Shown here: positions 1 to 64,000 of the stretch, piece after piece | Numbering within the stretch: position 1 is the first letter of the stretch | How the letters are laid out: each line of letters opens with the position of its first letter | NCBI GenBank assembly: GCA_001785615.1 | Contig: MFUG01000016.1 | Coordinates: 13,752 to 77,751, forward strand | Direction of reading: 5' to 3' | DNA length: 64,000 nt | Source of the DNA: Candidatus Nomurabacteria bacterium RIFCSPHIGHO2_02_FULL_42_19 | GTDB taxonomy: Bacteria; Patescibacteriota; Minisyncoccia; Phycocordibacterales; UBA9973 | The notes under the pieces: generated by a model | What the model saw: only the letters and a program-made list of their open reading frames with translations | Told to the model about the DNA's origin: nothing | The model's database searches: none | Program-made: the position numbers and the translations under genes

Positions 1-614
1 TCTATTTGTGAAATAGAAATACCGTTATTATTATTCATAATTTCACTATTTGAGATATTCACCGAATTTTTACCTTGGTCCTCAATGCCTATGAAATTTT
101 TCTCAAAAATTGAATCTGTTATCTGGACATCACTTGCTTCTCTAAGTGAAAGACCTCGCTCGGCATATCGAACCACAGCGTTGCTAAGCACAAGGCCTAA
201 ATTACCTCCGTAAGAGTAAATTCCACTCCAGAAATATTCTCCCGTTGTCAGGTCAGGGATAGTAGCGCTCCCGTCACCGTTTGTATCTCCCCCTATTTCA
301 TCATCTACCGAACTGGTAAAGTAAATTTTATTTGTTGATGTTCCAATGGCAAAAATGGTCCCGTCTTGATCCATCGTTATCCTGACGAAAGGAGCCAACT
401 TTACTATGACACCTGCTTCGATAGTTAAAGTTGTAGAACTAGCAATAGTAATGTCGCTATCCACGATGTATGGGCTGTTTGCCAATGTCCAAGTGGTATT
501 TGTATCTATAACTCCTGATACATAGGTTTCAGCAAAGGCACGAGAAGCAAAAGCCAGAAAAGCGAAAACAAATATAATAGTTCCTAATTTCAATGCCTTT
601 TTAGAAAAAGTCAT
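1..614 (-). CDS. secreted repeat protein, possibly parallel beta-helix (partial; C-terminus lies beyond window start)
   Basis: Minus-strand frame is open from ATG (612-614) to the window edge. N-terminus MTFSKKALKLGTIIFVFAFLAFASRAFA looks like a signal peptide. It is followed by repeated N/S/I/G-rich units (NAVVRYAERGLSL.., NISNSEIMNNNGISIS). Not in ORF track because the stop lies outside the window. Confidence 0.5.
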   Translation of the reverse strand, partial: MTFSKKALKLGTIIFVFAFLAFASRAFAETYVSGVIDTNTTWTLANSPYIVDSDITIASSTTLTIEAGVIVKLAPFVRITMDQDGTIFAIGTSTNKIYFTSSVDDEIGGDTNGDGSATIPDLTTGEYFWSGIYSYGGNLGLVLSNAVVRYAERGLSLREASDVQITDSIFEKNFIGIEDQGKNSVNISNSEIMNNNNGISISQI

Positions 615-698
615 AATTATCCGTATACTAGCAATTTAAAATGGAGAGTCAAGGGGAAGATAGGAATAGATGTTTTTTGGTCGTCGGGCATATATTTA

Positions 699-1418
699 TT
701 ATATTTTTCCCATAAAAACACGCTCTAAAATATCACTCTTGGCGATATTAGAACCAGTATCAGTAGCAACAATTTTGCCGTGAACCAACACATATGCGCG
801 ATTAGTAATCGGAAGAAGTGAGTGAAGGTTGTGTTCAACTACAAGAATAGCTGTTTTTTTATTTTGATTTATATCTTTAATCGTCTGAAATATTTCTTTG
901 ACAACTTTAGGTGAAAGGCCAAGCGTCGGCTCATCAAGAAGAAGAAGTTTTGGCTCTGTCATAAGCCCGCGAGCAGTGGAGAGAAGTTGTTGTTGCCCCC
1001 CAGAAAGAGTTCCAGCTAATTTATCGTGTTTCGCATGAAGTGCAGGAAAAAGATTAAAAAGATGTTCTGCTCGGCGCATGCATTCTTTATTATCCTTCAA
1101 AGAATATCCGCCAAGCTCTAAATTTTCCTTAACTGTTAAATTATTAAAAACCCTTCTCCCTTGTGGCACATATGCTACTCCCATTTTCACAAGCTCGTGT
1201 GGAGAAGGATATATTTTTTCTCCTTCTAAAAGAACATCGCCTATATGCGTTATCAATCCGAAAATTGCTTTTAAAATTGTTGACTTTCCGGCTCCGTTTG
1301 GACCCATTAATGCCACGATTTCTCCTTCGTCTATTGCAAGAGAAATATCGTGAATGATTTTTGTTTCATTATATCCAGCCGAAACATTTTTTAATTCAAG
1401 TAATAATCCTTTTTCCAT
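699..1418 (-). CDS. livF: branched-chain amino acid ABC transporter ATP-binding protein (LivF-like)
   Basis: Walker A GPNGAGKST, ABC signature LSGGQQQ, Walker B LLLLDEP. Last gene of a 5-gene Liv-type operon. Confidence 0.8.
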   Translation of the reverse strand: MEKGLLLELKNVSAGYNETKIIHDISLAIDEGEIVALMGPNGAGKSTILKAIFGLITHIGDVLLEGEKIYPSPHELVKMGVAYVPQGRRVFNNLTVKENLELGGYSLKDNKECMRRAEHLFNLFPALHAKHDKLAGTLSGGQQQLLSTARGLMTEPKLLLLDEPTLGLSPKVVKEIFQTIKDINQNKKTAILVVEHNLHSLLPITNRAYVLVHGKIVATDTGSNIAKSDILERVFMGKI

Positions 1419-1430
1419 ATCTTTAATATT

Positions 1431-2165
1431 CTATTCACCTAAATACGCTTCTAAAACAACTCTTTCAGTAAGTACTTTTTCGGGATGTCCTTCTGCTAAT
1501 AATTTACCTGCATCCATAACAATGAGATGGTCGCATAAATTTCTAATTATATTCATATTGTGTTCTACTAAAACAATTGTTTTTCCTTCTTGTTTTAATG
1601 CCTTGATAATATTTTCAATTTTTTTGATAATCTCTGGGAAAAGTCCAGCGAAGGGTTCGTCAAAAAGAATAATTTTTGTATCCATCGCTAGTACTCGCCC
1701 AATCTCTAGAAGTTTTTTCTGTCCATATGAAAGCTCTCCGGCATTATGGAAACGTTTTTCAAATAAATCAACTTGTTTCAAAATATCTTCAGCCTGACTA
1801 ATGTGATATTTGCTATGACGTTCAAAAAGTGCGAGAAAGGGATTACGCTCAGTTATTATTACTAAAATATTATCCAATACGCTCATTTGATCAAAAAGCT
1901 TAATCTGTTGAAAAGTGCGTGTGATATTATAAATCTGATTTTCCCAAGGCGTAATTTTTTTCCTTTCAGCACCTCCGAAAAATACTGATCCGCCGTCATG
2001 TAAAGAAAACCCCGATAATAAATTAATAAGTGTTGTTTTCCCGCTACCATTTGGACCCACAAGCCCAGTTATCTGCCCTTCTTGAATATTAACAGATAGG
2101 TGATCAACAGCGTGCACTCCGCCGAATGATTTTATTAATTCTTTTGTTTCAAGAATATTTTTCAT
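1431..2165 (-). CDS. livG: branched-chain amino acid ABC transporter ATP-binding protein (LivG-like)
   Basis: GPNGSGKTT Walker A, LSYGQKKLLEIGR signature, ILFDEP Walker B. Confidence 0.8.
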   Translation of the reverse strand: MKNILETKELIKSFGGVHAVDHLSVNIQEGQITGLVGPNGSGKTTLINLLSGFSLHDGGSVFFGGAERKKITPWENQIYNITRTFQQIKLFDQMSVLDNILVIITERNPFLALFERHSKYHISQAEDILKQVDLFEKRFHNAGELSYGQKKLLEIGRVLAMDTKIILFDEPFAGLFPEIIKKIENIIKALKQEGKTIVLVEHNMNIIRNLCDHLIVMDAGKLLAEGHPEKVLTERVVLEAYLGE

Positions 2166-3028
2166 AACTTATATTGACCTAAAATTCCTTTTGGTCGGTA
2201 AAGCATTAAGAAAACAAGCAAAAGTCCATATATGCATTGTCGCATAAGTCCTGCAATTTCGTTTGGAAATCCAAAAAATCGCAATGCTTCGGGAATTGTT
2301 ATTAGAAGCAGAGCCCCCAGCAATGCCCCACGATTTTTCGCTATGCCACCGAGAATAATCATCGCCCAAAGAAGAATGGACTCATTCACAGTAAATAAAT
2401 TTGCATCAATAAAAGTTATATAACTTGCCAAAAGCACTCCGCCTAAAGACGAGAGCATTGCGCCAATTACAAAAACCATTAATTTATAAGTTGAGGTTTT
2501 ATACCCAAAAATTTTTAAAGCATCTTCATCTTCCCGAATGGCATTCAAAACACGTCCAAAAGACGAACGAGAAATAAAATAACAAATCCCTATGACAATA
2601 AAAAGAACAATGAGCGCAAGGACAAGGAAAGAAAAAGGTGTATCAAAAGTTAAACTAAAAATATGCGGCTTGGGGATTCCAGCTATACCGAAAGATCCGC
2701 CGGTTACATTTTCCCAATTTCTAACAACAGTATTAAAAATCATTAAAAAGCCAAGGGTCGCAAGCAGAAAATAATCATCACGAAAGCGTGCAAAACTTAT
2801 TCCAATGCCAAGAGCAATTAATCCCGCAACTATTGGCGCAATAATTAAAGTTGTAAAAATATTAAAGCCAAATGCTGTAGCTAAGATTGCCGCTGTGTAA
2901 GCGCCGATTCCATAAAAAGCGGCCCCAGCAATAGTAAGTAGTCCAGCCGATCCCATTACTAAATTTTGGGCAAGAGCTAAAATGCCGTAGATAGAGATAA
3001 GTATAGTGATGTGAAAAATATACTCCAT
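2162..3028 (-). CDS. livM: ABC transporter permease (LivM-like)
   Basis: Multi-TM hydrophobic protein of HAAT permease size. Lies between the LivH-like and LivG-like genes, with a 4-nt overlap to livG. Confidence 0.7.
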   Translation of the reverse strand: MEYIFHITILISIYGILALAQNLVMGSAGLLTIAGAAFYGIGAYTAAILATAFGFNIFTTLIIAPIVAGLIALGIGISFARFRDDYFLLATLGFLMIFNTVVRNWENVTGGSFGIAGIPKPHIFSLTFDTPFSFLVLALIVLFIVIGICYFISRSSFGRVLNAIREDEDALKIFGYKTSTYKLMVFVIGAMLSSLGGVLLASYITFIDANLFTVNESILLWAMIILGGIAKNRGALLGALLLITIPEALRFFGFPNEIAGLMRQCIYGLLLVFLMLYRPKGILGQYKL

Positions 3029-3029
3029 A

Positions 3030-3893
3030 TCATTTTTTTAATATTCCTTCTGGCCTCACTAAAAGCACAATGATAAGAATTACGAATGGCACTGCTTGTT
3101 CCCAGCTTCCCCCAAAAAACACAACAGTTAATTTTTGCGCTATTGCTAAAATGAAAGCGCCGATAATCCCGCCCCAAAAACTTCTTATTCCGCCAAGTAC
3201 AGATATAACTATTACTGGAAGCATAAAGAGTAGTCCGGAAGCTGGTACAATACCCACATTCAATCCTTGAATTATTCCACCCAAGCCCGCAAGCGCTCCC
3301 CCAATAAAGAAAAGTTGGGAAAATATTTTTCCTTTGGGTATGCCTACGAGCTCTGCTACTTCACTATCATCTTCCACTGCCCTAATTACACGCCCAAAAT
3401 GTGTTTTGAAATAAATAAAAGCAAAAATACAGATCAGAGTAAAAATAATGATAATAGCTAATGCCTCTACTATATTTAATGTTCCGCCAAAGATATTTAA
3501 AGAATGAATATCGCTCAAACGACGCGCAATGATCGTAGCTTGGCTACCAAAAATCATACCTAACACGGAAGATGTAGCGGTTAGAAAACCAAAGGAAGCA
3601 ATCAGGAGAACGAAGTTGTTGGCTTTTCGATTGATAAGGAAACTAAAAATAAATTTATGTGATAAAAAAAGATATAACCCTGAAATAAAAAGGCTTAGAA
3701 AAATAGCGGGGATAAAAGAAATAACAAGCACGCGGTAAAATAAAAACATCATGTACCCCCCAACGAGGAACGCTCCACCATAAGCAACATTAAAAAACTT
3801 CACGCTACGTAAAATAAATCCAAAACCTATAACTAATAAAGAGTATAAAACGCCAGCATAAAGGATATATAAAATTATTTGCCAAGTTATCAT
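3030..3893 (-). CDS. livH: ABC transporter permease (LivH-like)
   Basis: Multi-TM permease adjacent to the substrate-binding protein gene. Operon order SBP-H-M-G-F. Confidence 0.7.
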   Translation of the reverse strand: MITWQIILYILYAGVLYSLLVIGFGFILRSVKFFNVAYGGAFLVGGYMMFLFYRVLVISFIPAIFLSLFISGLYLFLSHKFIFSFLINRKANNFVLLIASFGFLTATSSVLGMIFGSQATIIARRLSDIHSLNIFGGTLNIVEALAIIIIFTLICIFAFIYFKTHFGRVIRAVEDDSEVAELVGIPKGKIFSQLFFIGGALAGLGGIIQGLNVGIVPASGLLFMLPVIVISVLGGIRSFWGGIIGAFILAIAQKLTVVFFGGSWEQAVPFVILIIVLLVRPEGILKK

Positions 3894-3967
3894 CGTGTTT
3901 TGCCTGCTAATTATACAACAAAACGAGCCACATGTGGCTCGTTTTGCATACTCTAAAGCGGTAAGTA

Positions 3968-5110
3968 TTACTGAGACACTTCCGTTAGTTTTCCGCCCAA
4001 AGCTCTTTTGATAATGTAAGCCGCTGTTGTAGGATCACCATTATTATCAAACATAACTTCCGCTGAACCAACTCCGCCTGTGTATTTAATTTTGGATAAT
4101 GCATCTTTAACTGCTGTTTTACTTACTGAATCAGCTTTATTTATTGCAGCCGCCAATATTTTCAATCCATCGTAGGCATAATTAGAACAGTAAATAAGAT
4201 CATCTTTCCCAAGTTTTGCTTTCATCTTTGCCTTAAAATCTGCGCTTGAATTTGTACCAACAACAGTAAACATTGCTCCGTCGCCGAGAGTTCCTAATTC
4301 ACTCCAAATTTTTGTATCATCCCAAGCATCAGCTCCGAAAAATTGCGCCTTGATTCCGAGATCGTGTGCTTGCTTAAGACCAGCGATTGAGGGATCTGTA
4401 TAACCCGCAAAATAAACTGCATCTACATTCATTCCTTTAATCGTAGTAAGTTGTGCTTTTAAATCTTTTGACGCAGGATCAAATGAATCAGACGAAACAA
4501 TTACACCGCCTGCTTTGGTAAATGCATCAGTAAATGCCTTTTTTAAACCATCACCCCAATCATCCTTACTGGTAAGCAGGGCAACATTTTTCATACCTTT
4601 GCCCATTAAATAATTTGCTGCGTAGTTCGCTTGAAAGAAATCAGAGGGAACATTTCTAAATATATAATCTCCTGCTTGGCTGACAGTTGGGTTAGTAGAA
4701 CAATAAGAGAGCATGGGAACTTTTGCCGCTTCAGCAATAGGCGCTGCGCCAAGGGTTGCTCCTGAACATGCCGCTCCTAAAATTGCCACAACTTTATCCG
4801 TATTTATAAGTTTTGATACTGCGTTAGCTGCAGTAGCGCCACTACAACCATCATCTTCATAAATTACTTCAACATTCTTACCCAATACTCCTCCGGCATT
4901 ATTTATTTCATCAACTGCAATCGCTATAGCTGCTTGGGCATTTTGTCCGATGTTGGCTGTATCGCCAGAAAGCGGTCCCATGAAACCTATTTTCACAGTT
5001 TCAGAATCAGTGCCACTTTTCTTAGACATTGAAGATAACCCAAAAATAACAAGAACTACAACCACTATCCCCACAACAATTTTCGCTGTTTTATTCATAA
5101 ATAATAGCAA
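3968..5110 (-). CDS. ABC transporter substrate-binding protein (type I periplasmic binding fold, Liv family), N-terminal membrane anchor
   Basis: N-terminal TM segment. Motifs KIGFMGPLSGDTA..GQ and FAGYTDP are typical of LivJ/K-like binding proteins. Confidence 0.75.
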   Translation of the reverse strand: MLLFMNKTAKIVVGIVVVVLVIFGLSSMSKKSGTDSETVKIGFMGPLSGDTANIGQNAQAAIAIAVDEINNAGGVLGKNVEVIYEDDGCSGATAANAVSKLINTDKVVAILGAACSGATLGAAPIAEAAKVPMLSYCSTNPTVSQAGDYIFRNVPSDFFQANYAANYLMGKGMKNVALLTSKDDWGDGLKKAFTDAFTKAGGVIVSSDSFDPASKDLKAQLTTIKGMNVDAVYFAGYTDPSIAGLKQAHDLGIKAQFFGADAWDDTKIWSELGTLGDGAMFTVVGTNSSADFKAKMKAKLGKDDLIYCSNYAYDGLKILAAAINKADSVSKTAVKDALSKIKYTGGVGSAEVMFDNNGDPTTAAYIIKRALGGKLTEVSQ

Positions 5111-5190
5111 CTTAAAACTAATAATAGACCAAATAATAAAATGCGTAAATCTTACATTATTCTATATAATATAAACTAATTGTCAACATA

Positions 5191-5238
5191 TTTTTAAAAA
5201 AGATGGCCACGCGGTTCCCGTTAGGGTTCCGCGTGGCC
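5191..5238 (-). terminator. rho-independent terminator (minus-strand sense)
   Basis: Perfect 10-bp GC stem ggccacgcgg/ccgcgtggcc (5205-5238). On the minus strand it is followed by ATCTTTTTTAAAAA. Confidence 0.6.
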
Positions 5239-5418
5239 GGCGATCAGAACACGCTGTTAATGCCAGCGCCTGCAAGACGGGCACGGAATTCGCCCATCCC
5301 CTTTCCACTATCGCGCGCCAGCGCGCGACCGATTTTTTCGCAGAAGTTCACGATTGTCCGTCCTCTTGGACTCGAATCCCGAAGAAAAGCATAACTTTCT
5401 ACGGGACAGGCCAAGAAC
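5239..5418 (-). ncRNA. GC-rich hairpin-dense element downstream of the tRNA (candidate structured ncRNA, identity unknown)
   Basis: About 180 nt at roughly 60% GC in an AT-rich genome. It carries several perfect GC stems (tcgcgcgc/gcgcgcga) and tRNA-T-arm-like GGACTCGAATCC. It sits between the tRNA and the terminator with no credible ORF. Confidence 0.3.
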
Positions 5419-5493
5419 TGGTGCACGTGCCTGGACTCGAACCAGGAACCTGTCGCGTATAAGGCGAAAGCTCTACCATTGAGCTACACGTGC
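5419..5493 (-). tRNA. tRNA-Ile (anticodon UAU), CCA encoded
   Basis: Reverse complement is GCACGTG-TA-GCTC-AATGGTA-GAGC-T-TTCGC-CTTATAC-GCGAC-AGGTT-CCTGG-TTCGAGT-CCAGG-CACGTGC-ACCA. Clean 75-nt cloverleaf with a 27:43 mismatch. Central loop triplet is TAT. Confidence 0.7.
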
Positions 5494-5526
5494 ATGTTTC
5501 AATACTACAAAATTATGGGGAAAAAG

Positions 5527-7452
5527 CTAGCTGGCAACTTCAAGCTTCGCTTTTTCTTCTCGTTTCTTCGGTATTATGCCGTGAGCGATTATTATTTTTT
5601 CGTATTCTTCTTGTTCCAAGGTTTCAACTTCAACGAGCTTTTGGGCAATAGCGTCAAAGGCCTTGCGGTGTTCTTTAAGCACACTCCCCGCGGACGCTAT
5701 TCCGTTGTTTATTATCTTTAAGACCTCCGCATCCACTTTCGCGGACACTATTTCCGAATATCCTTCTTCCCTAACTTCGCCCCATTCCACTCTGCGGCCA
5801 CCACGGTCGAGCGCCACTGGACCGATAACATCCGACATCCCGAAGCGGGTCACCATCGCCCGAGCTAAATTCGTCGCTACCTGAAGATCGCTAGATGGCC
5901 CTGTGGTGATATCCCCGAAAATCATTTTTTCCGCTACGTATCCGCCTAAAGACATGGCAATATCGTCGATGAATTCTTTTTTGGACTGAAGGCGCTTCTC
6001 TTCAATCGGCAATTTCAAAGTATAGCCCCCGGCGCTCCCGCGAGCGATAATGGAGACCTTGTGCACTGGATCAGCATAAGGTAAAACGGAAGCGACCAGG
6101 GCATGTCCGGCTTCATGGTAAGCGGTAATTTCTTTTTCTTTTTTAGAAAGTAAGTGGCTTTTGCGTTCCGGGCCGAGCATTACTTTCTCAATCGCCCGAA
6201 TGAGGTCAAATTGGAAGACCTTTTTGCGGTTTTCGCGAGCGGCCAGAATCGCGCCTTCATTCATCAGGGAATATAAATCAGCGCCGGAGAATCCCGGCGT
6301 GCGCTCGGCAATTAATGTTAAATTAATATCTTCCGCCAGTGGCTTTTTTACGGCATGAATTTTTAATATCTCTTCTCGATCTTTGCGATCCGGCATGTCT
6401 AGGAGAACTTTCCGGTCAAAGCGTCCGGGGCGGATCAGAGCCGGGTCAAGCACATCGGGCCGGTTGGTCGCCGCCATTACAATAACTTTTTCATTCGGTT
6501 CAAAGCCGTCCATTTCCACTAGAATTTGATTTAGGGTTTGCTCGCGTTCGTCATTCCCTCCGCCAAAGCCGCCCCCGCGAGTCCGCCCGATGGCGTCTAT
6601 TTCATCCACGAAGATAATGGCCGGAGCCGCCTTTTTCGCCATCTTAAATAAATCGCGCACGCGGGATGCGCCCACTCCCACAAACATCTCAACAAATTCA
6701 CTGCCAGAGAGATGAAAGAATGGCACATTGGCTTCGCCGGCGACGGCGCGAGCGAGCATCGTTTTTCCCGTTCCGGGTGCTCCTGTCAGTATTACGCCTT
6801 TCGGAATCCTGGCGCCAATATCCAAGAACTTTTTCGGGCTTTTCAAAAAATCCACGATTTCTTTCAATTCTTCTTTCGCCTCTCGGCAGCCGGCCACATC
6901 CTTGAAAGTTACTTTATTATTTTTATCGTTCGGGTCAGTGATGCGCGCCTTGGACTGGCCGAAAGTCATGGCCTGAATGCCGGCGCCTTTTACCTGGCGC
7001 GATAAATACCAAAAGAAAAATACAATAAACAAAATCGGCAAGAGGAAAGGCAAAATATTCAGAAGCCAAAAACCAAAACCGCTTTCATTTTTTACTTCGA
7101 TGGCTGTGCTCGAAAGCGCTTCAGGCCCTACCCCATAGTTAAAGAGTGTCTGGGAAAGCGAAGACCCGGTTTCTTTCTTGGACTGTTTTATTTCTTTGTT
7201 TTTATAAGTAATAGTTAGTTTTTCTCCCTCCACTAAAATTTTGGCCACTTCGCCCGCACTGACGCTCTTCGCCAAGTCCGAAATAGCTACTTCGGGCATC
7301 TCTTTTGCGGTGTCGGAGACCACTAAATAAAGTCCAGTAATGAGCATGAAAATCAAGAGCGCTCCAGCAATATTGCCCGAGAATTTGCTCCTGCTATTCC
7401 CCTTTTTCATTTTATTCGGCTCACTGTTCTGGCCCAGAAAGTTAAAATCCAT
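5527..7452 (-). CDS. ftsH: ATP-dependent zinc metalloprotease FtsH
   Basis: N-terminal TMs, AAA Walker A GAPGTGKT, second region of homology, HEAGHA zinc motif. 641 aa. Confidence 0.95.
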
Positions 7453-7516
7453 ATAAAGAGGTTAGCACAAAAAATACAAAAATCAAAGAAGAAATATTTA
7501 TGCTAATATTAAGTTC

Positions 7517-7963
7517 ATGGCTCATTACGCCGAAAACAGAAAAGCGCGATTTAATTATGAAGTATTGGAAAAATACGAGGCGGGTATTGAGCTTTTCGGT
7601 ACGGAAGTAAAGTCAGTGCGAGGAGGGCAGATGTCGCTCGAGGGTGCCTTCGTGATTGTTCGCGGTGGAGAAGCGTATTTAATTAATGCAAATGTTCCTT
7701 CATATCAGCCGAAAAACGCACCGAAGGACTACGATCCTTTACGCAATAGAAAACTTTTACTGACAAAAAAGGAAATTTCCACACTTTCGGGTAGCGAGAA
7801 AAATAAAAGTTTGACAATTGTGCCTATTTCAGTGTATAATAAAGGGAGGAAGATAAAGGTAGAAATTGCACTCGTGAAAGGGAAGAAAAAATATGACAAG
7901 CGTGAGAGTATAAAGAAGCGCGACACGGATCGTGAGATACGAAGAGAGTACAAAGCACGTTGA
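7517..7963 (+). CDS. smpB: SsrA-binding protein SmpB
   Basis: ENRKARFNYEVLEKYEAGIELFGTEVKSVR is the canonical SmpB N-terminus. Ends with TGA stop. Confidence 0.92.
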   Translation: MAHYAENRKARFNYEVLEKYEAGIELFGTEVKSVRGGQMSLEGAFVIVRGGEAYLINANVPSYQPKNAPKDYDPLRNRKLLLTKKEISTLSGSEKNKSLTIVPISVYNKGRKIKVEIALVKGKKKYDKRESIKKRDTDREIRREYKAR

Positions 7964-7975
7964 AAATAGAAACAT

Positions 7976-8373
7976 GGGGATGCAAGGCCTAGACAGTTGG
8001 CCTCTTGCCCTTGATGCATACCGAGCATGGGCGTAATCTCGTAAAACTTCGCTCAATAGCTTAATTGCAAAATTAGCTTCCAAAGTGAAGGCAATTGCTT
8101 CTCCGTACTTCGGTATGGGTGAGTTTGCTTTCGCTCACGTTTCCGCTTCGGCTTAAGCGTGTGTCTCTCTTATTGACTTCCGATAAATAAGACGGGCATA
8201 ACATTATCGGGATAGCCCCGACGCGGCTTCGCCGTCGGGGCAAAACATAGAAGATCGATTGAAAAATATTTGGCGCGTTTCTTAATTTTTTAATTTAAAC
8301 CTGCAAGCGCGCTATGTATGTAGATTTTAAGGCAGGCACCTTCTGCACGGGGATTCGATTTCCCCCATCTCCA
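7976..8373 (+). ncRNA. ssrA: tmRNA (ssrA)
   Basis: 5' GGGGAUG pairs with 3' CAUCUCC-A, including the G3:U70 alanine identity pair. The 3' T-arm is GGGGA-TTCGATT-TCCCC. GAUGCAUACCGAG matches the conserved PK1 region (E. coli GGUGCAUGCCGAG). In-frame tag ORF GCA..GCT TAA gives AKLASKVKAIASPYFGMGEFAFAHVSASA*. Lies immediately downstream of smpB. Confidence 0.8.
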
Positions 8374-8385
8374 CAATCATTGGTA

Positions 8386-8413
8386 TTGACATCTTTTTTG
8401 GGTTTGCTATACT
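8386..8413 (+). promoter_or_regulatory. sigma70-like promoter (TTGACA-16nt-TATACT) for the relB-like gene
   Basis: TTGACA at 8386-8391 and TATACT at 8408-8413, about 28 nt upstream of the ATG at 8442. Confidence 0.5.
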
Positions 8414-8441
8414 GTATATATATTAGATATAAAAAAGATAT

Positions 8442-8720
8442 ATGACCACACAAGTAATTTTTAGAATAGATAAGAAGATTAAAGCCCAAGCTCAAAAGAA
8501 AGCCAAAGGTAGCGGTTTAACCTTTTCTGATATTTTGCAAATGGCGACTTATGCCTATGTTAAAGACGACTTTGAGCCCGTGTTAATGCGAAAAGAGGAA
8601 AGATTTAACGACAAAACGGCTCGCGAAATTCATTCAGCCCTTTCCGATATTGCTAAAAACAAAAATCTATCCCGTAGTTTTTTCTCTGTGAAAGAAGCTA
8701 CAAAATATCTCAGTAAATAA
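8442..8720 (+). CDS. RelB/DinJ-family antitoxin
   Basis: MTTQVIFRIDKKIKAQAQKKAKGSGLTFSDIL matches the DinJ/RelB RHH pattern (xxVxxRIDxxxKxxAxxxxxxxGLTxSd). Stop is 1 nt before the toxin ATG. Confidence 0.75.
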   Translation: MTTQVIFRIDKKIKAQAQKKAKGSGLTFSDILQMATYAYVKDDFEPVLMRKEERFNDKTAREIHSALSDIAKNKNLSRSFFSVKEATKYLSK

Positions 8721-8721
8721 A

Positions 8722-8989
8722 ATGATTATTGTTTTTCAAGGGATTTTTGAGAAGAAATGAAGGAAGCTCTCACCGAAGATAAAAAAACAGTTTTACAACC
8801 GACTAGTTTTATTTCAAAAGAATAGATTTGACCCAATCCTAAATAACCACAGAATTGAAAAAAGATTTCCGGACTGTCGAAGTATTAATATAACAGGTGA
8901 CTACCGTGCTATTTTTAAGGAAGATAAAGAAGACGTCATTTCTTTCATCAATATCGGCACACATTCGGAATTATACTAGTAATACTAGT
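8722..8989 (+). pseudogene. RelE/ParE-family toxin with in-frame TGA at codon 13 (probable inactivated toxin)
   Basis: Single frame reads MIIVFQGIFEKK-TGA-RKLSPKIKKQFYNRLVLFQKNRFDPILNNHRIEKRFPDCRSINITGDYRAIFKEDKEDVISFINIGTHSELY*. The C-terminal GDYR(A)I(F)...I..IGHR/Y signature of RelE/ParE is intact. TGA at 8758-8760. Confidence 0.7.
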
Positions 8990-9066
8990 GAGGACGGTTC
9001 TCGCTAACCAAAAATCTCATATATATAAATTTCTTTGCAACTTTTTTAGAGTGATTTTTCCCCTAT

Positions 9067-9387
9067 CTAGGAAATAACCTCGTCTCCGTTTTGTCCCATA
9101 CTATTTCTATATTCTCCAACAGCTTGATGGGTTCCTATTGCAGTTACAACATCTTTAATTGACAATGATGTATTTAATCGTTCAAATTCCCTAACGTGTT
9201 CCTTTAATCGTTTGACTAATTCTCCAACAGAAGAAGTCCTTTCAACCCCAAGAGTTTGGTACATTAATCTCAAGTTGCTCTCAAGTCGTACAACTTCTCC
9301 AACCTTTAAACCCTTAAGACCAAGAACTTCCATAGAGATTTTTTGTTCACCACCTTTTGAACCTGGCGCACTGTTGAATTGATTCAT
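9067..9387 (-). CDS. hypothetical protein (106 aa)
   Basis: Clean ORF with no recognised motif. Confidence 0.4.
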   Translation of the reverse strand: MNQFNSAPGSKGGEQKISMEVLGLKGLKVGEVVRLESNLRLMYQTLGVERTSSVGELVKRLKEHVREFERLNTSLSIKDVVTAIGTHQAVGEYRNSMGQNGDEVIS

Positions 9388-9426
9388 GGTTAAATTATAG
9401 ACCTTGCTATAAAGGTGTCAAGTTGT

Positions 9427-9455
9427 TGACTTTAAGGCCTAAATACGCTATTATC
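9427..9455 (+). promoter_or_regulatory. sigma70-like promoter TTGACT-17nt-TATTAT upstream of infC
   Basis: TTGACT at 9427-9432, 17-nt spacer, TATTAT at 9450-9455. Confidence 0.55.
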
Positions 9456-9482
9456 CCCTAGTCAAAGCTTTATATACGTCAC

Positions 9483-10010
9483 TTGCGAGAAAGAATTAAC
9501 AATCAAATACGGGCTAAGGAACTTCGAGTTATAGACAGTGAAAACAAAAATCTCGGTGTTTTAAGCATAAAAGATGCCCTGGAATTAGCGCAAAGAGAGG
9601 GCTTGGACTTGATTGAAATATCGCCGAATGGCAACCCGCCGGTTGCCAAGGTAATGAATTTCGGCAAGTATCAGTACGAGGTAAGCAAAAAATTAAAAAA
9701 GGCCAAGGCCGGAGCCAAGTCCACCGAAACCAAGTCCGTCCAGGTAAAGATAGGCACCGGAGACCACGATTTGGAACTAAAAGCGAAAAACGCTTCAAAA
9801 TGGCTAAAGGAAGGACATCGAATTAAAATTGAACTCTTTCTGGCCGGACGCACGAAGTACATGGAGGAAAAGTTTTTAAGAGAGCGGTTAGACAGAGTAA
9901 TGCATTTGATTACTGAAGATTACAAAGTATCGGACTCATATAAAAGGGGGCCGAAGGGATTATTTATAACGATAGAAAAAGTCGTCGCCAGGGCGGGGCA
10001 AGCAAAATAA
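9483..10010 (+). CDS. infC: translation initiation factor IF-3 (non-ATG start, TTG at 9483 or an upstream AUU/AUA-type codon)
   Basis: NNQIRAKELRVIDSENKNLGVLSIKDALELAQREGLDLIEISPNGNPPVAKVMNFGKYQYE is classic IF-3. infC commonly uses atypical start codons. Confidence 0.9.
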   Translation: MRERINNQIRAKELRVIDSENKNLGVLSIKDALELAQREGLDLIEISPNGNPPVAKVMNFGKYQYEVSKKLKKAKAGAKSTETKSVQVKIGTGDHDLELKAKNASKWLKEGHRIKIELFLAGRTKYMEEKFLRERLDRVMHLITEDYKVSDSYKRGPKGLFITIEKVVARAGQAK

Positions 10011-10011
10011 A

Positions 10012-10209
10012 ATGGGAAAAGGAATGAAAACAAATAAATCGTATTCAAAAAGATTAAAAGTTACTAAAAACGGGAAGATTTTGTCGCGCAAGGCCGGCTT
10101 TAACCATTTCAATGCAAAACAATCCCGCACCAAACAGCTGGCTGGCCGTAAAGGTAGAAATTTTGTAATTAAAAACAAACCGTTGAGCCACCTATTACCA
10201 TTTAACTAA
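10012..10209 (+). CDS. rpmI: 50S ribosomal protein L35
   Basis: 65-aa basic protein MGKGMKTNKSYSKRLKVTKNGKI... in the infC-rpmI-rplT position. Confidence 0.85.
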   Translation: MGKGMKTNKSYSKRLKVTKNGKILSRKAGFNHFNAKQSRTKQLAGRKGRNFVIKNKPLSHLLPFN

Positions 10210-10297
10210 TCAGCTTTCTGGCTTATAGCTTTCTAGCTTCTTAGGAAAATTACCAGAAGCTAACAAGTTAAGTAGCTAATGGCTAACAAGCTAACCA

Positions 10298-10642
10298 ATG
10301 ACCAGAGTAAAAAAGGGAGTACACGCGTTAAAGCGAAGGAGAAGCATCTTAAAGCAAACCAAGGGATACCGGCATGGTCGCAAGAGTAAAGAGCGCCAGG
10401 CCAAGGAAGCAATCCTGCATGCCGGGGCCTACGCATACGAGCACCGCCGGGATAAAAAGTCCCACAATAGAAAACTTTGGAATATAAAAATCAATGCCGG
10501 AGCTCGCGAGTTCGGTACATCTTACTCCAAACTTATTGATAGCTTAAATAAAAAAAAGGTCTTACTGGATAGAAAAATCCTGGCCGACTTAGCGGAACAT
10601 CACGCAGATACCTTCGGAAGAGTTCTAAAACAGTTGCAATAG
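10298..10642 (+). CDS. rplT: 50S ribosomal protein L20
   Basis: MTRVKKGVHALKRRRSILKQTKGYRHGRKS..AYAYEHRRDKKSHNRKLWNIKINA matches L20. Confidence 0.9.
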   Translation: MTRVKKGVHALKRRRSILKQTKGYRHGRKSKERQAKEAILHAGAYAYEHRRDKKSHNRKLWNIKINAGAREFGTSYSKLIDSLNKKKVLLDRKILADLAEHHADTFGRVLKQLQ

Positions 10643-10643
10643 A

Positions 10644-11273
10644 TTAGGCCTTCGTTATTTTAAGTTCACCAGCTCTATATTTTTTAACCAGAGCTATCAC
10701 ATCCTCTACTAGCTTCTTAGGGTTGTCCCCTACGACAATTTTTTCGTGCGGACGATGGCTTTTAGCCACAATTTCTTCTAATTCACCACCCATCTCCCAG
10801 GGCCCCTCAAAAATACCGATGGGTTTTGATTCTTCAAAGGCAATAGTAAATTCGTGAACAGTACCAATACGCCCACAGCCGCAAATTACCGCATCCACAC
10901 AGCGGGTTAAGAGTAAGTCCCGTCCCGGGTAACCGAAGCCGGTATAAATAATCAAGTCCAGATAATCAATCGGAAGTTTGTAGACCTCTAGATGTTCCCG
11001 CTCGGAGGCCGCTGGAGAAAAACCGATGGATACTCCGTCCATTTCTTTTGCGCCCATCGCTACCCAAAGCGGGAAACCAGTCGTTGCTCCGGTTACCAGG
11101 ATCGCGCCCTGGCGGGCAATTTCGCGTCCAAGCTCTTTGGCTTTTTCCAGTGCATCGGGCCCACAGTGACCCGTTTCCGCCGCACCGGAAACACAGATTT
11201 TTATCCGGTTATGTCCGTGTTTGGTAAAAATATTAGGTGGTACTAAATCCATGGCCTGATTATACCTTAACAA
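10644..11273 (-). CDS. SLOG/TIGR00725-family Rossmann-fold protein (LOG/DprA-like nucleotide-binding)
   Basis: ICVSGAAETG..ILVTGATTG..VSIGF, a glycine-rich Rossmann pattern of the LOG/TIGR00725 superfamily. Confidence 0.45.
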   Translation of the reverse strand: MLRYNQAMDLVPPNIFTKHGHNRIKICVSGAAETGHCGPDALEKAKELGREIARQGAILVTGATTGFPLWVAMGAKEMDGVSIGFSPAASEREHLEVYKLPIDYLDLIIYTGFGYPGRDLLLTRCVDAVICGCGRIGTVHEFTIAFEESKPIGIFEGPWEMGGELEEIVAKSHRPHEKIVVGDNPKKLVEDVIALVKKYRAGELKITKA

Positions 11274-12643
11274 TGGAGCATCACGCTATCCCCCGGCTCT
11301 GGCGCATACGCTTCCAGGCCCAAATTGTCCCGCAATTTCTGTACTAAAAACATGGAACTTTTTGGCTCCCCCATGACGACGAAGACCTTTTTCACAGAGT
11401 CCTGCATGTCGGAAACAAAATTAAGCAAGCCGTCAGAATCCTTGTGCCCTGAATACCCGGAAATGGTTACGATGTGCGCCCTTACTTGTACATATTCCCC
11501 GGAAATTTTTACCGTCTTTACCCCTTCCTGAATCAGGCGCCCTGGAGTGCCTACGGACTGATATCCGGTCAAAAGCAGGGTATTGTTCGGATCCGGCAGA
11601 TAATGTCTTTCGTGGTGCACTACGCGGCCACCAGCGGACATTCCCGAGCCCGCAATGACTATCTTGGGATTTGGAACATTTCCGATTAATTTGGACTCCT
11701 CGGAGTGTAGCGTAGAACGAAGCCCGGGGAAACTGAATAAATGCTTGTCGCTTGATAGGACTTCTTGCGTATGTGCATTAAAATAATTTTTATATTGTTT
11801 AAAAATTTCAGTCAGGCGAATAGCAAGCGGAGAATCAAGGAAGATAGGCATCACGGGGATGCGATGATTCTCCACTAGAGAGTTGAGTTCAAATAAAAGC
11901 TCTTGAGAACGTTCCAGTGAAAAAGTGGGTATGATCAACGTGCCTTTTCTTTTATAATTATCTTCAATGACTTCTTCCAGGAATTTTCTGCGGTCGTCCC
12001 TGGACTCATGGTTTCGGTCACCATATACGCTCTCCATAATTAAATAATCCACCTCAGTGATTTTTTCGGTGTCCGGCAGTAGTGGTGAAGGACTATTGCC
12101 CAAGTCCCCGGTAAAAAGAATCTTTTTGCCATTATAAACGAACATCACCATCGCCGAGCCCAGAATATGCCCGGCGTTTTTGAAAGAGACCTCTAAGTTA
12201 TCGGCTAGTTGTATTTTCTCATGATAATTAAACCCACTCCAGAGCGAGAGCGCGGTTTTTATATTGTCCGGTGTATAAATTTCATCCAATTTAAGCGCGG
12301 TGTTCTTAGACAATATGCCCATGGTGTCGTCCAGCATCGGCCCGGCGAGCATTTTGGTAGGCATAGTGGAATAAATTTTTCCGCAAAATCCTTCCTGGAT
12401 TAATTTCGGAATCCTGCCTATATGATCCACATGGGCGTGAGTGATAAAAAGAATATCTATCTCTTTCGGATCATAACCAAAAGGCGCCCAGTTCACATCG
12501 TCTATCCACTTGGTTCCTTGCGTCAAACCGCAATCAACCAGAATTTTTTTACCGTCGGCTTCCATTAAAAAATTCGCTCCGGTTACTGAATTTACCCCTC
12601 CGTAAAATGTTATTTTTGCTGTTTTTTCTCCCGTACTTTCCAT
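11267..12643 (-). CDS. metallo-beta-lactamase / beta-CASP family RNA-metabolising hydrolase (RNase J/CPSF-like)
   Basis: HAHVDH (HxHxDH) motif, beta-CASP-sized middle region, 458 aa. Confidence 0.7.
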   Translation of the reverse strand: MESTGEKTAKITFYGGVNSVTGANFLMEADGKKILVDCGLTQGTKWIDDVNWAPFGYDPKEIDILFITHAHVDHIGRIPKLIQEGFCGKIYSTMPTKMLAGPMLDDTMGILSKNTALKLDEIYTPDNIKTALSLWSGFNYHEKIQLADNLEVSFKNAGHILGSAMVMFVYNGKKILFTGDLGNSPSPLLPDTEKITEVDYLIMESVYGDRNHESRDDRRKFLEEVIEDNYKRKGTLIIPTFSLERSQELLFELNSLVENHRIPVMPIFLDSPLAIRLTEIFKQYKNYFNAHTQEVLSSDKHLFSFPGLRSTLHSEESKLIGNVPNPKIVIAGSGMSAGGRVVHHERHYLPDPNNTLLLTGYQSVGTPGRLIQEGVKTVKISGEYVQVRAHIVTISGYSGHKDSDGLLNFVSDMQDSVKKVFVVMGEPKSSMFLVQKLRDNLGLEAYAPEPGDSVMLHC

Positions 12644-12653
12644 TGTTTATTAA

Positions 12654-13160
12654 TTATACAGTATTTTTTTCAATAGGCGTACTTTTTTTCATAGAGAAAT
12701 ATATGGCAGAGAATCCGCCAAGAAGGTCTAAGAAAATATCTGAGACGGTGTCAAAGGTATTAAAGGGACTACCGGTAAGATAATTCTGAGTATAAACTTC
12801 AAAAAATTCCCACAAAATTCCGACAATCAGCACCCACAGAATAACTTTAAGTACAGAGAGAGGAAGATTGTTTTTTCGTGAAAAAACATAAGTAAAAAAG
12901 AATCCTACCCAGGCCCCGCTTAGGAAATGCATAATGACGTCAAACCACCAGAAGGTAAAATAGAAATAGAACTCCTTTGCGGCTAGATCTACCAAAAAGA
13001 TGAAAAACATCAAAAATATTAGTGATTTTAGAATCCTCATTCTGTCCATTGGGAGATTGTACCGTAAAATAAGTATTTTTCCTAAGAAAAAATCCGCCGG
13101 AAATAAATCACAGAGCGGAGCTCTTCTTAGGACTATTTTCAAAATATTACCATAGCTCAT
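12654..13160 (-). CDS. hypothetical integral membrane protein
   Basis: Four to five hydrophobic helices. No diagnostic motif. Confidence 0.4.
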   Translation of the reverse strand: MSYGNILKIVLRRAPLCDLFPADFFLGKILILRYNLPMDRMRILKSLIFLMFFIFLVDLAAKEFYFYFTFWWFDVIMHFLSGAWVGFFFTYVFSRKNNLPLSVLKVILWVLIVGILWEFFEVYTQNYLTGSPFNTFDTVSDIFLDLLGGFSAIYFSMKKSTPIEKNTV

Positions 13161-13321
13161 AGCTAGGTGGGTGCTAGACGCGTGAGACCAAGGTCAAACC
13201 CGATCGAAGCTCCCATAGATTAGTGTTCTAGGTAATAAATGAAAATAACCCTACTTTGAGTATACACGCTTCACGATTTCACGCAACAATATTTGTAAAA
13301 CACCACAGATTTAGGAGTATT

Positions 13322-13927
13322 TCAAATGTGATTTAGATTGTATCGTTTCATTTTCTCCTTAAAATCTAAAAAGGTGGTGTAGAGTTCCGCATTAATACCA
13401 AAATCTTTTGCCCCTTTTATGTTTTTCGGGTCATCATCAAAAAATAATATTTCTTCTTTTTTCATATTATTCAAATCTTTCATCATTTTTTCAAAAAATT
13501 CTTGGTTCGGCTTCTTATCCCCCAAATGAGCCGAAGAATACGTCTTGTCAAAACTATTTGCGAAACCTATTTTTTCGAGTATATATTGAAAACGATATTT
13601 TTCATTATTTGTCGCAAGATAACACAATATCCCCCCTCTTCTTAACTCCCCTACATATTTAACCAATTCTTCATCGGTAATGTGCTCGGCCTGGAACCAA
13701 AAATCTAAAAAGGCATCTACTCCCTTAGCCCAACCCCAAGCGGACAGATATGGGGAAATGGTTTCCTTTAAGTCGGCTTTACCGATCAGGCAATCCTGAA
13801 AAGGTCCATTGAAAAATGGAAGTGTTTTTTCCAAAGGAATTCCGTATTTTTCCGCAAGCAGAATACTAAATTTTCTTTTGCTGTGAATTAATACCCCGTC
13901 TGCGTCAAAAATAATTACCTTTATCAT
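13322..13927 (-). CDS. HAD-superfamily hydrolase
   Basis: N-terminal IIFDADGVL (DxDG motif I) and C-terminal FFDDDPKN (motif IV). Confidence 0.75.
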   Translation of the reverse strand: MIKVIIFDADGVLIHSKRKFSILLAEKYGIPLEKTLPFFNGPFQDCLIGKADLKETISPYLSAWGWAKGVDAFLDFWFQAEHITDEELVKYVGELRRGGILCYLATNNEKYRFQYILEKIGFANSFDKTYSSAHLGDKKPNQEFFEKMMKDLNNMKKEEILFFDDDPKNIKGAKDFGINAELYTTFLDFKEKMKRYNLNHI

Positions 13928-13930
13928 AAA

Positions 13931-14291
13931 TTATTTCATACCGAATTTCTCATATAACATAATATCGTACTTACCATCGATAATTCGGTCTTCTTTTTTC
14001 ACACCTAGCGTTTCCAGAAAATTAAAAAGTTCTTCTTGGGTCTTTTTTCTGTCTTCTTTATCTTCGCTTTTTACAATTTTTTCTGCCTCAATAAACTCGC
14101 CTAAATCTTTCACGCTATCTAAAACAATTTCTATCTTTCAATTCTATAGGTGGCGGAAAATCCACTCCTTCCGGAATGAAAATGTGGTCAACTTGATGTA
14201 ACTCTTCGGAGAATTTACAGCCGAAACTTTCTAATTTTTTTATTACTTCTTTCCTATTTCTTAACCGCGCCTTTACTTCGACTTCATACAT
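13931..14291 (-). pseudogene. CYTH-domain (CyaB/thiamine-triphosphatase-like) gene remnant, split by a frameshift
   Basis: Piece 1 (14115-14291) MYEVEVKARLRNRKEVIKKLESFGCKFSEELHQVDHIF..ELKDR* matches the CYTH N-terminus (EhEhK motif). Piece 2 (13931-14113, GTG start) is a CYTH C-terminal-like fragment (DLGEFIEAE....LGV). The two are 1 nt apart in different frames. Confidence 0.6.
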
Positions 14292-14294
14292 AGA

Positions 14295-14879
14295 TTATTC
14301 GTCTACCCCGAACCGTTTGTAGTCGAAAGTTTTTGAATTACCGAACCAGTGCTTAATTTCATGTTCCGCCTCTTCTGCCGTTTCAGAACAATGGACAATG
14401 TTAGCAACTGCACGTTTCTCTTTATTGGCAAGCGCTGGAGAATCAATAGAAAAGTCACCTCGAATTGTACCCACCTCAGCTAAATATGGCATCGTAGGGC
14501 CGGCAATTTTGCGAACAACATCTACTGCATGTACGCCCTGTACCACCATTTTCACAAGCGGAGCGGACTTCATGTAATCAATTAGCCATTTTCGAATTTC
14601 CGGACCAATAACTACTGGATCAACAGTGCCGAAGTCAGACATTGCGTCATAGCCATATTTTTTATAAGTGGCCAAGGTCTTGTGTCCGAGCCGCGTAATC
14701 CATTCTTCCTTCTTAGGATAATGGTCATCTAGCTGTTTATGGTCTGGCTGGAACATTTCTAGCGCCACGATTTTCAAGTCCCGCTGTTCAAAACGTTTTA
14801 TAATCTCCCCAGTAAGTCCCTTACGCACTCCGTCCGGTTTGATCATCACATATGTCCTTTCTTCTTTTGGATGTTTCAT
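14295..14879 (-). CDS. ndk: nucleoside diphosphate kinase (with internal insertion)
   Basis: ERTYVMIKPDGVRKGLTGEIIKRFEQRDLKIVALEM plus catalytic NIVHCSE. 194 aa versus about 140 typical. Confidence 0.85.
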   Translation of the reverse strand: MKHPKEERTYVMIKPDGVRKGLTGEIIKRFEQRDLKIVALEMFQPDHKQLDDHYPKKEEWITRLGHKTLATYKKYGYDAMSDFGTVDPVVIGPEIRKWLIDYMKSAPLVKMVVQGVHAVDVVRKIAGPTMPYLAEVGTIRGDFSIDSPALANKEKRAVANIVHCSETAEEAEHEIKHWFGNSKTFDYKRFGVDE

Positions 14880-14880
14880 A

Positions 14881-15225
14881 TTATTTTAACCTTAAATTAC
14901 TTATTTTTTCTCTTATGTTTTGTTTTATCCTGCTTATTTCTTCTTGTAGATTTATATCTGCCATTCTTTTTACCTCTTCCCTGGTCTCATTACTAACACC
15001 TTGTTCCCTTGACCCCGCAATTCCTCTTTCGTGCTTAGTAAGTGCAAGTTTTAAATCACGATTTGCCTCTTGAATAATTATAGAAAATCTTAATTTCAGA
15101 TCATCCTTCGCTTCAACAAGAAGATCATTCCAAAGTACTAAGATCTCTTTGGTTGTCTTTGTTTCTGGCGTCTCCCCTCCTTCAAGTGGCTTAGGCACAC
15201 CACCTAATGTATCTTCCTGTCCCAT
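14881..15225 (-). CDS. hypothetical protein (114 aa, charged/coiled-coil)
   Basis: ORF abutting ndk (start is 2 nt after this gene's stop region). No motif. Confidence 0.4.
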   Translation of the reverse strand: MGQEDTLGGVPKPLEGGETPETKTTKEILVLWNDLLVEAKDDLKLRFSIIIQEANRDLKLALTKHERGIAGSREQGVSNETREEVKRMADINLQEEISRIKQNIREKISNLRLK

Positions 15226-15262
15226 GCCCCTATCCTAGCAGAAAAAATTAATTTTGCAAAAT

Positions 15263-15769
15263 TTAAAGCACTCGAAATTCTGCACTTATAGGTAATAACT
15301 TTCTCTCATTCTTTAAATGCCATAAAATTCTTTTTACGTTATGTTCTGGAACTAAACTACCCATTTCTTCTAATCCTAAATAGAGTTTTACAATAGGAAC
15401 TTTAAAACCTGGAACTGAAACATAAACAAATCCTTTGACTATTCTTCTTTCTAAATTCCTAAGCTCTAGGAAGCTTGGCGCGTGATCAGGCGCTATTTCT
15501 GTAGTTATGTCGGAAGCTAAGTCAAGATCAATGTTGTCATGACGACTGCTTTGTGGGGATTTTAAAGTTTTTGGATCAATTGCATATCCATTGAGTAAAT
15601 TTCCTCTAGAAAAAAGTCCACGACCTTCTTTGCTTTTTCGTTCTACCTCTGTCAAAAGATTATCTAGTTCCTGCGGAGTAAAGGCTTGAAGTTTTCTTAA
15701 CTCTATTTCATATTCTCTTTCTGGTTTCTTAGGAGCTTCTACCTTAAAGATACCTCTCCCCTTCGTCAT
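15263..15769 (-). CDS. hypothetical protein (168 aa)
   Basis: ORF between the ATPase gene and the 114-aa ORF. No motif. Confidence 0.4.
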   Translation of the reverse strand: MTKGRGIFKVEAPKKPEREYEIELRKLQAFTPQELDNLLTEVERKSKEGRGLFSRGNLLNGYAIDPKTLKSPQSSRHDNIDLDLASDITTEIAPDHAPSFLELRNLERRIVKGFVYVSVPGFKVPIVKLYLGLEEMGSLVPEHNVKRILWHLKNERKLLPISAEFRVL

Positions 15770-15789
15770 ATCTTCTGGAACGTCACATT

Positions 15790-18555
15790 CTACTGCATCG
15801 TTTCAAACCTCCCCATAATTTCGGCTTCTACTTCAGCGCGGTCGCGGCCGTATCTTACATAAGAAAGTTCTTTCAGGCCATCCACAATCTCCGGGTTTCC
15901 TTTTTCTGGCGGTAAAGTACGTAAATTAAATGGCTTAACCGGCTGGCCATTAACCAGCATGCTCATATAGGCATTATGGTTGTCCAGCTTGGTTATATCT
16001 TGCGCATTAAATATCGGCTTGAACTTTTGTTCTAAAAAATTCGCATCTTCGGTGCCCACGCGGAACACCGCCATAGAGCCCACGTTGCCGAAGACCGCAT
16101 TTTTAATATTTTCTTCGAGCTGGGTGATATATTGGTGCGCAATGTTAAGCGATAAACGATATTTTCTGGCTTCCGATAAAATGGAAGTAATGGAATCCGT
16201 AGTCACGTTCTGAAATTCGTCAATGTAGAGATAAAAATCATTCATGGCCTTACCAAACATGTCCACTCGTGAAAGTGCCGCCATCTGGATCTTGCCTACT
16301 AGCACAAGTCCTATTAGATTTGCATTTATGTCACCCAGGCGGCCCTTGGAAAGGTTGACCAGAAGAATTTTCTTCTCATCCATAATTTTGCGGAAATTAA
16401 AAACGGAATTCTGTTGCAAGACCACCGGACGCATGATGTCGTTGGAAATAAAATTATCAAATTTTGAAGAAATATATGGTACGAAATTCGCCAGCGATTG
16501 ATCCCCGGTGGTCTGCTCGGCGGAAACCCAGAATTGTTTAATGATGGGGTTCTTGCAACGCTCTAGTTTCATATCGCGGAATTCTTTATCCGCCAAGACG
16601 CGAGTAATTTCGAGCAATGTAGAACCGGACTCTGGATCTTCCATCACCAGAAAGGCGCTGTTGCGGAAATACTGCTCAAACATCGCTCCCCCGCCTATTT
16701 TCATATCAAAAAGTTTATTAAAAATCCCCATCAGTTCATTGACCACGAAGGTCTTCTGCTCCGGATACTTGGTATCGTATTCAAGCATATTTAACCCCAT
16801 TGGACGAGGAGTATAAGCCGGATCAAAATAAATCACATCATCAATACGCTCCTTGGGAATGCGTGAGAGGATCGTCTGAATGTCGGTACCGTGCGGGTCT
16901 ATAAAGCAACAACCGTCGCCATTTCGAATGTCCTGCGTTATCATGTTGAGTAGAATATTTGTTTTACCGGTTCCGGTCTGACCAATAGTGTAGAAATGCC
17001 TCATACGGTCTTCCCGCGCCATGTGAATTTCAGTATCTCGGCCTCGGTAGCTATTTATCCCAAGCAGAACTCCCTCCGTTCCCATTTCAAGCGGTGCGGG
17101 CGCAATGCCAGACTTCGCTTCTTTGAGTTGTGGCTGACTGCCGATACCTACCGGAAAATGAAACACAGAAGCCAGTTCTTTTAGGTTAAGCGGTATAATT
17201 TTATCTCCCGAAAAAGTACGATAAGAGAAATCGTGAAAAAGTTTTTTCAAATTACCCCCCGAGAGATGTTCAAAAACGAAAGAATTACTGGCCGCTTCGG
17301 AAAACTGGTGAAAGGATGACTCTATTTCTTTTAAGATTGCTTCCGCGCGTTCCCGAGTAGCGCCGGAGGCAATAACCCGGATGTTGGCTTTCATAATGGT
17401 GCTTTTTATTTTGTTTCCTATTTTCTCAACCGCCCCTTCATCCACTGCCCGTCTGCCTTTCATGTATTTTTCTTTTTTTTCTTCCGGCTCCTTTTTAACT
17501 CCAAATAAAAGATCTTTGCCCACTTTCAAAAATGCTTGATTGAATTTATAAAAATTATCCGCCGCATGCTTGACCGATGTTCCGTCTTTTACGTCGTCTA
17601 GTATTTTGTGAAATTCGTTTATAAATTTATCGCCAGCCGGAGCAACCACCAGCTGAATAGCGGCCCCTTCGCCTTCGGTCTTAAGTTTAGAAAACACATT
17701 CAGAATGGTATTCATGGGGTCATGCTCTATGTTGTCATAGGTCTTGATAGGCATCACCGGACGCTCCGAGAATCTGGCATAAGCGCCAGCGGACCCACCT
17801 TCTTTATTGAAAACGTTATAGTCCTCTTTGGTTTCGTGCACTTTGGCGTTGTGGTAAAAAGCCAGGACCTGTTTCTCAAAAAGCGATAAGTGGGCATTTG
17901 GCACTGCTGCATAGACCACCACTTCATCGCTTTGGCTGGACAGTGCCACTTCTAAAGTAAAATAGTTTTCCTTTTCATTGTTCCTGCCGATAGAGATAGA
18001 ATGCATCCCTGCGTAAAATTGTTCCATGGCGCCGATAAATTCTTTGAATCCTTTTGATTTGTCGGCTTCGTCCGTGGGCGGCGGTAGAGTTATTTCAAAA
18101 AGCGTCATCTGGAGGGACTTATACATGGGGGTACCCTCCTTGAAATCAAGATTGACCTTCCCGGTTTTCAGATACTGAATTAAGACGCGATGAAAATCGT
18201 CATCCAGGTGTGGGTTGCTCATGGCCTCTACCACCGAGAGCGCATTTCTAATACCTTTGGTAATAACAATGCCCAAAAGTTCCTCCATCACAGTATCGTG
18301 CGGTTCTGGTTTTAGTTTTAGAATAATCCCTTGTTCATCTCTTTGGCTTATTAGATTGTCTTTGTGTAAGGCCTGCCCCTTTGGCACATTTTCATATTCC
18401 AAAATTACATCGTGCGCGGCGGTATCTTTTGTATTTTCAAAGTGTCCTTTAGCAATTAGCTCTTGTTCTCGTTTGGTAACATGCGCACGCAAATAGTTAA
18501 GCTCTTCTTCGGGGCTCTTAAACTTCGGCATCTCTTTGAAAAAAGATGGTTCCAT
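15790..18555 (-). CDS. large P-loop ATPase of the TraG/TraD/VirD4 (T4SS coupling protein)-like family, no N-terminal TM
   Basis: Walker A TIGQTGTGKTN and Walker B-like LYIDEFQNV. ARKYRLSLNIAHQYITQL...VGSMAVFRVGTED resembles T4CP C-terminal motifs. The roughly 470-aa N-terminal region has no recognised domain. Confidence 0.55.
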   Translation of the reverse strand: MEPSFFKEMPKFKSPEEELNYLRAHVTKREQELIAKGHFENTKDTAAHDVILEYENVPKGQALHKDNLISQRDEQGIILKLKPEPHDTVMEELLGIVITKGIRNALSVVEAMSNPHLDDDFHRVLIQYLKTGKVNLDFKEGTPMYKSLQMTLFEITLPPPTDEADKSKGFKEFIGAMEQFYAGMHSISIGRNNEKENYFTLEVALSSQSDEVVVYAAVPNAHLSLFEKQVLAFYHNAKVHETKEDYNVFNKEGGSAGAYARFSERPVMPIKTYDNIEHDPMNTILNVFSKLKTEGEGAAIQLVVAPAGDKFINEFHKILDDVKDGTSVKHAADNFYKFNQAFLKVGKDLLFGVKKEPEEKKEKYMKGRRAVDEGAVEKIGNKIKSTIMKANIRVIASGATRERAEAILKEIESSFHQFSEAASNSFVFEHLSGGNLKKLFHDFSYRTFSGDKIIPLNLKELASVFHFPVGIGSQPQLKEAKSGIAPAPLEMGTEGVLLGINSYRGRDTEIHMAREDRMRHFYTIGQTGTGKTNILLNMITQDIRNGDGCCFIDPHGTDIQTILSRIPKERIDDVIYFDPAYTPRPMGLNMLEYDTKYPEQKTFVVNELMGIFNKLFDMKIGGGAMFEQYFRNSAFLVMEDPESGSTLLEITRVLADKEFRDMKLERCKNPIIKQFWVSAEQTTGDQSLANFVPYISSKFDNFISNDIMRPVVLQQNSVFNFRKIMDEKKILLVNLSKGRLGDINANLIGLVLVGKIQMAALSRVDMFGKAMNDFYLYIDEFQNVTTDSITSILSEARKYRLSLNIAHQYITQLEENIKNAVFGNVGSMAVFRVGTEDANFLEQKFKPIFNAQDITKLDNHNAYMSMLVNGQPVKPFNLRTLPPEKGNPEIVDGLKELSYVRYGRDRAEVEAEIMGRFETMQ

Positions 18556-18575
18556 TAAACTAATTATACAACAAA

Positions 18576-19343
18576 CTAGGGTTTAGTTAAAATTTCTGGC
18601 TCGTTGTCGGTGATGAGAATCGTATGTTCAAAGTGCGCGCTCTTTTTTCCATCCGCCGTGCGAAAAGTGTAGCCATCGGGGTCTAGGGTCACATTTTTTG
18701 TGCCCTGGTTTAACATCGGCTCCAGCGCTATGACCATGCCCGGCACCAGTTTTATTCCTTTTCCTTTCTTCCCGAAATTCGGAACGTATGGATCTTCGTG
18801 AATGGCTTTACCCACGCCGTGTCCCGCCAAGACCTCTACAATGCCGTATTTATGAGTCCGCACAAAGCTCTCAATGGCATGCCCAATGTCGCCGGTGCTG
18901 TTCCCCGCAACGGCGTTGCTGATGCCTACGTTTAGGGCTTGTTCGGTAATTTCTAAAAGCTTAGCTGAAGCAGGGCTAACCTCGCCCACTGGTACAGTCA
19001 GGGCCATATCGGTAAATAGTTCTTTATGCTGAAGGCCTAGGTCAATTGAAACAACGTCACCTGCTTTTAGAATTTTTTTTGTACTTGGGATGCCATGCAC
19101 CACTTCATCATTCACGGAAACACACAGAGAGGCCGGGAAGAGCGCCTTTGTCCCTGCTGGCCGATAGTTCAAAAAGGCCGGGGTATCCCCCATTTCTTTA
19201 ATTAGCGTAAAGGCGTAGTCATCCAGGTCCTTGGTAGAGAGCCCAGGGGCCACTTTGTCTTTCACTTTGCGGAGTATGGTCGCTAAACGCTTTCCTCCTT
19301 CGCGCAGGATTTCTATTTCTTGTGGTGTTTTAATTATAATCAT
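18576..19343 (-). CDS. map: methionine aminopeptidase type I
   Basis: Pita-bread fold motifs (VVHGIP, DVVSIDLG, HGVGKAIHE, EPM). Confidence 0.9.
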   Translation of the reverse strand: MIIIKTPQEIEILREGGKRLATILRKVKDKVAPGLSTKDLDDYAFTLIKEMGDTPAFLNYRPAGTKALFPASLCVSVNDEVVHGIPSTKKILKAGDVVSIDLGLQHKELFTDMALTVPVGEVSPASAKLLEITEQALNVGISNAVAGNSTGDIGHAIESFVRTHKYGIVEVLAGHGVGKAIHEDPYVPNFGKKGKGIKLVPGMVIALEPMLNQGTKNVTLDPDGYTFRTADGKKSAHFEHTILITDNEPEILTKP

Positions 19344-19357
19344 CTTATTTTATCTTG

Positions 19358-20041
19358 CTATGAAATAAGTGTCCCGGCAAATTTTTCTCCGTTTAGATAT
19401 TTTGCCAAGTTATCAATCGGCTTGCCGTTCATGATTACAACTTCCATACCCCCTTTCTCAGCTGTTTCGGAAGCCGTAGGGTCAAATGGAGAATTTAATC
19501 CCGAAGTCCACTCTTTTGGAATTATTTTTCGGTAGTCCGCCCAAGAAATTTTTTCAATCTTCTTTGCAGAAGGATTTGTTTTTGGGTCAGCATCATATAC
19601 GTAATCAATATTTGAAAGATTGATAATCTTTTTCGCGCCAACCGTCTTTGCCGCCAAAACGGAATCCCAATCAGTACTGTGTCCGGGTTCATAAGCAGAA
19701 CCGATTATTATTGGCTTATCGAAAGACAATTTAAGAGATAAGTTGGAAATGACTTTCCGGTTTGCGGTTTCTCCGAAAATAACACGCAGTAATTCAGCAT
19801 TTAACTTCAAAGAAGCGATGCCTATCCAGTCCAGATCTTCGCTCGTAGGAGTGGAAAGTTCCCTGGCTACTTCTTGATATTTTCTGCAGATTTTCCCCCC
19901 GCCCGTTATAATCAAGAACTTTTTTCCTTTCTCAACATGTGAAAGAATTAATTTCTTAAAATTTTTTAGAAAATCCGTATCTATGCTCTCCGGTATAATC
20001 AGCGACCCGCCCAATGAAATTACTATTATTTCTTCTTTCAT
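19358..20041 (-). CDS. pyrH: amino-acid-kinase family protein, probably archaeal-type UMP kinase
   Basis: IVISLGGSLI...ITGGG pattern, 227 aa. Sits between the adk and cmk nucleotide kinases. Confidence 0.55.
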   Translation of the reverse strand: MKEEIIVISLGGSLIIPESIDTDFLKNFKKLILSHVEKGKKFLIITGGGKICRKYQEVARELSTPTSEDLDWIGIASLKLNAELLRVIFGETANRKVISNLSLKLSFDKPIIIGSAYEPGHSTDWDSVLAAKTVGAKKIINLSNIDYVYDADPKTNPSAKKIEKISWADYRKIIPKEWTSGLNSPFDPTASETAEKGGMEVVIMNGKPIDNLAKYLNGEKFAGTLIS

Positions 20042-20042
20042 A

Positions 20043-20630
20043 TTAAAAATTTAACGCCTTTATTATATCTTTATGCACGTCCTCTACCGTCTGTTCCCCA
20101 TTGATAGTAAAAATTTGATATCCTGGTTTATTTTTAAAATAATTCATAGCTGGAATCACATTATTTTTATATTCCTCAAACCTCTTAGCCAAGCCCTCGG
20201 GGGTATCATCGTGTCGGCCACGCGCTAAAGTGCGTTTCATCGCCTTTTCTTCCGATAACTCAATAAAAATTATTTTTATATCATCATGCTGATAAAATTT
20301 CATCATGGCTTCGAACACTTTTGACTGCTCAACGGTCCTCGGGTAGCCATCTACGATTAGGTGTTTTTCCGGGGAGATTTTAGAACTTAAGAGATCAGCC
20401 ACAATGGCGTTGGCAAAAAAGTCATCCACCAACCCCCCGCGGTGCATTTTCTCATGCAGAAGTTTGCCGGCATAGCTTCCGGACTCAAGAATCGTTCGAA
20501 ATCCTTCCCCGGTACCCGCATAGACGCACTCCCTGCCGTCTTTCTTTGAAAGGTATTCTCTTAGAAGCTTTACCTGGGTCCCCTTCCCGGATCCCACTGT
20601 TCCGAAAAATACAAATGTCTTGCCGTGCAT
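20043..20630 (-). CDS. adk: adenylate kinase (likely start at internal Met MHGKTFVFFG)
   Basis: P-loop GTVGSGKGTQ, DGYPRT and RxDD motifs. The track ORF extends to 20666 but the conserved N-terminus begins at the ATG at 20628-20630. Confidence 0.85.
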   Translation of the reverse strand: MHGKTFVFFGTVGSGKGTQVKLLREYLSKKDGRECVYAGTGEGFRTILESGSYAGKLLHEKMHRGGLVDDFFANAIVADLLSSKISPEKHLIVDGYPRTVEQSKVFEAMMKFYQHDDIKIIFIELSEEKAMKRTLARGRHDDTPEGLAKRFEEYKNNVIPAMNYFKNKPGYQIFTINGEQTVEDVHKDIIKALNF

Positions 20631-20690
20631 ATGCCTAAGAATAGCGAATTTGTGATATAAAATCAAATATGTTTTAATTAAGATAAGTTA

Positions 20691-21257
20691 ATGAAAAAAC
20701 AAATCATAACCATAAGCGGGATCCCTGGTAGCGGTAAATCTAGCACCTCTGATTTAGTGGCCAAGAAACTTGGCTTCAAACGATTTTCTTCAGGAGATTT
20801 TTTTAGAGAAATCGGGTTGGAATTAGAAATTTCTATTAATGATGTTTCTAAAAGAGCTGAAATTGACCCAACGATAGACCAAAGAACAGATGCTGAAATA
20901 AAAAAGCTGGGTGGTTCTGAAAAAATTGTTATCGATTCTCGCTTGGCATTTCATTGGATACCGGAATCATTTAAGGTGTATTTGGACCTACCGCCAGAAG
21001 TGGCCAAAGGAAGAATTTTGAATAACTTAAAAGAAAATCCTTTACGCAAAGAAAGTGAAAATGCAGAAACACACGAGGAGGTTTATGAGAAAATAATCCA
21101 TCGCCTAGAAAGCGAAAAAAAGAGATACAAAGAGCTGTACGGGGTAGACCATACTAAAAAAGAAAACTTCAATTTGGTGATAGACACAAACAAAAATAAC
21201 CTGGAGCAGGTTGCGGACATCATCGTGTCAGAATATAAAAAGTGGCTAACTAAATAA
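20691..21257 (+). CDS. cmk: cytidylate kinase (archaeal/short type)
   Basis: ITISGIPGSGKSS P-loop, 188 aa. The last 13 codons lie inside a 40-bp sequence that is duplicated 684 bp downstream. Confidence 0.7.
   Translation: MKKQIITISGIPGSGKSSTSDLVAKKLGFKRFSSGDFFREIGLELEISINDVSKRAEIDPTIDQRTDAEIKKLGGSEKIVIDSRLAFHWIPESFKVYLDLPPEVAKGRILNNLKENPLRKESENAETHEEVYEKIIHRLESEKKRYKELYGVDHTKKENFNLVIDTNKNNLEQVADIIVSEYKKWLTK
21209..21248. repeat. 40-bp direct repeat, left copy (cmk 3' end)
   Basis: ggttgcggacatcatcgtgtcagaatataaaaagtggcta is identical to 21933-21972. Confidence 0.9.
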
Positions 21258-21278
21258 AGTAGCTTTTTTGAAATTCAT

Positions 21279-21310
21279 ACGTGAATTCTAGCATATGCTA
21301 GAATTCACGT
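21279..21310. repeat. 32-bp perfect palindrome acgtgaattctagcatatgctagaattcacgt
   Basis: Equals its own reverse complement. An imperfect copy lies at 21885-21915 overlapping the start of the 21352-21900 gene. Confidence 0.9.
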
Positions 21311-21351
21311 AGATACTTTTATCATTGAGTATGTAAATCTAGTGAGTAGTT

Positions 21352-21900
21352 TTAGAGACCAAAATGATCTTTTAGCTTTTTATCATCCAAAACTTTGCTT
21401 ACTTCTAAAATCTCAATGTGTTTTCGTACGCCGAAAAAGTCTGCCACAAAGAGCATCTCCCCTTCACAAGGATATGGGTATACCCAGGTGCTTTTTTGAA
21501 ATTGCATAAATCCTAAGTCCTTTAATTTCCACCTGAAGGCCTCTCGCGCTTTTTTAAATCTGATGGGCAGATCATACATCACGATACGCCATTTGCCATC
21601 CCATTTACTCTGCTCTTTTATCACAATTTCATCAATAAATATCTTGCGCAGTTTATTTTCTCCTTTTTCTGTAAGAGTATAAAAATCCTTTTGTTCTCTT
21701 TTCACACGTCTCACAAATTTATAACGCCTGAGACCACCCAAAACTCTCTGCGCTTCTTTATCGCGATATGACAATTTCTCTCCAAGAGCGATAGCGCACA
21801 AGAAACTATGCGCGAGATTCAATCCTTCCCCGCCAGCGCTAAATACTTTCTTAAGCTTAATCAAATGTTCCCGTTTAACCATATACGTGAATTCTAGCAT
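21352..21900 (-). CDS. PaaX-like regulator (wHTH N-terminus + PaaX-C/Cas2-like C-terminal domain); probable start at second Met (21882)
   Basis: C-terminal SKWDGKWRIVMYDLPIRFKKAREAFRWKLKDLGFMQFQKSTWVYP fits the PaaX C-domain / Cas2-like pattern W.G.W..v.YD.p...R...R..L...GF..lQ.SvW. N-terminal KFVRRVKREQKDFYTLTEKGENKL looks like a winged helix. First 6 codons are encoded by the palindrome itself. Confidence 0.55.
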   Translation of the reverse strand: MLEFTYMVKREHLIKLKKVFSAGGEGLNLAHSFLCAIALGEKLSYRDKEAQRVLGGLRRYKFVRRVKREQKDFYTLTEKGENKLRKIFIDEIVIKEQSKWDGKWRIVMYDLPIRFKKAREAFRWKLKDLGFMQFQKSTWVYPYPCEGEMLFVADFFGVRKHIEILEVSKVLDDKKLKDHFGL

Positions 21901-21915
21901 ATGCTAATTCTCACG
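21885..21915. promoter_or_regulatory. imperfect copy of the 32-bp palindrome overlapping the regulator gene start (candidate operator)
   Basis: acgtgaattctagcatatgcta-attctcacg differs from the perfect copy by 1 indel and 2 substitutions. Confidence 0.4.
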
Positions 21916-21932
21916 ACAAGGGTGATTAGGCG

Positions 21933-21972
21933 GGTTGCGGACATCATCGTGTCAGAATATAAAAAGTGGCTA
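21933..21972. repeat. 40-bp direct repeat, right copy
   Basis: Identical to 21209-21248. In the cmk frame it reads ..EYKKWLEN* ending on a stop overlapping the secY stop, i.e. the presumptive ancestral cmk 3' end. Confidence 0.9.
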
Positions 21973-21977
21973 GAAAA

Positions 21978-23249
21978 TTAATACTCCCGCATAGAGACCT
22001 GAGCATCTATTTTTTTGATCAGGTCTAGAACTACGGAGACGACGATGAGAAGCGCGGTGCCACCGAGCGCGATAGCGGTGATGCCGGTAACCGCGCGCAT
22101 GATGAGCGGCAGAATGGCAATGAGGCCCAAGAAAACCGCTCCGAGCATAGTGATGCGGCCCAGGACTTTGGAAATATAATCGGAAGTTGAAGCCCCCGGG
22201 CGAGTGCCTGGAATAAAGGCGCCGTTTTTCTGTAAATTTGTGGAAAGCGCTTCCGGATCAAAAGTTACGGCGGTGTAGAAATAAGTAAAGAGAAAAACCA
22301 AAATAAAATAGAGCACCGCATAGAGCACAGAGGTCTGCGAGAATGAGACCAAAACGCTGGAAATCTTGACGATAATGGGATTACTAAATTTGGCCAAAAA
22401 AGTACCAATCATCTGCGGAAAAAGCAGAATAGAAAGGGCGAAGATTATCGGGATAACTCCGGCTTGATTTACCCGCAGTGGTAAATAGGTAGAGCCACCA
22501 CCATAGATCTTAAGCCCCCTCACCCGTTTGGCATAGGTAACCGGGATAGGGCGTTCTGCTTCAGTGACGATGACTACTCCGGCGATAACGACAGCGCCCA
22601 CGGCAATGAACAAGAGCAATAAAGGAACCTGGGAAGCGTCAAAAGCAAATATAAGCTGCCCAACTTCCGCTGGAATCCCGGCGACAATACCAGCAAAAAT
22701 TATAAGGGAAACGCCGTTGCCGATACCAAACTCGGACATCAGCTCGCCAATCCACATCAGGAATATAGCCCCGGCCACGACGATAATTAAATTAGTAACT
22801 CTGTCAAAAGCGGTCAAATTCACTAAAATACTCTGGCTTTCCAAAAGAGCTAAAAGAGAAAATCCCTGAATCGCGGCCAAGGGCACTGTCAGGAGCCGGG
22901 AATATTGGGTAAATCTCTTTCGGCCGGCCTCGCCCTCTTCGTGATAAATCTTCTTTAGCGCTGGAACCATAATAGTTAAAAGCTGCATGATGATGGAGCT
23001 GGTGATGTAGGGACCGACCCCGAGCATGATGATGGAAAGATTGGAAAGTCCGCCACCGGAAAAAATATTCAAAATGCCGAAAAATTGGTTGTTGGAGAGA
23101 AATCGGTTTAAGGCAAGAGTGTCAATACCTGGGATAGGAATAGCGGCCAGCAAACGAAAAACGGCTAATGCCAAAAGGACGAAAAGGACCCTTCTGCGCA
23201 AGGTATTGTCAGTCCAGACCAATTTAACTTTATTCCAAAAATTTTGCAT
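21978..23249 (-). CDS. secY: preprotein translocase subunit SecY
   Basis: 10-TM protein of 423 aa with SecY signature regions. Position after rplO. Confidence 0.95.
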   Translation of the reverse strand: MQNFWNKVKLVWTDNTLRRRVLFVLLALAVFRLLAAIPIPGIDTLALNRFLSNNQFFGILNIFSGGGLSNLSIIMLGVGPYITSSIIMQLLTIMVPALKKIYHEEGEAGRKRFTQYSRLLTVPLAAIQGFSLLALLESQSILVNLTAFDRVTNLIIVVAGAIFLMWIGELMSEFGIGNGVSLIIFAGIVAGIPAEVGQLIFAFDASQVPLLLLFIAVGAVVIAGVVIVTEAERPIPVTYAKRVRGLKIYGGGSTYLPLRVNQAGVIPIIFALSILLFPQMIGTFLAKFSNPIIVKISSVLVSFSQTSVLYAVLYFILVFLFTYFYTAVTFDPEALSTNLQKNGAFIPGTRPGASTSDYISKVLGRITMLGAVFLGLIAILPLIMRAVTGITAIALGGTALLIVVSVVLDLIKKIDAQVSMREY

Positions 23250-23252
23250 CTT

Positions 23253-23567
23253 TTATTTTATTTTGATTTTTTTCCCTTTAATACCCAAGCGCTTCCGGAT
23301 GGCAGAAAACTTTTCCCGCTTGCCATCTTTCTCGGCAACAAGTTTATCTTTACGGATGACCAGAGGTCGGTCTATTGACTTGAAACTATACCCGCGGTTT
23401 TTCGGCAACTTCTTTATAATATCACGAAGTTCCGGGCGACGCTTGTTGCCGGCGCGAGCCGTCTGCCCTTTGCCGCCGCGGCCGGAGGTCTTGGCATGCT
23501 TGCCGCCGCGACCCACAGTACGGTCCTTTTTATTTTTATGTTGTCTTTTTAAGTTATTTATCTGCAT
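23253..23567 (-). CDS. rplO: 50S ribosomal protein L15 (short form)
   Basis: GRGGKHAKTSGRGGKGQTARAG...KKLPKNRGY matches the L15 N-terminal G-rich motif. Confidence 0.8.
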   Translation of the reverse strand: MQINNLKRQHKNKKDRTVGRGGKHAKTSGRGGKGQTARAGNKRRPELRDIIKKLPKNRGYSFKSIDRPLVIRKDKLVAEKDGKREKFSAIRKRLGIKGKKIKIK

Positions 23568-23574
23568 AAATTAT

Positions 23575-24147
23575 TTAACTTTTAACTTCTTTTTCTGCGT
23601 CCGCGATTTCGTTCTGGATTGGTTTGGAATATTTGGTGGAAAAAACAGAAAGAGCCGACATCACTGCTTTCGCATTATTTAATTTATTTTTGGTGCCGGA
23701 CAAAATTTTCCCCGTAACATCTTTAAGGCCGGCTAACTTCACAATGTCCCGAACGACTGACCCGGCTACCAATCCGCGACCGCGGTTCGGCATCAATACC
23801 ACCAACGCACTGCCAAATTTAGCTTTTACTTCATAGGGAATAGAAGTGTTCTTGGTAAGTTTTAGGCGAACCATATTTTTCTTGGCATTGCGAAGCGCTT
23901 TGTTGATGGCGAGCGATGTGTCCCCCGCTTTGCCAAGGCCCAGTCCAATAGAGCCCTTTTTGTCTCCGGCCACCAGAGCCACGCTGAAAGAAAATCGGCG
24001 CCCGCCAGCCACCACGCGGGTTACTCGACGAATACTTAAAATTTTCTGGTCAAATTCCGGCTTCGGTCGATTGAAAGATGACCCTCTCCGGCCGCTACTC
24101 CTTTTTTCTCGGATGCCTGTATTTTCTTTTACGTTTTTCTTTTCCAT
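23575..24147 (-). CDS. rpsE: 30S ribosomal protein S5
   Basis: RVTRVVAGGRRFSFSVALVAGDKKGSIGLGLGKA and the C-terminal domain. Confidence 0.95.
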   Translation of the reverse strand: MEKKNVKENTGIREKRSSGRRGSSFNRPKPEFDQKILSIRRVTRVVAGGRRFSFSVALVAGDKKGSIGLGLGKAGDTSLAINKALRNAKKNMVRLKLTKNTSIPYEVKAKFGSALVVLMPNRGRGLVAGSVVRDIVKLAGLKDVTGKILSGTKNKLNNAKAVMSALSVFSTKYSKPIQNEIADAEKEVKS

Positions 24148-24163
24148 ATTTTTTTTATGCTAA

Positions 24164-24505
24164 TTAGAATTTCAGCCCAGCAGCCCGGGCCTCATCGGCT
24201 ACTAATTTTATACGCCCGGTATATTTGAAACCATTCCGGTCAAAGACCACTTTGTCTATTTTGGCGGTCCTGCACACCCCGGCTATCATCTTACCCACTT
24301 CTTTAGCTCGTTCAAGCTTGGTACCTTTTTTTATTTTTAGATCGCTTGCTTCCGCTAGGGTTTTCATTTTCATATCGTCAATTACCTGCGCGTAAATGAA
24401 TTTGTTGGAACGAAAAACAGAAAGACGTGGCCGCTCTTTAGTGCCGACGATCTTGGCTCGGATCTTCGCCTTTAGTCGTATTCTTTTGTCAGTTTTGTTT
24501 TGCAT
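24164..24505 (-). CDS. rplR: 50S ribosomal protein L18
   Basis: RPRLSVFRSNKFIYAQVIDD... Confidence 0.95.
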   Translation of the reverse strand: MQNKTDKRIRLKAKIRAKIVGTKERPRLSVFRSNKFIYAQVIDDMKMKTLAEASDLKIKKGTKLERAKEVGKMIAGVCRTAKIDKVVFDRNGFKYTGRIKLVADEARAAGLKF

Positions 24506-24596
24506 AAATAAATATACGAATATGCGAATTATACTAATCTGCGAATTATTCGAATGTATTTGTAAATTTGTATCATTTGTATATTCGTATGTTAAT
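24506..24596. repeat. AT-rich intergenic spacer with tacgaat / cgaattattcgaat palindromic motifs (family copy A)
   Basis: Shares atacgaatat...cgaattattcgaatNtatttgtaNatttgtat with 25131-25213. Similar motifs at 30897-30960 and 34614-34670. Confidence 0.6.
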
Positions 24597-25130
24597 CTAG
24601 GCGGTTTTCTTGCCTTGCTTGCGCCTGATTACTTCACCCTCATAACGCATGCCCTTGCCTTTATATGGCTCTGGCTTCTTTAGGGCTCGAATAGAGGCCG
24701 AAAAACTTCCTACCAATTCTTTATCCGCGCCGGTTATCGTAATATTGTTTTTATCAGCCGTGGCAGTGATTGTATCCGGAATTTTTACCACTACTGGATG
24801 GGAAAATCCTAAAGCGAAATGGAACTCTTTGCCTTTGATTTCCGACTTGAATCCGACTCCTTCCAATATCAATTTCTTTGAGTATGGTTTTTCTACGCCT
24901 TCAATCATGTTCTTGATGTGTGAAGCATAAGTGCCCCAGAGTGACTTTGAAAATTTGTCGTTTCGCTTGGGTAGGAGAGTAATTATTTTGTCAGTTATGG
25001 TGATAACGATGTCGTCTCTGAAATTTTTCGTCAGTGTTCCCTTTGGCCCGACAACAGTAAAGACCCCGCTTACCTGGCTTACTTTCACTCCCGGGGTTAT
25101 TTGTATTTCTTGTTTTCCAATTTTAGACAT
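24597..25130 (-). CDS. rplF: 50S ribosomal protein L6
   Basis: MSKIGKQEIQITPGVKVSQVSGVFTVVGPKGTL. Confidence 0.95.
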   Translation of the reverse strand: MSKIGKQEIQITPGVKVSQVSGVFTVVGPKGTLTKNFRDDIVITITDKIITLLPKRNDKFSKSLWGTYASHIKNMIEGVEKPYSKKLILEGVGFKSEIKGKEFHFALGFSHPVVVKIPDTITATADKNNITITGADKELVGSFSASIRALKKPEPYKGKGMRYEGEVIRRKQGKKTA

Positions 25131-25213
25131 AAAAGATACGAATATACTAATTTACTAATGATACGAATTATTCGAATATATTTGTAGATTTGTATACATT
25201 CGCATACTGGTAT
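25131..25213. repeat. AT-rich intergenic spacer, family copy B
   Basis: See 24506-24596. Confidence 0.6.
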
Positions 25214-25600
25214 CTACCATAATTTGAATAATGCTTCCCCTCCGACCTGTTCACGCCTGGCATCCTTGCCTGATAAAATTCCCTTGGGTGTGGAAAGTAT
25301 CAGAAGCCCGGTTCCATTTTTAACTTTGTGAATGTCCTTCACGCCAAAATAAACGCGCCTGGATTGCTTAGAAATTCTTTCCGCTTCCGTAATTTTCGGC
25401 TTTTTATCAACATAAACCAGCCCTACTTCCAGCAACGGCTGGCCTTTTTTAACTTTTTTGGAAATTTCCGACACATAGCCCTCCTTTTTCAGACATTCTA
25501 AAATAGCATTTTTTAATTTGGAATGCGGAACGGCAATAGTGGCCTTGCCTACTAGACCCGCATTCTTCATCATTATTATCATGTTGGCTATTGAATCCAC
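25214..25600 (-). CDS. rpsH: 30S ribosomal protein S8
   Basis: MDSIANMIIMMKNAGLVGK...GEALFKLW. Confidence 0.95.
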   Translation of the reverse strand: MDSIANMIIMMKNAGLVGKATIAVPHSKLKNAILECLKKEGYVSEISKKVKKGQPLLEVGLVYVDKKPKITEAERISKQSRRVYFGVKDIHKVKNGTGLLILSTPKGILSGKDARREQVGGEALFKLW

Positions 25601-25630
25601 TTTTTTAATTCATAATTCTTAATTTTTAAT

Positions 25631-25816
25631 TTACCATGAAGATTTCCTGACTCCCGGCAACATTCCTTCATTGGCTAGTTCGCGAAAGCAAATACGGCAA
25701 ATGCCAAAGTCCCGCATGAAGCCATTGCCCCGACCACAGCGAAAACATCGGTTTTTCTGCCGAGTGCTAAACTTCGGTTTCTTTTTGCTTCTGGCGACGA
25801 CTGATGTTTTAGCCAT
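25631..25816 (-). CDS. rpsZ: 30S ribosomal protein S14 type Z (zinc-binding)
   Basis: 61 aa, CFRCGRGNGFMRDFGICRIC, four Cys. Confidence 0.95.
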   Translation of the reverse strand: MAKTSVVARSKKKPKFSTRQKNRCFRCGRGNGFMRDFGICRICFRELANEGMLPGVRKSSW

Positions 25817-26028
25817 AAATTAAGGAATGTTAATGACTATAGTTTATGAGCATCCCGCCATGGCGGGGAGCCATAAATAATGAGGGAATCTTGCCCCGCC
25901 TGAAATAGGCGGGTGAACTTCAGTAATATCGCATTTCTTTTCTTATTCCCTCAATCACTTGAAAAAACAAGGAGAAAAATGGATTAACCAAAACATTATT
26001 CCCTTAGCTAGATACTAGCAAAAAGTAG

Positions 26029-26223
26029 CTAAATAGTCAATTTTTTCTTCTTCTTTGTCTTCGCGTCAATTATCATAAACCCTCGCGGAATGCGCTTCAC
26101 TATTACCCTTTGCTTTTCTCGCCAGCCGATTTGTCGAATCATGGCAATGGGAATTATCACCGAAAAGGACTTCGATCTCCCGACTCTGGTTATTTTCCTA
26201 ATTGAATTTATTGGTCTGGCCAT
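26029..26223 (-). CDS. AbrB/MazE/SpoVT-family (swapped-hairpin) DNA-binding protein
   Basis: IRKITRVGRSKSFSVIIPIAMIRQIGWREKQRVIVKRIPRGFMIIDAK parallels the AbrB N-domain (GIVRKVDELGRVVIPIELRRTLGI.EKD.LEIYVDDEKIIL). Confidence 0.6.
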   Translation of the reverse strand: MARPINSIRKITRVGRSKSFSVIIPIAMIRQIGWREKQRVIVKRIPRGFMIIDAKTKKKKKLTI

Positions 26224-26248
26224 AACTCATGAGTTAACTCAGTAATTA
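26222..26248. repeat. 27-bp direct repeat copy 1 (contains 14-bp palindrome taactcatgagtta)
   Basis: ataactcatgagttaactcagtaatta is identical to 26880-26906. Confidence 0.9.
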
Positions 26249-26253
26249 AATAA

Positions 26254-26577
26254 TTATGCTTTTACTGGCTTTAGTTCTATTTCTTCCTTCTTTAGATTAA
26301 ATTGTACTACAAAATTATCGAAAAATCCCTTCTGACCTACAATCCCATAAGGCATCCTTTTCCCTGAAATGTCTGGCATAAAACCTGCTTCAATTTTATG
26401 AGCCCACCCTCCAACTTCAATCTCTACCTCGTGGAGATAATACAAAGAAGCTTTACCTCCAACACCAAACACCTCACGTGGTTTACCCTTAGGGATATCA
26501 AGACCAAGCGCTTCTCCAGCTTCCGAATGGAAAATACAAATATCAGCCCCAGAATCTACTAGCACTTCATAACGCAA
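26254..26577 (-). CDS. retropepsin-like (clan AA) aspartic protease
   Basis: EVLVDSGADICIF (hh-D-S/T-G-A-D active-site motif) and C-terminal GIVGQKGFFDNFVVQFNL flap/dimerisation-like segment. 107 aa. Confidence 0.65.
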   Translation of the reverse strand: MRYEVLVDSGADICIFHSEAGEALGLDIPKGKPREVFGVGGKASLYYLHEVEIEVGGWAHKIEAGFMPDISGKRMPYGIVGQKGFFDNFVVQFNLKKEEIELKPVKA

Positions 26578-26651
26578 AGATTGAGAATTTAATTTTAATT
26601 TAATTTCTATAACCGGCCTAAGTGTTGAACCGTATTTCTTATAACTGAATT

Positions 26652-26846
26652 TTATATGCTCCCGACATACGTATCTAGGGTTTCTGGCATTCGGCTAAAA
26701 ATAGGAGATTGGTACCCTTTTTCTTGTGCTTGATGTTTGGCTTCTTTAAGGGTTTTGCCACTTCCAACAACAGTTTCTTCGTCGTCTGCGAGAGCAACCC
26801 AAAGACCCTTATATTTATTGAATATTTTTGTCCAATCTTTTACCAT
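26652..26846 (-). CDS. DUF5678-like small protein
   Basis: KYKGLWVALADDEETVVGSGKTLKEAKHQAQEKGYQSPIFSRMP matches the DUF5678 pattern (KG.WVAl.D..vv..g.tl.e......ekG...P.i..vP). Confidence 0.5.
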   Translation of the reverse strand: MVKDWTKIFNKYKGLWVALADDEETVVGSGKTLKEAKHQAQEKGYQSPIFSRMPETLDTYVGSI

Positions 26847-26879
26847 ATCTTAATTATATCAAATTAGGAGGTAATAACA

Positions 26880-26906
26880 ATAACTCATGAGTTAACTCAG
26901 TAATTA
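26880..26906. repeat. 27-bp direct repeat copy 2 (overlaps the rplE stop codon)
   Basis: Identical to 26222-26248. Confidence 0.9.
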
Positions 26907-27542
26907 CTCCGCGGCTGGGGCGGTAAGGGGAACTTCTGCCTTTGGTTTGCGCTTGCGGGCTTTTTTTGCTTTCTGCTCTATGGTTGCTTGTTCTTCCTGT
27001 TTCTTGAAAGGAACACCCAGGAGCTCAAAGAAGGAGTGGCCTTCTTTTTTATTCTTAGCGGTAGAAACAAGAGTGATAGATAGGCCGAAAACGTCTTTAA
27101 TGTCTTCATCGGCTGTTTCCGGGAAAATAGTATGCTCTTTAATGCCGAGGGTAAGGTTGCCTACATTATCCACCGCGCTCGGCGGAATACCGCGGAAGTC
27201 CTTGGTGCGAGGGATAGCAATATTTATTAATTTCTCAAGAAAGGCGTACATCCTTTTCTCGCGGAGAGTCACTACTACCCCGATAGGGTCGCCCTGGCGG
27301 ACCTTGAAGGAGGCGATGGACTTCTTGGCGCCACGGAGAGCCGCTTTCTGTCCGGTTATTTTCGCCAAGCGGTCTGCGATCGTTTCATTTTTATTTTTAT
27401 CTTTTTTTACCGCAGTACCGGTACCGACATTCAGCACCATTTTCACCATTCTAGGCGCGGCCATGGCGTTTTTATAATGAAAAACATCTTTCATCTTCTC
27501 AAACACGCTTGTTTCTTTTTCTTTTACGGTCAAAAGTTTCAT
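26904..27542 (-). CDS. rplE: 50S ribosomal protein L5 (with K/A-rich C-terminal extension)
   Basis: MKLLTVKEKETSVFEKMKDVFHYKNAMAAPRMVKMVLNVGTG. Confidence 0.95.
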   Translation of the reverse strand: MKLLTVKEKETSVFEKMKDVFHYKNAMAAPRMVKMVLNVGTGTAVKKDKNKNETIADRLAKITGQKAALRGAKKSIASFKVRQGDPIGVVVTLREKRMYAFLEKLINIAIPRTKDFRGIPPSAVDNVGNLTLGIKEHTIFPETADEDIKDVFGLSITLVSTAKNKKEGHSFFELLGVPFKKQEEQATIEQKAKKARKRKPKAEVPLTAPAAE

Positions 27543-27544
27543 AT

Positions 27545-27763
27545 TTAATTTATCTTTTTAACATTTGATACATGAATCGGCATGGCGATATTTAGCATTT
27601 GCCCTTTTTCGTTGGTCTTTCTGGCTCGCTGGTGTTTCTTAGACATATTCAATCCCTCCACGATTACCTTATCCGCCCTGACCAAAACGCGAACAACTTT
27701 CCCTTTTTTGCCTTTATCTTTACCGGCTATCGCTATTACATTGTCTCCTTTTTTTATTTTCAT
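27545..27763 (-). CDS. rplX: 50S ribosomal protein L24
   Basis: [26 protein letters not shown]. Confidence 0.95.
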
Positions 27764-27769
27764 AGGTAT

Positions 27770-37190: not shown

Positions 37191-37829
37191 TTATTTATTT
37201 TTCTTCTCTTCTAAAAACTTTTTTCCATGACCAATTTCGGTATTAATTGGCACACCACTTTTGCAGAGTGGGCAATCTTTTTCATCCCAAACATCCATAC
37301 CTAGGATAGTTAAATAATCAAAAGGAACACCAATAAATTCTGGATTTATATTCAGAGGATCTTTGTTCACTATCGCGCATGCAGCAATAACCTTACCCCC
37401 TTCACTTAAAACACTATCAATGACCTTCTTCACAGAACCACCCGTCGTCACAATATCTTCAACAACTAAAACATTTTTCCCTTTTACAAATTGTCCGTAA
37501 CCCCTGGTAAAAATCTGATTTTTGTCTGGCTGTTTTTCTGTATAAACACTTAAAATTTCTTTGCCTTTCAAAATTCCAAGATGATATGCAGTCCATTGAG
37601 AAAGAATAATACCGCCCATAGACGGGCCAGCCACAACATCAATTGGGGTGTTTTTAAACTTTTCAGCAATAATTTCTGCAATTCGAGAAATGTAAGTAAT
37701 GTGCGGAAAAATATAATCTTTATTTATATACGTTGGTGCATGTTTGCCAGAAATATAAACGAAGTGGCTATCATTAATTACTGCTCCGGTTTTTTTTAGA
37801 ATGTCTACAACTTCTTGATTCGATTCCAT
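37191..37829 (-). CDS. pyrE: orotate phosphoribosyltransferase
   Basis: PRPP-binding VLVVEDIVTTGGS motif. Confidence 0.8.
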   Translation of the reverse strand: MESNQEVVDILKKTGAVINDSHFVYISGKHAPTYINKDYIFPHITYISRIAEIIAEKFKNTPIDVVAGPSMGGIILSQWTAYHLGILKGKEILSVYTEKQPDKNQIFTRGYGQFVKGKNVLVVEDIVTTGGSVKKVIDSVLSEGGKVIAACAIVNKDPLNINPEFIGVPFDYLTILGMDVWDEKDCPLCKSGVPINTEIGHGKKFLEEKKNK

Positions 37830-37833
37830 ATGT

Positions 37834-38913
37834 TTATCTTAACCTTTCTTTTATCTCCTTCGCAAGATACGGGTTCCACATTGCGCCAGTGGCCGACATC
37901 ACGATATCCGCACCCGCCTCCCGGTACTCAAAAAAATCTTCCGCATTCATAACTCCGCCGACACCGATGATGGTATAGGAGTAGCCAAATTCTTCACGTA
38001 ATTTTTTCAATCTTCTTACCATATCCAGTCCCGCCCATTTGATCGCATGCCCGCAAACCCCGCTGTGCGTACGTCCCGGAAGCGCTTCCCCTCCCTTTTC
38101 GTCCACAATCTCTGAAAAAATAGTGTTAATAGCGGAAATGCCTTGCACTAATGCTCCGACTTCTTTTACAAAATTGCGGAGAAGTTTTTCGTTTTTATAA
38201 AAAGAAACTTTAACAATCAGGGGGGTATCTTTAATCTCGCTTTTGATAGCTTTGACCACCTCCACGCTCCGCGCCACGTCATAACATAGAAGTTCAACTG
38301 TTCCCTCGTTCGGGCAACTAAAATTAACTTCCATCACCTGCACGCCGGTTTCTTTCATCATTCTGGCGGCTCTGACAAAATCATTTATATATTCTTCCAC
38401 GTCCGGCTTTTCTTTTTTTGTTCTTTGAAAAGCGCCGACCAGGATCTGGCCAGGGCGTAAATTTTTTATTACTTTTTTTATATCCTCCTGCCAGAATTCC
38501 GGGTCAAAAGACGGCACCCCGAAAGAATTGGTAATGGAAAGCGGCTCCTTAAAATTATGATTGGCAATTAATTTCTTGTCTTCTTTGCCTAAAGTTAAAC
38601 CAGCCGGCACCTCCACTGCTAAAACATTGGGCCATGGATGGCAAGGATATTTTTTTGTACGTACAGTTTTATAAGTGACGATATCAAAGCCCTTGTCCAA
38701 GGCCGCTTGGGCAAAATTCCCATTAATAAGCGGCCCCGCGGCAATGCCAAAAGGCGAATTTACCTTAAAGCCCAGAAAATCATATCCAAAATCTACCCCA
38801 TAGGTCTTGCCTATGGGGTTAGCTAGGACTTCCCCGTTTGCAAAAGCTCCAAAGGGGCCTTGTTCAAAGTTTTCTTTGTAGGATTTATCGGGATCGTAGA
38901 ATGGGACGAGCAT
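37834..38913 (-). CDS. pyrD: dihydroorotate dehydrogenase
   Basis: FGIAAGPLINGNF..., TIM-barrel DHOD motifs, 359 aa. Confidence 0.75.
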   Translation of the reverse strand: MLVPFYDPDKSYKENFEQGPFGAFANGEVLANPIGKTYGVDFGYDFLGFKVNSPFGIAAGPLINGNFAQAALDKGFDIVTYKTVRTKKYPCHPWPNVLAVEVPAGLTLGKEDKKLIANHNFKEPLSITNSFGVPSFDPEFWQEDIKKVIKNLRPGQILVGAFQRTKKEKPDVEEYINDFVRAARMMKETGVQVMEVNFSCPNEGTVELLCYDVARSVEVVKAIKSEIKDTPLIVKVSFYKNEKLLRNFVKEVGALVQGISAINTIFSEIVDEKGGEALPGRTHSGVCGHAIKWAGLDMVRRLKKLREEFGYSYTIIGVGGVMNAEDFFEYREAGADIVMSATGAMWNPYLAKEIKERLR

Positions 38914-38950
38914 TTAAGTATTTTAACATAACTCGTCGACTAAGAAAGAG

Positions 38951-41098
38951 TTACTTCCTAGCCGCGATAATAGTCTCCGCGACGTTGTTCGGCACGGTGT
39001 CGTAGCGTAAAAATTCCATTGTGAAAGAGGCGCGGCCCTCGGTCATAGAACGGAGGCCCGTCATGTAGCCGAACATTTCGGAGAGCGGCACGATAGCCCG
39101 CAGAACTTTATTCACGCCGCGGTCTTCCATTCCTTCAATCAATCCGCGCTTGCTCGAGAGATTGCCAGTAACGTCTCCCATGAATTTCTCCGGAGTGACA
39201 ACTTCTACTTTCATCATTGGTTCCAGGATTACCGGGTTTGCTCTTCGGCAAGCATCTTGAACTGCCATGGACGATGCAATTTTGAAAGCCATTTCGTTGG
39301 AGTCAACTTCGTGGTAACTTCCGTCCCAGAGATCCACTGAGACATTGACCATTCTAAATCCAGCCAGAATTCCGCGGTCAAGTCCTTCCTTGAATCCTTT
39401 TTCGCAAGGGGCAATATACTCCTGCGGAATCACTCCTCCTTTAATTGAATTTATAAATTCAAAGCCGGGCGAGCGCTTGGTATTTTTCGGCAAATCCTCC
39501 AATTCTTCTTTGGTCAGGGCTTCCATTGGTTTGACTTTTATTTTCACGTGGCCGTAGTTTCCACGTCCGCCGGATTGTTTGATATATTTTCCTTCGGCTT
39601 CAGCTCTGCCACTGATCGTCTCGCGATAAGCCACTTGCGGCTTGCCGACATTTGCTTCCACCGTAAATTCACGCTTCATGCGATCCACAATAATTTCAAG
39701 GTGTAGTTCTCCCATGCCGGCGATAATCGTCTCCCCTGTTTCCTGATCAGTAGAGACCTTGAAAGTTGGATCTTCCTGCGCTAGGCGGTTGAGCGCCATG
39801 CCCATCTTTTCCTGGTCGGCCTTTGTTTTAGGTTCAATGCGGAGCGAGATAACTGGTTCAGGGAAAACAATGCGGTTTAATTCTATCGGGTTATTTTCGT
39901 CACAAATAGTGTCTGAGGTAATGGTATCTTTCAGCCCTACCGCGGCGGCAATTTCTCCGGCAAAGACCTCTTTCACTTCCTCGCGGTCGTTGGCATGCAT
40001 GCGTAGGATACGCCCGATGCGTTCTTTGTTGCGAGTTCGGGGATTATAAATATAACTGCCGGCCGCTAGAGTGCCGGAGTAAACGCGGAAGAAAATAATT
40101 TGCCCCACGAATGGGTCTGTCGCTACTTTAAAAGCAAGAGCCGCAAATGGCTCCGAGTCCGATGCATGGCGCAACATTGGCTCTTCGGTTTCGGGGTTGA
40201 TACCTTCAATAGGAGGAATATCGGTCGGGGCTGGCAGATAATCCACTACGGCGTCTAGCACCAACTGCACACCTTTATTTTTTAAGGCCGAACCAGCAAA
40301 AACAGGAAAAATTCTATTTTCAATTACGGCTTTACGCAGCGTCGCCTTCAATGTATCAAAATCAGGGACAAGGCCGTCTAGGTATTGTGTCATTAGGGTA
40401 TCGTCTGTCTCCACTATTTTTTCAATAAGTTCGTTGTGATATTTTAGCGCCTCCGCTTTTAAATTCTCCGGAATTTCCGCTTCTCTTACTTGATTGCCCA
40501 TTTCGCCTTCAAAGTAATAGGCTTTCATACGAAGTACATCAATGACTCCTTCAAATTTATCTTCCAAGCCGATAGGAATCTGCATGCGCACCGCATTTTT
40601 ATTTAAGCGATCAAGAATGGTAGCGTATGACTTCTCAAAAGAAGCCCCGGTGCGATCTAATTTGTTAATGAAACAAACGCGAGGAACTTTCGCTTCATCG
40701 GCGTAGCGCCAATTTGTCTCGGACTGTGGTTCCACTCCAGCCACCCCGTCGAAGACCACTACTGCGCCGTCTAAAACGCGGAGTGACCTTTTCACCTCTA
40801 CGGTAAAGTCAATGTGCCCGGGAGTGTCAATAATATTAAAACGATGCTTCTTGGTCTTGTCAGTTAGTGCGTAAGTTGGCGTCCAGAAACAAGTCACCGC
40901 CGCCGAAGTAATGGTAATGCCGCGCTCGCGCTCTTGTTCCATCCAGTCCGTGACAGTATCGCCTTCATGCACCTCGCCGATTTTGTGTGAAACGCCAGTA
41001 TAAAAAAGCACGCGCTCGGTCGTGGTCGTCTTGCCCGCATCAATATGCGCGATAATTCCAAAATTTCTAACTTTTTCTAGCGGATAATCCCGTTGCAT
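38951..41098 (-). CDS. fusA: elongation factor G
   Basis: [27 protein letters not shown]. 715 aa. Confidence 0.98.
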
Positions 41099-41211
41099 AT
41101 AAACAAAAAGCGCTCATTGCGCTAGGAATAATATATACCAAATATCTTTTCATTGCAAACGGCTTGCTTGCGTGTTAAAAAGATAACTGAATAAAATTTT
41201 TCATCTAACTA

Positions 41212-41240
41212 CATATATGCGCGATAGCGTAAATATGTAG
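41212..41240. repeat. ~27-bp direct repeat copy 1 (exact 20-bp core cgcgatagcgtaaatatgta)
   Basis: Repeated at 41653-41680. Copies flank the 41251-41628 gene. Confidence 0.85.
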
Positions 41241-41250
41241 TTTAAGATAT

Positions 41251-41628
41251 TTAGATTATACTCTCCTTCCCTGTATAAGTTTTAGCTAATTTAAATGTTT
41301 TAAGTTGCCCCTTCAGCCCAATTTCTCTTAGATACTCTACAAATTCTTTCGGTAGCGGTGATGGTCCAACCCACACGCTTCGCTGTATCATAATGTAATC
41401 AAACTTTTTTAACTGCCTGCGAAACCAATCCCGCTCTTTTTTTCTGACATCTACGATGTCGTACATGACAATCAAGTTCTTGGGCGAATTTTTATGAAAG
41501 GGGGAAGAAAATGCTATGTGATAAAATTTTCTTTTCCGATTATTTTTCTTCACTCGACTTTTATCGGTCCAGACCGGAAGCCCAAGGGCGTTGATTCTTA
41601 TTCCTTTGTAGTAAAACTTTTTAGTCAT
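41251..41628 (-). CDS. Cas2/PaaX-C-like domain protein (125 aa), paralogous to the C-terminal domain of the 21352-21900 product
   Basis: NLIVMYDIVDVRKKERDWFRRQLKKFDYIMIQRSVWVGPSP versus RIVMYDLPIRFKKAREAFRWKLKDLGFMQFQKSTWVYPYP: the shared pattern is hVMYD-X6/7-R-X2-FR-X2-LK-X7-Q[KR]S[TV]WV-X-P. Confidence 0.5.
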   Translation of the reverse strand: MTKKFYYKGIRINALGLPVWTDKSRVKKNNRKRKFYHIAFSSPFHKNSPKNLIVMYDIVDVRKKERDWFRRQLKKFDYIMIQRSVWVGPSPLPKEFVEYLREIGLKGQLKTFKLAKTYTGKESII

Positions 41629-41652
41629 TAATGTAATTATACCCCAAAATAC

Positions 41653-41680
41653 ACATATACGCGATAGCGTAAATATGTAA
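41653..41680. repeat. ~27-bp direct repeat copy 2
   Basis: See 41212-41240. Confidence 0.85.
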
Positions 41681-41708
41681 GTGGAATTTTATTATATAGA
41701 GAAGCAGG

Positions 41709-42179
41709 CTACCAAGCGAAATGAGCAAAGGCCTTGTTGGCTTCGGCCATTTTGTGCGTATCTTCTTTTTTCTTTATCGCGGAACCCTCGTTTTTAGAAG
41801 CAGCGATTAATTCATCCGCTAACTTCAGGTGCATCGGACGCCCTTTGCCACTGCGAGCCGCGTCACGAATCCAGCGCATGGCGAGCGCGATTCGTCTCTC
41901 CGGGCGGACTTCTCTCGGCACTTGGTAGTTGGCGCCACCGATACGCTTGGAGCGGACTTCCGTGGAAGGACCGGCATTTCGCAGGGCCAAATCAAAAACC
42001 TCCAACGGATTCGGGTTGCCGGTTTTTTCTTTTATAATATCAAAAGTTGCATACATCATTTTGCGGGCTGTTTCCTTTTTCCCGGACCACATGATGTAGT
42101 TAATAAATTTCTCTAATTTTTGAGAATTATAGATAAAGTCCGGCTGTACGATATTTCTATTTTTTATTTTACGTCGCAT
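41709..42179 (-). CDS. rpsG: 30S ribosomal protein S7
   Basis: 156 aa, RIGGANYQVP, conserved S7 blocks. Confidence 0.95.
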   Translation of the reverse strand: MRRKIKNRNIVQPDFIYNSQKLEKFINYIMWSGKKETARKMMYATFDIIKEKTGNPNPLEVFDLALRNAGPSTEVRSKRIGGANYQVPREVRPERRIALAMRWIRDAARSGKGRPMHLKLADELIAASKNEGSAIKKKEDTHKMAEANKAFAHFAW

Positions 42180-42188
42180 GAAAATTTA

Positions 42189-42653
42189 TTAACCACTTGC
42201 TTTTACGTTATCACTTACTTTTACTGCTCTAGATTTCTTATCTTGTTTTGGTTTTTTATTCCCGTATAAAGATCTTCCTTGGCGCCTCTTCTCCACGCCC
42301 TGGGTATCGAGCACCCCGCGTACAATATGGTATCTCACTCCGATTAAGTCCTTCACGCGGCCGCCGCGGAGTAGCACCACTGAGTGTTCCTGTAGATTGT
42401 GCCCTTCTCCGGGGATGTAAGCGGTGACCTCCATGCCGTTGGTGAGACGCACTCTGGCAATTTTGCGAAGCGCGGAGTTCGGTTTTTTGGGAGTAGTAGT
42501 GGAGACCTTGGTGCAGACACCGCGCTTGAAAGGGCTAGAGAAAAAAACCGGCCTATTTTTAAGAACATTGAACCCCCTGGTGAGGGCGACTGTCTTGTCT
42601 TTAGGTTGGGATTTTACCCTGCTTTTTTTAATTAATTGATTGATTGTTGGCAT
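42189..42653 (-). CDS. rpsL: 30S ribosomal protein S12 (start at internal ATG 42651-42653; C-terminal K-rich extension)
   Basis: [12 protein letters not shown]...[10 protein letters not shown].. The track ORF is extended 37 codons upstream with no homology. Confidence 0.95.
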
Positions 42654-42778
42654 GAAATTTGACCACTTTAGAAAACAAAAGAGTCCGCCACCGCCTAGGC
42701 GGGGTCCCGAAGAAAGCGGGAAAGACTCGACCCGTAATTTACTACAAATAGCTAAAAATTGCAAATAGTCGAGAGCTG

Positions 42779-43405
42779 TTAGAGCGGCAAGCCAACCAGG
42801 AGATTGTACAAGAAAGACAATATTGGGTATAGGTAATTAGCAAAGTAAACAATAAATATAATAAGCAGGATAAAGGAGTAACGCTCTAATACTAAAACGC
42901 CGGGATCAAAAGACCGTGGGAAAAAGGAAAAAAGTATCTTGGAACCATCGAGCGGTGGAATAGGGACGAGATTAAATATGGCCAAGACCAAATTCGTTAC
43001 CACAATGGTGGAGGTTATGAAATAAAATGAATCCGGGAAGTTGAACCCTAAAGAAAAACGTATGAGTAGGCCAAAGATAATTGCGATAAAAAAATTCGCC
43101 AAGACCCCGGCAGTAGCTACCCAGATAGTGCCCCATTTTCTATTACTTAAATTTTCCGGATTGTACGGGACTGGTTTCGCCCAGCCAAACAGAAATGAGG
43201 AATGCGATAGAACTAAAAGCGTCGGTAAAATAATAGAACCGAAAAGATCTAGGTGTTTCAGCGGGTTTAAGGTGAGGCGCCCAGCATGGCGGGCGGTTTT
43301 ATCACCAAAATATTCCGCCATAAAACCGTGCGAAATTTCGTGAATCACGACGGACATTACCAGTATAGCTACATAAAAAACTACATCGATGCCTTGCATA
43401 ATCAA
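42779..43405 (-). CDS. site-2 protease family (M50) zinc metalloprotease
   Basis: HEISHG (HExxH) in a TM helix, polytopic membrane protein. Confidence 0.7.
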
Positions 43406-43431
43406 TATTTTAATGATAGCATGAAAAAACT

Positions 43432-43680
43432 ATGCCGAAAACATGCGTGATAACAAAAAAGGGTTCATTCGTCGGAGGCGGATATTCTAACCGAACTCGT
43501 GCCACCCAGTTCAACCCTACCGGTAAGAAGCGAAAATTTCTAAATCTTCAAAAGAAGAAGGTTTTTATTCCTGAATTAAATAAATCTATAAATATAGAAG
43601 TGTCCGCTCGCGGCCTGCGTACTATGAAGAAGAACGGCGTTTACGCCACCCTCCTTAAGGCCGGTTTGATAAAGGCCTAA
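43432..43680 (+). CDS. rpmB: 50S ribosomal protein L28
   Basis: MPKTCVITKKGSFVGGGYSNR..., 82 aa. Confidence 0.8.
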   Translation: MPKTCVITKKGSFVGGGYSNRTRATQFNPTGKKRKFLNLQKKKVFIPELNKSINIEVSARGLRTMKKNGVYATLLKAGLIKA

Positions 43681-44909
43681 GCGGGCACAAAAGTAAGCGC
43701 TGTTCCTTTTTTGCCAGAGCGGCCAGTTCGGCCGATGCGATGCACGTAAGTATCGTAGGTCTGCGGCACGTCGTAGTTGATGACGTGGGTTACATCCGGG
43801 ATGTCCAGTCCGCGAGCGGCCACATCTGTCGCGATCAAGATATTTATGCGATCTTTTTTAAATGAGTCCAGTATGCGGATACGTTCCCGGCTTCTTTTAT
43901 CACCATGTATGCCGCCAACTTTAAATCCGGCTTGCGCTAACTCTTTCGCCAGAGAGTCCACGCTGTGCTTCATCTCGCGGAAAATTAAAACTTTGTCCGA
44001 GCCGTCTTCTTTCAGAACTTCATGTAGTTTGGTTAGTTTTTCTTCTTTACTTCTTACTCTTATAACGTTTTGGTCAATATTCTTTAACGTCTCACCAGTA
44101 ATGACAGAAATAAAAACGGGCTCTTTAAGATATTGTTCAGTTAATTTCTTAATGTCCGGGGAAAGTGTCGCGGAAAAGAAAAGGGTTTGCCGCGCCTGTG
44201 GGGTTTTACCGATTATGTAAACCATATCGTCGCGAAATCCCATATCAAGCATTCGGTCTGCTTCGTCCAGCACTACAGAGTAGCAAGTTGAAAGATCTAA
44301 AACTTTTCTATCTAAGAGGTCGCGCAGTCGCCCCGGAGTACCGACGATAAAGGATACTCCCATTTTTATTTCTCTAATTTGTTTCATTATGGGTAGACCT
44401 CCTACACAAGCCACCGAAAACATCCCGAAGCCGAAAGCGAGATTCTTAAAATCCGATTCTATCTGAAGCGCCAGCTCGCGAGTCGGCGCCATTATCAAAA
44501 CGGTTTCTCTTTTGTTCTGCCCTTTGGTCTTAGAAATTTTTTCAATTAAAGGTAGAAGAAAAGCTGCGGTCTTACCCGTGCCGGTATTGGCCATGCCGAA
44601 AACATCCTTCCCTTTTAGGACAGCGGGTATCGCCTGATCTTGAATTGGTCGCGGATGCATAAACCCGGCGTGAGTTATATTTTTATGTAGTTGCGCAGGA
44701 AAAGGAAAATCGGCAAAACTATGCTTGGAAACATATGGCTTTTCCTCTACATACTGATTTCTCTTAACGAAACGAGAAAAATCGATCCTTTCTCCTCTGG
44801 ATCTGGTATTATTCTTTTTTTGGCTGAAATATTTTTTGGGCGGTCTTCCTCGGAAAGAAGGCGCGCGACGCCCGAATTTACTCGGGCTGCCCGAATGACG
44901 TGTATACAT
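43677..44909 (-). CDS. DEAD-box ATP-dependent RNA helicase (R-rich N-terminal extension)
   Basis: Q-motif, GTGKT, DEAD (VLDEADRM), SAT, HRIGRTGR. Confidence 0.9.
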   Translation of the reverse strand: MYTRHSGSPSKFGRRAPSFRGRPPKKYFSQKKNNTRSRGERIDFSRFVKRNQYVEEKPYVSKHSFADFPFPAQLHKNITHAGFMHPRPIQDQAIPAVLKGKDVFGMANTGTGKTAAFLLPLIEKISKTKGQNKRETVLIMAPTRELALQIESDFKNLAFGFGMFSVACVGGLPIMKQIREIKMGVSFIVGTPGRLRDLLDRKVLDLSTCYSVVLDEADRMLDMGFRDDMVYIIGKTPQARQTLFFSATLSPDIKKLTEQYLKEPVFISVITGETLKNIDQNVIRVRSKEEKLTKLHEVLKEDGSDKVLIFREMKHSVDSLAKELAQAGFKVGGIHGDKRSRERIRILDSFKKDRINILIATDVAARGLDIPDVTHVINYDVPQTYDTYVHRIGRTGRSGKKGTALTFVPA

Positions 44910-45006
44910 AATGGGTCATCCCCAAAATGCAAGAGAAATGCAAGCGATGAGAATGATATAGAAAGTATAGCATTTTCATAAAAATTTGTCAACGTTTCAT
45001 TAATAT

Positions 45007-45879
45007 ATGAACCCAAGCTATAATACAGATATGAAGATTTATATAGATGCCGTTAAGAAAATAATGGAAGAAGGGAATGATAGAGAAGGCCGATATGGAC
45101 CGACCAGAGCAATGTTTGCCGTACCTTTGCGTTTCAAAATGAAAGACGGCTTCCCGGCCATGACCACGAAAAAATTAGCATTCAGAAGTGTCGCCGCAGA
45201 ATTATTGTGGTTCATTTCTGGTTCCAGAGACAACAGAGAATTAAATAGATTGGGGTGTCATATCTGGGATGCAAACAGCAATGCAAATTATTGGAAACCA
45301 AAAGCAAAATATGAGGGAGACCTAGGGAGAATTTATGGAGTCCAGTGGCGTCATTGGGAAAAACCAGACGGAACGGAAGTAGATCAACTAAAAGAAATAA
45401 TAGAGAGAATAAAATCGAACCCTTATGACAGACGTTTGATTGTAACTGCCTGGAACCCGGGAGACCTTGACCAAATGGCCTTACCACCCTGTCATATGAT
45501 TTTTCAATTTTTTGTCTCCGATGGAAAACTTTCAATGTATATGTTTCAAAGAAGTGCGGATATGTTTTTAGGGGTACCTTTCAATATTGCTTCGTACGCA
45601 TTATTACTTCACATTGTCGCACAACTAACAAATTTAGAAGCAGATGAACTTATAATGACCCTGGGTGATGCTCACGTAGTACATAATCATTTTAATGCAG
45701 TCAAAGAACAGTTAGCACGAGAACCCCTTCCTCTTTGCAAGCTCTGGCTCAGCCCAGATATTAAGAGTTTGGATGATTTAAATACCTCTCAATTTAAAGA
45801 ACCAGATGATATATTTAAAATTTTAAAGTTAGAAGATTATCAATTCCACCCTGCCATTAAAGCTCCTATGGGAGTATAG
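45007..45879 (+). CDS. thyA: thymidylate synthase ThyA
   Basis: LAFRSVAAELLWFISG, ALPPCH catalytic Cys. 290 aa. Confidence 0.9.
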   Translation: MNPSYNTDMKIYIDAVKKIMEEGNDREGRYGPTRAMFAVPLRFKMKDGFPAMTTKKLAFRSVAAELLWFISGSRDNRELNRLGCHIWDANSNANYWKPKAKYEGDLGRIYGVQWRHWEKPDGTEVDQLKEIIERIKSNPYDRRLIVTAWNPGDLDQMALPPCHMIFQFFVSDGKLSMYMFQRSADMFLGVPFNIASYALLLHIVAQLTNLEADELIMTLGDAHVVHNHFNAVKEQLAREPLPLCKLWLSPDIKSLDDLNTSQFKEPDDIFKILKLEDYQFHPAIKAPMGV

Positions 45880-45881
45880 AC

Positions 45882-46370
45882 ATGATTTCACTTATTGCCG
45901 CAATTGGTAAAAATAATGAGATAGGAAAGAAAAATTGGCTTCTATGGGAAATGCCTGCGGATATGAAGCATTTCCGTGAAACAACTCGCGGCCACACGGT
46001 CATCATGGGACAGAAAACATTCGAATCTATCGGGAAACCACTGCCGAATCGCAGAAACATCGTGGTAACTAAAGACGATGCTTTCAATGCTTCAGGCGTT
46101 GAGATTTCTAAGGACTTAGAAAAAACATTAAGTGATTTTAAAGAAAATTTTGAAGAAGTTTTCGTAATCGGTGGAGCTATAGTTTACAGTCAGGCAATAA
46201 AAGTAGCAGACAAATTGTATATAACGCATGTGGATGGCAAATTTCCTGACGCAGATACGTTCTTCCCGGAAATTATTCCAGTCGTCTGGAACGAGGTGAA
46301 GCGTGAAGAACACAAAAAGGATACGGATAATGCTTTTAACTATACTTTTTCTATTTACGAAAGAAAATAA
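45882..46370 (+). CDS. folA: dihydrofolate reductase
   Basis: MISLIAAIGKNNEIGKKNWLLWEMPADMKHFRETT...VIMGQKTFESIG. Confidence 0.9.
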   Translation: MISLIAAIGKNNEIGKKNWLLWEMPADMKHFRETTRGHTVIMGQKTFESIGKPLPNRRNIVVTKDDAFNASGVEISKDLEKTLSDFKENFEEVFVIGGAIVYSQAIKVADKLYITHVDGKFPDADTFFPEIIPVVWNEVKREEHKKDTDNAFNYTFSIYERK

Positions 46371-46404
46371 TCTTACTATTCTGACGGCCGTTAGTATGGT
46401 AAGA

Positions 46405-46731
46405 TTAAGGGTCTTCTGGGGTTTTGACCCGGATAAAAACGTCCTTATCGTCAGGTGATTTTTCTTTTTTATACTTTCGGTTTTTGTTGACTTCGATTTT
46501 GCGCACTAACTCTTTTTCTAAATCAAAACCCATCTTCTCGCACATACCTAAAATAAATATTGTGACATCGGCAAATTCTTCCGCCACGCCGTTCTGTCCT
46601 TTATTATATTTAGAAAATGCTTCAGAGAGTTCTTCGTGCGCACGACAAAATTCTGTGGCCGTATCGGTGTCAAAACCTTTTTCCGCTTTATTCTGTATCA
46701 CTTCTTTTTGTAACTTTTTTAGATCAACCAT
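46405..46731 (-). CDS. MazG-like (all-alpha NTP pyrophosphohydrolase) protein
   Basis: EExEEL..EFADV..FILG..EKMG.DLE pattern of the MazG/dimeric-dUTPase-like NTP-PPase fold. Confidence 0.55.
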   Translation of the reverse strand: MVDLKKLQKEVIQNKAEKGFDTDTATEFCRAHEELSEAFSKYNKGQNGVAEEFADVTIFILGMCEKMGFDLEKELVRKIEVNKNRKYKKEKSPDDKDVFIRVKTPEDP

Positions 46732-46805
46732 CCCAGTAGTAAAATTTTATTAATAATCTTCACCATTATACCCCGTAATCAAAAATTTACTACGGGACAG
46801 GTATA

Positions 46806-47300
46806 TTATTGCTTAGAATACTTTTCGACTTTTTTATTTAAAATTTCTAATTTAACTCCAGCCCGTTTCAACATTTCTTTACTCCTCGCCGACGCATGGT
46901 AATCCATTTCAGCCACCACTCTTTTTATACCGGCAGTAATGGCAAGCTTGGCACACACGTGGCATAGAACCATTTTACAATATATCGTAGCCCCTTCGAG
47001 TGGTACTCCAAAACGGGCGGCTTGAATCATCGCATTCTGTTCCGCATGAATTGTTCGTATACAATGTTCAGATTTGGTGCCGTCTTCATTGATCACCATA
47101 TGCATATCATGCCCAACTTCATCGCAATGCGGAAGCCCCGGTGGAGAACCTACATAGCCAGTAGAAATTACTCTTTTTTCCCGAACAATCACACATCCAC
47201 TCCTCCCCCTATCGCAGGTAGCGCGAGTACCCACATAATTTGCCATACCGATAAAATATTCATCCCAGGAAGGTCTTTGATATTTAGAATTTTTTTTCAC
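46806..47300 (-). CDS. dCMP deaminase (cytidine/deoxycytidylate deaminase family)
   Basis: HAEQNA zinc motif and CxxC (LCHVCAK). Confidence 0.8.
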   Translation of the reverse strand: MKKNSKYQRPSWDEYFIGMANYVGTRATCDRGRSGCVIVREKRVISTGYVGSPPGLPHCDEVGHDMHMVINEDGTKSEHCIRTIHAEQNAMIQAARFGVPLEGATIYCKMVLCHVCAKLAITAGIKRVVAEMDYHASARSKEMLKRAGVKLEILNKKVEKYSKQ

Positions 47301-48001
47301 TTCTTTAATATACTCCCAAAAAGCGGTAGATACAAGTCATTTTTCGGACTAATTTTTAGTTCTTTTTTGTTTATTTTTTCGGTAAATACAACGGGAGCAT
47401 TTGTTATTACGGCAAGTGGCTGCTGTTCTTTCCCCTCTCCCATGCAAACGACGGCAGCCGTGGCCAGACTGTCTGCCACATCTGTTTTTGACATCTTTAG
47501 GATTCTGCCAAAGATATCTTTTCCCCCTACATAGTTGCGTACCCCCTGAAACCCAGCATAACCTAGCGCCACCCCGACAATTCCAGCTCGTAGCGGAAAA
47601 ATTCTACTATCGGTAATGAGTACGCCAAGGTTTTTAATTTTAAATATTTTTCTAAGTTTTTTTCTAATTAATTCTGCTGAAATAAAGCTATCTTTTGGTA
47701 AAAGTATCAGCTTGCCTTTCGCATTAGACTCATCAATGCCAGCGGAAGACATTACCATACCATCTTTGATGGTGAGCCAAGTTTGTTTTGTTTTGATTGC
47801 GTAGCTACTTTCTTTTTTTATAAGAGCGGCTTTTTGTTCCTTATTTTTATAATCTATTGTTCTGCCTTCGGAAAGAGCGACAATTTTTGAAGTAATAACT
47901 AGGACAGACTTCTCTCTCATTTTTTTGACATATTTTAAGACAAAAGAAAACAGATCTTCATTCTCGCGGAATATTCTAGTTTTGATCGCTTTAATTTGCA
48001 T
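47297..48001 (-). CDS. CofE-like gamma-glutamyl ligase family protein
   Basis: SSAGIDESN motif and size (234 aa) match the F420-0:gamma-glutamyl ligase (CofE) family. Confidence 0.5.
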   Translation of the reverse strand: MQIKAIKTRIFRENEDLFSFVLKYVKKMREKSVLVITSKIVALSEGRTIDYKNKEQKAALIKKESSYAIKTKQTWLTIKDGMVMSSAGIDESNAKGKLILLPKDSFISAELIRKKLRKIFKIKNLGVLITDSRIFPLRAGIVGVALGYAGFQGVRNYVGGKDIFGRILKMSKTDVADSLATAAVVCMGEGKEQQPLAVITNAPVVFTEKINKKELKISPKNDLYLPLFGSILKK

Positions 48002-48533
48002 ATTGATAATGGAGAAGTAGAGTACCTTTTTTATTTAACCTCTTTACTGATTTTAAACAAAATTTATATTTTTTAAATTTATCGCCAGCAAACATCGGAA
48101 CACCAGTCGTAAAAACATATGGCTCAATTGTGACAAAAAGCTCGTGCAATATTTTATTTTTGAGAAAAAAATTATAGACTTTTGGTCCGCCCAAAATAGC
48201 TAGCTTTTTGTAATTTTGGTTTTTGATAAATTTTATAAAATCGGATTTTCGAGGATTAAAAAAAACCACAGAGCCCGACAACCGTGGCTTGTTCACTTTT
48301 GAGGTGAATACTATCGTGTTTCTTTTTTTGAGCCGTGTTTCCGCCATCCTGTAGGTATTGTGCCCCGTCACCACAGCATCAAATTTTCCGAGAGATTTTT
48401 GAAAAAAGTTCCGGTCTTCCTTGCTAGTCCAGTGCATCTTGGATCGATTGCTTTCAGATATGCGCCCGTCAATACTTCCCGCGACATAAGCAACACAGAA
48501 AACTTTAGGCGGCGACTTATGTTTTCGGTTCAT
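47991..48533 (-). CDS. RibD C-terminal-domain-like (DHFR-fold) reductase (start at ATG 48531-48533)
   Basis: VFCVAYVAGSIDGRI..., TGHNTY, ILGGPKVY are typical of the RibD_C / dihydrofolate-reductase-like family. Confidence 0.6.
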   Translation of the reverse strand: MNRKHKSPPKVFCVAYVAGSIDGRISESNRSKMHWTSKEDRNFFQKSLGKFDAVVTGHNTYRMAETRLKKRNTIVFTSKVNKPRLSGSVVFFNPRKSDFIKFIKNQNYKKLAILGGPKVYNFFLKNKILHELFVTIEPYVFTTGVPMFAGDKFKKYKFCLKSVKRLNKKGTLLLHYQYAN

Positions 48534-49224
48534 GGCGAAAGGCGCCCAAGAGATATTTCTGATCAACGATAAAACCAAGATTCAAGATACGCTTCTTTTC
48601 TAAAAAAGCCAAGACGTTATTGACTAAAACAAAAGAAACGGCAATGCCGAGAGCAAAAAATATACGCTCTAGGGCTACCGTTGGTATAAGTGAGATCCAA
48701 ACTGGCGCTGGTAGTGCAAAAAACCATATCCATAAAGCTCCACCGATTGCATGAGCACTAAAAGTAGCGCCAAGCGCTCGCGCCAAGAGAAATCTGTCGC
48801 GAAGAAAATAGGCAATAATCGGAATGGTCCAAAAAAGCGCAAAATACCAAACAGTCCGGCCGATAGGATGGGCTATAAAAGCCACGATAGCGATAGCGGG
48901 TAGAATTAAATTGAATTTTCCTTTCTTCGCGAAGTACAGCACCGCAAAAAGCATTGGCAGAAAGCGAATAATTGTTCCCGCGTCCTCGATTACCGCTCCG
49001 TGTGCTAAGAAGTTGATAAACTGCATCAAAAACACCGCTATGACACCAGGTAAATTGCCGATAAAAGCCCCCGCCACGGGCGCAAAAGCGTCGTACACCA
49101 TAAATTTCGCCTTTGATCCTTCTAGTTGAGTTATGGGAATCTGTAATGTAATAAATCCTAAAACCGTAAAAATAACAATAAAGAGAATATTTTTCTTTGT
49201 AAAGTATTGTTTTATGTTTGACAT
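48517..49224 (-). CDS. polytopic membrane protein, possible ECF-transporter S-component-like
   Basis: 6-7 TM helices, 235 aa. Lies next to the folate/nucleotide gene cluster. Confidence 0.35.
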   Translation of the reverse strand: MSNIKQYFTKKNILFIVIFTVLGFITLQIPITQLEGSKAKFMVYDAFAPVAGAFIGNLPGVIAVFLMQFINFLAHGAVIEDAGTIIRFLPMLFAVLYFAKKGKFNLILPAIAIVAFIAHPIGRTVWYFALFWTIPIIAYFLRDRFLLARALGATFSAHAIGGALWIWFFALPAPVWISLIPTVALERIFFALGIAVSFVLVNNVLAFLEKKRILNLGFIVDQKYLLGAFRHEPKT

Positions 49225-49248
49225 GTTAATATATTAACACAATTAGAA

Positions 49249-49674
49249 TTAATTTTTCACCTCTATGCCCATAGAACGAGCTGACCCTGCAATAATATTT
49301 ATCGCCCCTTCGTCATCTTTAGCATTCAAATCCTGCATTTTCTTTTTGGCAATTTCTAGAGCTTGCGCCCGAGTAATTTTCCCAACTTTGGTAGTAATAT
49401 TAGTTCCGGAACCTTTCTCTACGCCCGCCGCTTTTAGGATAAGGCCAGTGGCTGGAGGAGTTTTTACCACGAAATCATAACTTCGGTCTTCGTAGACGGT
49501 AATAGAGACCCCTACTTTATCTCCGGCCATATTTTTAGTGGCAGCATTGAACTTGGTAACGAAGTCCCCTATATTTATGCCGGCTTGACCTAAAGCGGGA
49601 CCGAGCGGCGGAGCAGGGGTCGCTTTAGCGGCCTGTATTTGTAGTTTTATTTTTTTAGTAATTTTTTTTGCCAT
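49249..49674 (-). CDS. rplK: 50S ribosomal protein L11
   Basis: [24 protein letters not shown]. Confidence 0.95.
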
Positions 49675-49713
49675 GTTTATTTCAATTTGTAATTAATAAC
49701 TAATAACTTAAAA

Positions 49714-50259
49714 CTAGATTTTCTTCACCTGAAGAAAATCTAGCTCCACCGGGGTCTCGCGACCGAACATGGAAACCAGTACTTTTACCTTCCCGCGCTC
49801 TTGATCAACTGAATTTACTTTACCTTCCAGGTCTTTGAATGGGCCGTCTATTATCAAAACCGTCTCTCCCACAGCAAGGTCAATATTGTGCTTGGTCGTA
49901 CCAGCATCCATCTTTTTGAAAAGAAATTCTACTTCTTCTTTTTTGAGAGGAACGGGGTTTACCCCAGCGCCCACAAAACCGGTAACCCGGGGAGTATTTC
50001 TAACCACGTACCAAGAATCATCGGTAACCACCATGTCTACCAACACATAGCCGGGATAAATTTTTTCCTCCACTTCCACGCGCTTACCTCCCTTAATTTT
50101 TATTTTTTTTTCAACCGGCACAATGACGTTGAATATTTTTTCATTCATGCTGAGCGAATCAATACGCTGTTTTAAGTTGCGTAGCACCACGTTTTCATAT
50201 CCGGCGTAAGTATGTATCGCATACCAACTTCTAACTCCTTGTGTTTCCTGTTTGGACAT
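49714..50259 (-). CDS. nusG: transcription antitermination factor NusG
   Basis: SWYAIHTYAGYE NGN domain plus C-terminal KOW (GETVLIIDGPFKDLEGKV). Confidence 0.9.
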   Translation of the reverse strand: MSKQETQGVRSWYAIHTYAGYENVVLRNLKQRIDSLSMNEKIFNVIVPVEKKIKIKGGKRVEVEEKIYPGYVLVDMVVTDDSWYVVRNTPRVTGFVGAGVNPVPLKKEEVEFLFKKMDAGTTKHNIDLAVGETVLIIDGPFKDLEGKVNSVDQERGKVKVLVSMFGRETPVELDFLQVKKI

Positions 50260-50262
50260 GAA

Positions 50263-50448
50263 TTAAAAAGAAAGTATTTTTTCTAACCCCGTAGAAAAAA
50301 TAAAGTCAAATATTCCTAAAAAATACGCGATCAAGACAGAGAGCGCGACGACAATCAACGTATAGTAAAGGGTTTGGCTTCTAGAAGGCCAAATTACGTG
50401 CTTTAATTCTGTTTTGGTATCTTTGAGATATTCGACTAGCTTGGACAT
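50263..50448 (-). CDS. secE: preprotein translocase subunit SecE
   Basis: 61 aa, single TM, KHVIWPSRSQT motif, upstream of nusG. Confidence 0.85.
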   Translation of the reverse strand: MSKLVEYLKDTKTELKHVIWPSRSQTLYYTLIVVALSVLIAYFLGIFDFIFSTGLEKILSF

Positions 50449-50459
50449 AATTTTATAAA

Positions 50460-50486
50460 AAAGCCCCTCAAGAGGGCTTTTTTATA
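50460..50486 (-). terminator. bidirectional rho-independent terminator (agcccctcaagagggct + T-run)
   Basis: GC stem agccc/gggct with T-runs on both strands. Lies between the SIMPL gene stop and the secE start. Confidence 0.6.
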
Positions 50487-50581
50487 TTATTCCCTTTTTC
50501 CTGAAAAGTCAAACTATTATACAGTTACCCATATGGGGTGACAGTTTAGGTAAATTGGGGTGACAAAGGGTAACTAAACAA

Positions 50582-51388
50582 CTACCTTATCTCGTAAGTT
50601 ACTGTTACATCCGAGCTGATGATGTTCTCGCCTTTCGGAATTTGAGCTGGGGCAGGAGCTGTACTGGCGCCTTCCAGCATCATGGCATCTTTAGCGTAGT
50701 AAATTGGTCCTCCATAGCCGTCATTTTCACTGAAACTTGCAATTCGACCCAAGCGAACTCCCAGGTCGTTAGCTAAAACTTTTGCTTTGGTTCTGGCGTC
50801 CTCAATTGCTTCCTTCCTAGCTTCAGCTTTTAGAGCATCTTCATCATCTATGGAAAAATCTGGGCCATTTAAATCAGTCACTCCCAAAGTTCCGAGGTCT
50901 TGCATAATTTTACCGACCTCGTCTGTATTTCTAACTTTTACCGTAATACTTTCATATGCTTCGTAGCCCACGATCACGTTATCCCCCGAATTGGGAGGAC
51001 AGCCGTACTGAGTACATGGCATTGATACTCGTGTGTCATAAACATATTTATATTTTGGGTTGAAAGAAGCATTGGAGGTTTTGATATCCTTTTCCGCCAC
51101 GCCACTTGCCTTCAAGGAATCAAACGCGGACTTCTCCACTGTCGCCACGGCCTCTTGCGCTTCTTTTACTGTCTTCCCCTCTTTGTGAATAGAGAAATAA
51201 ATATTGGCAATATCCGGCACAGCGGAAACTTCTCCATGTCCAGAGAGCGTAATAGTATTGGCTTCATTACTACCCATCATTCCATAAGACCTAAATTCGG
51301 ACAGAAACTTTACGGCAAAAAATAAAGAAAGGACGACGACAAAAACGAGTGAAACCCTATACAAGTTTTTTATGTATTCATTTGGCAT
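50582..51388 (-). CDS. SIMPL-domain (DUF541/BP26-like) protein with signal anchor
   Basis: N-terminal TM, then ITLSGHGEVSAVPDIANIYFSI... and C-terminal VTVTYEI are typical of SIMPL. Confidence 0.65.
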   Translation of the reverse strand: MPNEYIKNLYRVSLVFVVVLSLFFAVKFLSEFRSYGMMGSNEANTITLSGHGEVSAVPDIANIYFSIHKEGKTVKEAQEAVATVEKSAFDSLKASGVAEKDIKTSNASFNPKYKYVYDTRVSMPCTQYGCPPNSGDNVIVGYEAYESITVKVRNTDEVGKIMQDLGTLGVTDLNGPDFSIDDEDALKAEARKEAIEDARTKAKVLANDLGVRLGRIASFSENDGYGGPIYYAKDAMMLEGASTAPAPAQIPKGENIISSDVTVTYEIR

Positions 51389-51456
51389 AATATTTTTGGA
51401 AAATTATTTCTAATAATTAAATTATAGCATAAGGGTATTAAAGTTCCAGTAGAAAA

Positions 51457-52431
51457 CTAAAATGGGTCAGTGCCTTGAATCAGTCGAACTGGTCCCGGCT
51501 GAATTATAATACCCTGATTACTATCTATAACGCGAGGGGGTAAACTTATAGGATTGTTTTCTGAACTCTCTGTATTTTGATTTTCTGTCTGATTTTCCGG
51601 GTCGGGGTTTGTGATAGGGCTGATTGGGACAGGAGTAGGAGACAAGGGCTCTATTTCCTCTTCTATCTCCGCTAACTGTTCTTGGACGGTAGTGACTTCT
51701 GTTTGCGCCTGCGTCACCACTGCCTGTTGTGCCACTACTTCTTCTGGCTCTATGGAGGTGGGGGGCGGAAAGTTGGAGGAAGTTTGACTGGATTCTACTT
51801 GTGAATTATGGTTTTCTATCGCGGTCTCAAGAGAAGTTAAGACCTCGTTTATATCTACTATGGACGGAAGTTGTGAAAAGTAAGTATCTATTTGAAATTG
51901 GGAAAGTTCTGAATCCTCCGGGGTCAAGCTTGCCACTATTTTAGCAAGGTTTTCTATGAACGTTTTGATTATTTCGGTATCTGCTTTTATTTTTTCTGCT
52001 TCACTTACGCCTATCTCTTTAATCGATAAAATATCGGTTTTTGCCAGCCACTCTGCAAGGAGTAGATTGATATATTGTCTCTCCGCATTTATTAGAATGT
52101 CGGGTAAAGGATTGTCTACAATTATTTCCGGGTTGGATCCATCGGGATCGGTAAATATAAAGTCGGTCTGTTTGACTATGTCCGAGGCCTGTTTTATTTG
52201 GTCTTGAACACTCGTACCTAATGCAAAAGAATTCTGCAGGTCGCCAAGCATAGTGCTCAATGCCCCCTTGGCTCTATTAAATTTATCTTCTGCGGTAATT
52301 AAATTACTTTCCAGTTTATTTTTTCGGGCCATTAAATCATCTAATTCACTCTCGCGCGTTAAAAAATATCCTCCCGTTAGAATAGTTATTAAAAAAGCTA
52401 TGCCTGCGCCAATAATAACTGATTTACTCAC
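51457..52431 (-). CDS. hypothetical membrane-anchored coiled-coil protein with P/T/E-rich linker
   Basis: N-terminal TM, heptad-rich middle, low-complexity C-terminus. Confidence 0.4.
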   Translation of the reverse strand: MSKSVIIGAGIAFLITILTGGYFLTRESELDDLMARKNKLESNLITAEDKFNRAKGALSTMLGDLQNSFALGTSVQDQIKQASDIVKQTDFIFTDPDGSNPEIIVDNPLPDILINAERQYINLLLAEWLAKTDILSIKEIGVSEAEKIKADTEIIKTFIENLAKIVASLTPEDSELSQFQIDTYFSQLPSIVDINEVLTSLETAIENHNSQVESSQTSSNFPPPTSIEPEEVVAQQAVVTQAQTEVTTVQEQLAEIEEEIEPLSPTPVPISPITNPDPENQTENQNTESSENNPISLPPRVIDSNQGIIIQPGPVRLIQGTDPF

Positions 52432-52449
52432 GTTTTTATTATAACATTT

Positions 52450-53463
52450 TTAAATTAAATTCACTTCTGGCGTCAGCTTCAATCCAAATTTAGAAAAAAC
52501 TGAGTCCGTAATTTCTTTAGCTAAATTTTTTATTTCTTCGCCTGTCGCCTCACCATGATTGACCAGTACTAACGCATGTTTCTCGTGTACTCCTGTATTC
52601 CCTATTCTTTTACCTTTCCACCCAGTCTGCTCCACCAGCCAACCAGCTGGAACTTTCATGACTTCATCTTCTTTATAGTGTGGCATATTCGGATAAATTT
52701 TTAATAACTCTTCCAATTTTTCTTTTTCTAAAAACACATTTTTAAAAAAACTTCCAGCATTCCCGATAACAGCCGGGTCTGGTAATTTAAGCTTACGTAT
52801 AAATGTTACAGCGTTACTTATGTCTTTTGAACTATTGAGCGGCAATTTACTTATTTCTGAATATTCGGTAAAAGCTCGATATTTTATATTTTTCTTTTCT
52901 ATTTTACTTAACTTTAAGGTTACGGCCAAAATAAAATATTTACCCCGCCATTCTTTTTTAAAAATACTGTCATGGTAACTAAACCCGCATTCTTCTTTTC
53001 TGAAAGTTTTTTTTGTGCCATTTTTAACGTCTAATGCTTCCACATTCTCCAAAACTTCGCAAAGTTCCGCCCCATATGCCCCCAAGTTTTCTACCAACGC
53101 GCCACCCACTGTGCCGGGTATAAATGATAAATTTTCAAGCCCCCACAGGTTCCGCTCCACCGCGAAGAACACTAAGTCGTGCCATATCTCCCCGCTCGTT
53201 GATCTAATGACCATGTTTTGTGAATCTTCTTTTAGAATTTCTATACCTTTTAATTTATTCAGAATAACGATACCGTCAAAGTTTTTAGTGAATAAAACAT
53301 TGCTACCGCCACCTAAAAACAATTTTTCATTGTTTTGAAACTCGGGCAGTTTGAAAAGCTCTTGCAACTCAAGTTCGCTTTTTATTTCAGTAAAAAATTT
53401 AGCTCGAACATTGATGCCGAAAGTATTCAATTTGGTTAAATCGTAATTTTTGTGAATCTCCAT
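52450..53463 (-). CDS. murB: UDP-N-acetylenolpyruvoylglucosamine reductase MurB (start at ATG 53461-53463)
   Basis: FAD-binding domain FGINVRAKFF..LGGGSNVLF and the C-terminal MurB domain. Confidence 0.85.
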   Translation of the reverse strand: MEIHKNYDLTKLNTFGINVRAKFFTEIKSELELQELFKLPEFQNNEKLFLGGGSNVLFTKNFDGIVILNKLKGIEILKEDSQNMVIRSTSGEIWHDLVFFAVERNLWGLENLSFIPGTVGGALVENLGAYGAELCEVLENVEALDVKNGTKKTFRKEECGFSYHDSIFKKEWRGKYFILAVTLKLSKIEKKNIKYRAFTEYSEISKLPLNSSKDISNAVTFIRKLKLPDPAVIGNAGSFFKNVFLEKEKLEELLKIYPNMPHYKEDEVMKVPAGWLVEQTGWKGKRIGNTGVHEKHALVLVNHGEATGEEIKNLAKEITDSVFSKFGLKLTPEVNLI

Positions 53464-53467
53464 ATTA

Positions 53468-54046
53468 TTATCGAAGTATAGACACAGAGCCATCAGGATG
53501 CAATCTAACAACTTTGGACGCTTCCCCGGCAAGCATGCCTCCATCTATGTACAGATCAACGGAGTCATTAAAATACTTTTTTGCTTCTTCGATGGTCTTG
53601 GCTGGGAGTAAACCTTCGGGATTAGCAGATGGCGCAATGAGCGGGCCTGTTTCCAAGAGAAGGTCTCGCAACTCTTTTATGGCCGGCAGACGAAAGGCAA
53701 GGGTTTTCGTCCCGCGATGTAGATAGGAAAATGACTCGTCGGGACAATCTAGAACGACACTGATAGGCCGAAGGTCCTGAGTAGGACTGAAGGACCAATA
53801 TTTTTTTAATTTTTCTTTTTGCTTTTCTGAAATATTTATAGAAAAATTTTTAAGTTCACTAATATCTCCGATAAGTATGATGCAAGGTTTCTTTGGATTT
53901 CGTTTGCGCAAAGCATAGATACGATTAACCACCGAAACATTTTGGGCGCTTCCCACCATTCCGTACAAAGTATCGGTGGGCATAACCGCGACGCCACCAC
54001 CCCTTAAGATTTTTATAAGATTCTTATTCTCTTGATCGCCCCACAT
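53468..54046 (-). CDS. tsaC: L-threonylcarbamoyladenylate synthase (TsaC/YrdC/Sua5 family)
   Basis: GGVAVMPTDTLYGM signature. Confidence 0.85.
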   Translation of the reverse strand: MWGDQENKNLIKILRGGGVAVMPTDTLYGMVGSAQNVSVVNRIYALRKRNPKKPCIILIGDISELKNFSINISEKQKEKLKKYWSFSPTQDLRPISVVLDCPDESFSYLHRGTKTLAFRLPAIKELRDLLLETGPLIAPSANPEGLLPAKTIEEAKKYFNDSVDLYIDGGMLAGEASKVVRLHPDGSVSILR

Positions 54047-54050
54047 ATTT

Positions 54051-54581
54051 TTACAAGATCTCTTTTTCCAGGTGTTTTTCTATCTCTTCTTCACTAACTG
54101 GACGAAGCATCTTCTTCAGTTCCGGGTCTTGTGATAAATCCATTCCTTGTTTTTCTAGAAGTAAAGCCATCATTTTCATAAGCTTAGTAATTTCCCGCTC
54201 GGAAATGAGATTTAGCTGTAAATGGGTCTCTTCCCGCAAATCATCTATCTTGGCGCTACGATTTTGGGAAATAAGCACGAAGATTGCTAGAATAATGGCT
54301 TCGAGGGAGACAATGGTAGTAAGTAAACTAAAAGGGAAAGGGTCAAAGGGGGATATTTCTTTTACCTGATTAGTGTTGATAAGTATCCAGGCAATAAATA
54401 AAAATACATTAAATAATAAAAAAATTATGCTCCCGAAGCTTGAAGTCAACCAGTCGGCCATTCGTTCCATGGTCGTTCTTTTGGCGTTCGCTTTGGCCTT
54501 CATGCTCTTGAATATTTTCCTACGCGGCTCCTCGTTTTCGCCAAATAATGCCGTTAGAAATGAGACGTAGTTGTTTGGCAT
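54051..54581 (-). CDS. DUF1003-family membrane protein
   Basis: 2 TM helices plus charged C-terminal coiled coil. Pattern typical of DUF1003. Confidence 0.5.
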   Translation of the reverse strand: MPNNYVSFLTALFGENEEPRRKIFKSMKAKANAKRTTMERMADWLTSSFGSIIFLLFNVFLFIAWILINTNQVKEISPFDPFPFSLLTTIVSLEAIILAIFVLISQNRSAKIDDLREETHLQLNLISEREITKLMKMMALLLEKQGMDLSQDPELKKMLRPVSEEEIEKHLEKEIL

Positions 54582-54630
54582 CTTTATATTATAACACTTA
54601 TTTTAAAAACTAGACGGTGTACACATAATT

Positions 54631-54704
54631 TGGGTGCCCGGAGAGAATTGAACTCTCGATATCGGCTCCACAAGCCGAAGTTTTACCACTAAACTACGGG
54701 CACC
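54631..54704 (-). tRNA. tRNA-His (anticodon GUG) with encoded G-1
   Basis: Reverse complement G-GTGCCCG-TA-GTTT-AGTGGTA-AAAC-T-TCGGC-TTGTGGA-GCCGA-TATC-GAGAG-TTCAATT-CTCTC-CGGGCAC-C. The extra 5' G opposite C73 is the His hallmark. Confidence 0.8.
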
Positions 54705-54707
54705 ATA

Positions 54708-55229
54708 TTACGAAGATTTTCTTCGTACTCTATATACTGACAGATTCTTCACAAATTTCAAGGATTCTTCTTTATTATGGTGAACCAAAAAATGACAATT
54801 GTGGCAAAGCCAAGACAAATTTGATATATTATTATTCTTTCTATTCTTATCAATGTGGTGAACAGCAAGTACTCTTTGGTCTTTGGTTTTACATAAAATA
54901 CAAAATTTGGGAATTTTGTGTCTTGATAATACACTTCTATAAGCAAACAATCCCATTTTCCAATTAGCGTGCTTGGCTCCAATAAATTCTTGATTTCTCC
55001 AAACTGTTTGGCAAGATTTGCTACAAAAAAATTTACCACTTTTTGACTTTGTTAATTGTTTTAGTTGTTTGTAAGTTTCTTTACCGCAAATATCACAAGG
55101 CACAATGGCTCCTTTTTTCCTCGCCTGATACTGACACGCAGAAGAACAATATTTTGCATACCCAATTTTGATGTGAGATGGCTTACCATAAAACTCTTTT
55201 GAGCATAATTGACATTTTACTATTGGCAC
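54708..55229 (-). CDS. HNH endonuclease with multiple CxxC zinc-ribbon pairs
   Basis: VHHIDKNRKNNNISNLSWLCHNCH HNH core plus 6 CxxC pairs. Starts 3 nt from tRNA-His. Confidence 0.75.
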   Translation of the reverse strand: MPIVKCQLCSKEFYGKPSHIKIGYAKYCSSACQYQARKKGAIVPCDICGKETYKQLKQLTKSKSGKFFCSKSCQTVWRNQEFIGAKHANWKMGLFAYRSVLSRHKIPKFCILCKTKDQRVLAVHHIDKNRKNNNISNLSWLCHNCHFLVHHNKEESLKFVKNLSVYRVRRKSS

Positions 55230-55320
55230 AGTTTTATTATATCAATAATGGAAAATTATGTAAAGAAAACAATTTGTGGATATTTCTACAATTTGTTATG
55301 CTACTATCAAGTGGAATTTT

Positions 55321-55740
55321 CTAACTAAAGACGGTGAAAATAAAAATCAGAGTAGAAATAAAGGCCGAGACAAGGCACCAAGAGCAACCTTTCTTTAGGG
55401 CGAAAATCTGCACGCCAATAAGATAAAGAGAGAAAAGAAAAGCAGTGGTAGAAATTATTAAACTAAAATCAATTGGAATACTTGAGAAAAAACTTGGGGA
55501 GAAGATTAAAATTATATGCCATAGGGAAATAATGGAATAGTAAAACATCCCCAAGAACTCCACCGGAATGCCAAAAAATCTAGAATAGTCACTATTGACG
55601 ACAGTGTTGCAATCAAACCTTATCGGGCAGACAAGTAATTTGCCAGTTTTTTTATGGTGATAAATATACTTGGCAACCATAAAACCGGAGATCCCCAAAA
55701 TCACAATGGCAACATGTATTAAAATATCATTTTCTAGCAT
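55321..55740 (-). CDS. vitamin K epoxide reductase (VKOR)-family membrane protein
   Basis: Loop Cys pair (VCPIRFDC), FGIPVEFLGMFYY, and TM CxxC (GCSWC). Confidence 0.6.
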   Translation of the reverse strand: MLENDILIHVAIVILGISGFMVAKYIYHHKKTGKLLVCPIRFDCNTVVNSDYSRFFGIPVEFLGMFYYSIISLWHIILIFSPSFFSSIPIDFSLIISTTAFLFSLYLIGVQIFALKKGCSWCLVSAFISTLIFIFTVFS

Positions 55741-55764
55741 TGTGTCTAAAGTATACCAATTTTT

Positions 55765-56300
55765 TTATATAAAACAAAAGCATAAACTAGTTCGCGCCGG
55801 GGGTCTTTGGGAAAAGACCGCGACCGGCGCGAATGTGTGATGGGGGGTTTGTCCCCTAGTCTCGACTGTGCCCATCGGGACCGTTGCCTTGAGCCGCGAG
55901 CGGATTATTGTTGGCCTCCCGTCGTTCTCGACGGTGGTGGTCACGAGCCACGTTCGGTGCCCACTGTGCGATCCGCTCCTCGACGGTGGGCGCCGGCGAG
56001 GGAGGGTCGATTTGGAGTACGGATTCTTGTCTGTACCTCTCAAGATGTTTCCTTGACATTATCTCTCCCTTCTTCCTCGTTAACGACTCGCTGGGCCGTA
56101 GGAAGTGGGTGCCGTGCCCTCCACGCGGGATCACGCAACCATTCATCCTCTTGATGGCATTGGTTCAGATGAAGTATCTTCGCCATGCCCTCGTCTGAGA
56201 CGGGCTTCATGTTCATGGGACCTCCGAAAATAAGAACGCAGAAAACACAACCTAAAATATACTCCCAAAAACACAAAAAATCAACGGTGCCCAGAGGGTT
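55765..56300. other. GC-rich (~60%) island with overlapping SD-preceded small ORFs (56040-56216, 55856-56059, minus strand); foreign-composition DNA
   Basis: Composition break, nested hairpin ttcgcgccgg..ccggcgcgaa. GGAGG-N4-ATG precedes MNMKPVSDEG...; a second ORF, MSRKHLERYRQ..., overlaps it by 20 nt. Confidence 0.4.
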
Positions 56301-56310
56301 CTTGGACTAA

Positions 56311-56538
56311 CTATATTTCTAATCTTTTAATCTTGAAAAGATCATATATAGCAGCAAGTATAAAGACAATCTGCAAAATTATGAATATTGTATCTTGAAG
56401 ATAAATACTATAAATTTCCAGACAAATTCCGCCAATTATAGATAAAATGTTTTGGCGCTTGCGATTTTTTAGCAATAAACCAATACAAATAAAAAAGAGT
56501 CCTACTGCGCCTACTAATTTAAAAATATCTATATCCAT
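56311..56538 (-). CDS. small membrane protein (75 aa; start at ATG 56536-56538)
   Basis: MDIDIFKLVGAVGLFFICIGLL.. gives two TM helices. The longer track ORF would overlap tRNA-Leu. Confidence 0.45.
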   Translation of the reverse strand: MDIDIFKLVGAVGLFFICIGLLLKNRKRQNILSIIGGICLEIYSIYLQDTIFIILQIVFILAAIYDLFKIKRLEI

Positions 56539-56543
56539 ATATT

Positions 56544-56630
56544 TGGTGCGCTGGGGGAGACTTGAACTCCCACGTCCTTGCGGACCTGTGCACCTCAAGC
56601 ACAGATGGTTACCAGTTACATCACCAGCGC
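56544..56630 (-). tRNA. tRNA-Leu (anticodon GAG), type II with long variable arm, CCA encoded
   Basis: Reverse complement GCGCTGG..TGTGC-TTGAGGT-GCACA-GGTCCGCAAGGACGT-GGGAG-TTCAAGT-CTCCC-CCAGCGC-A-CCA. Confidence 0.8.
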
Positions 56631-56659
56631 AACATTAAAATTATATTAGAGATAGAAAT

Positions 56660-57109
56660 TTATTCCGCGGCTTTGGCTACTGCTTCTGTTTCATTATCGG
56701 CTTCTGAATTGACGGAGCGCATCTTGCGGCGAACATCTTTTATCGCTTTAGTGCGAATATAATATAATTTACTTCTTCGGGCATGGGACTTTTTAATTAG
56801 TTCAATTTTATCTACCATGGGCGAGAAAAGCGGGAAAATTCTTTCAACCCCAACCCCTGAAGCAACTCGGCGCACCGTAAAGGTCGCCCCCGACTCTGTC
56901 CCGTGTTTGCGAGCTAAAACCGTCCCCTCAAATGCCTGGAGACGGAATTTGACGGTTTTTTCCGCTTTTTTGTTGGCTTTAGTGGACATTTTTTCTTCCG
57001 CTATCTTGCTCCACACCCGCACAGTATCCCCGGACCGAAAATCCAGTTTCTTGCGGGTTTCAATATCTACCGAGGTGAATTTAATTTTGTTTAATAAAGC
57101 AGTATTCAT
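56660..57109 (-). CDS. rplS: 50S ribosomal protein L19 (with C-terminal extension)
   Basis: FRSGDTVRVWSKI..RLQAFEGTVLARKHG..GATFTVRR.ASGVGVERIFPL.SP..RRSKLYYIR. Confidence 0.9.
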   Translation of the reverse strand: MNTALLNKIKFTSVDIETRKKLDFRSGDTVRVWSKIAEEKMSTKANKKAEKTVKFRLQAFEGTVLARKHGTESGATFTVRRVASGVGVERIFPLFSPMVDKIELIKKSHARRSKLYYIRTKAIKDVRRKMRSVNSEADNETEAVAKAAE

Positions 57110-57136
57110 GGTGATTTAATCTAACATGCCCTGTGA

Positions 57137-57200
57137 TTTTTTGCAATTTCCTCACCCCTGCTGCGCTTCCCCTCTCCATTTATAAATGGAGAGGGGCTAG
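57137..57200. other. nested GC hairpin (cctcaccc..cctctccattt ataa aaatggagagg..ggtgagg) between rplS and the Cys-rich gene
   Basis: Two concentric inverted repeats. No adjacent T-run, so not a canonical terminator. Confidence 0.5.
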
Positions 57201-57208
57201 AGGTGAGG

Positions 57209-58915
57209 TTAAAGAAATTCCCCTTGGTAGCACTTCTCACAATAAACTATCTCGGGCCGTTCCGGTGCATACGAAGTCCTAATTGGCTTTTCGCATTTCA
57301 TGCACTCTCGGTCAAAAAAGACAGGCGGGTTAGTACGGACAAAACGCAATTTCTGCCGGCAGTTAAAACATTGAACGGGAAGTGGTAAATTTAATTTACG
57401 CATTAAATTAAGCTCACCCATGGTAAAACGATATGCGTTACTACAATTGTTACATTCAATCACTTCGTTTAAAATAGACTCATCTGTTTCCTTAATAGTT
57501 TTTGGCAAGTCCTTTGCTTTTTTTGTGATATCATATTCATTTTTTATTTCTTCATGCCATTTATAACCTTCTGTTAGTGCTTGTTTTTCACTTTTAGGAA
57601 AAAACTGATATGCAACTGTTTCATTGTAGGCAAAAGGGGTAAGGTCAATTGGAAAAAATTCTCCATACGGCCAAATTTGTCCCTGCTTGTCTTTATAGGG
57701 ATTCGTTTTCATATCTTTAATAATTTGTGCCTTTAATTTTTCATATTCCGCTTTTGAATATTCTTTGTTGAGGATGCAATATCGTTTCTTCTTCAGATTA
57801 ACACTACCAAAACAATCTCTACATCCATTAAGGGCGTACATGCAATATTCTATATCGAGGGCATTAGGCCAGCATTGGTAAGAAAATTTAACGTTACTTG
57901 CTCCTTCCCCACTTATAGCAGATTCATAAATTTTCTCAGAATTGTTACCCCAGCCTGTGTAATCATAACAATCTTTGGCTTTTGCCAAACTTACAATTTG
58001 GGTATATTTTCCGTCTTCCACTCCGGAAACCATATAGCAATCTCTGGCATTTTTCGATTCATAAATATAGTCACCAGACACATTCTTATTTAAAGCGTTC
58101 CCGATATAAAATCTTCTCGGATATTTATTCCAAAATTCAAATGCTTTTTCGCGCATCTCGTCTAAGTTTTTACGCGAATCAAGATTGTATTCTTTCAATT
58201 TTGCAAAATAATTTTCACGCGAATACTGTTCATTAAAGATACAATAACTCTTATTTCGGAGATTTACACAGCCAAAACAATTTACCAAACCGGAACAACT
58301 GCGGGAAAACAGAGTATCCGTACAAGCATCGCATTCTTCGGAGAAAAAGGTTTTGTAGCACCTATCGCATCCCACAGATTCATAACATAATTCAGATTCT
58401 TTCATGCGATAACAATCTATCGAGTCTTTCAGCCCCGCGAGATATGAGGAATAGAAAACATTATCGCAATAATCTGCCCAAAATGTCATATAACAATTTT
58501 TCAGGTGAGCAACAGCATTCGTGTATTCGCTATTTTTTAAAGTTAAGTAGTTTAATTCAAGTGCTTGCCAGGGAGTTTTGGCTACTAAATCCTTAAGCTG
58601 TTCAAAAAAGGGGCGACTTGTGTCATATTTTTGCGCATACTCTGTTCCATCCCATGAGTCACTCCACCAACAACGACTGCAAAAGACGACTTCAGATTTA
58701 TCAGGAGAGTGATTAGAAAGAGTTACTTTGCCACATTTGTTACAATTTCTTTTATAAAGATTCCAAACATTCACAAATGAAAATCTTCGAATCATGCGGC
58801 ATTCCGGACACCAAGTCGGCGACGGAACGGAAATTTTTTCATAGAAATTAAAATCTTCCGTTTCTATAACGAAGTCCTTACGACAATTTTGACAAGATTT
58901 AGTTTCTTTATTCAT
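57209..58915 (-). CDS. large cysteine-rich protein (568 aa, ~45 Cys) with terminal zinc-ribbon-like CxxC pairs and internal repeated C..DCFG.VNL..K.YCI.N..YS units
   Basis: CQNCRK..CPEC, CNKCGK..CSRC at the N-terminus. Internal repeats GCDRCYKTF../GCVNLRNKSYCIFNEQYS and GCRDCFGSVNLKKKRYCILNKEYS. C-terminus CNNC..CFNC, CMKC..CEKC. Confidence 0.5.
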   Translation of the reverse strand: MNKETKSCQNCRKDFVIETEDFNFYEKISVPSPTWCPECRMIRRFSFVNVWNLYKRNCNKCGKVTLSNHSPDKSEVVFCSRCWWSDSWDGTEYAQKYDTSRPFFEQLKDLVAKTPWQALELNYLTLKNSEYTNAVAHLKNCYMTFWADYCDNVFYSSYLAGLKDSIDCYRMKESELCYESVGCDRCYKTFFSEECDACTDTLFSRSCSGLVNCFGCVNLRNKSYCIFNEQYSRENYFAKLKEYNLDSRKNLDEMREKAFEFWNKYPRRFYIGNALNKNVSGDYIYESKNARDCYMVSGVEDGKYTQIVSLAKAKDCYDYTGWGNNSEKIYESAISGEGASNVKFSYQCWPNALDIEYCMYALNGCRDCFGSVNLKKKRYCILNKEYSKAEYEKLKAQIIKDMKTNPYKDKQGQIWPYGEFFPIDLTPFAYNETVAYQFFPKSEKQALTEGYKWHEEIKNEYDITKKAKDLPKTIKETDESILNEVIECNNCSNAYRFTMGELNLMRKLNLPLPVQCFNCRQKLRFVRTNPPVFFDRECMKCEKPIRTSYAPERPEIVYCEKCYQGEFL

Positions 58916-59387
58916 ACTTTATATTCATTATCGCACAATTAATCCACAATTTACATTACGGACTAAGTAGTGCGGGCAAGTGCATGATCCCTCACTACCT
59001 TGCCCTTACTTTTCCCCACCCCCCTGTGATGGAGGTGGAACCACCATCATGATGAGACGCAGGCTGCAGATGATCATTCCCACCATCATGACAACCTTCG
59101 CCCAAAAAAGAACATTCCGGTTCCAGCACCAAGCGCTGGGGTTGAAACCGTTGCAGGTCATCTCCCCCCGTACCGCGAAAATCTCTAGCACGGCCAGCGA
59201 AATGAAAACCAACATTATTCTTATGATACTTTTTTCGTTCTCCATACACACTCCATCTGCATTAAAACATATTTAAATAAAACGTCAATTAAAACATTAA
59301 ATATATCTTGAAATACACCTTATTTATTAAACATTTTTCCTGTATTTTAAAATAAATGTCAGTTTTATTGACATTTTACTAGATAGG

Positions 59388-60161
59388 GTGTATGATGATT
59401 TTATGGATAATACACAAACGCTGAAGCAACTAGGGCTCTCCGAAAAACAAGCGAGGATATACCTGGCCCTGCTTGAATTGGGAGAGTCCCCTATGACCGA
59501 GATAGCCCGGAAAGCAAACTTAAAACGCCCTACGGTATATCTCATTATTGATGAGCTGATTATTTTGGGTCTTTGCTCGGAGCTGACCAAGGGAAAGAAG
59601 AAATTTTATTCCGCTATTCACCCGCGCCGACTGGTAGAAATGACCCATTTTAGGAATAAGCAAGCGGAAAAATTATTGCCCGAATTGGTGGCTTTGCAAA
59701 ACACTGCTGAAAAGCCAAAAGTGCGGATGCTGGAAGGGCTCGAAGGTATGCGCACCGCTTACGAAGAGGCCTATGCGTCCTTAAACAACAAAGAAGAAGG
59801 CCTATGGATAAGCAATATCGATTTTTTGGAGGAAAAATTCCCGGAGGTCATAAAACTATATTTAAAAACTCTAGAGAGGCTGCACAATCCCCCGATTCGG
59901 GAAATAGTTCAAGGCGGCGAAATAAGCAAAAACTATATCAAGCGGGTAGTAAACCTTAAAAAAGGAAAAAATTTCAAAATCAGATACGTGCCGCCGGCCT
60001 ACTTATTCGGTTACACCGATCAATTGATAATTGGCGACAAAGTCATGACCTTTGTCCTGGGTAAAGAAATTTTCGTGCTTATTGTAGAGAGCAAAGACAA
60101 CGCCCAAACTCAGCGCGGTATCTTTGAACTGGCATGGGCAGGAGCGGAGAAAATAAATTAG
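59388..60161 (+). CDS. TrmB-family transcriptional regulator
   Basis: N-terminal wHTH LGLSEKQARIYLALLELGESPMTEIARKANLKRPTVYLIIDELIILGL plus a C-terminal sensor-like domain. Confidence 0.7.
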   Translation: MYDDFMDNTQTLKQLGLSEKQARIYLALLELGESPMTEIARKANLKRPTVYLIIDELIILGLCSELTKGKKKFYSAIHPRRLVEMTHFRNKQAEKLLPELVALQNTAEKPKVRMLEGLEGMRTAYEEAYASLNNKEEGLWISNIDFLEEKFPEVIKLYLKTLERLHNPPIREIVQGGEISKNYIKRVVNLKKGKNFKIRYVPPAYLFGYTDQLIIGDKVMTFVLGKEIFVLIVESKDNAQTQRGIFELAWAGAEKIN

Positions 60162-60835
60162 CTGAACATTTTTTTTCCACCAGAGGCGGATCCGCCTAGG
60201 GCGGAGAATTCTTTCGGTAAGGGTGATTCTACTTTGATTGTTTTGTTTTTTCCACCAGAGGCGGATCCGCCTAGGGCGGAGAATTCTATGGATTTAGCAT
60301 GTAGGGCCATGCGTTTAATACCTTTCGGGCATGGACCGGTCGGATTATAAAGCGAGTCGCAAACAACTGGATGATTAAGGTATTTCATATGCACGCGGAT
60401 CTGGTGCGTGCGACCGGTTTTGGGCTTAACTTCAAGATAAGTAAATTTAATTCCATTATCTGTAAATCTTTTCAGTACTTTGTATTCCGTAACAGCGTCA
60501 CGCATTGTCCCTCGCGCACCCCGGCCCGCAAGCCAGCGACGGAAGTCGGAAGGACTGCGGCCAATGGGCTTGTTTATAATTTGATGGTCGCGGGTAACAA
60601 AGCCGGATACTATGGCATTGTAAATTTTCTTTACTGTTCTAGCCTGAAACTGGCTTTTGAGTGTTTCATGCGCTTTTTTATTTTTTGCCAGAAGCATCGC
60701 GCCGGAAGTTTCTCTGTCCAACCTATGAGCAAGAATAAAATTGGGATATTTTTTAGAAATAGCGTCGACTAAAACACCGGACGGTTTATCTATCGCTAAA
60801 ATATTTGCGTCCTCGTATAAAACTTTGATTTTCAT
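60158..60835 (-). CDS. rluA: RluA-family pseudouridine synthase with tandem-repeat C-terminal tail
   Basis: HRLDRETSGAML catalytic Asp motif and GRTHQIRVH. The C-terminus carries 2x EFSALGGSASGGK, encoded by 2x ~37-bp repeats containing ggcggatccgcc palindromes (60176-60290). Confidence 0.85.
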   Translation of the reverse strand: MKIKVLYEDANILAIDKPSGVLVDAISKKYPNFILAHRLDRETSGAMLLAKNKKAHETLKSQFQARTVKKIYNAIVSGFVTRDHQIINKPIGRSPSDFRRWLAGRGARGTMRDAVTEYKVLKRFTDNGIKFTYLEVKPKTGRTHQIRVHMKYLNHPVVCDSLYNPTGPCPKGIKRMALHAKSIEFSALGGSASGGKNKTIKVESPLPKEFSALGGSASGGKKMFS

Positions 60836-60836
60836 G

Positions 60837-60908
60837 TGCCCCCGGCAAGAATCGAACTTGCATTATCGGCTTAGAAGTCCGAAGTTCTGTCCATTGAACT
60901 ACGGGGGC
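60837..60908 (-). tRNA. tRNA-Arg (anticodon UCU), CCA not encoded
   Basis: Reverse complement GCCCCCG-TA-GTTC-AATGGACA-GAAC-T-TCGGA-CTTCTAA-GCCGA-TAAT-GCAAG-TTCGATT-CTTGC-CGGGGGC-A. One A:G mismatch at 31:39. Confidence 0.65.
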
Positions 60909-60965
60909 AAATTACAAAAGAACTTCTGTTAATATACTACAAAGATTTGGTTTTTCCAAAAAATT

Positions 60966-61041
60966 CTGGTGCGGGATGCAGGGCTTGAACCTGCGACCTT
61001 CGCTGTGTAAAAGCGCTGCTCTACCAACTGAGCTAATCCCG
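60966..61041 (-). tRNA. tRNA-Val (anticodon UAC), CCA encoded
   Basis: Reverse complement GCGGGAT-TA-GCTC-AGTTGGTA-GAGC-A-GCGCT-TTTACAC-AGCGA-AGGTC-GCAGG-TTCAAGC-CCTGC-ATCCCGC-A-CCA. Confidence 0.8.
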
Positions 61042-61063
61042 CATACCATTAAAATTAACACTT

Positions 61064-61372
61064 TTACCTTGATGGGTCAATGATGGGCGAAGGAGAATTT
61101 AGGATAGTAATTGCTTTTTTATTTTTTTCAGCAAAATATTCAAGCGCTTTATCAATTCTTTCTTTACTGAGGGTGGCCCCTTTACCCGCGGTGTTATCGT
61201 CCGATAAAGTAAATTCTTTATTTACTCTTTTGAAAAAATAAAAACTAAAGATGAAAGAGGCGAGCATCAGAATAAGCGCAACAACCTGAAGAACGTTCCA
61301 ATAAACGTCGGGATTGGTATGCAGACCTCCTTTTTTGAAACTTTTTTTTATTTTGAAAAATTTTATTTGCAT
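61064..61372 (-). CDS. small membrane protein downstream of pilO (possible pilus assembly accessory)
   Basis: Single TM, 102 aa, follows the pilMNO genes. Confidence 0.35.
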   Translation of the reverse strand: MQIKFFKIKKSFKKGGLHTNPDVYWNVLQVVALILMLASFIFSFYFFKRVNKEFTLSDDNTAGKGATLSKERIDKALEYFAEKNKKAITILNSPSPIIDPSR

Positions 61373-61384
61373 TTTGAAATTTAT

Positions 61385-61933
61385 TTATGGAATAAAACTT
61401 AAAAGCTTTATCTTGAAAACGGCCGCCCACTGCGGAGCTGGGTTTTTGCTGTCCAAGACCCCTCCCCCAGCGGACGTCTCCAGGGTCATGGAAATAAAAT
61501 CAAGTTCATAAGGAGAATTCTCCAGCAGGGTTAAAAATTTATAAAGTGCTTCAAAAGACCCGGTCGCGTTCACTCCGACCACCAGCCCGCTGTTATCCTT
61601 CGGCACTTCCACAAGGATAACTTCCGCTTTGGCCCCTGCGTCTCCGGCTAGTTTTTCAGTCATATTAAGAAACGGCACAATATCGGAACCCTGGATAAAG
61701 TGGGCGTTAAGTAATATATATTCTTTTTCAATTGTTTGCAGTAAGCGCTCTAATGATTTTATTTCGTCTTGCCTATTTACTTCACTTTGTCGTTCCATCT
61801 CCAGCTCGGCCGAGGTTTGATAATTATTTTGGGTCTGTCTATATAAAAAAATAAAAACAAAACAGGAAAGTAAAAGAAGGGCGGTGGAAAGTATAAGCGG
61901 TATTTTTTTAAATTTTTGAAAATTATTCTGCAT
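61385..61933 (-). CDS. pilO: type IV pilus assembly protein PilO-like
   Basis: N-terminal TM + coiled coil + periplasmic domain. Position after the PilN-like gene. Confidence 0.5.
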   Translation of the reverse strand: MQNNFQKFKKIPLILSTALLLLSCFVFIFLYRQTQNNYQTSAELEMERQSEVNRQDEIKSLERLLQTIEKEYILLNAHFIQGSDIVPFLNMTEKLAGDAGAKAEVILVEVPKDNSGLVVGVNATGSFEALYKFLTLLENSPYELDFISMTLETSAGGGVLDSKNPAPQWAAVFKIKLLSFIP

Positions 61934-61934
61934 A

Positions 61935-62477
61935 CTAAGAAGGGGTTAGTCCTAAAGAAAATTTAATATTTGATCCTTTGACAAAATTAGAAATAGGCAA
62001 GTCAACTTTTTTAAAGGCGATATTGTTTTCCAGTTCCCGCTTGAATAAAAGTAGCCGGTCCCGGGAAGACGCCACCCCGCTGATGCTTATGGTCTTGCCT
62101 TTTATGGATTCATTACGATACTGGATTTGAGTAATTTTAATATCGGGCATTTTCTCAGACATGATTTCATTTATTACTTTCTGCGAAACGAGGTATCTAC
62201 TATTACGGCTTTTTTCAATTAAATCCAGCTTTTTACTCAAGTCCTCAACCACCGTGAGAGTTTCTTTATCGGGAGAGGGTATGGATTGATTTTTTTCTGT
62301 TTCAAGTTTGCTGTTAATAAGATTTTTTCTGACCGAAGAAAGAAAATAAGCCGGCAACATGGCTACTCCGGCGATCAGAATAGAAAAGCCGAACACTGCA
62401 AAGGCGGTAACTAACAGACGGTAGTAAAAATCCTTTACTTTTTTCTTTTTTTCTTCATTTGGAATTAAATTAATCAT
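61935..62477 (-). CDS. pilN: type IV pilus assembly protein PilN-like
   Basis: MINLIP... then TM LLVTAFAVFGFSILIAGVAMLPAYF. 180 aa, directly downstream of pilM. Confidence 0.55.
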   Translation of the reverse strand: MINLIPNEEKKKKVKDFYYRLLVTAFAVFGFSILIAGVAMLPAYFLSSVRKNLINSKLETEKNQSIPSPDKETLTVVEDLSKKLDLIEKSRNSRYLVSQKVINEIMSEKMPDIKITQIQYRNESIKGKTISISGVASSRDRLLLFKRELENNIAFKKVDLPISNFVKGSNIKFSLGLTPS

Positions 62478-62480
62478 ATT

Positions 62481-63563
62481 TTATTCGTGCTCGAAGTCCC
62501 CCAAGGCGAGCCCCAAAGCCGCCGCAAAGGTCAGGGAGCGGTTAAAAGTTATTTCCGGAATATATTTTTCGGTATTTATTATATTAATCCAGACATTGGC
62601 TGTTTCTACTTTATTTTTTATACTAATAGAAAAATATTCAGGTAATCCCGTTAAGTTAGCGTCTCCGCCACAAAGAATTATTTTCTTAATAGGTGGATGA
62701 TTTCGATCCTTTTCGTCTTTGTGGGTATGCCAATATAAGAAATGCTTGACTATTTCATCGCGCAAAACAGAAGCACTATTTAGAAGCACCGAAAATATTT
62801 CTTTATTGGCCATATTGCGCTCCAGGCCGAACTTTCTTTTCATTTTTTCCGCCTCCTCCAGACCTACGTTAAAGTTTTTTGCAATCATTTGGGTAAGCAT
62901 TGCTCCGCCAAGATCCAAAGTGGAAGTAAATACCGCTATTCCATGAGAGATAATAAAAATTCCGGTTCGGGTCTGGCCAAAATCCACAATCATATAGGTT
63001 TCCATGTCGCCTTTTTTTATAACCGCTCGAGAGATGGCCTGGGCCTCAAGTTCAAACGACTGAACAGAGAGCATTGAATTTCTAAAAACCGATAAATAAT
63101 TTTCAATAATATTTTTTGGGATGGCGGCAACTTGAAGTTCTAGACCTTGTTCGTCTTCACTTAATAACTCATAATCAAATATCGCATCTTGGGCTGGAAT
63201 CGGTACGTGCTCTTCCAGAGAAAGTTCTATCCCCTCTCGAACGTTTACTAAACCCACTTTATCCAAATGCAACCGAAAGAGATAGACCTGCTCCTCCGGC
63301 AAAGAGACGCGTACAAAACGAAGTCCTTCATCCTTTTTAAGAGATAACAAGACCTGTTCCAGCCGTTTGGGGTCCTTGATCTTGCCGGACTCAATGATCC
63401 CCACGGGGATCTTGCGTTCTCCATATCTGCCTATTCTAATGCCACTTTTCGCCGGCACAAGCTCTACAAATTTTAGGGACTCATCGGAAATATCCAAACC
63501 GAAAGAGGGCGCCATCAGAAATCTTGGAGTCGGGAAAAACCTATTATACAAATTCCTGAACAT
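62481..63563 (-). CDS. pilM: type IV pilus assembly ATPase-like protein PilM (actin-like fold)
   Basis: FGLDISDESLKFVEL.., DFGQTRTGIFII, LGGAMLT. Confidence 0.7.
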   Translation of the reverse strand: MFRNLYNRFFPTPRFLMAPSFGLDISDESLKFVELVPAKSGIRIGRYGERKIPVGIIESGKIKDPKRLEQVLLSLKKDEGLRFVRVSLPEEQVYLFRLHLDKVGLVNVREGIELSLEEHVPIPAQDAIFDYELLSEDEQGLELQVAAIPKNIIENYLSVFRNSMLSVQSFELEAQAISRAVIKKGDMETYMIVDFGQTRTGIFIISHGIAVFTSTLDLGGAMLTQMIAKNFNVGLEEAEKMKRKFGLERNMANKEIFSVLLNSASVLRDEIVKHFLYWHTHKDEKDRNHPPIKKIILCGGDANLTGLPEYFSISIKNKVETANVWINIINTEKYIPEITFNRSLTFAAALGLALGDFEHE

Positions 63564-63595
63564 GCCAATATTATACGATATTCTGTCCCCAATCG

Positions 63596-64000
63596 CTACG
63601 ATACGGATTTATTTTGCTTGTCCAGATATCGCTGGAGTATCAAGGCGGCGGCTGAAGCGTCTATCCGTCCAGATTTTATTTGCTTCAATTTGCTATGCGC
63701 TTGCGATTGGGTCAGAGTTTGCTTATTATCTTTGGATTTTCTCGCCTCCACGGAAGTAAGAAACTCTTTTTGCTTGTGAATTGGAAGCTTAAATTTTTTT
63801 TCTAGGTCTTTTATAAAAAGCTCAATCCGCGCGGACAGGACATTCAGCCGCCCGGAGAAATCAACGGATTCACCTATCACAATTTCTGAAATTTTTTCCG
63901 CTTGAATAATCTTGCCTAGCCGCTCGAAAGTATCGGTGTCATTTGGCACTATTTCTTTCGGGAAAGCGAGGACGGCTTCGTCGTTTGAAACCGCCACGCC
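63596..64000 (-). CDS. ruvX: Holliday-junction resolvase-like RuvX/YqgF (partial, N-terminus beyond window end)
   Basis: ..VAVSNDEAVLAFP...IVIGESVDFSGRL....AAALILQRYL matches the YqgF pattern. The frame stays open to the window edge. Confidence 0.7.
   Translation of the reverse strand, partial: GVAVSNDEAVLAFPKEIVPNDTDTFERLGKIIQAEKISEIVIGESVDFSGRLNVLSARIELFIKDLEKKFKLPIHKQKEFLTSVEARKSKDNKQTLTQSQAHSKLKQIKSGRIDASAAALILQRYLDKQNKSVS

Follow-up and report, generated by a model that had tools for sequence, protein, structure and literature searches.

A genomically encoded isoleucine tRNA with the anticodon UAU, tRNAIle2(UAU), has been reported from a small number of bacteria that lack tilS (Mycoplasma mobile, M. 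suis, Bifidobacterium and Neorickettsia) and is unusual among bacteria overall (Taniguchi et al. 2013, PMC3575796). Partial tRNA 3' ends that lie beside an intact tRNA gene, at a break of synteny and with a site-specific recombinase adjacent, are known from genomic islands, prophages and tycheposons (bioRxiv 10.1101/2020.12.28.424599). Hin/Gin-type invertible segments and large serine recombinase integrases are the closest described relatives of a third arrangement, in which a serine recombinase gene lies between two identical inverted sites; hix and gix sites are about 26 bp long. Rho-independent terminators, finally, consist of a GC-rich hairpin followed by a T run. The window analysed here, a 64-kb (64,000-nucleotide) stretch of DNA from Candidatus Nomurabacteria (CPR/Patescibacteria), holds a tRNA locus downstream of ftsH that has likenesses to all of these. 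Our main reading of it, to which we give a probability of about 0.75, is that the tRNA is functional and that the ~220-nt tail after it is a transcribed, functionless 3' trailer, a composite of an old tRNA stump, the relic of one arm of a large-serine-recombinase (LSR) cassette and a terminator. The features are listed in Table 1.

Table 1. Features of the post-ftsH locus in window coordinates, in the direction of transcription of the tRNA.
Feature	Position	Strand	Basis and remarks
tRNA-Ile, anticodon UAU	5419..5493	-	ARAGORN; Rfam RF00005, 70.4 bits; encoded CCA at 5419-5421; "GCACGTG" acceptor, the rarer allele (G1-C72)
GTTCTTGG, like variable region and 5' T-stem of the commoner allele	5411..5418	-	sequence and fold; pairs with CCAAG 5365-5369
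Hairpin-forming insert, 34 nt, CCTGTCCCGTAGAAAGTTATGCTTTTCTTCGGGA	5377..5410	-	fold; between the two halves of the old T-arm
Displaced tRNA-Ile(UAU) stump: T-loop TTCGAGT, 3' T-stem CCAAG, acceptor 3' strand AGGACGG, A, C	5356..5376	-	match to tRNA 3' ends of relatives
Truncated tRNA-proximal arm of an LSR cassette	~5257..5359	-	blastn, tblastn, alignment A1
Invariant arm core: GAAAAAATCGG plus palindrome TCGCGCGC-TG-GCGCGCGA	5311..5339	.	invariant columns in 13 arms
GC-rich linker, arm relic to terminator	5239..5256	-	no homologue in 213 loci, phages or plasmids
Intrinsic terminator of the ftsH/tRNA unit	5196..5238	-	10-bp GC stem, inner 3-bp stem, T6; -28.2 kcal/mol, z = -5.4
Sigma-70-like promoter TTGACA, 16 nt, TAGAAT	5159..5186	-	promoter scan, 11/12 matches; predicted, for the liv-type ABC operon; outer limit of the feature

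The tRNA gene itself was identified as follows: the ftsH gene (5527-7452, minus strand; 641 aa, with Pfam domains AAA and Peptidase_M41) ends 33 nt before it, ARAGORN calls an isoleucine tRNA with anticodon tat on the minus strand at 5419-5493, with a canonical cloverleaf and UAU at positions 34-36, and the Rfam tRNA model matches 5422-5493 over its full length with 70.4 bits (gathering threshold 29) and one mismatched pair (27-43). The earlier note's description of a cleanly folding tRNA with a UAU anticodon downstream of ftsH is therefore borne out. The sequence has A73, C4-G69, U12-A23, C29-G41 and A37, which we take to be the isoleucine identity elements of E. coli; charging by IleRS and the reading of AUA but not AUG are predictions. 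Among phage records the best matches to the tRNA are annotated tRNA-Ile genes with 76-77% identity.

Is this tRNA an accident of one genome? We compared the 80 closest loci by FtsH (70-86% identity), which come from MAGs of Candidatus Nomurabacteria, Paceibacterota or Patescibacteria; the loci cited individually below are designated by L numbers. A tRNA with the anticodon tat lies within 2.5 kb after ftsH in 73 of these 80 genomes, mostly on the same strand, so the window tRNA is no oddity of this genome, nor a one-off mutation or pseudogene. AUA makes up 325 of the 1190 isoleucine codons (27%) in the 54 long ORFs of the 64-kb window; given this frequency and the synteny with ftsH, the gene must be a needed and lineage-typical one. 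Judged from its sequence, the window tRNA is a working AUA-reading tRNA-Ile(UAU) at the clade's usual post-ftsH site. The earlier note had called such a tRNA rare, which holds for bacteria at large (PMC3575796) but not for this lineage, where it is the rule.

Like the tRNAIle2(UAU) of the tilS-lacking bacteria, the window tRNA is a genomic UAU elongator tRNA that would read AUA without lysidine, and it is likewise conserved throughout a reduced-genome lineage; it adds a lineage to those in which this way of decoding is already known. In the 64-kb window only, as distinct from the genome, ARAGORN finds no tRNA with a CAU anticodon, and no ORF of at least 150 aa carries an SGGxDS PP-loop. The literature searched held nothing that links tRNA-Ile(UAU), tilS or lysidine to CPR. 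The present case would extend the short list of bacteria that use a UAU tRNA, and not a lysidine-modified CAU tRNA, for AUA to a large uncultured clade with a fixed locus, and it raises a question about CPR translation: are tilS and tRNA-Ile(CAU) absent, and how is misreading of AUG avoided? In Lactobacillus casei the UAU tRNA is a redundant one, and an anticodon-binding residue of IleRS that is either Arg or Trp is described in PMC3575796. One difference from the described tRNAIle2(UAU) cases lies in the acceptor end, since the commoner allele of the Nomurabacteria clade has an unusual C1-G72 pair. This allele, found in most relatives, is 75 nt long, starts with CCGYCCT, ends with AGGRCGG-A-C and does not encode CCA. 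The rarer allele, whose acceptor has a G1-C72 pair and belongs to the GCACGTG or GCGCGTG type, is present in the window and in L010, L012, L048, L061 and L062.

The tail that follows the tRNA contains part of the other allele. Tail positions 46-69 (window 5353-5376) read TTCGAGT-CCAAG-AGGACGG-A-C-AAT, and this stretch agrees with the tRNA-Ile(UAU) 3' ends of about 40 related loci at 83-96% identity over 21-24 nt. The 21-mer at 5356-5376 has one copy in the window, where none is expected by chance. It agrees exactly with the commoner tRNA-Ile(UAU) allele of the clade from the T-loop through the T-stem to the 3' end of the acceptor, and on the strength of these matches it is a displaced piece of that allele. 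The T-arm-like motif that the earlier note had pointed out, GGACTCGAATCC, is the plus strand of 5368-5379 and the complement of the stump's T-loop; it proves to be a true T-loop plus 3' end of the displaced allele. The further suggestion of a degraded tRNA-like element fits 5353-5418, but not the rest of the tail, the middle of which is a recombinase-cassette arm (below). Neither ARAGORN nor Rfam calls a second tRNA or a split tRNA in the tail. Fragments of tRNA 3' ends directly after the tRNA are also found in L010, L012, L062, L077 and L082, and to judge by these copies the post-ftsH locus is evidently a site of displacement of tRNA copies.

The two halves of the old T-arm are separated by the 34-nt insert; this was considered as the 5' body of the old tRNA and rejected, as 75% of shuffled sequences score as well. 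The GTTCTTGG fragment on the tRNA side of the insert, being 8 nt long, is weak evidence taken alone. The equivalent after the L010 tRNA is AGTTCCTAGG. L010 has the same layout as the window, and AAAGTTATG is common to the insert positions of the two; this junction motif could point to conservation rather than to shared descent.

The middle of the tail has a quite different parentage, which the earlier note did not foresee. A blastn search aligns tail positions 46-148 with L106, L171 and L143 at 86% identity over 103 nt (E = 1e-29), and weaker matches occur in L136, L135, L195, L091, L099, L039 and L068 and beside the tmRNA genes of L052, L116 and L140. In the complete cassettes (L106, L195, L171, L207-L210 and L213) this sequence forms inverted-repeat arms of 115-118 nt that are 97-100% complementary and lie 1466-1471 nt apart, and between the arms is a single gene for a large serine recombinase of ~515 aa with Resolvase, Recombinase and Zn_ribbon_recom domains. 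In each complete cassette the last 4-7 nt of a tRNA gene are the start of one arm. The tRNAs concerned are Ile-UAU and Arg-GCG, also Ala, Ser and Thr, at which the arms are longer (126-147 nt), and one that ARAGORN labels "Stop" and that is probably Lys-UUU. In a further four loci (L052, L075, L116 and L140) the neighbour of the arm is a tmRNA gene; these contigs end in or near that single arm, and no second arm was seen. The recombinase gene converges on the tRNA, its frame remaining open through the arm into the tRNA antisense strand, and the far arm is preceded by a promoter-like module, CTCGAAAAAGGTTCGCGCAAAG..TAnAAT.

In alignment A1 of 13 arms, the window follows the others from GGAC (5359) to ~5257, at about column 100, and then departs from the 12 others. 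A block of ~30 nt that is invariant across the 13 arms centres on the palindrome TCGCGCGC-NN-GCGCGCGA and is intact in the window; at least 120 metagenome contigs contain its 19-mer core. On the plus strand, 5311-5328 form a hairpin plus T6 that the terminator scan reports as terminator-like. Of the recombinase gene itself, tblastn finds in the 64-kb window only the last ~38 codons (5262-5375, plus strand; 76% identity over 38 aa, E = 1e-11), the window holds no second copy of the arm, neither in inverted orientation ~1.47 kb away nor elsewhere, and the promoter-like module, GGTTCGCGCAAAG, is absent from it beyond the chance level. The window therefore holds a relic and is not a member of the cassette family. 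Coding constraint in the arms amounts to a weak third-position excess only (~58/54/86 summed over non-independent pairs).

Decay of this kind is not peculiar to the window. Solo arms with other truncation points follow tRNA-Ile in L099 and L030, and L068 has lost the recombinase gene, its two arms meeting at their GC palindromes, so cassette decay is recurrent and the window represents one outcome of it. The solo arm in L039 is cut by the end of its contig. L068 was also considered as an excised, empty site; it is better explained by loss of the DNA from the GCGCGC repeat of one arm to that of the other.

We propose the following course of events; its order is inferred, as are the steps in which the tail is transcribed and then trimmed off when the tRNA 3' end is processed in the ordinary way. 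The stump of the commoner tRNA-Ile(UAU) allele would have remained at the locus after replacement of that allele by the present one. An LSR cassette would once have abutted the old tRNA 3' end, and its recombinase gene would since have been deleted, so that ~100 nt of the tRNA-proximal arm remain; a strong intrinsic terminator would now close the unit. RNA polymerase, starting at ftsH or at a promoter immediately 5' of the tRNA, would read on across the tRNA and the ~220-nt trailer and stop at the hairpin and T6 (5196-5238); ordinary 3' processing would then cut the tRNA out, and the trailer would be discarded. The GC content and the stems of the tail would be an inheritance from the tRNA fragment and from the GC-rich recombination arm. 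A native trailer is undefinable from synteny, as none of the 80 relatives has the same downstream neighbour.

The alternative that survives best, although we consider it unlikely, is that the arm relic is a live candidate DNA site, at which an LSR encoded elsewhere in the genome or community would bind the core at 5311-5339 for docking or recombination on the tRNA side. The core GAAAAAAT.GGTCGCGCGCT..CGCGC is invariant across the 13 arms and intact in the window, recombinases of this family are very abundant in CPR (at least 6680 proteins at E <= 1e-20), and cassettes sit at several different tRNAs, all of which would suit such a site; but the 64-kb window encodes no recombinase, the distal 20 nt of the arm have diverged, and the partner site is absent from the window. 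As a counterpoint to the relic interpretation, the intact 30-nt core could remain a target for binding or cleavage by a recombinase from elsewhere.

Could the tail be an RNA in its own right? The earlier note had proposed a co-transcribed structured ncRNA, which as a full alternative would be a functional RNA, transcribed with the tRNA and freed by tRNA processing. Its appeal lies in the composition and folding of the tail. The 180 nt at 5239-5418 are indeed GC-rich, at a measured 55.6% and not the roughly 60% given in that note, against a window mean of 41.6% (sd 6.8% for 180-nt windows), so that a high-GC segment stands in an AT-rich genome; the 227-nt tail folds with -98.2 kcal/mol (z = -3.97) and is more stable than all 200 shuffled sequences; its position from tRNA to terminator is fitting; and it is identical in five samples. 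Against this, the opposite strand folds at least as well (z = -4.97), and since both strands fold well the signal is one of palindromic DNA rather than of a strand-specific RNA. With Rfam 15, at the gathering thresholds and at E <= 10, the tRNA is the sole family that passes over 5150-5530; the best other match is YrlA, whose 14.9 bits (gathering threshold 69, E = 2.6) overlap the tRNA and are a chance score. RNAalifold on the 13 arms gives 13 pairs with no compensatory change and a covariation term of +0.76 (unfavourable). Five invariant pairs of that fold are the palindrome itself, and beyond this GC palindrome the stems of the window's minimum free energy structure are mostly not conserved in the other arms. 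Moreover, the homologues of the arm are DNA inverted repeats that stand in both orientations around a recombinase gene, and both ends of the tail are without any homologue. The pattern of arm conservation would suit a protein-binding DNA site better than an RNA, and we regard a functional ncRNA as improbable, somewhat more so than a live recombination site. The case is a caution that a GC-rich, well-folding neighbour of a tRNA in an AT-rich genome can turn out to be a scar left by mobile DNA rather than a new RNA.

The identity of the tail among samples was seen as follows: an identical FtsH is encoded on 12 contigs from groundwater-type metagenomes, and the tail is 100% identical in the five contigs, from different samples, that were examined. 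This has no bearing either way on constraint, and decay is seen in no close relative. Within the 64-kb window the tail is single-copy, with no repeat elsewhere. A phage or plasmid origin of the tail was rejected: the matches to phage tRNA-Ile genes are confined to the tRNA, and the tail itself has none.

The end of the tail is a terminator, as the earlier note had said: the stem pairs GGCCACGCGG (5229-5238) with CCGCGTGGCC (5205-5214), and T6 (5196-5201) begins three nt past it. A simple terminator scan missed this hairpin because its loop exceeds 8 nt. It resembles a rho-independent terminator in having a GC-rich hairpin and then a T run at the end of the tRNA unit, and its sole unusual trait is an internal, bulged 3-bp extension of the stem. 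Downstream, the ORFs between 699 and 5110 are ABC-transporter-like: by Pfam they include a Peripla_BP_6 protein and two permeases (BPD_transp_2), and the other two have nucleotide-binding motifs. The idea that the tail is a leader or riboswitch of this transporter was rejected, since a strong terminator and then a near-consensus promoter stand between them.

The transporter genes are also central to the proposal that the stump is the att end of a classical island of the tyrosine-integrase type with the liv-type ABC operon as its cargo. The likeness to island and tycheposon sites (bioRxiv 10.1101/2020.12.28.424599) is real in that a partial tRNA 3' end adjoins an intact tRNA at a synteny break (the periplasmic-binding-protein and permease genes are syntenic in 0 of the 80 relatives) and that remains of a site-specific recombinase are likewise adjacent. 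However, the intact tRNA of the window differs from the allele of the fragment along its entire length and is no chimera, and the fragment lies 45 nt from it, not at the far end of an island, and bounds none. The recombinase family associated with the window is of the serine type, with inverted and not direct repeats. No second copy of either tRNA 3' end occurs in the window with up to 3 mismatches, no integrase is nearby, and the ORFs at 699-5110 are those of a transporter; we consider an island very unlikely. Least probable is a small plus-strand protein, from the 63-aa ORF at 5203-5394 or a frame open from 5196 into the tRNA: such frames exist and one is homologous to the recombinase C-terminus, but the 63-aa and 60-aa ORFs (both strands covered) have no Pfam match, the homologous frame has neither start codon nor upstream gene, the 14 differences of the window arm from L106 are spread 6/3/5 over the codon positions with no coding pattern, and GC-rich DNA is poor in stop codons anyway.

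With the composite trailer as the preferred reading of the window, the parent cassettes are a more interesting lead than the tail, and they appear to be undescribed in the literature searched, which held nothing relevant on CPR serine recombinases with tRNAs and inverted repeats. Their recombinases, many of them on contigs of 1.7-2.5 kb, are annotated in the source only as "recombinase family protein". The cassettes share with Hin/Gin-type segments a serine recombinase gene between two identical inverted sites and a short palindrome around a central dinucleotide within each site. They differ in that the arms are 115-147 nt long and the enzyme is a large serine recombinase of ~515 aa, for which the predicted crossover lies at the centre of the GCGCGC-NN-GCGCGC palindrome; all 13 of the arm-flanked cassettes observed have the same orientation relative to the tRNA, with the gene toward it, and the window retains a relic only. 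We also considered whether the arms are attL and attR from a palindromic attB crossed with an attP. This was rejected: both arms of L106 read ...GCGCGC-TT-GCGCGC... in the direction from tRNA to recombinase, whereas the central dinucleotide should then differ between the arms (for example TT and AA). Since the dinucleotide is the same, the arms are true inverted repeats, as in invertible segments or at transposon ends. No attP-type palindrome was found in viral contigs or in the loci compared.

A broader interpretation is that the tail is the footprint of these undescribed and very abundant CPR cassettes (~1.7 kb, with arms of 115-147 nt that start in the last 4-7 nt of a tRNA or tmRNA), which together with homing-endonuclease-like genes would drive the turnover of tRNA alleles, the window representing one cycle in which the old allele was displaced and the cassette decayed. 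We hold this tentatively, at slightly below even odds. The candidate endonucleases lie in the gap between ftsH and the tRNA, which in relatives often holds a GIY-YIG gene (L010, Pfam E = 1e-16) and in L012, L106 and L209 a 221-aa HTH protein with a LAGLIDADG-like motif recognised by eye. Free-standing homing endonucleases can carry flanking alleles along with them, and by analogy such genes beside the tRNA could explain its replacement. The wider lead is this large family of serine-recombinase cassettes, which abut tRNAs and have long inverted repeats. A related unit, in L144, has its tRNA flanked by the promoter module on one side and the arm on the other, and the recombinase gene runs in the same direction.

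Among the loci from related CPR/Patescibacteria genomes and metagenome contigs (L numbers) that were compared with the window, tRNA genes for Ile, Arg, Ala, Ser, Thr and probably Lys are abutted by the arms of a family of recombinase cassettes. These are ~1.7 kb each and consist of near-perfect inverted repeats of 115-147 nt that bracket one large serine recombinase gene. The start of one arm lies within the final 4-7 nt of the tRNA gene, and the recombinase open reading frame continues across that arm into the antisense of the tRNA. Single arms adjoin the tmRNA genes of L052, L075, L116 and L140, and the tmRNA 3' end bears an arm in some relatives; the 3' end of the window's tmRNA gene carries none. 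The family is very abundant in the CPR, and no description of it was found in the literature searched.

Locations of features in the window and in related loci
Feature	Location	Remarks
Recombinase cassette	L106:226-1926
Recombinase cassette	L171:1648-3348
Recombinase cassette	L195:1-1702
Recombinase cassette	L209:60-1760
Recombinase cassette	L207:2823-4529
Recombinase cassette	L213:50-1748
Recombinase cassette	L146:370-2047
Recombinase cassette	L160:2532-4206
Recombinase cassette	L150:4725-6471
liv-type ABC transporter operon	window 699-5110	five genes; minus strand; directly after tRNA trailer
smpB	window 7517-7963	divergent from ftsH
tmRNA gene	window 7976-8376	divergent from ftsH; 108.6 bits
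RelB-like antitoxin ORF	window 8442-8720	after smpB and tmRNA
Small gene between ftsH and tRNA	L010:4461-4697
Small gene between ftsH and tRNA	L012:4507-5172
Small gene between ftsH and tRNA	L106:2042-2704
Small gene between ftsH and tRNA	L209:1835-2491
~78-nt motif	L013:4576-4651
~78-nt motif	L015:4544-4618
~78-nt motif	L020:4538-4615
~78-nt motif	L022:4544-4620
~78-nt motif	L038:3102-3177
~78-nt motif	L047:3774-3851
~78-nt motif	L025, L079, L084, L085, L091
Hairpin/promoter-like module	L104:9429-9726 and 13728-14025
Hairpin/promoter-like module	L144:1020-1240
Hairpin/promoter-like module	L087, L088, L095, L109 and many of L086-L205
GC palindrome CCTGCCTGCCGGCAGGCAGG and variants	L082:4378-4490; L084; L200

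The liv-type operon occupies this position in none of the 80 closest Nomurabacteria/Paceibacteria ftsH loci, and it may therefore be a block acquired at a tRNA-adjacent break point. Its binding protein and two permeases were assigned by Pfam, and we infer its two ATPases only from N-terminal nucleotide-binding motifs.

On the ftsH side of the tRNA the gap is longer (0.3-1.3 kb) in about a dozen loci because small, selfish-looking genes are located there. These are of two kinds: a 78 aa GIY-YIG protein and an HTH protein of ~220 aa in which the motif 'LYWAEG' resembles LAGLIDADG by visual inspection alone.

Directly 3' of tRNA-Ile(UAU), many relatives have a conserved motif of ~78 nt (TTGTCCGAGGCG...GAGCCGGGGTCGCGCAAAAATTCAGCAGAATTTTATGTGTGACGGACAA) that is absent from the window and has no Rfam match; it comprises a closing stem and two internal hairpins, and its 3' strand repeats the 3' end of the tRNA. 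In the window, the tRNA-Ile(UAU) allele encodes its CCA and has G1-C72 as the first pair of the acceptor stem; the clade's commoner allele (L006-L085) lacks an encoded CCA, and its first pair is C1-G72. ARAGORN called the tRNA at L210:1832-1905 'Stop (tta)'; an alternative register of the anticodon stem gives the loop CUUUUAA, and this is probably a Lys-UUU tRNA. Two partial direct repeats of its 5' end lie just upstream.

Near tRNA-Leu in the window is a GC-rich (>56%), ORF-poor region of ~500 nt (55760-56280) with no Rfam match at E <= 0.4. Possible explanations are a structured RNA that has gone unrecognised and a piece of high-GC DNA of foreign origin.

Two further elements were seen in the related loci. 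An abundant module of ~200-300 nt, located upstream of recombinase or tRNA genes, consists of a long hairpin with the tip GAAAAAATYGGTCGCGCGC followed by a promoter-like CTCGAAAAAGGTTCGCGCAAAG..TATAAT, and is sometimes present as 100% identical inverted pairs ~4 kb apart. The small GC palindrome CCTGCCTGCCGGCAGGCAGG (and variants) is inserted in the T-loop of one tRNA remnant as well as in other elements, and these genomes may carry it as a miniature palindromic repeat.

Follow-up and report, generated by a model that had tools for sequence, protein, structure and literature searches.

The 64,000-nucleotide stretch of DNA analysed here (the window) carries a chromosomal cassette that can be assigned by its sequence to the type II toxin–antitoxin modules of the DinJ/RelB–YafQ kind. 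Its toxin gene has very probably been inactivated by a substitution that turned codon 13 into a stop, with the antitoxin and the promoter retained. Because the toxin frame is interrupted, the locus is a decayed member of a type II module and not a working one. An initial annotation, made from the sequence, had read the pair as a recently inactivated toxin beside an intact antitoxin, and this reading is supported by the reality of the stop, by the function of TGA as a stop codon, by the otherwise clean toxin frame and by the undamaged antitoxin and promoter. The cassette contains the following elements.

8384–8983 (+): toxin–antitoxin cassette of 600 bp, made up of promoter, operator-like repeats, antitoxin and toxin pseudogene
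8386–8413 (+): strong sigma-70-type promoter-like site, TTGACA and TATACT spaced by 16 nt, with TG upstream of the second hexamer (11 of 12 consensus positions)
8425–8431 and 8436–8442 (+): AGATATA as a direct repeat, the two copies 11 nt apart; they follow the −10 hexamer, and the second extends into the start codon
8442–8720 (+): RelB/DinJ-family antitoxin, intact, 92 aa (Pfam RelB E 2e-6, above cut-off; GenBank OGI75655.1, from bin RIFCSPHIGHO2_02_FULL_42_1x)
8595–8627 (+): approximate recombination junction in the antitoxin gene, between the DNA-binding and toxin-binding parts; blastn break points agree
8722–8979 (+): YafQ/RelE-type toxin pseudogene, identified by translation, family matches and 277 homologs of 84–85 aa
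8758–8760 (+): in-frame TGA at toxin codon 13, which falls within helix alpha-1 (residues 7–15 in the family model)

Layout and family of the gene pair

The antitoxin frame opens with an ATG at 8442 and runs for 92 codons to a TAA at 8718–8720. Base 8721 is the sole spacer nucleotide, and the toxin frame then extends from an ATG at 8722 over 85 codons to a TAG at 8977–8979. The 1-nt distance between the genes and the TGA at 8758–8760 as codon 13, both put forward in the initial annotation, are borne out by this spacer and by translation, respectively. Its coordinates for the module were likewise exact except for the end, given as 8989, which overshoots the last base of the toxin stop (8979) by 10 nt. 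The same arrangement, with the antitoxin first, both genes co-directional and a 1-nt spacing, was seen in the related loci L011, L029, L088 and L102. With no Shine–Dalgarno sequence specific to the toxin start and the antitoxin stop just 1 nt before it, the two genes are probably translationally coupled. No paralogs of the pair were found within the 64-kb window.

Profile searches agreed with the relB/dinJ and relE/parE families named in the initial annotation. The antitoxin scored 27.9 bits against Pfam PF04221 RelB (cut-off 22.4), and the conceptual toxin protein scored 23.8 against PF05016 ParE_toxin (cut-off 23) and 30.8 against NCBIfam TIGR02385 RelE_StbE (cut-off 27.9). Matches under the cut-off were obtained for the antitoxin with TIGR02384 RelB_DinJ (28.1 bits; cut-off 45.65) and, by a small amount, for the toxin with PF15738 YafQ_toxin (26.8; cut-off 30). 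More precisely, the toxin is YafQ/HP0894-like rather than ParE-like.

A search of 5.8 billion proteins returned 277 homologs of the toxin, nearly all 84–85 aa long and covering 100% of the query. The best of these, P0001, was 78% identical over 100% of the query (E 2e-37). An AlphaFold model of P0001, which represents this homolog and not the window product, was built from a 60-sequence alignment and reached a mean pLDDT of 95. It comprises beta-1 (residues 2–5), alpha-1 (7–15), alpha-2 (18–33) and three strands (52–80). When the model was compared with the PDB using Foldseek, the top-ranking structures were HP0894 and YafQ of E. coli and V. cholerae (TM-scores of 0.7–0.8), followed by RelE and YoeB, and the range over all these hits was 0.66–0.81. 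Members of the toxin family are similar to YafQ and presumably ribosome-dependent mRNA endonucleases.

Among solved structures, Helicobacter pylori HP0894 of the HP0894–HP0895 pair (PDB 1Z8M, 4LTT) was the best match in both sequence and fold (profile E 1e-5, Foldseek E 7e-6). The C-terminal G-(S/T)-H-S-E-L-(F/Y) motif is common to both, and HP0894 has a Phe aligned to codon 13, but it is only ~22% identical, belongs to a different phylum and is encoded by an intact gene. The DinJ–YafQ pairs of E. coli (PDB 4ML0, 4Q2U) and V. cholerae (9LEW) have the same gene order, antitoxin first and the genes closely apposed. The antitoxin here is a RelB/DinJ ribbon-helix-helix protein, as in those systems, and the fold of the toxin family is shared with YafQ (TM-scores 0.74–0.81). 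In contrast, sequence identity to YafQ is ~20%, and the toxin here is interrupted at codon 13. We take the catalytic residues of YafQ to be H50, H63, D67, H87 and F91. In a profile alignment to 4ML0_B, the family residues H43, D60, H81 and Y85 correspond to YafQ H50, D67, H87 and F91, while the counterpart of H63 is N56 in the whole family; four of the five listed positions therefore have kept counterparts.

The stop codon in the population and in the toxin frame

An antitoxin of identical sequence occurs on 23 public contigs. We examined ten of these from ten assemblies (L001–L010), together with L178, which encodes a two-residue variant of the antitoxin; the assemblies covered were ENA MEGAHIT, JGI and ANAN16 scaffolds. 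The same TGA was present in 11 of 11 contigs from 11 different assemblies. L178 and L010 were ~99.1% identical to the window over the common stretch, and L010 combined a different promoter allele with an inverted smpB that was 89% identical on the upstream side. The TGA allele is thus fixed in the sampled aquifer population and occurs in at least two structural haplotypes. An error of sequencing or assembly, with a sense codon as the true codon 13, is the default worry for a lone in-frame stop in a metagenome-assembled genome, and nothing positive was found in its favour. We rejected it and leave it a negligible chance, as the separately assembled contigs sharing the TGA include variants with nearby SNPs or a rearranged upstream context, and gene callers passed over the toxin in those assemblies. 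Confirmation of the stop, advised in the initial annotation, was in this way obtained by comparing independent assemblies.

Population SNPs were few in the gene pair: a single synonymous one in the toxin frame, and one synonymous and two adjacent non-synonymous ones in the antitoxin. Across the contigs, SNPs were concentrated in the promoter and towards contig ends, with positions 8433–9980 nearly invariant, a variation too low and too clustered for a constraint test. In the 5.8-billion-protein collection, gene-called toxins were at most 78% identical, and the next antitoxin stood at 80%. As the identical antitoxin is found on 17–23 contigs of the same collection, undamaged copies of this toxin allele are rare, if they exist at all.

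The 12 residues upstream of the stop and the 72 downstream align to intact homologs in one frame. Because both flanks are homologous to intact toxins in the same frame, the lesion is a base substitution and not a frameshift, and the frame is not a chance ORF. Apart from the stop, 35 of 36 invariant or near-invariant columns of the family are kept, the exception being the conservative V45I, which upholds the earlier remark that the C-terminus past the TGA is well conserved. One toxin residue (S74) is absent from 41 homologs, no more than is seen in intact members. The toxin branch is modestly longer than those of its sisters and not clearly beyond those of intact relatives. With the stop as the only visible lesion, the frame agrees with an inactivation that is recent on the timescale of the family; the term is relative, since the allele is already fixed in the sampled population and present in two structural haplotypes. 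Continued selection on a readthrough product fits a stop as the only lesion equally well.

In the homologs, codon 13 encodes mostly Phe, and otherwise Leu, Tyr or Ile. The closest homologs use TTT or TTC, which are two steps from TGA; the family also has TTA (Leu), one step away, and the pair L-R at toxin positions 13–14 occurs in it, so that the ancestral codon is not fixable.

Decay of the toxin and rival readings of the TGA

Translated in code 11, the window contains 74 ORFs of at least 100 aa, with a coverage of 81.7%. Seven of the 74 end in TGA, among them smpB (7517–7963), as the initial annotation had noted in calling TGA a genuine stop, and two of these TGA stops sit, by their coordinates, in a 4-nt overlap with the start of the next gene. 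When TGA was read as sense there were still 74 ORFs, nothing was merged and coverage was 82.5%. FtsH, EF-Tu, EF-G and SecY are full length in code 11 and free of internal TGA codons, a result that runs counter to the conserved in-frame TGAs by which an alternative code had been expected to reveal itself. The closest toxin homolog has TGA as its own stop. Among 80 related metagenomic loci, compared as the initial annotation had proposed for orthologs, 79 had uninterrupted toxins and none had a stop at codon 13, which usually encoded Phe, Leu or Tyr.

No stable structure was predicted after the stop; the segment 8745–8835 had a minimum free energy of −8 kcal/mol (z = 0.61), and 145 of 200 shuffled sequences folded at least as well. 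Downstream of the stop the toxin frame contains no ATG, GTG or TTG and only the weak codons ATA, ATT and ATC, while an ATG at 8757 that overlaps the TGA opens a 22-codon ORF in another frame. Selenocysteine insertion and stimulated readthrough were rejected for want of a hairpin after the stop, and a downstream restart for want of an in-frame ATG, GTG or TTG. The initial annotation had offered a recoding site as its alternative, and the 80 loci free of a stop at this codon, the missing structure and the missing restart codon all speak against it.

Some Patescibacteria lineages reassign UGA. The organism, which the relatives of its SmpB place in Candidatus Nomurabacteria (Paceibacterota), belongs to the Patescibacteria, and this is what favours recoding of the TGA, either by an alternative code (compare Gracilibacteria and Absconditabacteria) or as selenocysteine. 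The chance of recoding is nevertheless vanishingly small: an alternative code was rejected on the use of TGA as a stop by seven window genes, with overlaps onto the next start among them, and on the absence of any coding gain or of internal TGAs in the long conserved genes, and for selenocysteine there is no SECIS-like hairpin and the homologs align Phe, Leu or Tyr, in no case Cys, to this codon. UGA is also the leakiest bacterial stop. A leaky stop, where low-frequency readthrough, likeliest by tRNA-Trp, would give a little full-length toxin and an attenuated but working module, draws on several observations: the lesion stands alone in an otherwise fully conserved frame, the stop codon used is TGA instead of TAA or TAG, the allele has survived in two structural haplotypes, and position 13 accepts Phe, Tyr, Leu and Ile in homologs, so that Trp, inserted by a near-cognate tRNA, would count as a conservative substitution for Phe, Tyr or Leu. 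We still consider such leakiness unlikely, because the stop is conserved in 0 of 80 related loci and 0 of 277 homologous proteins, no stimulatory structure lies downstream, and the other stop in the family falls at a different codon beside an intact sister allele and has the look of random decay. Moreover, the entire 1.5-kb region varies so little that the clean frame needs no selection to explain it. That the UGA has been kept as a throttle, with rare readthrough by tRNA-Trp supplying a trickle of W13 toxin, the module tuned down and the allele maintained for that reason, is less likely again. Controlling toxin dose by a stop that is leaky by design would be unusual; no result here points in that direction.

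Production of a truncated toxin from a non-canonical start further downstream, for example the ATA at codon 20, is very unlikely. The sequence AGGAAG at 8761–8766 resembles a ribosome-binding site, and an ATA follows 12 nt on, at 8779. However, ATA serves very poorly as a start codon, a product begun there would be missing beta-1 and alpha-1 of a compact 85-residue fold, and no homolog backs such a start as a natural form.

We therefore return to knockout of the toxin as the preferred explanation. Ribosomes that finish the antitoxin would restart at the ATG 1 nt on and halt after 12 residues. The product would be a 12-aa peptide only, corresponding to beta-1 and half of alpha-1, and no active mRNA endonuclease would be made. 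The antitoxin would persist since loss of the toxin first is the only non-lethal order of decay, and it could retain a role in repressing its own promoter or in counteracting related toxins that circulate at the locus. The same route was taken independently at another site: in L062 (668–919) a CGA to TGA change at codon 23 of the toxin, beside an intact antitoxin, is the sole difference from the intact L049 (2501–2752), which comes from another assembly.

A nonsense-bearing toxin with a surviving antitoxin is the expected order of toxin–antitoxin decay and is ordinary biology. Orphan antitoxins and degrading toxin–antitoxin pairs are common in other bacteria (PMC7192599), precedents that back the earlier statement that an orphaned antitoxin with a crippled toxin is typical of such decay. 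Among the orphan antitoxins and degraded loci of Klebsiella pneumoniae, as here, an intact antitoxin stands beside a dead or absent toxin, and the explanations put forward for orphan antitoxins are a decay remnant, anti-addiction and a role as transcriptional regulator (PMC7192599). Unlike those loci, the toxin remnant described here is complete but for one codon, and its host is an uncultured ultra-small groundwater bacterium. The locus thus illustrates cleanly, with verification across the population, how toxin–antitoxin decay begins in such an organism. It has little importance beyond annotation, where the antitoxin (A3C67_02590) appears orphan to readers of the GenBank record: the locus tags pass straight from it to A3C67_02595 for the next gene, leaving the toxin remnant untagged.

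Mosaic cassette and the tmRNA–infC slot

Homology to other alleles begins at 8384, 8385 or 8386 (L102, L010, L173–L177, L011) and, for L011, ends at 8983. The promoter hexamers are conserved in L010, L102, L175, L178 and L011. The two AGATATA repeats form a putative operator for the ribbon-helix-helix domain of the antitoxin. They are kept in L010, L102, L175 and L178, which have the same antitoxin N-terminal domain; in L011 a different palindrome replaces them and the N-terminal domain is of another type. Such co-variation of repeat and N-terminal domain is what would be expected of an operator. In L174, 47 nt (~215–262) that include a short inverted repeat (TATGACCC...GGGTCATA) are inserted downstream of the operator-like repeats, ahead of the antitoxin start.

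Identity to the two types of allele changes along the module as follows.

Antitoxin residues 1–52: 94–98% identity to L102/L174, 46% to L011
Antitoxin residues 53–92: 43–45% identity to L102/L174, 70% to L011
Toxin: 51–53% identity to L102/L174, 78% to L011

Since the identity switches inside the antitoxin, the module is a recombinant of two allele types, with promoter and DNA-binding domain from one and toxin-binding tail and toxin from the other.

The cassette begins 8 nt past the tmRNA gene, in a slot before infC that contains these further features.

7976–8376 (+): tmRNA gene (ssrA), Rfam RF00023, 108.6 bits, full length 1–374
9057–9068 (+): 12-nt copy of the tmRNA 3' end, 11 of 12 positions matching 8359–8370 (T-arm/acceptor part); repeat family D8, with a rough chance estimate of ~0.08
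9067–9387 (−): 106-aa ORF, convergent with the cassette and belonging with it to one lineage-specific insertion

L099 lacks the equivalent of window positions 8377–9425 and has the infC promoter right behind the tmRNA gene, so the region comprising the cassette and the 106-aa ORF is lineage-specific. The same slot in related Nomurabacteria holds alleles of the same toxin–antitoxin family (L102, L173–L177, L028/L029, L088), all with intact toxins. The tmRNA–infC slot looks like a hotspot, or swap site, for toxin–antitoxin alleles and other conflict genes in Nomurabacteria.

A tmRNA-3'-like remnant also follows the toxin in L102 (~5340–5365, − strand; 20 of 23 positions). Such remnants hint at att-like scars of integration at the tmRNA gene, and the repeat in the window could be due to chance. 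No integrase-sized ORF was present between the tmRNA gene and infC in the window, no relatives were found among IMG/VR viral contigs, GenBank phages and PLSDB plasmids, and PADLOC gave no match. An origin from a mobile element was rejected on the lack of viral, phage or plasmid relatives and of a PADLOC match. Window positions 8990–9010, just past the toxin, also resemble the tmRNA 3' end.

The 106-aa ORF is preceded by a promoter at 9421–9394 with a perfect consensus (12 of 12), and its −10 hexamer ends 7 nt before the ATG, a spacing which suggests that the transcript may be leaderless. The protein had no family match; among 5.8 billion proteins it retrieved only itself, and among 1.8 billion representative proteins itself and one weak repetitive match, so the reading of the cassette gains nothing from it. 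No terminator was predicted between this ORF and the toxin–antitoxin operon.

Other contents were observed in the slot of further loci. L115 (7969–9910, −) has an AbiEii-type type IV toxin gene with an upstream partner, and L098 (7157–8848) and L103 (8097–9821) each have a Cys-rich protein of ~570 aa with no Pfam match. The tmRNA gene at 7976–8376 was not called by ARAGORN; its 3' end reads ...CTCCACAA, and CCA is not encoded.

In about half of the close Nomurabacteria relatives (L102, L173, L028/L029, L088, L092–L096 and others) the smpB–tmRNA block is inverted with respect to ftsH and infC, as it is in the co-occurring L010, which has the same TGA allele. The break points of this ~900-bp inversion, which is recurrent or polymorphic, fall at 7499/7500 and 8383/8384, and no mediating repeats were found. 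In L004, at the equivalent of window position 7576, a Tyr codon of smpB is replaced by a stop amid a cluster of SNPs, and the gene caller shortened smpB to 109 aa; this stop may be an assembly artefact of strain mixing. Elsewhere in the window, positions 5419–5493 (−) encode a tRNA-Ile with the anticodon TAT (UAU), an uncommon bacterial way of reading AUA without lysidine modification.

Follow-up and report, generated by a model that had tools for sequence, protein, structure and literature searches.

The 921-aa protein encoded between map and ndk in the window (the whole stretch of 64,000 nt of Candidatus Nomurabacteria DNA that was analysed) is the product of a core gene that is passed on vertically in Patescibacteria, and consists of a partner domain, a VirB4-like domain and a coupling-protein-type motor. 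We propose, at a probability of about one half, that it is a coupling-type ATPase which would dock on a chromosomal T4SS via its VirB4-like domain, with the two small ORFs beside it being unrelated. In the protein collection searched, the ORF matches GenBank OGI75668.1 (locus tag A3C67_02655, Ca. Nomurabacteria) exactly. A preliminary description, made from the letters of the DNA, had placed three ORFs between map and ndk and had quoted three motifs, GQTGTGKT, YIDEFQNV and ARKYRLSLNIAHQ; both observations could be confirmed, with all three ORFs on the minus strand (Table 1) and all motifs present in the translation.

Table 1. Genes, domains and motifs at the locus, in window coordinates; residue numbers refer to the 921-aa protein.
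Feature	Position	Strand	Basis or remark
ndk	14295-14879		flanks the three ORFs, opposite end from map; NDK E 5e-36
114-aa ORF	14881..15225	-	ORF list
168-aa ORF	15263..15769	-	ORF list
921-aa ORF, DUF8128 + T4CP-type ATPase	15790..18555	-	ORF list
Residues 490-921, RecA-type nucleotide-binding domain, VirD4/VirB4/HerA clade, T4CP signatures	15793..17088	-
ARKYRLSLNIAHQ; R797, K798 and Q808 conserved	16132..16170	-	aligns with TrwB 'RK...GLQ' segment (HMMER)
Walker B FYLYIDEFQNV; D779 and E780 invariant	16204..16236	-	translation, 38-sequence alignment
Helical insertion between Walker A and B, residues ~585-720	16396..16803	-	AF2 secondary structure
Walker A GQTGTGKT; G525, G528 and K531 invariant	16960..16983	-	translation, 38-sequence alignment
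Residues 145-470, DUF8128 domain, VirB4 N-terminal domain fold	17146..18123	-
Residues 1-135, helical N-terminal domain, fused copy of small partner gene	18151..18555	-	HMM, hhalign
map	18576-19343		flanks the three ORFs, opposite end from ndk; Peptidase_M24 E 6e-42

The N-terminal ~470 residues had been described as a region of unknown fold, which holds in that no fold is annotated for them, but they can now be divided into a fused partner domain and a domain folded like the N-terminal part of VirB4. An HMM built from a cluster of 141-aa upstream genes (c5) matches residues 13-128 with an E-value of 1.2e-9; for other long forms the values go down to 4e-16. An hhalign comparison of this cluster against the N-terminal domain gave a probability of 97%. 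Among the long forms the helical partner domain is found in 37/38 and a TM helix in 0/38, while the short forms (~800 aa) carry a single N-terminal TM helix in 30/35 cases, with a small c5 or c30 gene located immediately upstream in 25 of the 33 for which upstream sequence was available. In the Nomurabacteria-type form, the partner is fused at the N-terminus, where it replaces the TM helix of the ~800-aa members. The absence of a TM anchor from the 921-aa protein, as noted previously, is reflected in a maximum 19-residue Kyte-Doolittle mean of 1.54, located in a core beta-strand region. The AF2 model (mean pLDDT 84.8) displays helices at residues 600-703, and 363 residues align with TrwB, a structure made up of the nucleotide-binding and all-alpha domains; from its position, we infer that the insertion at residues ~585-720 is the equivalent of the T4CP all-alpha domain. 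No description of this three-part architecture of partner domain, VirB4-like domain and T4CP motor was found in the literature searched.

The earlier assignment as a TraG/TraD/VirD4-like P-loop ATPase was supported by Pfam, with weak matches of the 921-aa protein to TraG-D_C (24.4 bits, cut-off 22) and TrwB_AAD_bind (21.8 bits, cut-off 20.5), both above threshold. Both models match 34/38 diverse family members, and T4SS-DNA_transf matches 14/38. Since a search of PDB sequences with the single sequence returned only marginal matches to RecA and TrwB, a family profile was needed, from which TrwB (3e-6) and DotL (2e-4) were retrieved and no VirB4 was found. Matches to NCBIfam models were limited to TraD, TrbC and CedD and lay far below cut-off. 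The fold of TrwB, a nucleotide-binding domain with an all-alpha domain, is present in the 921-aa protein, and the N-terminal TM domain of VirD4 type with two or more helices, a further T4CP feature, is absent. By its sequence signature the motor domain is of T4CP (VirD4/TrwB) class; its structure alone does not tell it apart from HerA or VirB4. By analogy with TrwB and HerA, the ATPase is probably hexameric.

VirB4 is the top match of the DUF8128 region, whose fold is that of the N-terminal domain in VirB4. One could read the whole family as VirB4 itself, serving as that ATPase in the T4SS of Patescibacteria, or as a second, divergent VirB4, a reading which we regard as unlikely. AAA_10 matches only 1/38 members (E 9e-4), CagE_TrbE_VirB is missing from the matches listed for these 38 members, and, in agreement with the PDB profile search, scoring of the motor domain favours T4CP models over VirB4 models. 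From hhalign, the probability was 1.8% against the VirB4 of a Bacillus plasmid and 80% over just 113 columns against TrsE of pGO1. TrsD, which is encoded by pGO1 and by CPR T4SS clusters and resembles the N-terminal part of VirB4, was compared with DUF8128 as a possible relative, and hhalign returned nothing. The N-terminal domain of the family differs from that of VirB4 (TrwK of R388; TrsE, PrgJ or TcpF in monoderms) in lacking a detectable sequence relationship. In addition, a separate, bona fide VirB4 exists both in Patescibacteria, where it forms a clade of its own adjoining VirB3, TrsD and VirB2 (PMC12102498), and on the Bacillus plasmid, which also encodes a DUF8128-type homologue.

The Patescibacteria family to which the 921-aa protein is assigned is very large, counting 4,976 cluster representatives at E<=1e-30. 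A search with the protein itself yielded more than 1,700 homologues; the best 120 in the list come from Nomurabacteria/Paceibacterota and are 83-99% identical. PF26449 (DUF8128) is contained in the precomputed annotations of all 120, and the Pfam search of the 921-aa protein itself gave no PF26449 match. The preliminary description regarded the ATPase gene as an interruption of an expected operon, which is not the case: the map-ATPase order recurs at ~20 related Patescibacteria loci at 46-89% identity, with ndk downstream in 17 of them, and the divergence of the ATPase gene is about that of map and ribosomal proteins, tracking the flanking housekeeping genes. As the gene keeps its position in the order secY-adk-map-X-ndk within its lineage, it does not represent an insertion, a mobile element or part of a defence island. 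A housekeeping family with conserved synteny had been named as the finding that would speak against a module for DNA translocation, competence or defence. Synteny is indeed conserved and the gene behaves as a core gene, but the family is of T4CP class and not FtsK, as FtsK_SpoIIIE matches only 2/38 members, weakly, and the FtsK motor signature is not found in the 921-aa protein.

The two small ORFs remain unannotatable, as described before, with no match in Pfam, NCBIfam, PADLOC or PHROG. They do not form a three-gene module with the ATPase gene, since tblastn revealed no homologue of either in 82 related loci. The 168-aa ORF is a real gene of a narrow lineage, unlinked to the ATPase, having only 11 homologues (50-100% identical, mostly ~230 aa) which sit elsewhere, adjoining genes of nucleotide metabolism (dCMP deaminase, guaA and ribonucleotide reductase). 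The 114-aa ORF is lysine/glutamate-rich, its stop codon directly precedes the ndk start codon, and a single other homologue (99% identical) was found among 5.8 billion proteins; it is a strain-level orphan, likewise unlinked to the ATPase. Both are unrelated, lineage-specific genes at a variable spot between the ATPase gene and ndk.

Two readings in which these ORFs would take part have to be weighed against this background. If a conjugative or mobilizable element had left a remnant between map and ndk, with the small ORFs as cargo, this would account for the T4CP homology, the adjoining orphan ORFs and the existence of plasmid and phage homologues. This reading is contradicted by the conserved position and by the divergence that follows the flanking genes, and we consider it very improbable; the GC content at the locus shows no marked deviation, repeats flanking the two small ORFs are at chance level only, and no nearby tRNA and no integrase, relaxase or T4SS gene was found at the locus. 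We assign a similarly low likelihood to a role in anti-phage defence, in which a HerA/MADS-type ATPase would act together with the two downstream ORFs; a defence-related module was among the previous suggestions. PADLOC returned a partial mad8 match (E 7e-10, residues 517-820) that covers the ATPase core only, which is shared among such ATPases, and no MADS system was recovered, as the adjoining ORFs are without PADLOC match. There is no HAS-barrel, and no HerA entry is among the matches listed for the N-terminal domain. A nuclease, Sir2, methylase or other effector partner of HerA type was not found, the downstream ORFs are not co-conserved, and the gene's housekeeping-like conservation, its occurrence across the lineage and its fixed position mark it as part of the core and not of a defence island, so that this role is largely contradicted. 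The locus is ordinary, a core gene at its usual place followed by two orphan ORFs. At the level of consensus scans, a single promoter-like match (10/12) lies just 5' of the ATPase start, whereas the scan of 14881-18555 for minus-strand terminators gave no convincing candidate.

Comparison with known systems further delineates the family. From T4CPs (VirD4/TrwB/TraG/TraD; CONJScan t4cp1) it differs by a ~330-aa VirB4-type domain between anchor and motor, by a single TM helix in family members and none in the 921-aa protein, compared to two or more in T4CPs, and by a chromosomal core gene which in Patescibacteria is unlinked to relaxase or T4SS genes. None of the five architectural T4CP subfamilies in a review (PMC7434980) contains such an N-terminal domain, although a TMD-less subfamily is recognised. 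Judged from the text of that review, TraJ of pIP501, with its membrane partner TraI, has in common with our protein a coupling-type ATPase without TM of its own and a small co-encoded partner; the TraJ partner is, however, a membrane protein, while the partner in the DUF8128 family is soluble, helical and here fused, and the VirB4-like domain is added. HerA, FtsK, TcpA and EccC are set apart by the lack of HAS-barrel, FtsK gamma domain, FtsK_SpoIIIE signature and nuclease partner in the 921-aa protein.

Linkage to relaxase and/or mating-pair-formation genes was only observed for Bacillus plasmid and SPO1-like phage homologues. The plasmid homologues, among them an 886-aa protein on a small B. 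subtilis plasmid (type NZ_CP032854.1), share the same architecture, occupy the position of the coupling protein beside a relaxase and, accompanied by T4SS genes, represent the closest non-CPR relatives of this architecture. pLS20 was rejected as a model for them because its T4CP, with two TM helices at the N-terminus, is of a different type. Homologues of the same architecture are also encoded by lytic Bacillus phages, themselves devoid of a T4SS, which counts against T4SS docking, as does the likeness of the motor structure to HerA and VirB4.

According to a survey by Quinonero-Coronel et al. 2025 (PMC12102498), VirD4-like T4CP homologues occur in nearly all Patescibacteria and almost never beside virB4. 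Table S3 of this survey lists a single high-coverage hit for most of the genomes inspected, including those of Nomurabacteria. Judged from gene index and copy number, and not from accession, the DUF8128 family probably corresponds to these homologues; in the main text of the survey, no domain architecture, VirB4-like N-terminal domain, partner gene or fusion was found. Some Nomurabacteria genomes carry a second t4cp1 match of lower coverage ~26 genes from virB4 (PMC12102498), an observation that counts against docking of the DUF8128 protein on the T4SS. The same applies to the t4cp homologue of S. epibionticum, which may or may not be of the DUF8128 family and was reported as non-essential, even though the T4SS is essential (PMC12102498). 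Among the large ORFs of the window no VirB4 was found, these encoding FtsH, EF-G, a DEAD-box helicase, MurB, PilM and others instead, and homologues of VirB3, VirB6 or VirB8 were found neither among them nor in 80 loci. Within +-8 kb, VirB4, TcpC, TcpE and relaxase homologues were present in 0/80 Patescibacteria (CPR) loci, and relaxases are almost absent from CPR altogether (109, in 103/3,035 genomes; PMC12102498); both findings are counted against docking.

A possible reading, to which we give appreciable weight, is that of an exapted, T4CP-derived translocase, acting independently of a T4SS as a housekeeping DNA motor in import for nucleotide scavenging, competence or chromosome- or replication-linked handling. 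Exaptation of the T4CP homologues is raised by the survey authors themselves (PMC12102498), and the phage homologues and the lack of T4SS genes beside the family in all 80 loci are in line with it. The long-form ATPase gene is surrounded by genes of nucleotide salvage (cmk, adk, a UMP-kinase-like gene, ndk, CYTH and MazG), and the recurrent neighbours in short-form lineages include dnaX and rmuC, which were recognised by inspection of their sequences. However, the adk/map neighbourhood may just be the tail of the ribosomal-protein operon. T4CP homologues were reported in more genomes (2,918) than VirB4 (2,417), but since draft genomes (>50% complete) are included and two profiles, t4cp1 and t4cp2, are pooled in these counts, the excess is weak evidence (PMC12102498). 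Exaptation is further opposed by the closest relatives outside CPR accompanying relaxase and T4SS genes, and by the VirB4-type N-terminal domain, a module whose known role elsewhere is docking on the T4SS.

The N-terminal domain of VirB4 is the part which anchors VirB4 to the inner-membrane complex of the T4SS. In the docking model that we propose, the VirB4-like domain would place the ATPase on a chromosomal, monoderm-type T4SS, where it may use the energy of ATP for recruiting protein or DNA substrates and/or feeding them in, and would fill the coupling-protein role that is absent from the T4SS gene cluster. A more far-reaching version, which we put forward as speculative and rather doubtful, holds that the essential T4SS of Patescibacteria has its missing coupling ATPase in the DUF8128 family, which would at the same time be a surviving intermediate between VirB4 and VirD4, and of which the Nomurabacteria form would be soluble, with a regulator or adaptor fused in exchange for the TM anchor. 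If true, coupling proteins would have come from a VirB4 duplicate that first docked on the inner-membrane complex in the fashion of VirB4.

Epibiotic growth of Patescibacteria depends on a T4SS whose gene cluster is without recognizable coupling protein or relaxase. A coupling-type ATPase which is probably near-universal and features a VirB4-like docking domain is an obvious candidate for linking substrates to this T4SS, and the small partner protein, whether separate or fused, offers an entry point for studying interactions. Its hybrid build gives the ATPase a bearing on the divergence of VirB4 and VirD4 and on where coupling proteins sit on the T4SS.

The three ORFs that the preliminary description had placed between map and ndk could be confirmed on the minus strand from the ORF list and translation, and the motifs GQTGTGKT, FYLYIDEFQNV and ARKYRLSLNIAHQ it had quoted were all found in the 921-aa protein. 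An exact look-up matched it to OGI75668.1, encoded under locus tag A3C67_02655 in a MAG assigned to Candidatus Nomurabacteria; GenBank labels the protein hypothetical, UniRef a TraD/TraG TraM-recognition-site protein. Upstream of map, following the direction of transcription, secY comes first, then a PaaX-like gene and cmk, which is encoded on the opposite strand, and finally adk and a UMP-kinase-like amino-acid kinase. The expectation that infA, rpmJ and rpsM follow map fails in this lineage; the tail of the spc operon leads into nucleotide kinases (cmk, adk, UMP-kinase-like, ndk), not into the alpha operon, and tblastn with approximate E. coli queries gave no match to infA, rpmJ, rpsM or rpsK anywhere in the 64-kb window. 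In the PaaX-like protein the middle domain resembles Cas2 (PaaX_M, E 2.5e-19); its gene, located between secY and cmk/adk, is missing from the corresponding position in the related loci L001 and L002.

Coordinates of the features discussed (window positions unless a locus is named)
Feature	Position	Strand	Remark
921-aa ORF	15790-18555	-	ORF list
168-aa ORF	15263-15769	-	ORF list
114-aa ORF	14881-15225	-	ORF list
map	18576-19343		flank of the three ORFs
ndk	14295-14879		flank of the three ORFs
PaaX-like gene	21352-21900	-	
CYTH gene	13931-14291	-	appears broken
CYTH, first part	14115-14291		matches first ~49 aa
CYTH, last part	13931-14113		matches last ~60 aa
Type IV pilus platform cluster	61385-63563	-	
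PilM	62481-63563	-	PilM_2, E 1e-32
568-aa ORF	57209-58915	-	
324-aa ORF	51457-52431	-	
168-aa ORF homologue	L083 6001-6690		
168-aa ORF homologue	L085 6001-6714		
Goe10 cassette	L091 2722-8232		

The gene for the 921-aa protein belongs to the core genome and occupies its usual position. More than 1,700 homologues came from a word-indexed search. Among these, the 120 best matches listed are 83-99% identical, belong to Nomurabacteria/Paceibacterota and all bear the precomputed PF26449 (DUF8128) annotation. An exhaustive search matched 19,623 representatives of 50%-identity clusters at E<=1e-3, 4,976 of them also at E<=1e-30. Scanning species-representative genomes confirmed at least 598 ATPase loci; the best 80 of these carry nearly all Patescibacteria/CPR names, with a few MAGs under other automatic taxon labels. 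The order secY-(cmk)-adk-kinase-map-ATPase-...-ndk is repeated in relatives, with map upstream of the ATPase in 19-21 and ndk downstream in 17 of the related loci. In the 22 syntenic loci compared, identity of the ATPase to its homologue in the window lies at 46-89% (mean ~60%), keeping pace with its neighbours (map 60%, L6 64%, S8 62%, L20 62%, SecY 67%). No marked deviation in GC content was observed, and neither flanking repeats nor a tRNA was found near the locus. With synteny kept and divergence matching that of the neighbours, the reading of the gene as an insertion is unsupported, and the locus is real yet ordinary for its lineage.

A full-length AlphaFold2 model, built from a 38-sequence alignment and confident overall (pLDDT 84.8), predicts three separable parts. 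Residues ~490-921 form an ATPase of RecA type that falls in the VirD4/VirB4/HerA clade. All 38 sequences retain its Walker A lysine, the Asp-Glu pair of Walker B and the R797/K798/Q808 segment unchanged. Profile comparisons favour the type IV coupling protein (T4CP) class for this motor domain. TrwB_AAD_bind and TraG-D_C each match 34 of 38 diverse members, so that the earlier assignment to a T4SS-coupling-protein-like family was right, with T4SS-DNA_transf (14/38), FtsK_SpoIIIE (2/38) and AAA_10 (1/38) found less often. Among PDB sequences the family profile matched TrwB (3e-6), DotL (2e-4) and then HerA (0.014), and did not match VirB4. With hhalign, the family aligned to the pGO1 coupling protein TrsK at 92% probability over 307 columns and to the pGO1 VirB4 (TrsE) at 80% over 113 columns.

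Residues ~145-470 constitute the DUF8128 domain, which, modelled separately (pLDDT 84.2, pTM 0.83), shows the fold of a VirB4-type N-terminal domain; full-length TrwK was also top-ranked in a Foldseek search with the full-length model. At the sequence level, hhalign detected no similarity of DUF8128 to the VirB4 N-terminal domain or to TrsD, and no paper mentioning DUF8128 was found in the literature searched.

The remaining part, residues ~1-135, could be traced to a separate gene. The short forms, family members of ~800 aa, start at query residue ~145; their N-terminus is a strongly hydrophobic helix with Lys/Arg residues after it. Upstream sequence was available for 33 short-form loci: in 20 of these a ~141-aa gene (cluster c5) lies directly upstream on the same strand, and in 5 more an unrelated-looking ~166-aa gene (c30) replaces it. 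The c5 HMM matches the window protein at residues 13-128 with E 1.2e-9, and other members of its long form with up to 4e-16; hhalign supports the relation at 97% probability. Long forms carry the c5-like domain in 37/38 cases and a TM helix in 0/38, short forms an N-terminal TM helix in 30/35. By these comparisons, the partner gene has been fused onto the ATPase N-terminus in the window lineage with loss of the membrane anchor, which explains why the preliminary description saw no such anchor; this observation is borne out, as the 921-aa protein contains no hydrophobic segment of TM strength. In 7 of the short-form loci L041-L082 the opposite strand encodes, just downstream of the ATPase gene, a ~827-aa protein without Pfam match (c21), with a hydrophobic central stretch in the example read, and dnaX and rmuC lie repeatedly near the ATPase in these loci.

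The two small ORFs are not conserved with the ATPase. No homologue of the 168-aa ORF occurs in 82 related loci; its 11 homologues, most of ~230 aa, adjoin dCMP deaminase (with overlapping stop and start codons) or guaA and ribonucleotide reductase, and the window copy lies near ndk. This family without known domain thus has a recurrent nucleotide-metabolism context, a separate small lead, and may be an uncharacterised nucleotide-salvage-associated protein. The predicted 114-aa ORF, rich in lysine and glutamate and with the ndk start codon immediately after its stop codon, has a single homologue (99% identical) among 5.8 billion proteins. In relatives, the slot between ATPase and ndk holds differing genes, e.g. 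LysE, CYTH or small ORFs, and is a variable spot; the three ORFs do not form a module. Downstream of ndk, the CYTH gene appears broken, with its middle missing: two short ORFs cover only its ends compared to the intact 183-186-aa genes of L001 and L002. Elsewhere, in the type IV pilus platform cluster, PilM precedes two ~180-aa ORFs, candidates for PilN and PilO; the cluster lies ~43 kb from the ATPase and has no evident link to it. The 568-aa and 324-aa ORFs have no Pfam match at E<=1e-3.

Relatives outside CPR were found on plasmids and phages. Most of 353 plasmid records from tblastn align over the motor domain only; an 886-aa 'DUF87' protein of small Bacillus plasmids, without TM helix, matches both domains (BLASTP 1e-36; hhalign 100% probability, E 7e-52, 655 columns). 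On the B. subtilis plasmid NZ_CP032854.1 this homologue heads an operon, and behind it come a Replic_Relax relaxase, TcpC, TcpE, a separate VirB4 (AAA_10) and additional transfer proteins. The plasmid annotation shows no second coupling protein, and the homologue therefore fills the coupling-protein slot; the family profile shows no similarity to the VirB4 of this plasmid. PHROG 5156 (unknown function) matches residues 147-918 (E 6e-83), and Bacillus phage homologues include SPO1-like phages, phage G and TP-84. In phage vB_BsuM-Goe10, the homologue gp27.4, a DUF8128-like ATPase, is preceded by the ParM-like gp27.9 and small membrane proteins and followed by the replication-relaxation protein gp27.3. 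This gene set, carried by SPO1-like lytic phages, looks like a plasmid-type cassette and parallels the combination of ParM with ATPase-relaxase genes on small Bacillus plasmids (L087, NZ_CP032854.1).

In a survey published in 2025, VirB4 was reported for 2,417 of 3,035 Patescibacteria genomes, and 5,713 T4CP homologues, only 148 of them near virB4, were spread over 2,918 genomes; the t4cp homologue of Southlakia epibionticum was non-essential, its T4SS genes were essential, and exaptation could not be excluded by the authors (PMC12102498). In the part of its Table S3 examined, most genomes, Nomurabacteria included, have one t4cp1 match with 87-98% profile coverage, 'not near virB4' (PMC12102498), and these single matches are probably the DUF8128-ATPase family. 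The same part lists Patescibacteria VirB4 matches covering only ~51-59% of the VirB4 profile, often adjoined by a separate, VirB4-N-terminal-like TrsD gene (PMC12102498), a pattern that points to a split VirB4 in these systems; between the DUF8128 profile and pGO1 TrsD, hhalign gave no similarity. A Cell 2023 study described the essential S. epibionticum T4SS cluster as being without recognizable coupling and relaxase proteins (PMC10633639). The family is thus already catalogued, while a description of its architecture was not found in the literature searched.

The comparisons above show a catalytically intact coupling-class ATPase that has a VirB4-type N-terminal domain and a conserved small partner, fused here. 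The ATPase shows core-gene conservation at a fixed position, and its non-CPR relatives sit in a coupling-protein slot. In the R388 inner-membrane complex (2022 cryo-EM), the VirB4 N-terminal domain reportedly contacts VirB3 and the VirB8 tails, and we therefore propose that the ATPase would dock on the chromosomal T4SS through its VirB4-like domain, acting as substrate receptor or motor, with the small partner as a putative adaptor or regulator in loose analogy with CagZ/Cag-beta or DotL adaptors; we give this explanation overall a probability of about 0.5. The main rival, an exapted DNA-handling motor working independently of any T4SS, is a possible though less probable reading, consistent with the complete absence of T4SS and relaxase genes from 80 neighbourhoods, the location among nucleotide-salvage genes in the long-form lineage, the recurrence of dnaX and rmuC in short-form lineages and the homologues in phages without T4SS. 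That the protein is a true VirB4 is improbable and contradicted by our tests, as are, with still smaller likelihood, a mobile-element remnant and the defence system suggested earlier, for which the locus gave no support.

None of the five reviewed T4CP architectural subfamilies (VirD4-type, TraG-J pairs, TMD-less, FtsK-type and archaeal) has the VirB4-like N-terminal domain (PMC7434980), in contrast to the DUF8128 ATPase. The resolved architecture of fused partner, VirB4-like domain and coupling-class motor is what we add to the first reading. It sets the DUF8128-ATPase family apart as an undescribed type IV coupling protein variant and makes it a candidate for supplying the coupling function that the Patescibacteria T4SS lacks.

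Follow-up and report, generated by a model that had tools for sequence, protein, structure and literature searches.

A palindrome-bounded gene cassette encoding a predicted small PaaX-like protein in a formerly empty cmk/secY junction of a Candidatus Nomurabacteria genome

The convergent cmk and secY genes of Candidatus Nomurabacteria bacterium RIFCSPHIGHO2_02_FULL_42_19 are separated by a third gene, and the end of cmk is present on both sides of it, raising the questions of how this gene came to lie there and what its product is. In the window, i.e. the whole 64,000-nucleotide stretch of DNA that was analysed, the initial annotation had reported that the last 40 bp of cmk recur exactly at 21933-21972. 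This is the case: 21209-21248 and 21933-21972 form a direct repeat, identical at 40/40 positions and spaced 724 bp start to start, with similarity reaching 52 nt at 90% identity (21206-21257 versus 21930-21981). The 724-bp unit comprises one 40-nt copy of the cmk 3' end and a 684-bp gene cassette; the latter, lying between the repeat copies, holds a single gene together with a palindrome of 34-36 nt in two copies (Table 1). The neighbours of the cassette gene are secY, cmk, adk and map.

Table 1. Positions of the cmk/secY cassette, its flanking genes and the str-operon paralog in the window
Feature	Position	Strand	Basis
cmk-like nucleotide kinase, functional copy, 188 aa	20691..21257	+	Pfam Cytidylate_kin2 2.6e-12, AAA_18
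40-nt repeat, left copy, within the cmk coding sequence	21209..21248	+	sequence comparison
Inserted segment, 684 bp: cassette plus flanks of 29 nt and 14 nt	21249..21932	.	missing at at least 12 related empty junctions; 40-nt repeat on either side
P2, the downstream palindrome (34 nt without mismatch; core GCATATGC), a proposed second operator and hairpin terminator for both directions	21278..21311	.	position between two convergent genes, cmk and the cassette gene
Cassette gene; product of 176 aa with M7 as start, or of 182 aa from 21900	21352..21882	-	Pfam PF20803 2.5e-19
Upstream palindrome P1, imperfect copy of P2, proposed operator	21883..21918	-	promoter scan; layout as in 52/53 cassettes
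Relic of the ancestral cmk 3' end: right repeat copy (21933-21972) plus GAAAATTAA	21933..21981	+	matches the empty-site configuration
secY, final gene of the spc-type ribosomal protein operon ahead of the insertion	21978..23249	-	ORF list; SecY Pfam assignment in related loci
str-operon paralogous cassette, 125-aa Cas2-like gene (41251-41628) without winged helix	41210..41679	-	Pfam PaaX_M 5.5e-11, CRISPR_Cas2 1.2e-6
Predicted empty-site junction: CTGGAGCAGGTTGCGGAC...GTGGCTAGAAAATTAATACTCC			
Predicted circle or tandem junction: GATTAGGCGGGTTGCGGAC...GTGGCTAACTAAATAAAG			

What follows each copy of the repeat, and the state of the same junction in related genomes, are informative. Functional cmk takes its last two codons and stop (ACT AAA TAA, i.e. 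TK and stop) from the inserted DNA, so ending in LTK, whereas cmk at empty sites ends in EN. By contrast, the right copy reads, in the cmk frame, through VADIIVSEYKKWLEN to a stop, the relic ending in KKWLEN, and its TAA (21979-21981) overlaps the minus-strand stop codon of secY (21978-21980). In at least 12 related genomes cmk and secY abut without interruption, with cmk ending in KKW(I)EN and its stop overlapping that of secY. Empty sites shaped like the right copy of the window include L102 (ATAGAGAATTAATATTCTCGCAT), as well as L088, L090 and L095, and the continuation of the right copy as GAAAATTAA, giving LEN, a stop and the overlap with the secY stop, is exactly the empty-junction arrangement of at least six related genomes. 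The proposal that the right copy is the ancestral cmk end is therefore upheld and, judged from these arrangements, the cassette filled a formerly empty cmk/secY junction, leaving the old cmk end as a relic. Relative to the empty state the 684 bp between the repeats are an insertion, and thus a slippage-type duplication, which had been offered as an alternative, has to be rejected in its pure form. The immediate ancestor had adjoining cmk and secY genes whose stops overlapped; the incoming cassette brought no more than 29 nt of flank on each side, gave cmk its terminal TK and stop, and left a 49-nt relic beside secY.

Orthologs of the cassette gene, with 57-73% identity, occupy the secY-cmk interval in 13 of 16 genomes, and on this distribution the gene is no newcomer to the locus. 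Of the related genomes, at least 16 have a cassette at this junction and at least 12 lack it, the two states being interleaved on a poorly resolved secY tree; this tree is star-like, and cassette distances do not correlate with those of secY (r = 0.11, Mantel p = 0.28), a signal too weak to tell gains from losses. Among the occupied junctions only that of the window has a remnant of the cmk end, matches at L103 and L024 being weak and unconvincing. The same structure is present on 20 independent contigs, from several samples and assemblers, at 99.8% identity or above, which rules out an assembly artefact. No empty allele was found at the strain level among the 20 contigs with identical secY or cmk, all of which are occupied. 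A synonymous SNP (21236 T>C) is present in the left repeat copy only, in 6/20 population contigs; nothing, therefore, is homogenising the two copies.

The cassette gene was initially annotated as an ORF at 21352-21900 on the minus strand. The gene itself stands, but most orthologs and most gene callers favour a start at 21882 (M7), and the coding sequence is probably 21352-21882, predicting a protein of 176 residues (residue numbers below are those of the 182-aa ORF). The C-terminal part, previously assigned as a PaaX C-domain/Cas2-like region, is Cas2-like; however, HMM searches identify it as PaaX_M, the Cas2-like central domain (PF20803; E = 2.5e-19, 69.6 bits versus a cut-off of 24, residues 98-170), with no match to PaaX_C (PF08223) at E ≤ 0.1, the Cas2-like domain being the last in the protein. 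The preceding region (residues ~10-90) has no Pfam match to PF07848 and one of only 0.055 to HTH_45. Its earlier description as a winged helix is supported by an AF2 model of moderate confidence (pLDDT 66.7), with the topology H-H-H-b-b then b-a-b-b-a-b (residues 105-166), and by a fold match to PaaX, to which the model aligns over 162 columns. In Foldseek comparisons with the PDB the best match is E. coli PaaX (8a39), then Rv0674, 3l09, VapD and Cas2; a PDB sequence search with the family profile gave nothing at E ≤ 0.1, PaaX and Cas2 being found by fold comparison only. On the basis of this model, the protein is a 'mini-PaaX', i.e. a winged helix plus the PaaX central Cas2-like domain, without the PaaX effector-binding domain. 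Conservation is higher in its Cas2-like half (about 85%) than in the predicted winged helix, and the Y109-D110 pair is invariant in 23 orthologs, D110 being the Asp at the Cas2 catalytic position, at the end of β1; this conservation suggests a function beyond dimerisation. No Cas1, HUH, DDE, or tyrosine-/serine-recombinase domain is present in the protein or adjacent to it.

Of the two palindromes reported around the gene, the downstream copy (P2) is indeed perfect, but extends over 34 nt (21278-21311) rather than 32 bp (21279-21310), and the imperfect copy over the gene start (P1) is confirmed at 21883-21915/18. Their 18-nt half-site, GTGAATTCTAGCATATGC, occurs three times in the 64 kb, all within P1/P2, compared with 0.04 expected. 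Long palindromes number only five in the window, all of different sequence, with none in shuffled sequences. The possibility of a generic, ubiquitous REP element is ruled out, the half-site being restricted to P1/P2 and palindromes elsewhere occurring solely beside a cassette gene. P1 contains a predicted promoter (21919-21891) with a −35 element TTGTCG (21919-21914), a 17-nt spacer and an extended −10 element TGcTAGAAT (hexamer 21896-21891). The −35 element lies in the outer left arm, starting one base outside the P1 36-mer, the extended −10 element is straight after the core, and 8 nt separate the −10 hexamer from the ATG at 21882; the mRNA is therefore probably leaderless, and probably self-repressed. 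P2 has a terminator-like score on the plus strand, and the RNA from either strand is predicted to form a hairpin of −24 to −26 kcal/mol (z about −5.8).

About 75 cassettes, spread over many Patescibacteria lineages, combine a gene with two palindromes in this way, and the family includes 408 close homologs and, at E ≤ 1e-10, 2087 clusters at 50% identity. The genes are highly conserved, and the bacteria that carry them have very small genomes with several copies each; no description of the cassette family was found in the literature, and its members are inconsistently named in databases, as 'PaaX', 'Cas2' or 'hypothetical'. The GCATATGC palindrome is present on both flanks in 53 of 56 cassettes. 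TAnnnT is straight after the core in 52/53 upstream copies and a promoter lies within the upstream palindrome in the same proportion, an anatomy that supports well the earlier suggestion of autoregulation. An in-frame ATG is located 7-10 nt past the −10 hexamer in 39/53 cassettes, and the gap from stop codon to downstream palindrome is most frequently 9 nt. Palindrome arms are more alike within a cassette (20.7/28 identical) than between cassettes (14.5/28), and in remoter subfamilies, with cores CACGATCGTG and GCGATAGC, the layout is unchanged. Comparison of the recognition-helix residues with the arm sequence (GTGAA versus GTTAA) gives a match that is suggestive only, with several mixed cases. 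None of 18 related loci without the cassette gene has the palindromes, which elsewhere are found solely beside the gene; on this survey, the palindromes travel with the cassette gene. Palindrome and position are particular to each paralog, the position being conserved across genera; paralogs within one genome are at most 75% identical, and no relatives were found in viral contigs.

A −10-like hexamer in the downstream palindrome is directed inward, into the gene, in 25/53 cassettes and outward in 4/53; thus the two palindrome copies are true inverted repeats, which a simple two-operator model does not predict. Arm mismatches of the G-U and A-C types number 44 versus 33 in P2 and 41 versus 45 in P1, and the lack of a G-U bias points to symmetry at the DNA level, not to an RNA hairpin under selection, which was set aside.

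The second cassette in the window, in the str operon, has flanking near-palindromes of about 30 nt (41210-41239 and 41650-41679) with the core GCGATAGC, and a TATAAT (41641-41636) 7 nt ahead of its ATG. This paralog had been taken to argue for mobility, but its layout and the order S7 - gene - EF-G are the same in three diverged genomes and it is not evidence of that kind; judged from its position, it is a long-term resident and no recent arrival. Its 125-aa family has paired palindromes without a winged helix, and therefore the winged helix is not necessarily the domain that reads the palindromes. On Cas2 models the 125-aa protein just passes (TIGR01573, 25.0 bits with a cut-off of 24.5; PF09827, 29.1 versus 23.8); its family is often named 'Cas2' in database records.

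The best structural match of the cassette protein is PaaX, a GntR-type repressor of phenylacetate catabolism (E. coli W, 8a39; PF07848, PF20803 and PF08223), in which, as in the model of the cassette protein, a winged helix is followed by a Cas2-like domain. PaaX occludes RNA polymerase at its own promoter, resulting in self-repression, and its middle domain is a dimerisation motif (PMC9493321). The PaaX half-site, TGATTC/GAATCA, resembles the window arms, TGAATTC/GAATTCA, which is a lead only. By contrast with PaaX (about 305 aa), the cassette protein is of about 176 aa and lacks the PaaX_C effector domain, its score on the PaaX equivalog TIGR02277 is 33.6 bits (cut-off 264.55), and no paa genes are present near the cassette or in any related locus. 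Its predicted operator is a single compact palindrome of 36 bp, in place of half-sites spaced by 27 bp, and, unlike in PaaX, two palindrome copies bracket the gene itself.

With Cas2 and VapD the cassette protein shares the b-a-b-b-a-b fold (about 3 Å rmsd over about 70 residues to several Cas2 structures), and it matches Cas2 models weakly but consistently, with the Asp at the end of β1 conserved; on TIGR01573 the 182-aa protein scores 19.1 bits, i.e. below the cut-off of 24.5. Unlike Cas2, it is, according to the model, fused to a DNA-binding domain, has its own predicted promoter/operator and is set in ribosomal protein operons. There is no CRISPR array in the 64-kb window, nor are Cas1 or other cas families present among called neighbours in more than 20 loci. 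Lrp/AsnC-type regulators self-repress at palindromic sites, as proposed for the cassette protein, and, with a helix-turn-helix and a ferredoxin-fold RAM domain, follow the same logic, in which a small b-a-b-b-a-b domain for oligomerisation accompanies one for DNA binding; however, no sequence or family relationship to them was detected, the ferredoxin fold of the cassette protein being of the Cas2/PaaX_M lineage.

At the level of the whole cassette, the ~36-nt palindromes at both ends are reminiscent of the terminal inverted repeats of insertion sequences/transposons, but the associated duplications (40, 43 and ~78 nt) have no fixed length, there is no transposase domain, and within-genome paralogs are no more than 75% identical. 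Elements of the tRNA/tmRNA att type likewise generate a direct repeat with the 3' end of the target gene, a rebuilt end and an old end left as a relic, as observed at cmk, uvrA and trmD. By contrast with these, the 684-bp insert is without an integrase, the targets are protein-coding, and the repeat length is variable.

Gene ends are duplicated at three cassettes, i.e. at cmk (40 nt), uvrA (L077, 43 nt) and trmD (L056, about 78 nt), flanking repeats thus being present in only 3 of about 76 cassettes, with none detected at the other ~73. In all three cases the inserted DNA ends 6-37 nt from the palindromes, which is tighter than expected of random recombination breakpoints and counts against the explanation that we favour. 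No recombinase was found in or beside the insert, which has no second gene and whose neighbours are housekeeping genes or TrmB-like regulators, and the search for a donor sequence gave nothing above 74% protein identity. The best explanation, which we hold to be reasonably probable, is that of a self-contained mini-PaaX cassette, self-repressing at P1 and acquired by recombination, homology-assisted recombination being favoured over transposition. A dimer or tetramer bound at P1 would block RNA polymerase and so keep the cassette gene repressed, in the manner of PaaX at its promoter; P2 may be a more symmetric second operator, and its hairpin, between the convergent cassette and cmk genes, may insulate or terminate transcription. 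Entry would most likely have been by recombination with DNA of a related genome already carrying the cassette next to cmk, either as a circular fragment integrating via cmk homology or by recombination with a one-sided homology anchor; the duplication would then be the sole outcome leaving both essential genes intact. The recombination model does not account for the origin of the first duplication. With regard to the initial proposal of a site-specifically inserted miniature element that rebuilt the cmk 3' end, the insertion and the rebuilt end stand, while a site-specific mobile element is no more than a possibility. Another candidate, that the palindrome pair is a target-site duplication of a pre-existing palindrome, as with CRISPR repeats, was rejected: empty sites have no solo palindrome, and the copies are inverted in many cassettes.

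It is unlikely that the cassette constitutes a minimal element of a mobile or selfish kind, with the palindromes as terminal inverted repeats and the Cas2-like nuclease-type domain driving excision and integration at essential-gene 3' ends with long target duplications. P2 approximates the reverse complement of P1, with −10-like halves inward in 25/53 and outward in 4/53, and gene and palindromes are always gained or lost jointly. The interleaving of occupied (at least 16) and empty (at least 12) junctions on the secY tree, and the lack of correlation between cassette and secY distances (r = 0.11, Mantel p = 0.28), are likewise consistent with mobility, as are the three independent cassettes with duplicated gene 3' ends and only 6-37 nt of extra flank, the invariance of the Cas2 catalytic-position Asp, D110, and the mutually distinct palindromes of paralogs, as often seen in selfish modules. 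By contrast, duplications of 40, 43 and about 78 nt are unlike the work of a ruler-type integrase or transposase, each paralog lineage has one conserved genomic position across genera, and same-genome copies are never more than 75% identical; nor does mobility sit easily with flanking repeats in only 3 of about 76 cassettes, with the lack of any Cas1, HUH, DDE, or tyrosine-/serine-recombinase domain in or beside the protein, or with the failure to find copies in viral contigs. That such cassettes represent an unrecognised class of minimal selfish elements in Patescibacteria, i.e. a solo Cas2-family protein with its own DNA-targeting domain and ~36-nt inverted repeats, which moves or once moved into essential-gene 3' ends and is a Cas1-independent relative of the machinery behind CRISPR adaptation modules, seems quite improbable.

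Similarly improbable is a role of the Cas2/VapD-like domain as a ribonuclease or toxin, with the palindromes as RNA hairpins that it binds or cleaves, either freeing the leaderless mRNA from read-through or, with an antisense RNA from P2, constituting a one-gene addiction module. The Cas2-like domain is the sole part common to the winged-helix families and the 125-aa family, all with paired palindromes; it is the most conserved part, with the Y-D motif kept, and VapD and Cas2 are among its structural matches. Strong hairpins are predicted from both palindromes, the inward −10-like hexamer in 25/53 downstream copies could yield antisense RNA, and cassettes lie within highly transcribed ribosomal operons. 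However, arm mismatches show no excess of G-U over A-C, the upstream copy trades symmetry for a consensus −10 box in 52/53 cassettes, and a hairpin does not need an invariant 8-bp core. Least probable, and to us very doubtful, is a scenario without any insertion, in which the cassette was always at the locus and slippage or template switching duplicated the cmk end locally to give the 40-nt repeat. Orthologs in the same secY-cmk interval in 13/16 related genomes and the occupancy of 20/20 population contigs accord with it, but the right copy goes on with GAAAATTAA to an LEN end overlapping the secY stop, as in at least six empty relatives, local copying would not rebuild an empty-type junction, and other occupied loci have no such copy of the cmk end.

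The cassettes thus form a large, very common and conserved family in tiny genomes. Each member is a closed unit, with a promoter palindrome, a gene predicted to be leaderless and a second palindrome, suggesting self-repression at an operator that is legible from sequence, and the annotation of these genes can be corrected in that they are neither phenylacetate regulators nor CRISPR components. The filled and empty cmk/secY junctions, together with the three duplicated gene ends, reveal one way in which gene-dense genomes gain genes, with duplication of a gene end where essential neighbours overlap. Should the protein act on the palindromes of its own cassette, the cassettes would be a new kind of mobile element, with a bearing on the evolutionary origin of Cas2.

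At the cmk/secY junction two repeat copies, identical over 40 nt and 724 bp apart start-to-start, enclose a single gene, as the initial annotation had described; the similarity extends to 52 nt at 90% identity around the exact core. The same structure is present in 20 independent metagenome contigs from several samples, at ≥99.8% identity, which excludes an assembly artefact. Both palindromes bracketing the gene are likewise as first described, except that the perfect stretch is 34 nt long, rather than 32.

Features of the window, with strand where assigned
Feature	Positions	Strand	Remarks
tRNA genes (four)	5422-5493, 54633-54703, 60837-60908, 60970-61042		
tmRNA gene	7976-8376		Rfam RF00023, 108.6 bits
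Amino-acid-kinase-family gene	19358-20041		227 aa; between adk and map, ribosomal operon tail
cmk-like kinase gene	20691-21257	+	Cytidylate_kin2/AAA_18 match
Left repeat copy	21209-21248		3' part of cmk
Downstream palindrome	21278-21311		Perfect; between repeat copies
Cassette ORF	21352-21900	-	Sole ORF between repeat copies
Upstream palindrome	21883-21918		Imperfect copy of downstream palindrome; covers ORF 5' end
Right repeat copy	21933-21972		Adjoins secY end
secY	21978-23249	-	
L18-L6 spacer	24505-24597		92 nt
Str-operon cassette	41210-41679		
Cas2-like gene of str-operon cassette	41251-41628		125 aa; no winged helix
Further long palindromes (three)	3918-3947, 49712-49745, 57168-57197		14-16-nt arms; mutually unrelated; each present once

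In 13 of 16 genomes orthologs of the cassette gene (57-73% identity) occupy the secY-cmk interval; as an occupant of this locus the gene is not new. A metagenome scan with the cmk C-terminal peptide gave 21 related loci, in at least 12 of which cmk and secY directly abut, with cmk ending ...EYKKW(I)EN* and its TAA overlapping the secY stop (e.g. ATAGAGAATTAATATTCTCGCAT in locus L102). The right copy in the window (...CTAGAAAATTAATACTCCCGCAT), which in the cmk frame reads ...VADIIVSEYKKWLEN*, the TAA again overlapping the secY stop, is arranged as in these empty junctions, the functional cmk ending LTK* instead; the immediate ancestor of the window therefore had an empty junction. Compared with that ancestor, 684 bp (21249-21932) came in, the old cmk end surviving as a relic. 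This agrees with one of two origins initially proposed, i.e. insertion beside an ancestral cmk end; the other, a simple slippage-type duplication, is rejected by the empty-junction arrangement of the right copy. The insertion is older than strain divergence, since the junction is filled in every population contig, six of which have a synonymous SNP restricted to the left copy, and is recent relative to genus-level divergence, since the non-coding relic is still identical at 40/40 positions. No comparable relic was found at any other occupied junction examined.

The interval between secY and cmk seems to be a hotspot for gene additions. In locus L015 a third, solo palindrome copy (2189-2224) lies 27 nt past the secY stop, 1.8 kb upstream of the cassette, from which it is separated by a TrmB-like regulator gene and unknown ORFs; loci L017 and L021 have similar extra genes, and L008 an extra 241-aa ORF. 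The reverse-oriented cmk-like kinase between secY and adk and the amino-acid-kinase-family gene are both conserved in related genomes and extend the secY-adk-map block in an unusual way.

Residues 98-170, the C-terminal half of the cassette protein, match PF20803 ("PaaX central Cas2-like domain"; E 2.5e-19), with weaker, consistent matches to Cas2 models; thus, the Cas2-like part of the initial assignment stands, whereas PaaX_C has no match in the protein. The AlphaFold model (pLDDT 66.7) has three helices and a β-hairpin wing, consistent with the proposed N-terminal winged helix, followed by a β-α-β-β-α-β fold; the PDB entries it matches best are E. coli PaaX (8a39), Rv0674, 3l09, VapD and several Cas2 structures. 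The score of the protein is far under the PaaX equivalog cut-off, and there are no paa genes near the cassette. As the protein ends after the Cas2-like domain, it is without the domain by which PaaX binds phenylacetyl-CoA (PMC9493321). Most of 23 aligned orthologs start at residue 7 of the 182-aa ORF, and gene callers on other contigs also give 176 aa. In this alignment the Cas2-like half is ~85% conserved, including a Y109-D110 motif at the Cas2 catalytic position, which suggests a function beyond dimerisation.

The layout was compared across 74 loci encoding relatives, taken from species-representative genomes of Nomura-, Moranii-, Staskawicz-, Giovannoni-, Terry- and Colwellbacteria, Spechtbacterales and others. 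Nearly all have two copies of a 30-40-nt palindrome flanking the gene, one ending at the start codon, the other starting a few bases past the stop. In the closer subfamilies the core GCATATGC is present on both sides in 53 of 56 cassettes, and in 52 of these 53 the upstream core is directly followed by TAGAAT, TATAAT or TAAAAT, completing, with the final TGC of the core, an extended -10 box. The -10 is preceded at a distance of 17 nt by the outer left arm (tTGTnG), and an in-frame ATG follows the hexamer after 7-10 nt in 39/53. In the window a promoter scan gave TTGTCG-17-TG-TAGAAT at 21919-21891, with an ATG at 21882. By this placement the palindrome contains the whole promoter, and a leaderless mRNA is expected. 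More distant subfamilies have the same layout with other cores, e.g. CACGATCGTG and GCGATAGC.

Arms agree at 20.7/28 positions within one cassette vs 14.5/28 between cassettes. Symmetry at the RNA level was rejected, because arm mismatches show no G-U over A-C bias; it is thus a property of the DNA. The downstream copy, where the cassette gene and cmk converge, is predicted to be able to fold into a hairpin on both strands (-24 to -26 kcal/mol). The palindromes occur only alongside the gene, being absent from 18/18 related loci without it, and within the 64 kb the 18-nt half-site is found only at the two cassette sites; the palindrome is not a genome-wide repeat. Long palindromes in the window number five, each of different sequence. 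In locus L066 the operator-like repeat occurs in tandem pairs, two upstream and two downstream (3609-3740 and 4470-4582; four in total). PaaX keeps RNA polymerase from its own promoter and so represses itself (PMC9493321), and by analogy the most economical reading is that the cassette encodes a self-repressed DNA-binding protein with two operators.

How the cassette entered may be considered from a direct-repeat scan of the outer flanks of the 74 cassettes, which gave two cases besides that in the window, the latter established separately. In locus L077 the last 43 nt of uvrA, stop included, recur after the cassette (3645-3687 and 4513-4555; 37/43 identical), and in locus L056 ~78 nt of the trmD 3' end do so (~3876-3955 and ~4657-4733; 58/79 identical, two gaps). 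Several differences between the trmD copies are synonymous, a hint that the two derive from different alleles. As the repeats differ in length from case to case, a fixed-stagger enzyme is disfavoured; the variation would fit recombination by way of homology to the gene end, either by integration of a circular fragment or with a one-sided homology anchor, selection retaining only outcomes that leave both neighbouring genes intact. Since the cmk and secY stop codons overlapped, keeping both intact would require duplication. In all three cases (cmk, uvrA, trmD) the inserted DNA reaches only 6-37 nt past the palindromes, which have an inverted orientation, a -10-like hexamer pointing inward in 25/53 downstream copies vs outward in 4/53. 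Given these tight boundaries and this orientation, a role of the palindromes in movement is possible.

The paralog in the str operon had initially been taken to argue for mobility. Its product has a deposited Nomurabacteria counterpart at 100% identity, and relatives at ~70% identity have the same layout and S7-gene-EF-G position in three diverged genomes, so the paralog gives no evidence that it moved recently. On either side of the gene lies one of its own pair of ~30-nt near-palindromes (core GCGATAGC), and a TATAAT box precedes the ATG by 7 nt; this 125-aa family thus has paired palindromes as in the winged-helix cassettes, yet no winged helix. Public records often label it "CRISPR-associated endonuclease Cas2"; the 64-kb window contains no CRISPR array. 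Elsewhere in the window, the L18-L6 spacer, with 17-nt tandem repeats (TATACGAATATGCGAAT, 2.5 copies) and inverted ends (ATACGAATAT...ATATTCGTAT), is an unusual structured spacer within a ribosomal protein operon.

Clustering at 50% identity gave 3685 clusters with E ≤ 1e-3 (2087 with E ≤ 1e-10), so the family is large; literature searches aimed at it gave no published description. No copies were found on viral contigs, and no recombinase genes nearby cassettes. Within-genome paralogs are at most 75% identical, including in one genome with eight copies, and each lineage of paralogs keeps to a conserved position of its own, i.e. between secY and cmk, between trmD and rpoB, after a ychF-like GTPase or, for the 125-aa family, between S7 and EF-G. 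The family therefore behaves mostly as a resident; that the cassette is a mobile element is possible but unproven. By analogy, what the junction carries would be a closed cassette encoding a variant PaaX-type self-repressor.

Follow-up and report, generated by a model that had tools for sequence, protein, structure and literature searches.

Results

Three small genes lie between rplE and rpsN

The DNA analysed here (henceforth 'the window') is a 64-kb stretch from a Patescibacteria (CPR; Nomurabacteria/Paceibacteria-like) genome, that of an uncultured groundwater bacterium known from aquifer metagenomes. The spc operon is normally among the most rigid of bacterial gene orders. In the window its rplE-rpsN junction is interrupted by three small non-ribosomal genes on the minus strand, in the places where the original prediction had put them (Table 1), and the families it had named were upheld, all three products scoring above Pfam gathering thresholds: 28.1 bits against a cutoff of 24.7 for the AbrB-like protein (PF04014, residues 18-59), 33.9 against 24.3 for the retropepsin-like protease as read from the window ORF (PF13650, Asp_protease_2) and 35.7 against 23.2 for the DUF5678 protein (PF18929). 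No compositional anomaly of the insert was found, its GC content being 0.32-0.42 compared with ~0.40 in the surroundings. The L5 protein carries a C-terminal extension of ~25 aa, absent in relatives that end ...PFKKE(EE), and the TAA stop codon of rplE (26904-26906) forms the opening three bases of the upstream copy of a direct repeat. In public annotations of this locus, the AbrB-like gene and rpsN are missing and the protease is truncated.

Table 1. Features of the rplE-rpsN region, in operon order (window positions)
Feature	Position	Strand	Basis or remark
rplE (ribosomal protein L5)	26904-27542	-	Pfam Ribosomal_L5 and L5_C
Upstream copy of 27-bp repeat	26880-26906	-	Left boundary of inserted pair
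Promoter of DUF5678-protease pair	26853-26880	-	Best promoter-like site of the region
DUF5678 gene, 64 aa	26652-26846	-	PF18929
Retropepsin-like aspartic protease gene, full length, 133 codons	26254-26655	-	PF13650, homologue alignment, junctions in relatives
Downstream copy of 27-bp repeat	26222-26248	-	Native leader of AbrB-like gene
AbrB/MazE (SpoVT-AbrB) fold gene, 64 aa	26029-26223	-	PF04014
Promoter-like site (TTGACT, 17 nt, TAGTAT with TG)	26012-26040	-	Overlaps 3' end of AbrB-like gene
Structured AbrB-rpsN spacer, two GC-rich hairpins (CCCGCC/GGCGGG)	25840-25960	-	RNA folding
rpsN (short zinc-type S14)	25631-25816	-	PF00253 Ribosomal_S14, 1.2e-23; downstream edge of slot

An exact 27-bp repeat brackets two of the three genes

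The two copies of the repeat are identical over all 27 bp, and the upstream copy reads TAATTACTGAGTTAACTCATGAGTTAT in operon orientation. The 14-bp palindrome that they contain, TAACTCATGAGTTA, was confined to these two copies in a search of the window even when 2 mismatches were allowed, no further copy of the repeat with ≤3 mismatches occurs in the 64 kb, and the number expected by chance was 0 (100 shuffles). The final two bases of the downstream copy are the AT of the AbrB ATG; the prediction of an exact, palindrome-containing repeat at the AbrB start and the rplE stop is correct as it stood. In operon orientation, DUF5678 and the protease alone sit between the copies and the AbrB-like gene lies outside them. 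We also retrieved 17 public metagenome contigs of the same population in two overlapping look-ups. All contigs that span both positions carry both repeat copies, all that span the site carry the DUF5678-protease pair, with no empty site among them, and no circular-junction sequence was found in these contigs, which indicates that mobility at this locus is historical.

The shortness of the ORFs, together with public gene calls that omit the AbrB ORF and rpsN, might suggest that the repeat arose by chance or through misassembly and that the ORFs are spurious. However, no chance match is expected, the identical structure is present in independent assemblies from ENA, JGI and Logan, and each ORF both passes its gathering threshold and has hundreds of homologues. 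The shuffles and the independent contigs already refute this explanation, the probability of which we regard as practically nil. A role of the 27-bp motif in RNA structure is unlikely, as the two copies fold like shuffled sequences (z = +0.15 and -0.73). Searches with Rfam gave no match at E ≤1 in 25000-28000, nor any at gathering score in 20000-36000.

The retropepsin-like gene has lost its start codon

The product of the middle gene contains the catalytic motif VDSGAD, of which D, S, G, A and D are invariant across 32 aligned homologues, so that the DSG motif on which the original prediction relied is a property of the whole family. An AlphaFold2 model (pLDDT 89.7) has the retropepsin fold; Foldseek matched it to the proteases of HIV-1, HIV-2 and SIV (E from 3e-5) and to Rickettsia APRc (PDB 5c9d, 5c9f; TM 0.65-0.68 over ~131 residues at 16-17% identity), while PDB sequence searches returned no match. 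A full-length homologue, P0001, scores 30.5 bits with PF13650 and 20.9 bits, against a cutoff of 20.7, with RVP. Profile and model together identify the protein as a predicted retropepsin-like aspartic protease of clan AA. Its family comprises 643 clusters at E ≤1e-10, almost all of which consist of a single domain and measure 130-150 aa. The best bacterial structural match, APRc (RC1339) of Rickettsia conorii, shares the retropepsin fold. That enzyme is, however, membrane-associated and processes itself (PMC4140852), whereas the CPR protein consists of no more than the 132-aa domain and has a small partner gene of its own.

Homologues are ~132 aa long and begin MKF.YK.YG. The protease frame of the window is open to 26655, where the codon at the aligned start is ATA (26655-26653); this start is ATG in 74 of 80 relatives and ATA in the window alone. 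The original prediction had given the gene as 26254-26577. A protease gene is indeed there, but its true extent reaches 26655, and the shorter ORF, which begins at the first canonical start (TTG at 26577), is merely mechanical and would drop 26 residues including four N-terminal β-strands. With its ATA start the window does not hold an intact translatable protease gene, and every population contig spanning the protease start carries the same allele. The putative toxin is therefore expected to be poorly translated or not translated at all, the putative antidote being intact; the protease appears to be crippled in this population, and ATA might still permit low-level coupled initiation.

DUF5678 is the constant partner of the protease

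In every one of the related genome loci (80/80), the gene immediately upstream of the protease encodes DUF5678. The pairing of AbrB with the retropepsin that had been proposed as a module does not hold up; in relatives, the constant association is that of DUF5678 and the protease. The two genes overlap by ATGA in 57/80 relative loci, the corresponding bases being ATAA in the window. Their promoter consists of a -35 element TTGTTA (26880-26875), a 16-nt spacer and a TG-extended -10 element TATAAT (26858-26853), and with a score of 10/12 plus TG it is the top promoter-like site in the region. The sequence TGnTATAAT at -15 to -7 is kept in the window and in 79 related loci; since the -10 element ends 6 nt before the DUF5678 ATG, the mRNA is predicted to be leaderless.

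Among the DUF5678 homologues listed, 118/120 carry PF18929. The protein has an α-β-β-α-β fold with an extended conserved C-terminal tail (P..L..YVG), and lacks an RHH, HTH or AbrB DNA-binding fold. NCBIfam gave no match for it or for the protease, and we found no paper on the function of DUF5678. The protease frame is -1 relative to that of DUF5678; a Gag-pro-like -1 frameshift joining the two products was considered and rejected, as relatives have an own protease ATG within the ATGA overlap and the overlap region contains no slippery heptamer.

The AbrB-like gene is a separate resident with a conserved leader

Of 80 protease loci, only 4 have an AbrB homologue after the protease, one of these matches being weak. 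Conversely, when we tabulated the contexts of 14 distinct AbrB loci (L091-L104; loci are denoted by L numbers), at least 8 of the 14 had no pair (L093/94, L101, L104, L098-100, L102 and L103). In the rplE-rpsN slot, the AbrB-like gene is a resident in its own right. The palindromic motif abuts the AbrB ATG in 9 of these 14 loci, in several genomic contexts, and is 86-100% identical across loci compared with 35-58% (saturated) at AbrB third codon positions; L103 and L104 have altered AbrB N-termini together with different yet symmetric palindromes. The motif is thus a leader of the AbrB gene, made of overlapping palindromes of 22-27 bp and conserved wherever the gene occurs. It most likely serves as the operator of this gene, or else as a translation-initiation element. 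The earlier suggestion of an operator remains plausible in that the palindrome abuts the ATG, is conserved and co-varies with the protein, but the repeat is more than a pair of operators, consisting of the AbrB leader copied to either side of an inserted two-gene cassette.

The protein resembles swapped-hairpin proteins of the AbrB/MazE/SpoVT type in passing PF04014 and in being preceded by a conserved palindromic element that changes along with the N-terminus of the protein, as would be expected if the gene were autoregulated through an operator. It differs from them in its basic, lysine-rich tail (KTKKKKK), in its habitual site just upstream of rpsN in the spc operon and in having no toxin gene downstream, where a 212-nt non-coding spacer leads to rpsN; its DNA binding is putative. 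Because no cognate toxin follows, the gene is not a MazE-type antitoxin here. In relatives, it is followed by rpsN, pilin-type genes, a trmH-like gene or pgk, and its NCBIfam doc_partner score is 14 bits against a cutoff of 55.9.

These distributions bear on a reading in which the AbrB-like protein regulates or antagonises the protease within one three-gene cassette by binding both palindromes as operators. The upstream motif copy does end at the -35 element of the pair promoter, both copies are perfect in the window and in L092, which needs explanation, and the order pair-motif-AbrB recurs (window, L011, L013/L097 and L043), also with a second pair family (L092, L095 and L096). However, the pair occurs without AbrB in 76/80 loci, always with DUF5678, while AbrB and the motif occur without any protease in at least 8; the distance from upstream motif to promoter is unequal in the window and L092; and the upstream copy has decayed in L011 and L043, while L013, L015 and L096 lack it. 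We give such a three-gene cassette little credence.

The pair is mobile and the slot is a variable island

The DUF5678-protease pair is horizontally mobile. Its distribution is patchy (213 matches among 185,579 species genomes), 117 of 151 immediate neighbours are singletons, and in distant genomes the proteases are 61-67% identical compared with 39-61% for ribosomal proteins. At ~15 of 80 loci, the end of a neighbouring host gene is duplicated, so that the pair stands between direct repeats of 20-129 bp; the upstream copy stops 19-68 nt short of the ATG, and the downstream one begins 0-20 nt past the stop codon. Where the two flank copies differ, the changes fall preferentially at third codon positions (38/60). 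The unit consists of no more than a promoter and two genes, and with flank duplications of such variable length it does not behave as a transposon or IS; no conserved ends were found beyond the -10 box and the stop codon. A phage origin was rejected: the protease has no relative in 2.9 M viral contigs and no PHROG match, and the motif is likewise unmatched in viral contigs.

The ancestral slot probably read rplE-TAA-leader-ATG(AbrB). Insertion of the pair would have duplicated this target and left the leader on both sides, either through single-crossover integration of a circle carrying one leader copy or through fill-in of a staggered break, and we infer target duplication as the mechanism. 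The perfect identity of the motif copies in two lineages (the window and L092) cannot be neutral retention, and simple target duplication is insufficient by itself; selection, gene conversion or recurrent site-directed recombination is needed.

In this lineage, the gap between rplE and rpsN is an island of several cassettes with varying content, rather than the site of a single three-gene insertion as had been proposed. As to whether the genes are instead a conserved, ancient part of the operon free of repeats, the pair does occupy this site in relatives (9 genome loci), but its neighbours vary and the repeats may be present or absent. Relatives hold HicA/HicB-like, MazF/PemK and SocA-Panacea genes in the slot. 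Direct-orientation copies of the motif bound the first pair family (window, L043 and L011), the second pair family (L092), a Panacea antitoxin-domain gene (L091, from a close relative that also has the extended rplE) and a block of AbrB and pilin genes (L043), with an exact upstream copy in L092 and L091 and a degenerate one in L043 and L011.

This organisation raises the alternative that the motif is an att-like site of site-specific recombination and the slot an integron-like array of cassettes, each a promoter with TA-type genes, that integrate and excise at the 25-30-bp motif through a recombinase encoded elsewhere, with the AbrB-like protein perhaps acting as a site-binding accessory factor. 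Such a site would account for four cassette contents bounded in direct orientation in one slot, and for copies that are identical within a genome including genome-specific flanks (27 bp in the window, 28-31 bp in L092). It is also consistent with a hyper-divergent 58-nt patch in strain L008 that stops exactly at the motif, with four kinds of upstream gene that end with TAA at one motif position, and with the imperfect inverted arms (10-13 bp) around a central GTTAAC. Against it, the island contains no recombinase gene, and a tyrosine-recombinase signature regex, a weak test, detected none in the 64-kb window; the motif accompanies AbrB genes without an evident cassette array (L102, and L103 between the genes gap and pgk); viral contigs hold no match to it; and elsewhere the pair is flanked by duplicated arbitrary host sequence and not by the motif, which is therefore not needed for its insertion. 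The resemblance to integrons, Xer-dependent dif/pdif modules and core-gene-flanked hot spots lies in the fixed slot between two core genes, filled in related genomes with different small cassettes delimited by direct copies of a short, imperfectly palindromic repeat. In contrast to those systems, there is no linked recombinase, each cassette brings its own promoter, the boundary motif doubles as the leader of a resident gene and the pair elsewhere adjoins duplicated host gene ends and not a specific site. Overall, we consider an att-like site unlikely.

The pair resembles a toxin-antitoxin module

Taken together, the reading that we favour, with a probability of roughly 55%, is that of a mobile, selfish, toxin-antitoxin-like (TA-like) cassette with a crippled protease, sitting in a slot beside an AbrB resident whose leader was duplicated. 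The pair would act like a type II TA or abortive-infection module in which DUF5678 binds and restrains the protease, perhaps with its conserved C-terminal tail occupying the substrate cleft, and a protease set free would damage the cell. It consists of adjacent, co-oriented small genes with coupled translation, has its own promoter and shows a patchy, mobile distribution. With HicAB, MazEF and Panacea-domain modules it shares the smaller gene in first place, the 4-nt ATGA overlap, the own promoter and the patchy spread; it occupies the very slot in which relatives have HicA/HicB-like, MazF and SocA-Panacea genes, and it decays by start-codon loss in the second gene. It departs from them in that neither DUF5678 nor the protease matches a TA family in Pfam, NCBIfam or PADLOC, and in that the putative antitoxin has none of the RHH, HTH and AbrB DNA-binding folds. 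To our knowledge, no clan AA aspartic protease toxin has been described, and our literature search found no retropepsin-type TA system.

Matches to candidate defence systems were found in PADLOC, where the protease hits PDC-M08B weakly (E 7e-7 to 1.5e-5; profile positions ~10-82 of 127, mostly the catalytic half) and the second pair family hits PDC-M52B (9e-4). PDC-M08 and PDC-M52 are likewise two-gene candidates, with B subunits of ~127-139 aa, but DUF5678 matches no A-subunit model, PDC-M08A included, and the candidates are themselves unvalidated; we found no paper on PDC-M08. A bolder proposal is that the motif is a true attachment site bound by the AbrB-like protein, which would give these CPR bacteria an integron-like slot within the spc operon for exchanging promoter-bearing TA or defence cassettes, and that DUF5678 and the retropepsin form the first TA or defence system with an HIV-protease-like effector restrained by a trans-acting 'pro-peptide' protein; we regard this combination as decidedly unlikely.

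The protease is unusually well conserved for a toxin, which could instead reflect a conserved cellular substrate. The pair might accordingly be a cellular, non-selfish proteolytic system with a translation-related substrate, in which DUF5678 serves as adaptor, substrate or precursor peptide; this would account for its position in ribosomal and translation operons, where ~18 of 80 loci lie (rplE-rpsN 9, secY-adk 3, rpsG/tuf 5 and rplU 1), and for the very high sequence conservation. There is a precedent in RimB of the RimABK system of Pseudomonas, a small cytoplasmic retropepsin-like aspartic endopeptidase that acts on a ribosomal protein, trimming the poly-Glu tails of S6 (PMC11957791). RimB resembles the CPR protease as a small bacterial retropepsin-like enzyme, and it works with partner proteins and has a link to the ribosome. 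The pair, however, has no RimK-like (ATP-grasp), RimA-like or other conserved neighbour, DUF5678 being the sole constant one across the 80 loci, and it is mobile. A cellular system also fits poorly with so patchy an occurrence and with a majority of loci in unrelated contexts. The start-codon loss is fixed in the population, and the protease is therefore dispensable there; some of the translation-operon loci are orthologous insertions, so that these loci cannot all count as independent events; and conserved flanking genes could equally promote spread by homologous recombination. We consider a cellular role very unlikely.

If the pair is an addiction or defence module, as the TA-like reading holds, it would add a clan AA aspartic protease to the effector chemistries of TA and defence biology, together with an antidote fold that is new there, and would provide a function for one DUF family and for ~640 clusters of orphan bacterial 'retroviral-type' proteases. 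In CPR bacteria, the spc operon tolerates, and recurrently receives, promoter-bearing, putatively selfish cassettes at rplE-rpsN, secY-adk and rpsG-tuf. This is of relevance to DNA exchange among tiny genomes, for which conserved flanks could be cross-species recombination anchors.

The spacer upstream of rpsN

Downstream of the island, the promoter-like site at the AbrB 3' end is kept upstream of rpsN in relatives (TTGACT...TA..AT in L101, L096 and L043), and probably restarts transcription of the operon past the island. The AbrB-rpsN spacer folds at -42.7 kcal/mol (z = -3.9), with 0/200 shuffles equally stable, and has no match in Rfam. In the strain variant L007, one of its hairpins is replaced.

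Three small genes between rplE and rpsN

In the window, rplE and rpsN are separated by a gap of 1,087 bp that contains three small ORFs, all on the minus strand and each exceeding its Pfam gathering score. The coordinates and Pfam matches bear out the original prediction that three non-ribosomal genes interrupt this part of the operon. The same locus structure was found in public metagenome contigs of the window population (Rifle-type aquifer samples; ENA, JGI and Logan), and the locus is therefore not an assembly artefact. The public gene calls on these contigs (L001-L006 and L109-L112) lack the AbrB-like gene and rpsN, have an antisense 51-aa ORF instead, and start the protease at an internal TTG, giving 107 aa.

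Features of the rplE-rpsN gap and of the surrounding ribosomal cluster (window positions)
Feature	Position	Strand	Match or remark
rplE	26904-27542	minus	spc-type ribosomal operon
rplE C-terminal extension	26904-26980		about 25 aa (…QEEQATIEQKAKKARKRKPKAEVPLTAPAAE)
27-bp repeat, upstream copy	26880-26906		first bases are the rplE stop codon
Interval between the repeats	26249-26879		DUF5678 and protease genes
DUF5678 gene	26652-26846	minus	PF18929, 35.7 bits
Asp_protease_2 ORF as listed	26254-26577	minus	PF13650, 33.9 bits, motif VDSGAD
27-bp repeat, downstream copy	26222-26248		5 nt past the protease stop; last bases are the AT of the AbrB ATG
MazE/SpoVT-AbrB gene	26029-26223	minus	PF04014, 28.1 bits
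AbrB-rpsN spacer	25840-25960	minus	two GC-rich hairpins
rpsN	25631-25816	minus	spc-type ribosomal operon
rplB-rpsS gap	30897-31566		670 bp

The listed protease ORF is truncated. Homologues are about 132 aa long with the N-terminus MKF.YK.YG, and in the window both the open frame and the homology extend to 26655, where the expected ATG is replaced by ATA. At the DUF5678-protease junction of relatives (...TATGAAATT) ATG and TGA share a four-base overlap, which a G-to-A change has turned into ATAA in the window. In the alignment, 74 of the 80 relatives analysed have ATG at the start position and the window alone has ATA, and every population contig that covers the protease start carries the ATA allele. 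With the next canonical codon, TTG at 26577, as the start, the protein would be 26 residues shorter and would lack four N-terminal strands of the predicted fold. The remainder of the ORF is intact, and both nucleotide differences in the strain variant L007 are synonymous by our reading of the frame.

The repeats bracket a DUF5678-protease pair

The 27-bp repeat ATAACTCATGAGTTAACTCAGTAATTA (in operon orientation TAATTACTGAGTTAACTCATGAGTTAT; degenerate form of the motif TTRYTGAGNWRRCTCATGAGTT) occurs exactly twice in the window, as predicted, and contains the 14-bp palindrome. No further copy was found there with up to 3 mismatches allowed (0 expected by chance), nor was the palindrome found elsewhere in the window even with 2 mismatches. 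The positions of the two copies imply that only the DUF5678 and protease genes are bracketed and that the AbrB-like gene lies outside; the single three-gene cassette originally proposed is not supported.

A scan of 185,579 species genomes returned 213 loci encoding relatives, overwhelmingly under titles of Patescibacteria/CPR metagenome-assembled genomes apart from a few in Bacteroidota or Gammaproteobacteria bins, and 80 of these loci were analysed. The DUF5678 ORF lay immediately upstream of the protease in all 80, with an ATGA overlap between the genes in 57. The original prediction had instead paired the retropepsin with the AbrB-like gene, its neighbour in the window; just 4/80 protease loci have an AbrB homologue next after the protease, one of them weak, and we consider an AbrB-protease module highly unlikely. 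The real module is DUF5678 plus protease.

Across 79 loci, a TG-extended -10 box (TGnTATAAT) was found at -15 to -7 from the DUF5678 ATG, and no Shine-Dalgarno sequence preceded that ATG. In the window, the pair promoter (TTGTTA, 16 nt, TATAAT; 10/12 plus TG) scores highest of the promoter-like sites in the region and ends 6 nt ahead of the DUF5678 ATG. The pair therefore forms an expression-autonomous unit of about 620-700 bp, whose mRNA is predicted to be leaderless.

The protease model is confident (pLDDT 89.7), with structural matches to Rickettsia APRc and to the HIV and SIV proteases, and its family comprises 643 clusters (50% identity) at an E value of 1e-10 or better, nearly all of them bare proteases of 130-150 aa. 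The DUF5678 model (pLDDT 90) has an alpha-beta-beta-alpha-beta order with an extended conserved C-terminal tail (P..L..YVG) and no significant structural neighbour. Searches of NCBIfam, PDB sequences and PHROG returned no match, and a literature search found no paper discussing DUF5678. In a single-cell Patescibacteria genome (L085), two pairs lie 3 kb apart on one contig (3785-4405 and 7105-7523), the second protease copy being truncated.

The pair is mobile

Several features of its distribution indicate that the pair is mobile. Its immediate neighbours are singletons in 117 of 151 cases, and in the distant genomes L024, L034 and L044 ribosomal proteins are 39-61% identical to those of the window and the protease 61-67%. 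Significant direct repeats flank the pair in about 15 of the 80 loci (20-129 bp, 84-100% identity, a different sequence each time), with the upstream copy ending just ahead of the promoter, 19-68 nt from the ATG, and the downstream copy starting 0-20 nt past the protease stop. These repeats are duplicated ends of adjoining host genes: the 5' end of the downstream gene (L040, L057, L065), the 3' end and stop codon of the upstream gene (L036, L058, L059) or the 3' end of a convergent gene (L048, L062, L072). Of 60 differences between flank copies, 38 affect third codon positions (P = 0.003 versus roughly 45%, our estimate for a neutrally decaying relic), a bias that is heterogeneous among loci and suggests that some relic copies may stem from a diverged orthologue carried in with the cassette. 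Such an origin points to recombination in homologous flanks or to circle integration. No relatives of the protease were found in viral contigs.

About 18 of the 80 loci lie in translation operons (rplE-rpsN 9, secY-adk 3, rpsG or tuf 5, rplU 1), a share that is no more than suggestive, since orthologous insertions do not count as independent events; it hints that the pair prefers such operons or spreads better where flanks are highly conserved. In other CPR genomes the pair was seen at secY-adk (L016, L025, L090), after rpsG (L020, L069) and upstream of tuf (L028, L038, L046).

A cassette slot with a probable leader duplication

In relatives, the rplE-rpsN gap measures 1.1-2.9 kb and its gene combinations vary. 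Besides the family 1 pair and the AbrB-like gene, it holds HicB-like and HicA genes (L104; truncated in L101), MazF/PemK (L044), a SocA-Panacea antitoxin-domain gene (L091) and a bPH_2 membrane protein (L093); the pair thus shares its slot with bona fide toxin-antitoxin components. A second, diverged DUF5678-like and retropepsin pair occupies the same place upstream of motif and AbrB in L092 (1736-2383), L096 (2043-2654) and L095; its genes do not overlap, and its protease (139-140 aa, motif IDSGTD) is 28-29% identical to that of the window and weakly matches PADLOC PDC-M52B. Pairs of a small membrane protein and a type IV pilin-like (N_methyl) gene are repeated in the island of relatives (L105, 1874-2742 and 3546-4317; L043, 4663-6421; L013, L015 and L092), pilin genes being unexpected within a ribosomal operon.

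Mapping all motif copies across loci revealed two or three direct-orientation copies in several genomes. They flank the family 1 pair in the window, the family 2 pair in L092 (28-31 bp identical, including the genome-specific AAGTAATAA) and the Panacea gene in L091, a close relative with the same unusual rplE extension that other relatives lack. Three copies in L043 separate rplE, the pair, AbrB with pilins, and the rpsN promoter; in L011 the upstream copy has decayed. The TAA of the motif serves as the stop codon of the protease gene in L011, L013, L015 and L043.

In the simplest history, the ancestral arrangement would have been rplE-TAA-motif-ATG(AbrB), making the motif both the rplE-AbrB spacer and the AbrB leader; a cassette would then have entered at the motif with the leader duplicated, like the flank duplications at the pair's other insertion sites. 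That the motif is instead an att-site and the slot integron-like would accord with direct copies separating different cassettes; the repeats at the pair's other sites differ in sequence each time, and we regard this alternative as unlikely. We estimate the chance of 23/23 motif matches at about 55% neutral identity to be about 1e-6, and perfect copies in the window as well as in L092 cannot be the result of neutral retention. An active process must be at work: gene conversion from the downstream copy that is under selection, selection acting on the two copies alike, or repeated recombination at the motif. The strain variant L008 (870-930) carries a 58-nt patch at the rplE 3' end with 22 mismatches (38%) on an otherwise identical contig; the encoded peptide remains similar, and the patch stops precisely at the motif's TAA. 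This end probably marks a recombination boundary, and the L008 rplE tail looks like a recombination mosaic.

The motif as a putative AbrB operator

A metagenome scan with the AbrB protein returned 14 loci. The gene occurs without an upstream protease both inside the slot (L093/94, L101, L104) and in other contexts (L098-100, L102 and L103, the last between gap and pgk). A 22-nt core TTACTGAGTTAACTCATGAGTT directly adjoins the AbrB ATG in 9 of the 14 distinct loci tabulated; in most of the others it is found 5-72 nt before the ATG. Identity to the window core is 86-100%, compared with just 35-58% at AbrB third codon positions, and the core is therefore under selection. In L104 and L103, an altered AbrB N-terminus accompanies a different yet symmetric palindrome (TATCTCTAGAGATA and, around the same GTTAAC, CTACGTAGTTAACTACGTAG), as would be expected if an operator co-evolved with a protein that binds DNA as a dimer. 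The motif formed no stable RNA structure. We give the predicted operator role somewhat less than an even chance.

No toxin gene follows the AbrB-like gene at the window locus, so a MazE-type antitoxin role was rejected there. Outside the ribosomal slot, in L098 (1503-2389) and L099, an overlapping 70-aa ORF and an AbiEii/DUF6036-type nucleotidyltransferase come after the motif and the AbrB-like gene; AbrB may there belong to a toxin-antitoxin-like trio.

Proposed function of the pair

We propose that the pair is a toxin-antitoxin-like or abortive-infection-like selfish module in which DUF5678 would restrain a dimeric aspartic protease, possibly, as we infer, with its tail in the cleft. This reading draws on the pair's architecture, autonomy and mobility, its toxin-antitoxin neighbours in the slot, weak similarity to the PADLOC candidate-defence subunits PDC-M08B and PDC-M52B, and a typical decay route in which the second gene's start is lost and the first gene stays intact. 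Against it count the unusually high conservation and the DUF5678 fold, which is atypical for an antitoxin and sets the pair apart from type II systems. A RimB-like cellular protease with a translation-related substrate (PMC11957791) would suit the translation-operon loci; given the mobility of the pair, we think this very improbable. The rival readings partly overlap with the selfish-module reading and are not exclusive, and our probabilities are not meant to sum to one. We put the mechanism as a whole at about 0.55; its structural and evolutionary description is considerably safer, and the toxin-antitoxin-like function falls just short of even odds.

Toxin-antitoxin-type mobile pairs, integration hot spots between core genes and AbrB autoregulators are known. 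The DUF5678-retropepsin pair itself is uncharacterised, and modules of this type would gain a new effector chemistry with it. It is unusual for the spc operon to contain a multi-cassette slot with a conserved palindromic leader as its boundary.

Other intervals in the ribosomal cluster

The AbrB-rpsN spacer hairpins (-42.7 kcal/mol, z = -3.9) had no Rfam match, and one is replaced in L007; they could be a REP-like element, a terminator/insulator or an rpsN leader. The rplB-rpsS gap has no convincing ORF and no Rfam match at gathering score. In a patch at about 31000-31400 its GC content reaches 63%, against about 40% for the genome. The gap may represent a further insertion within the S10/spc cluster or a structured RNA there.
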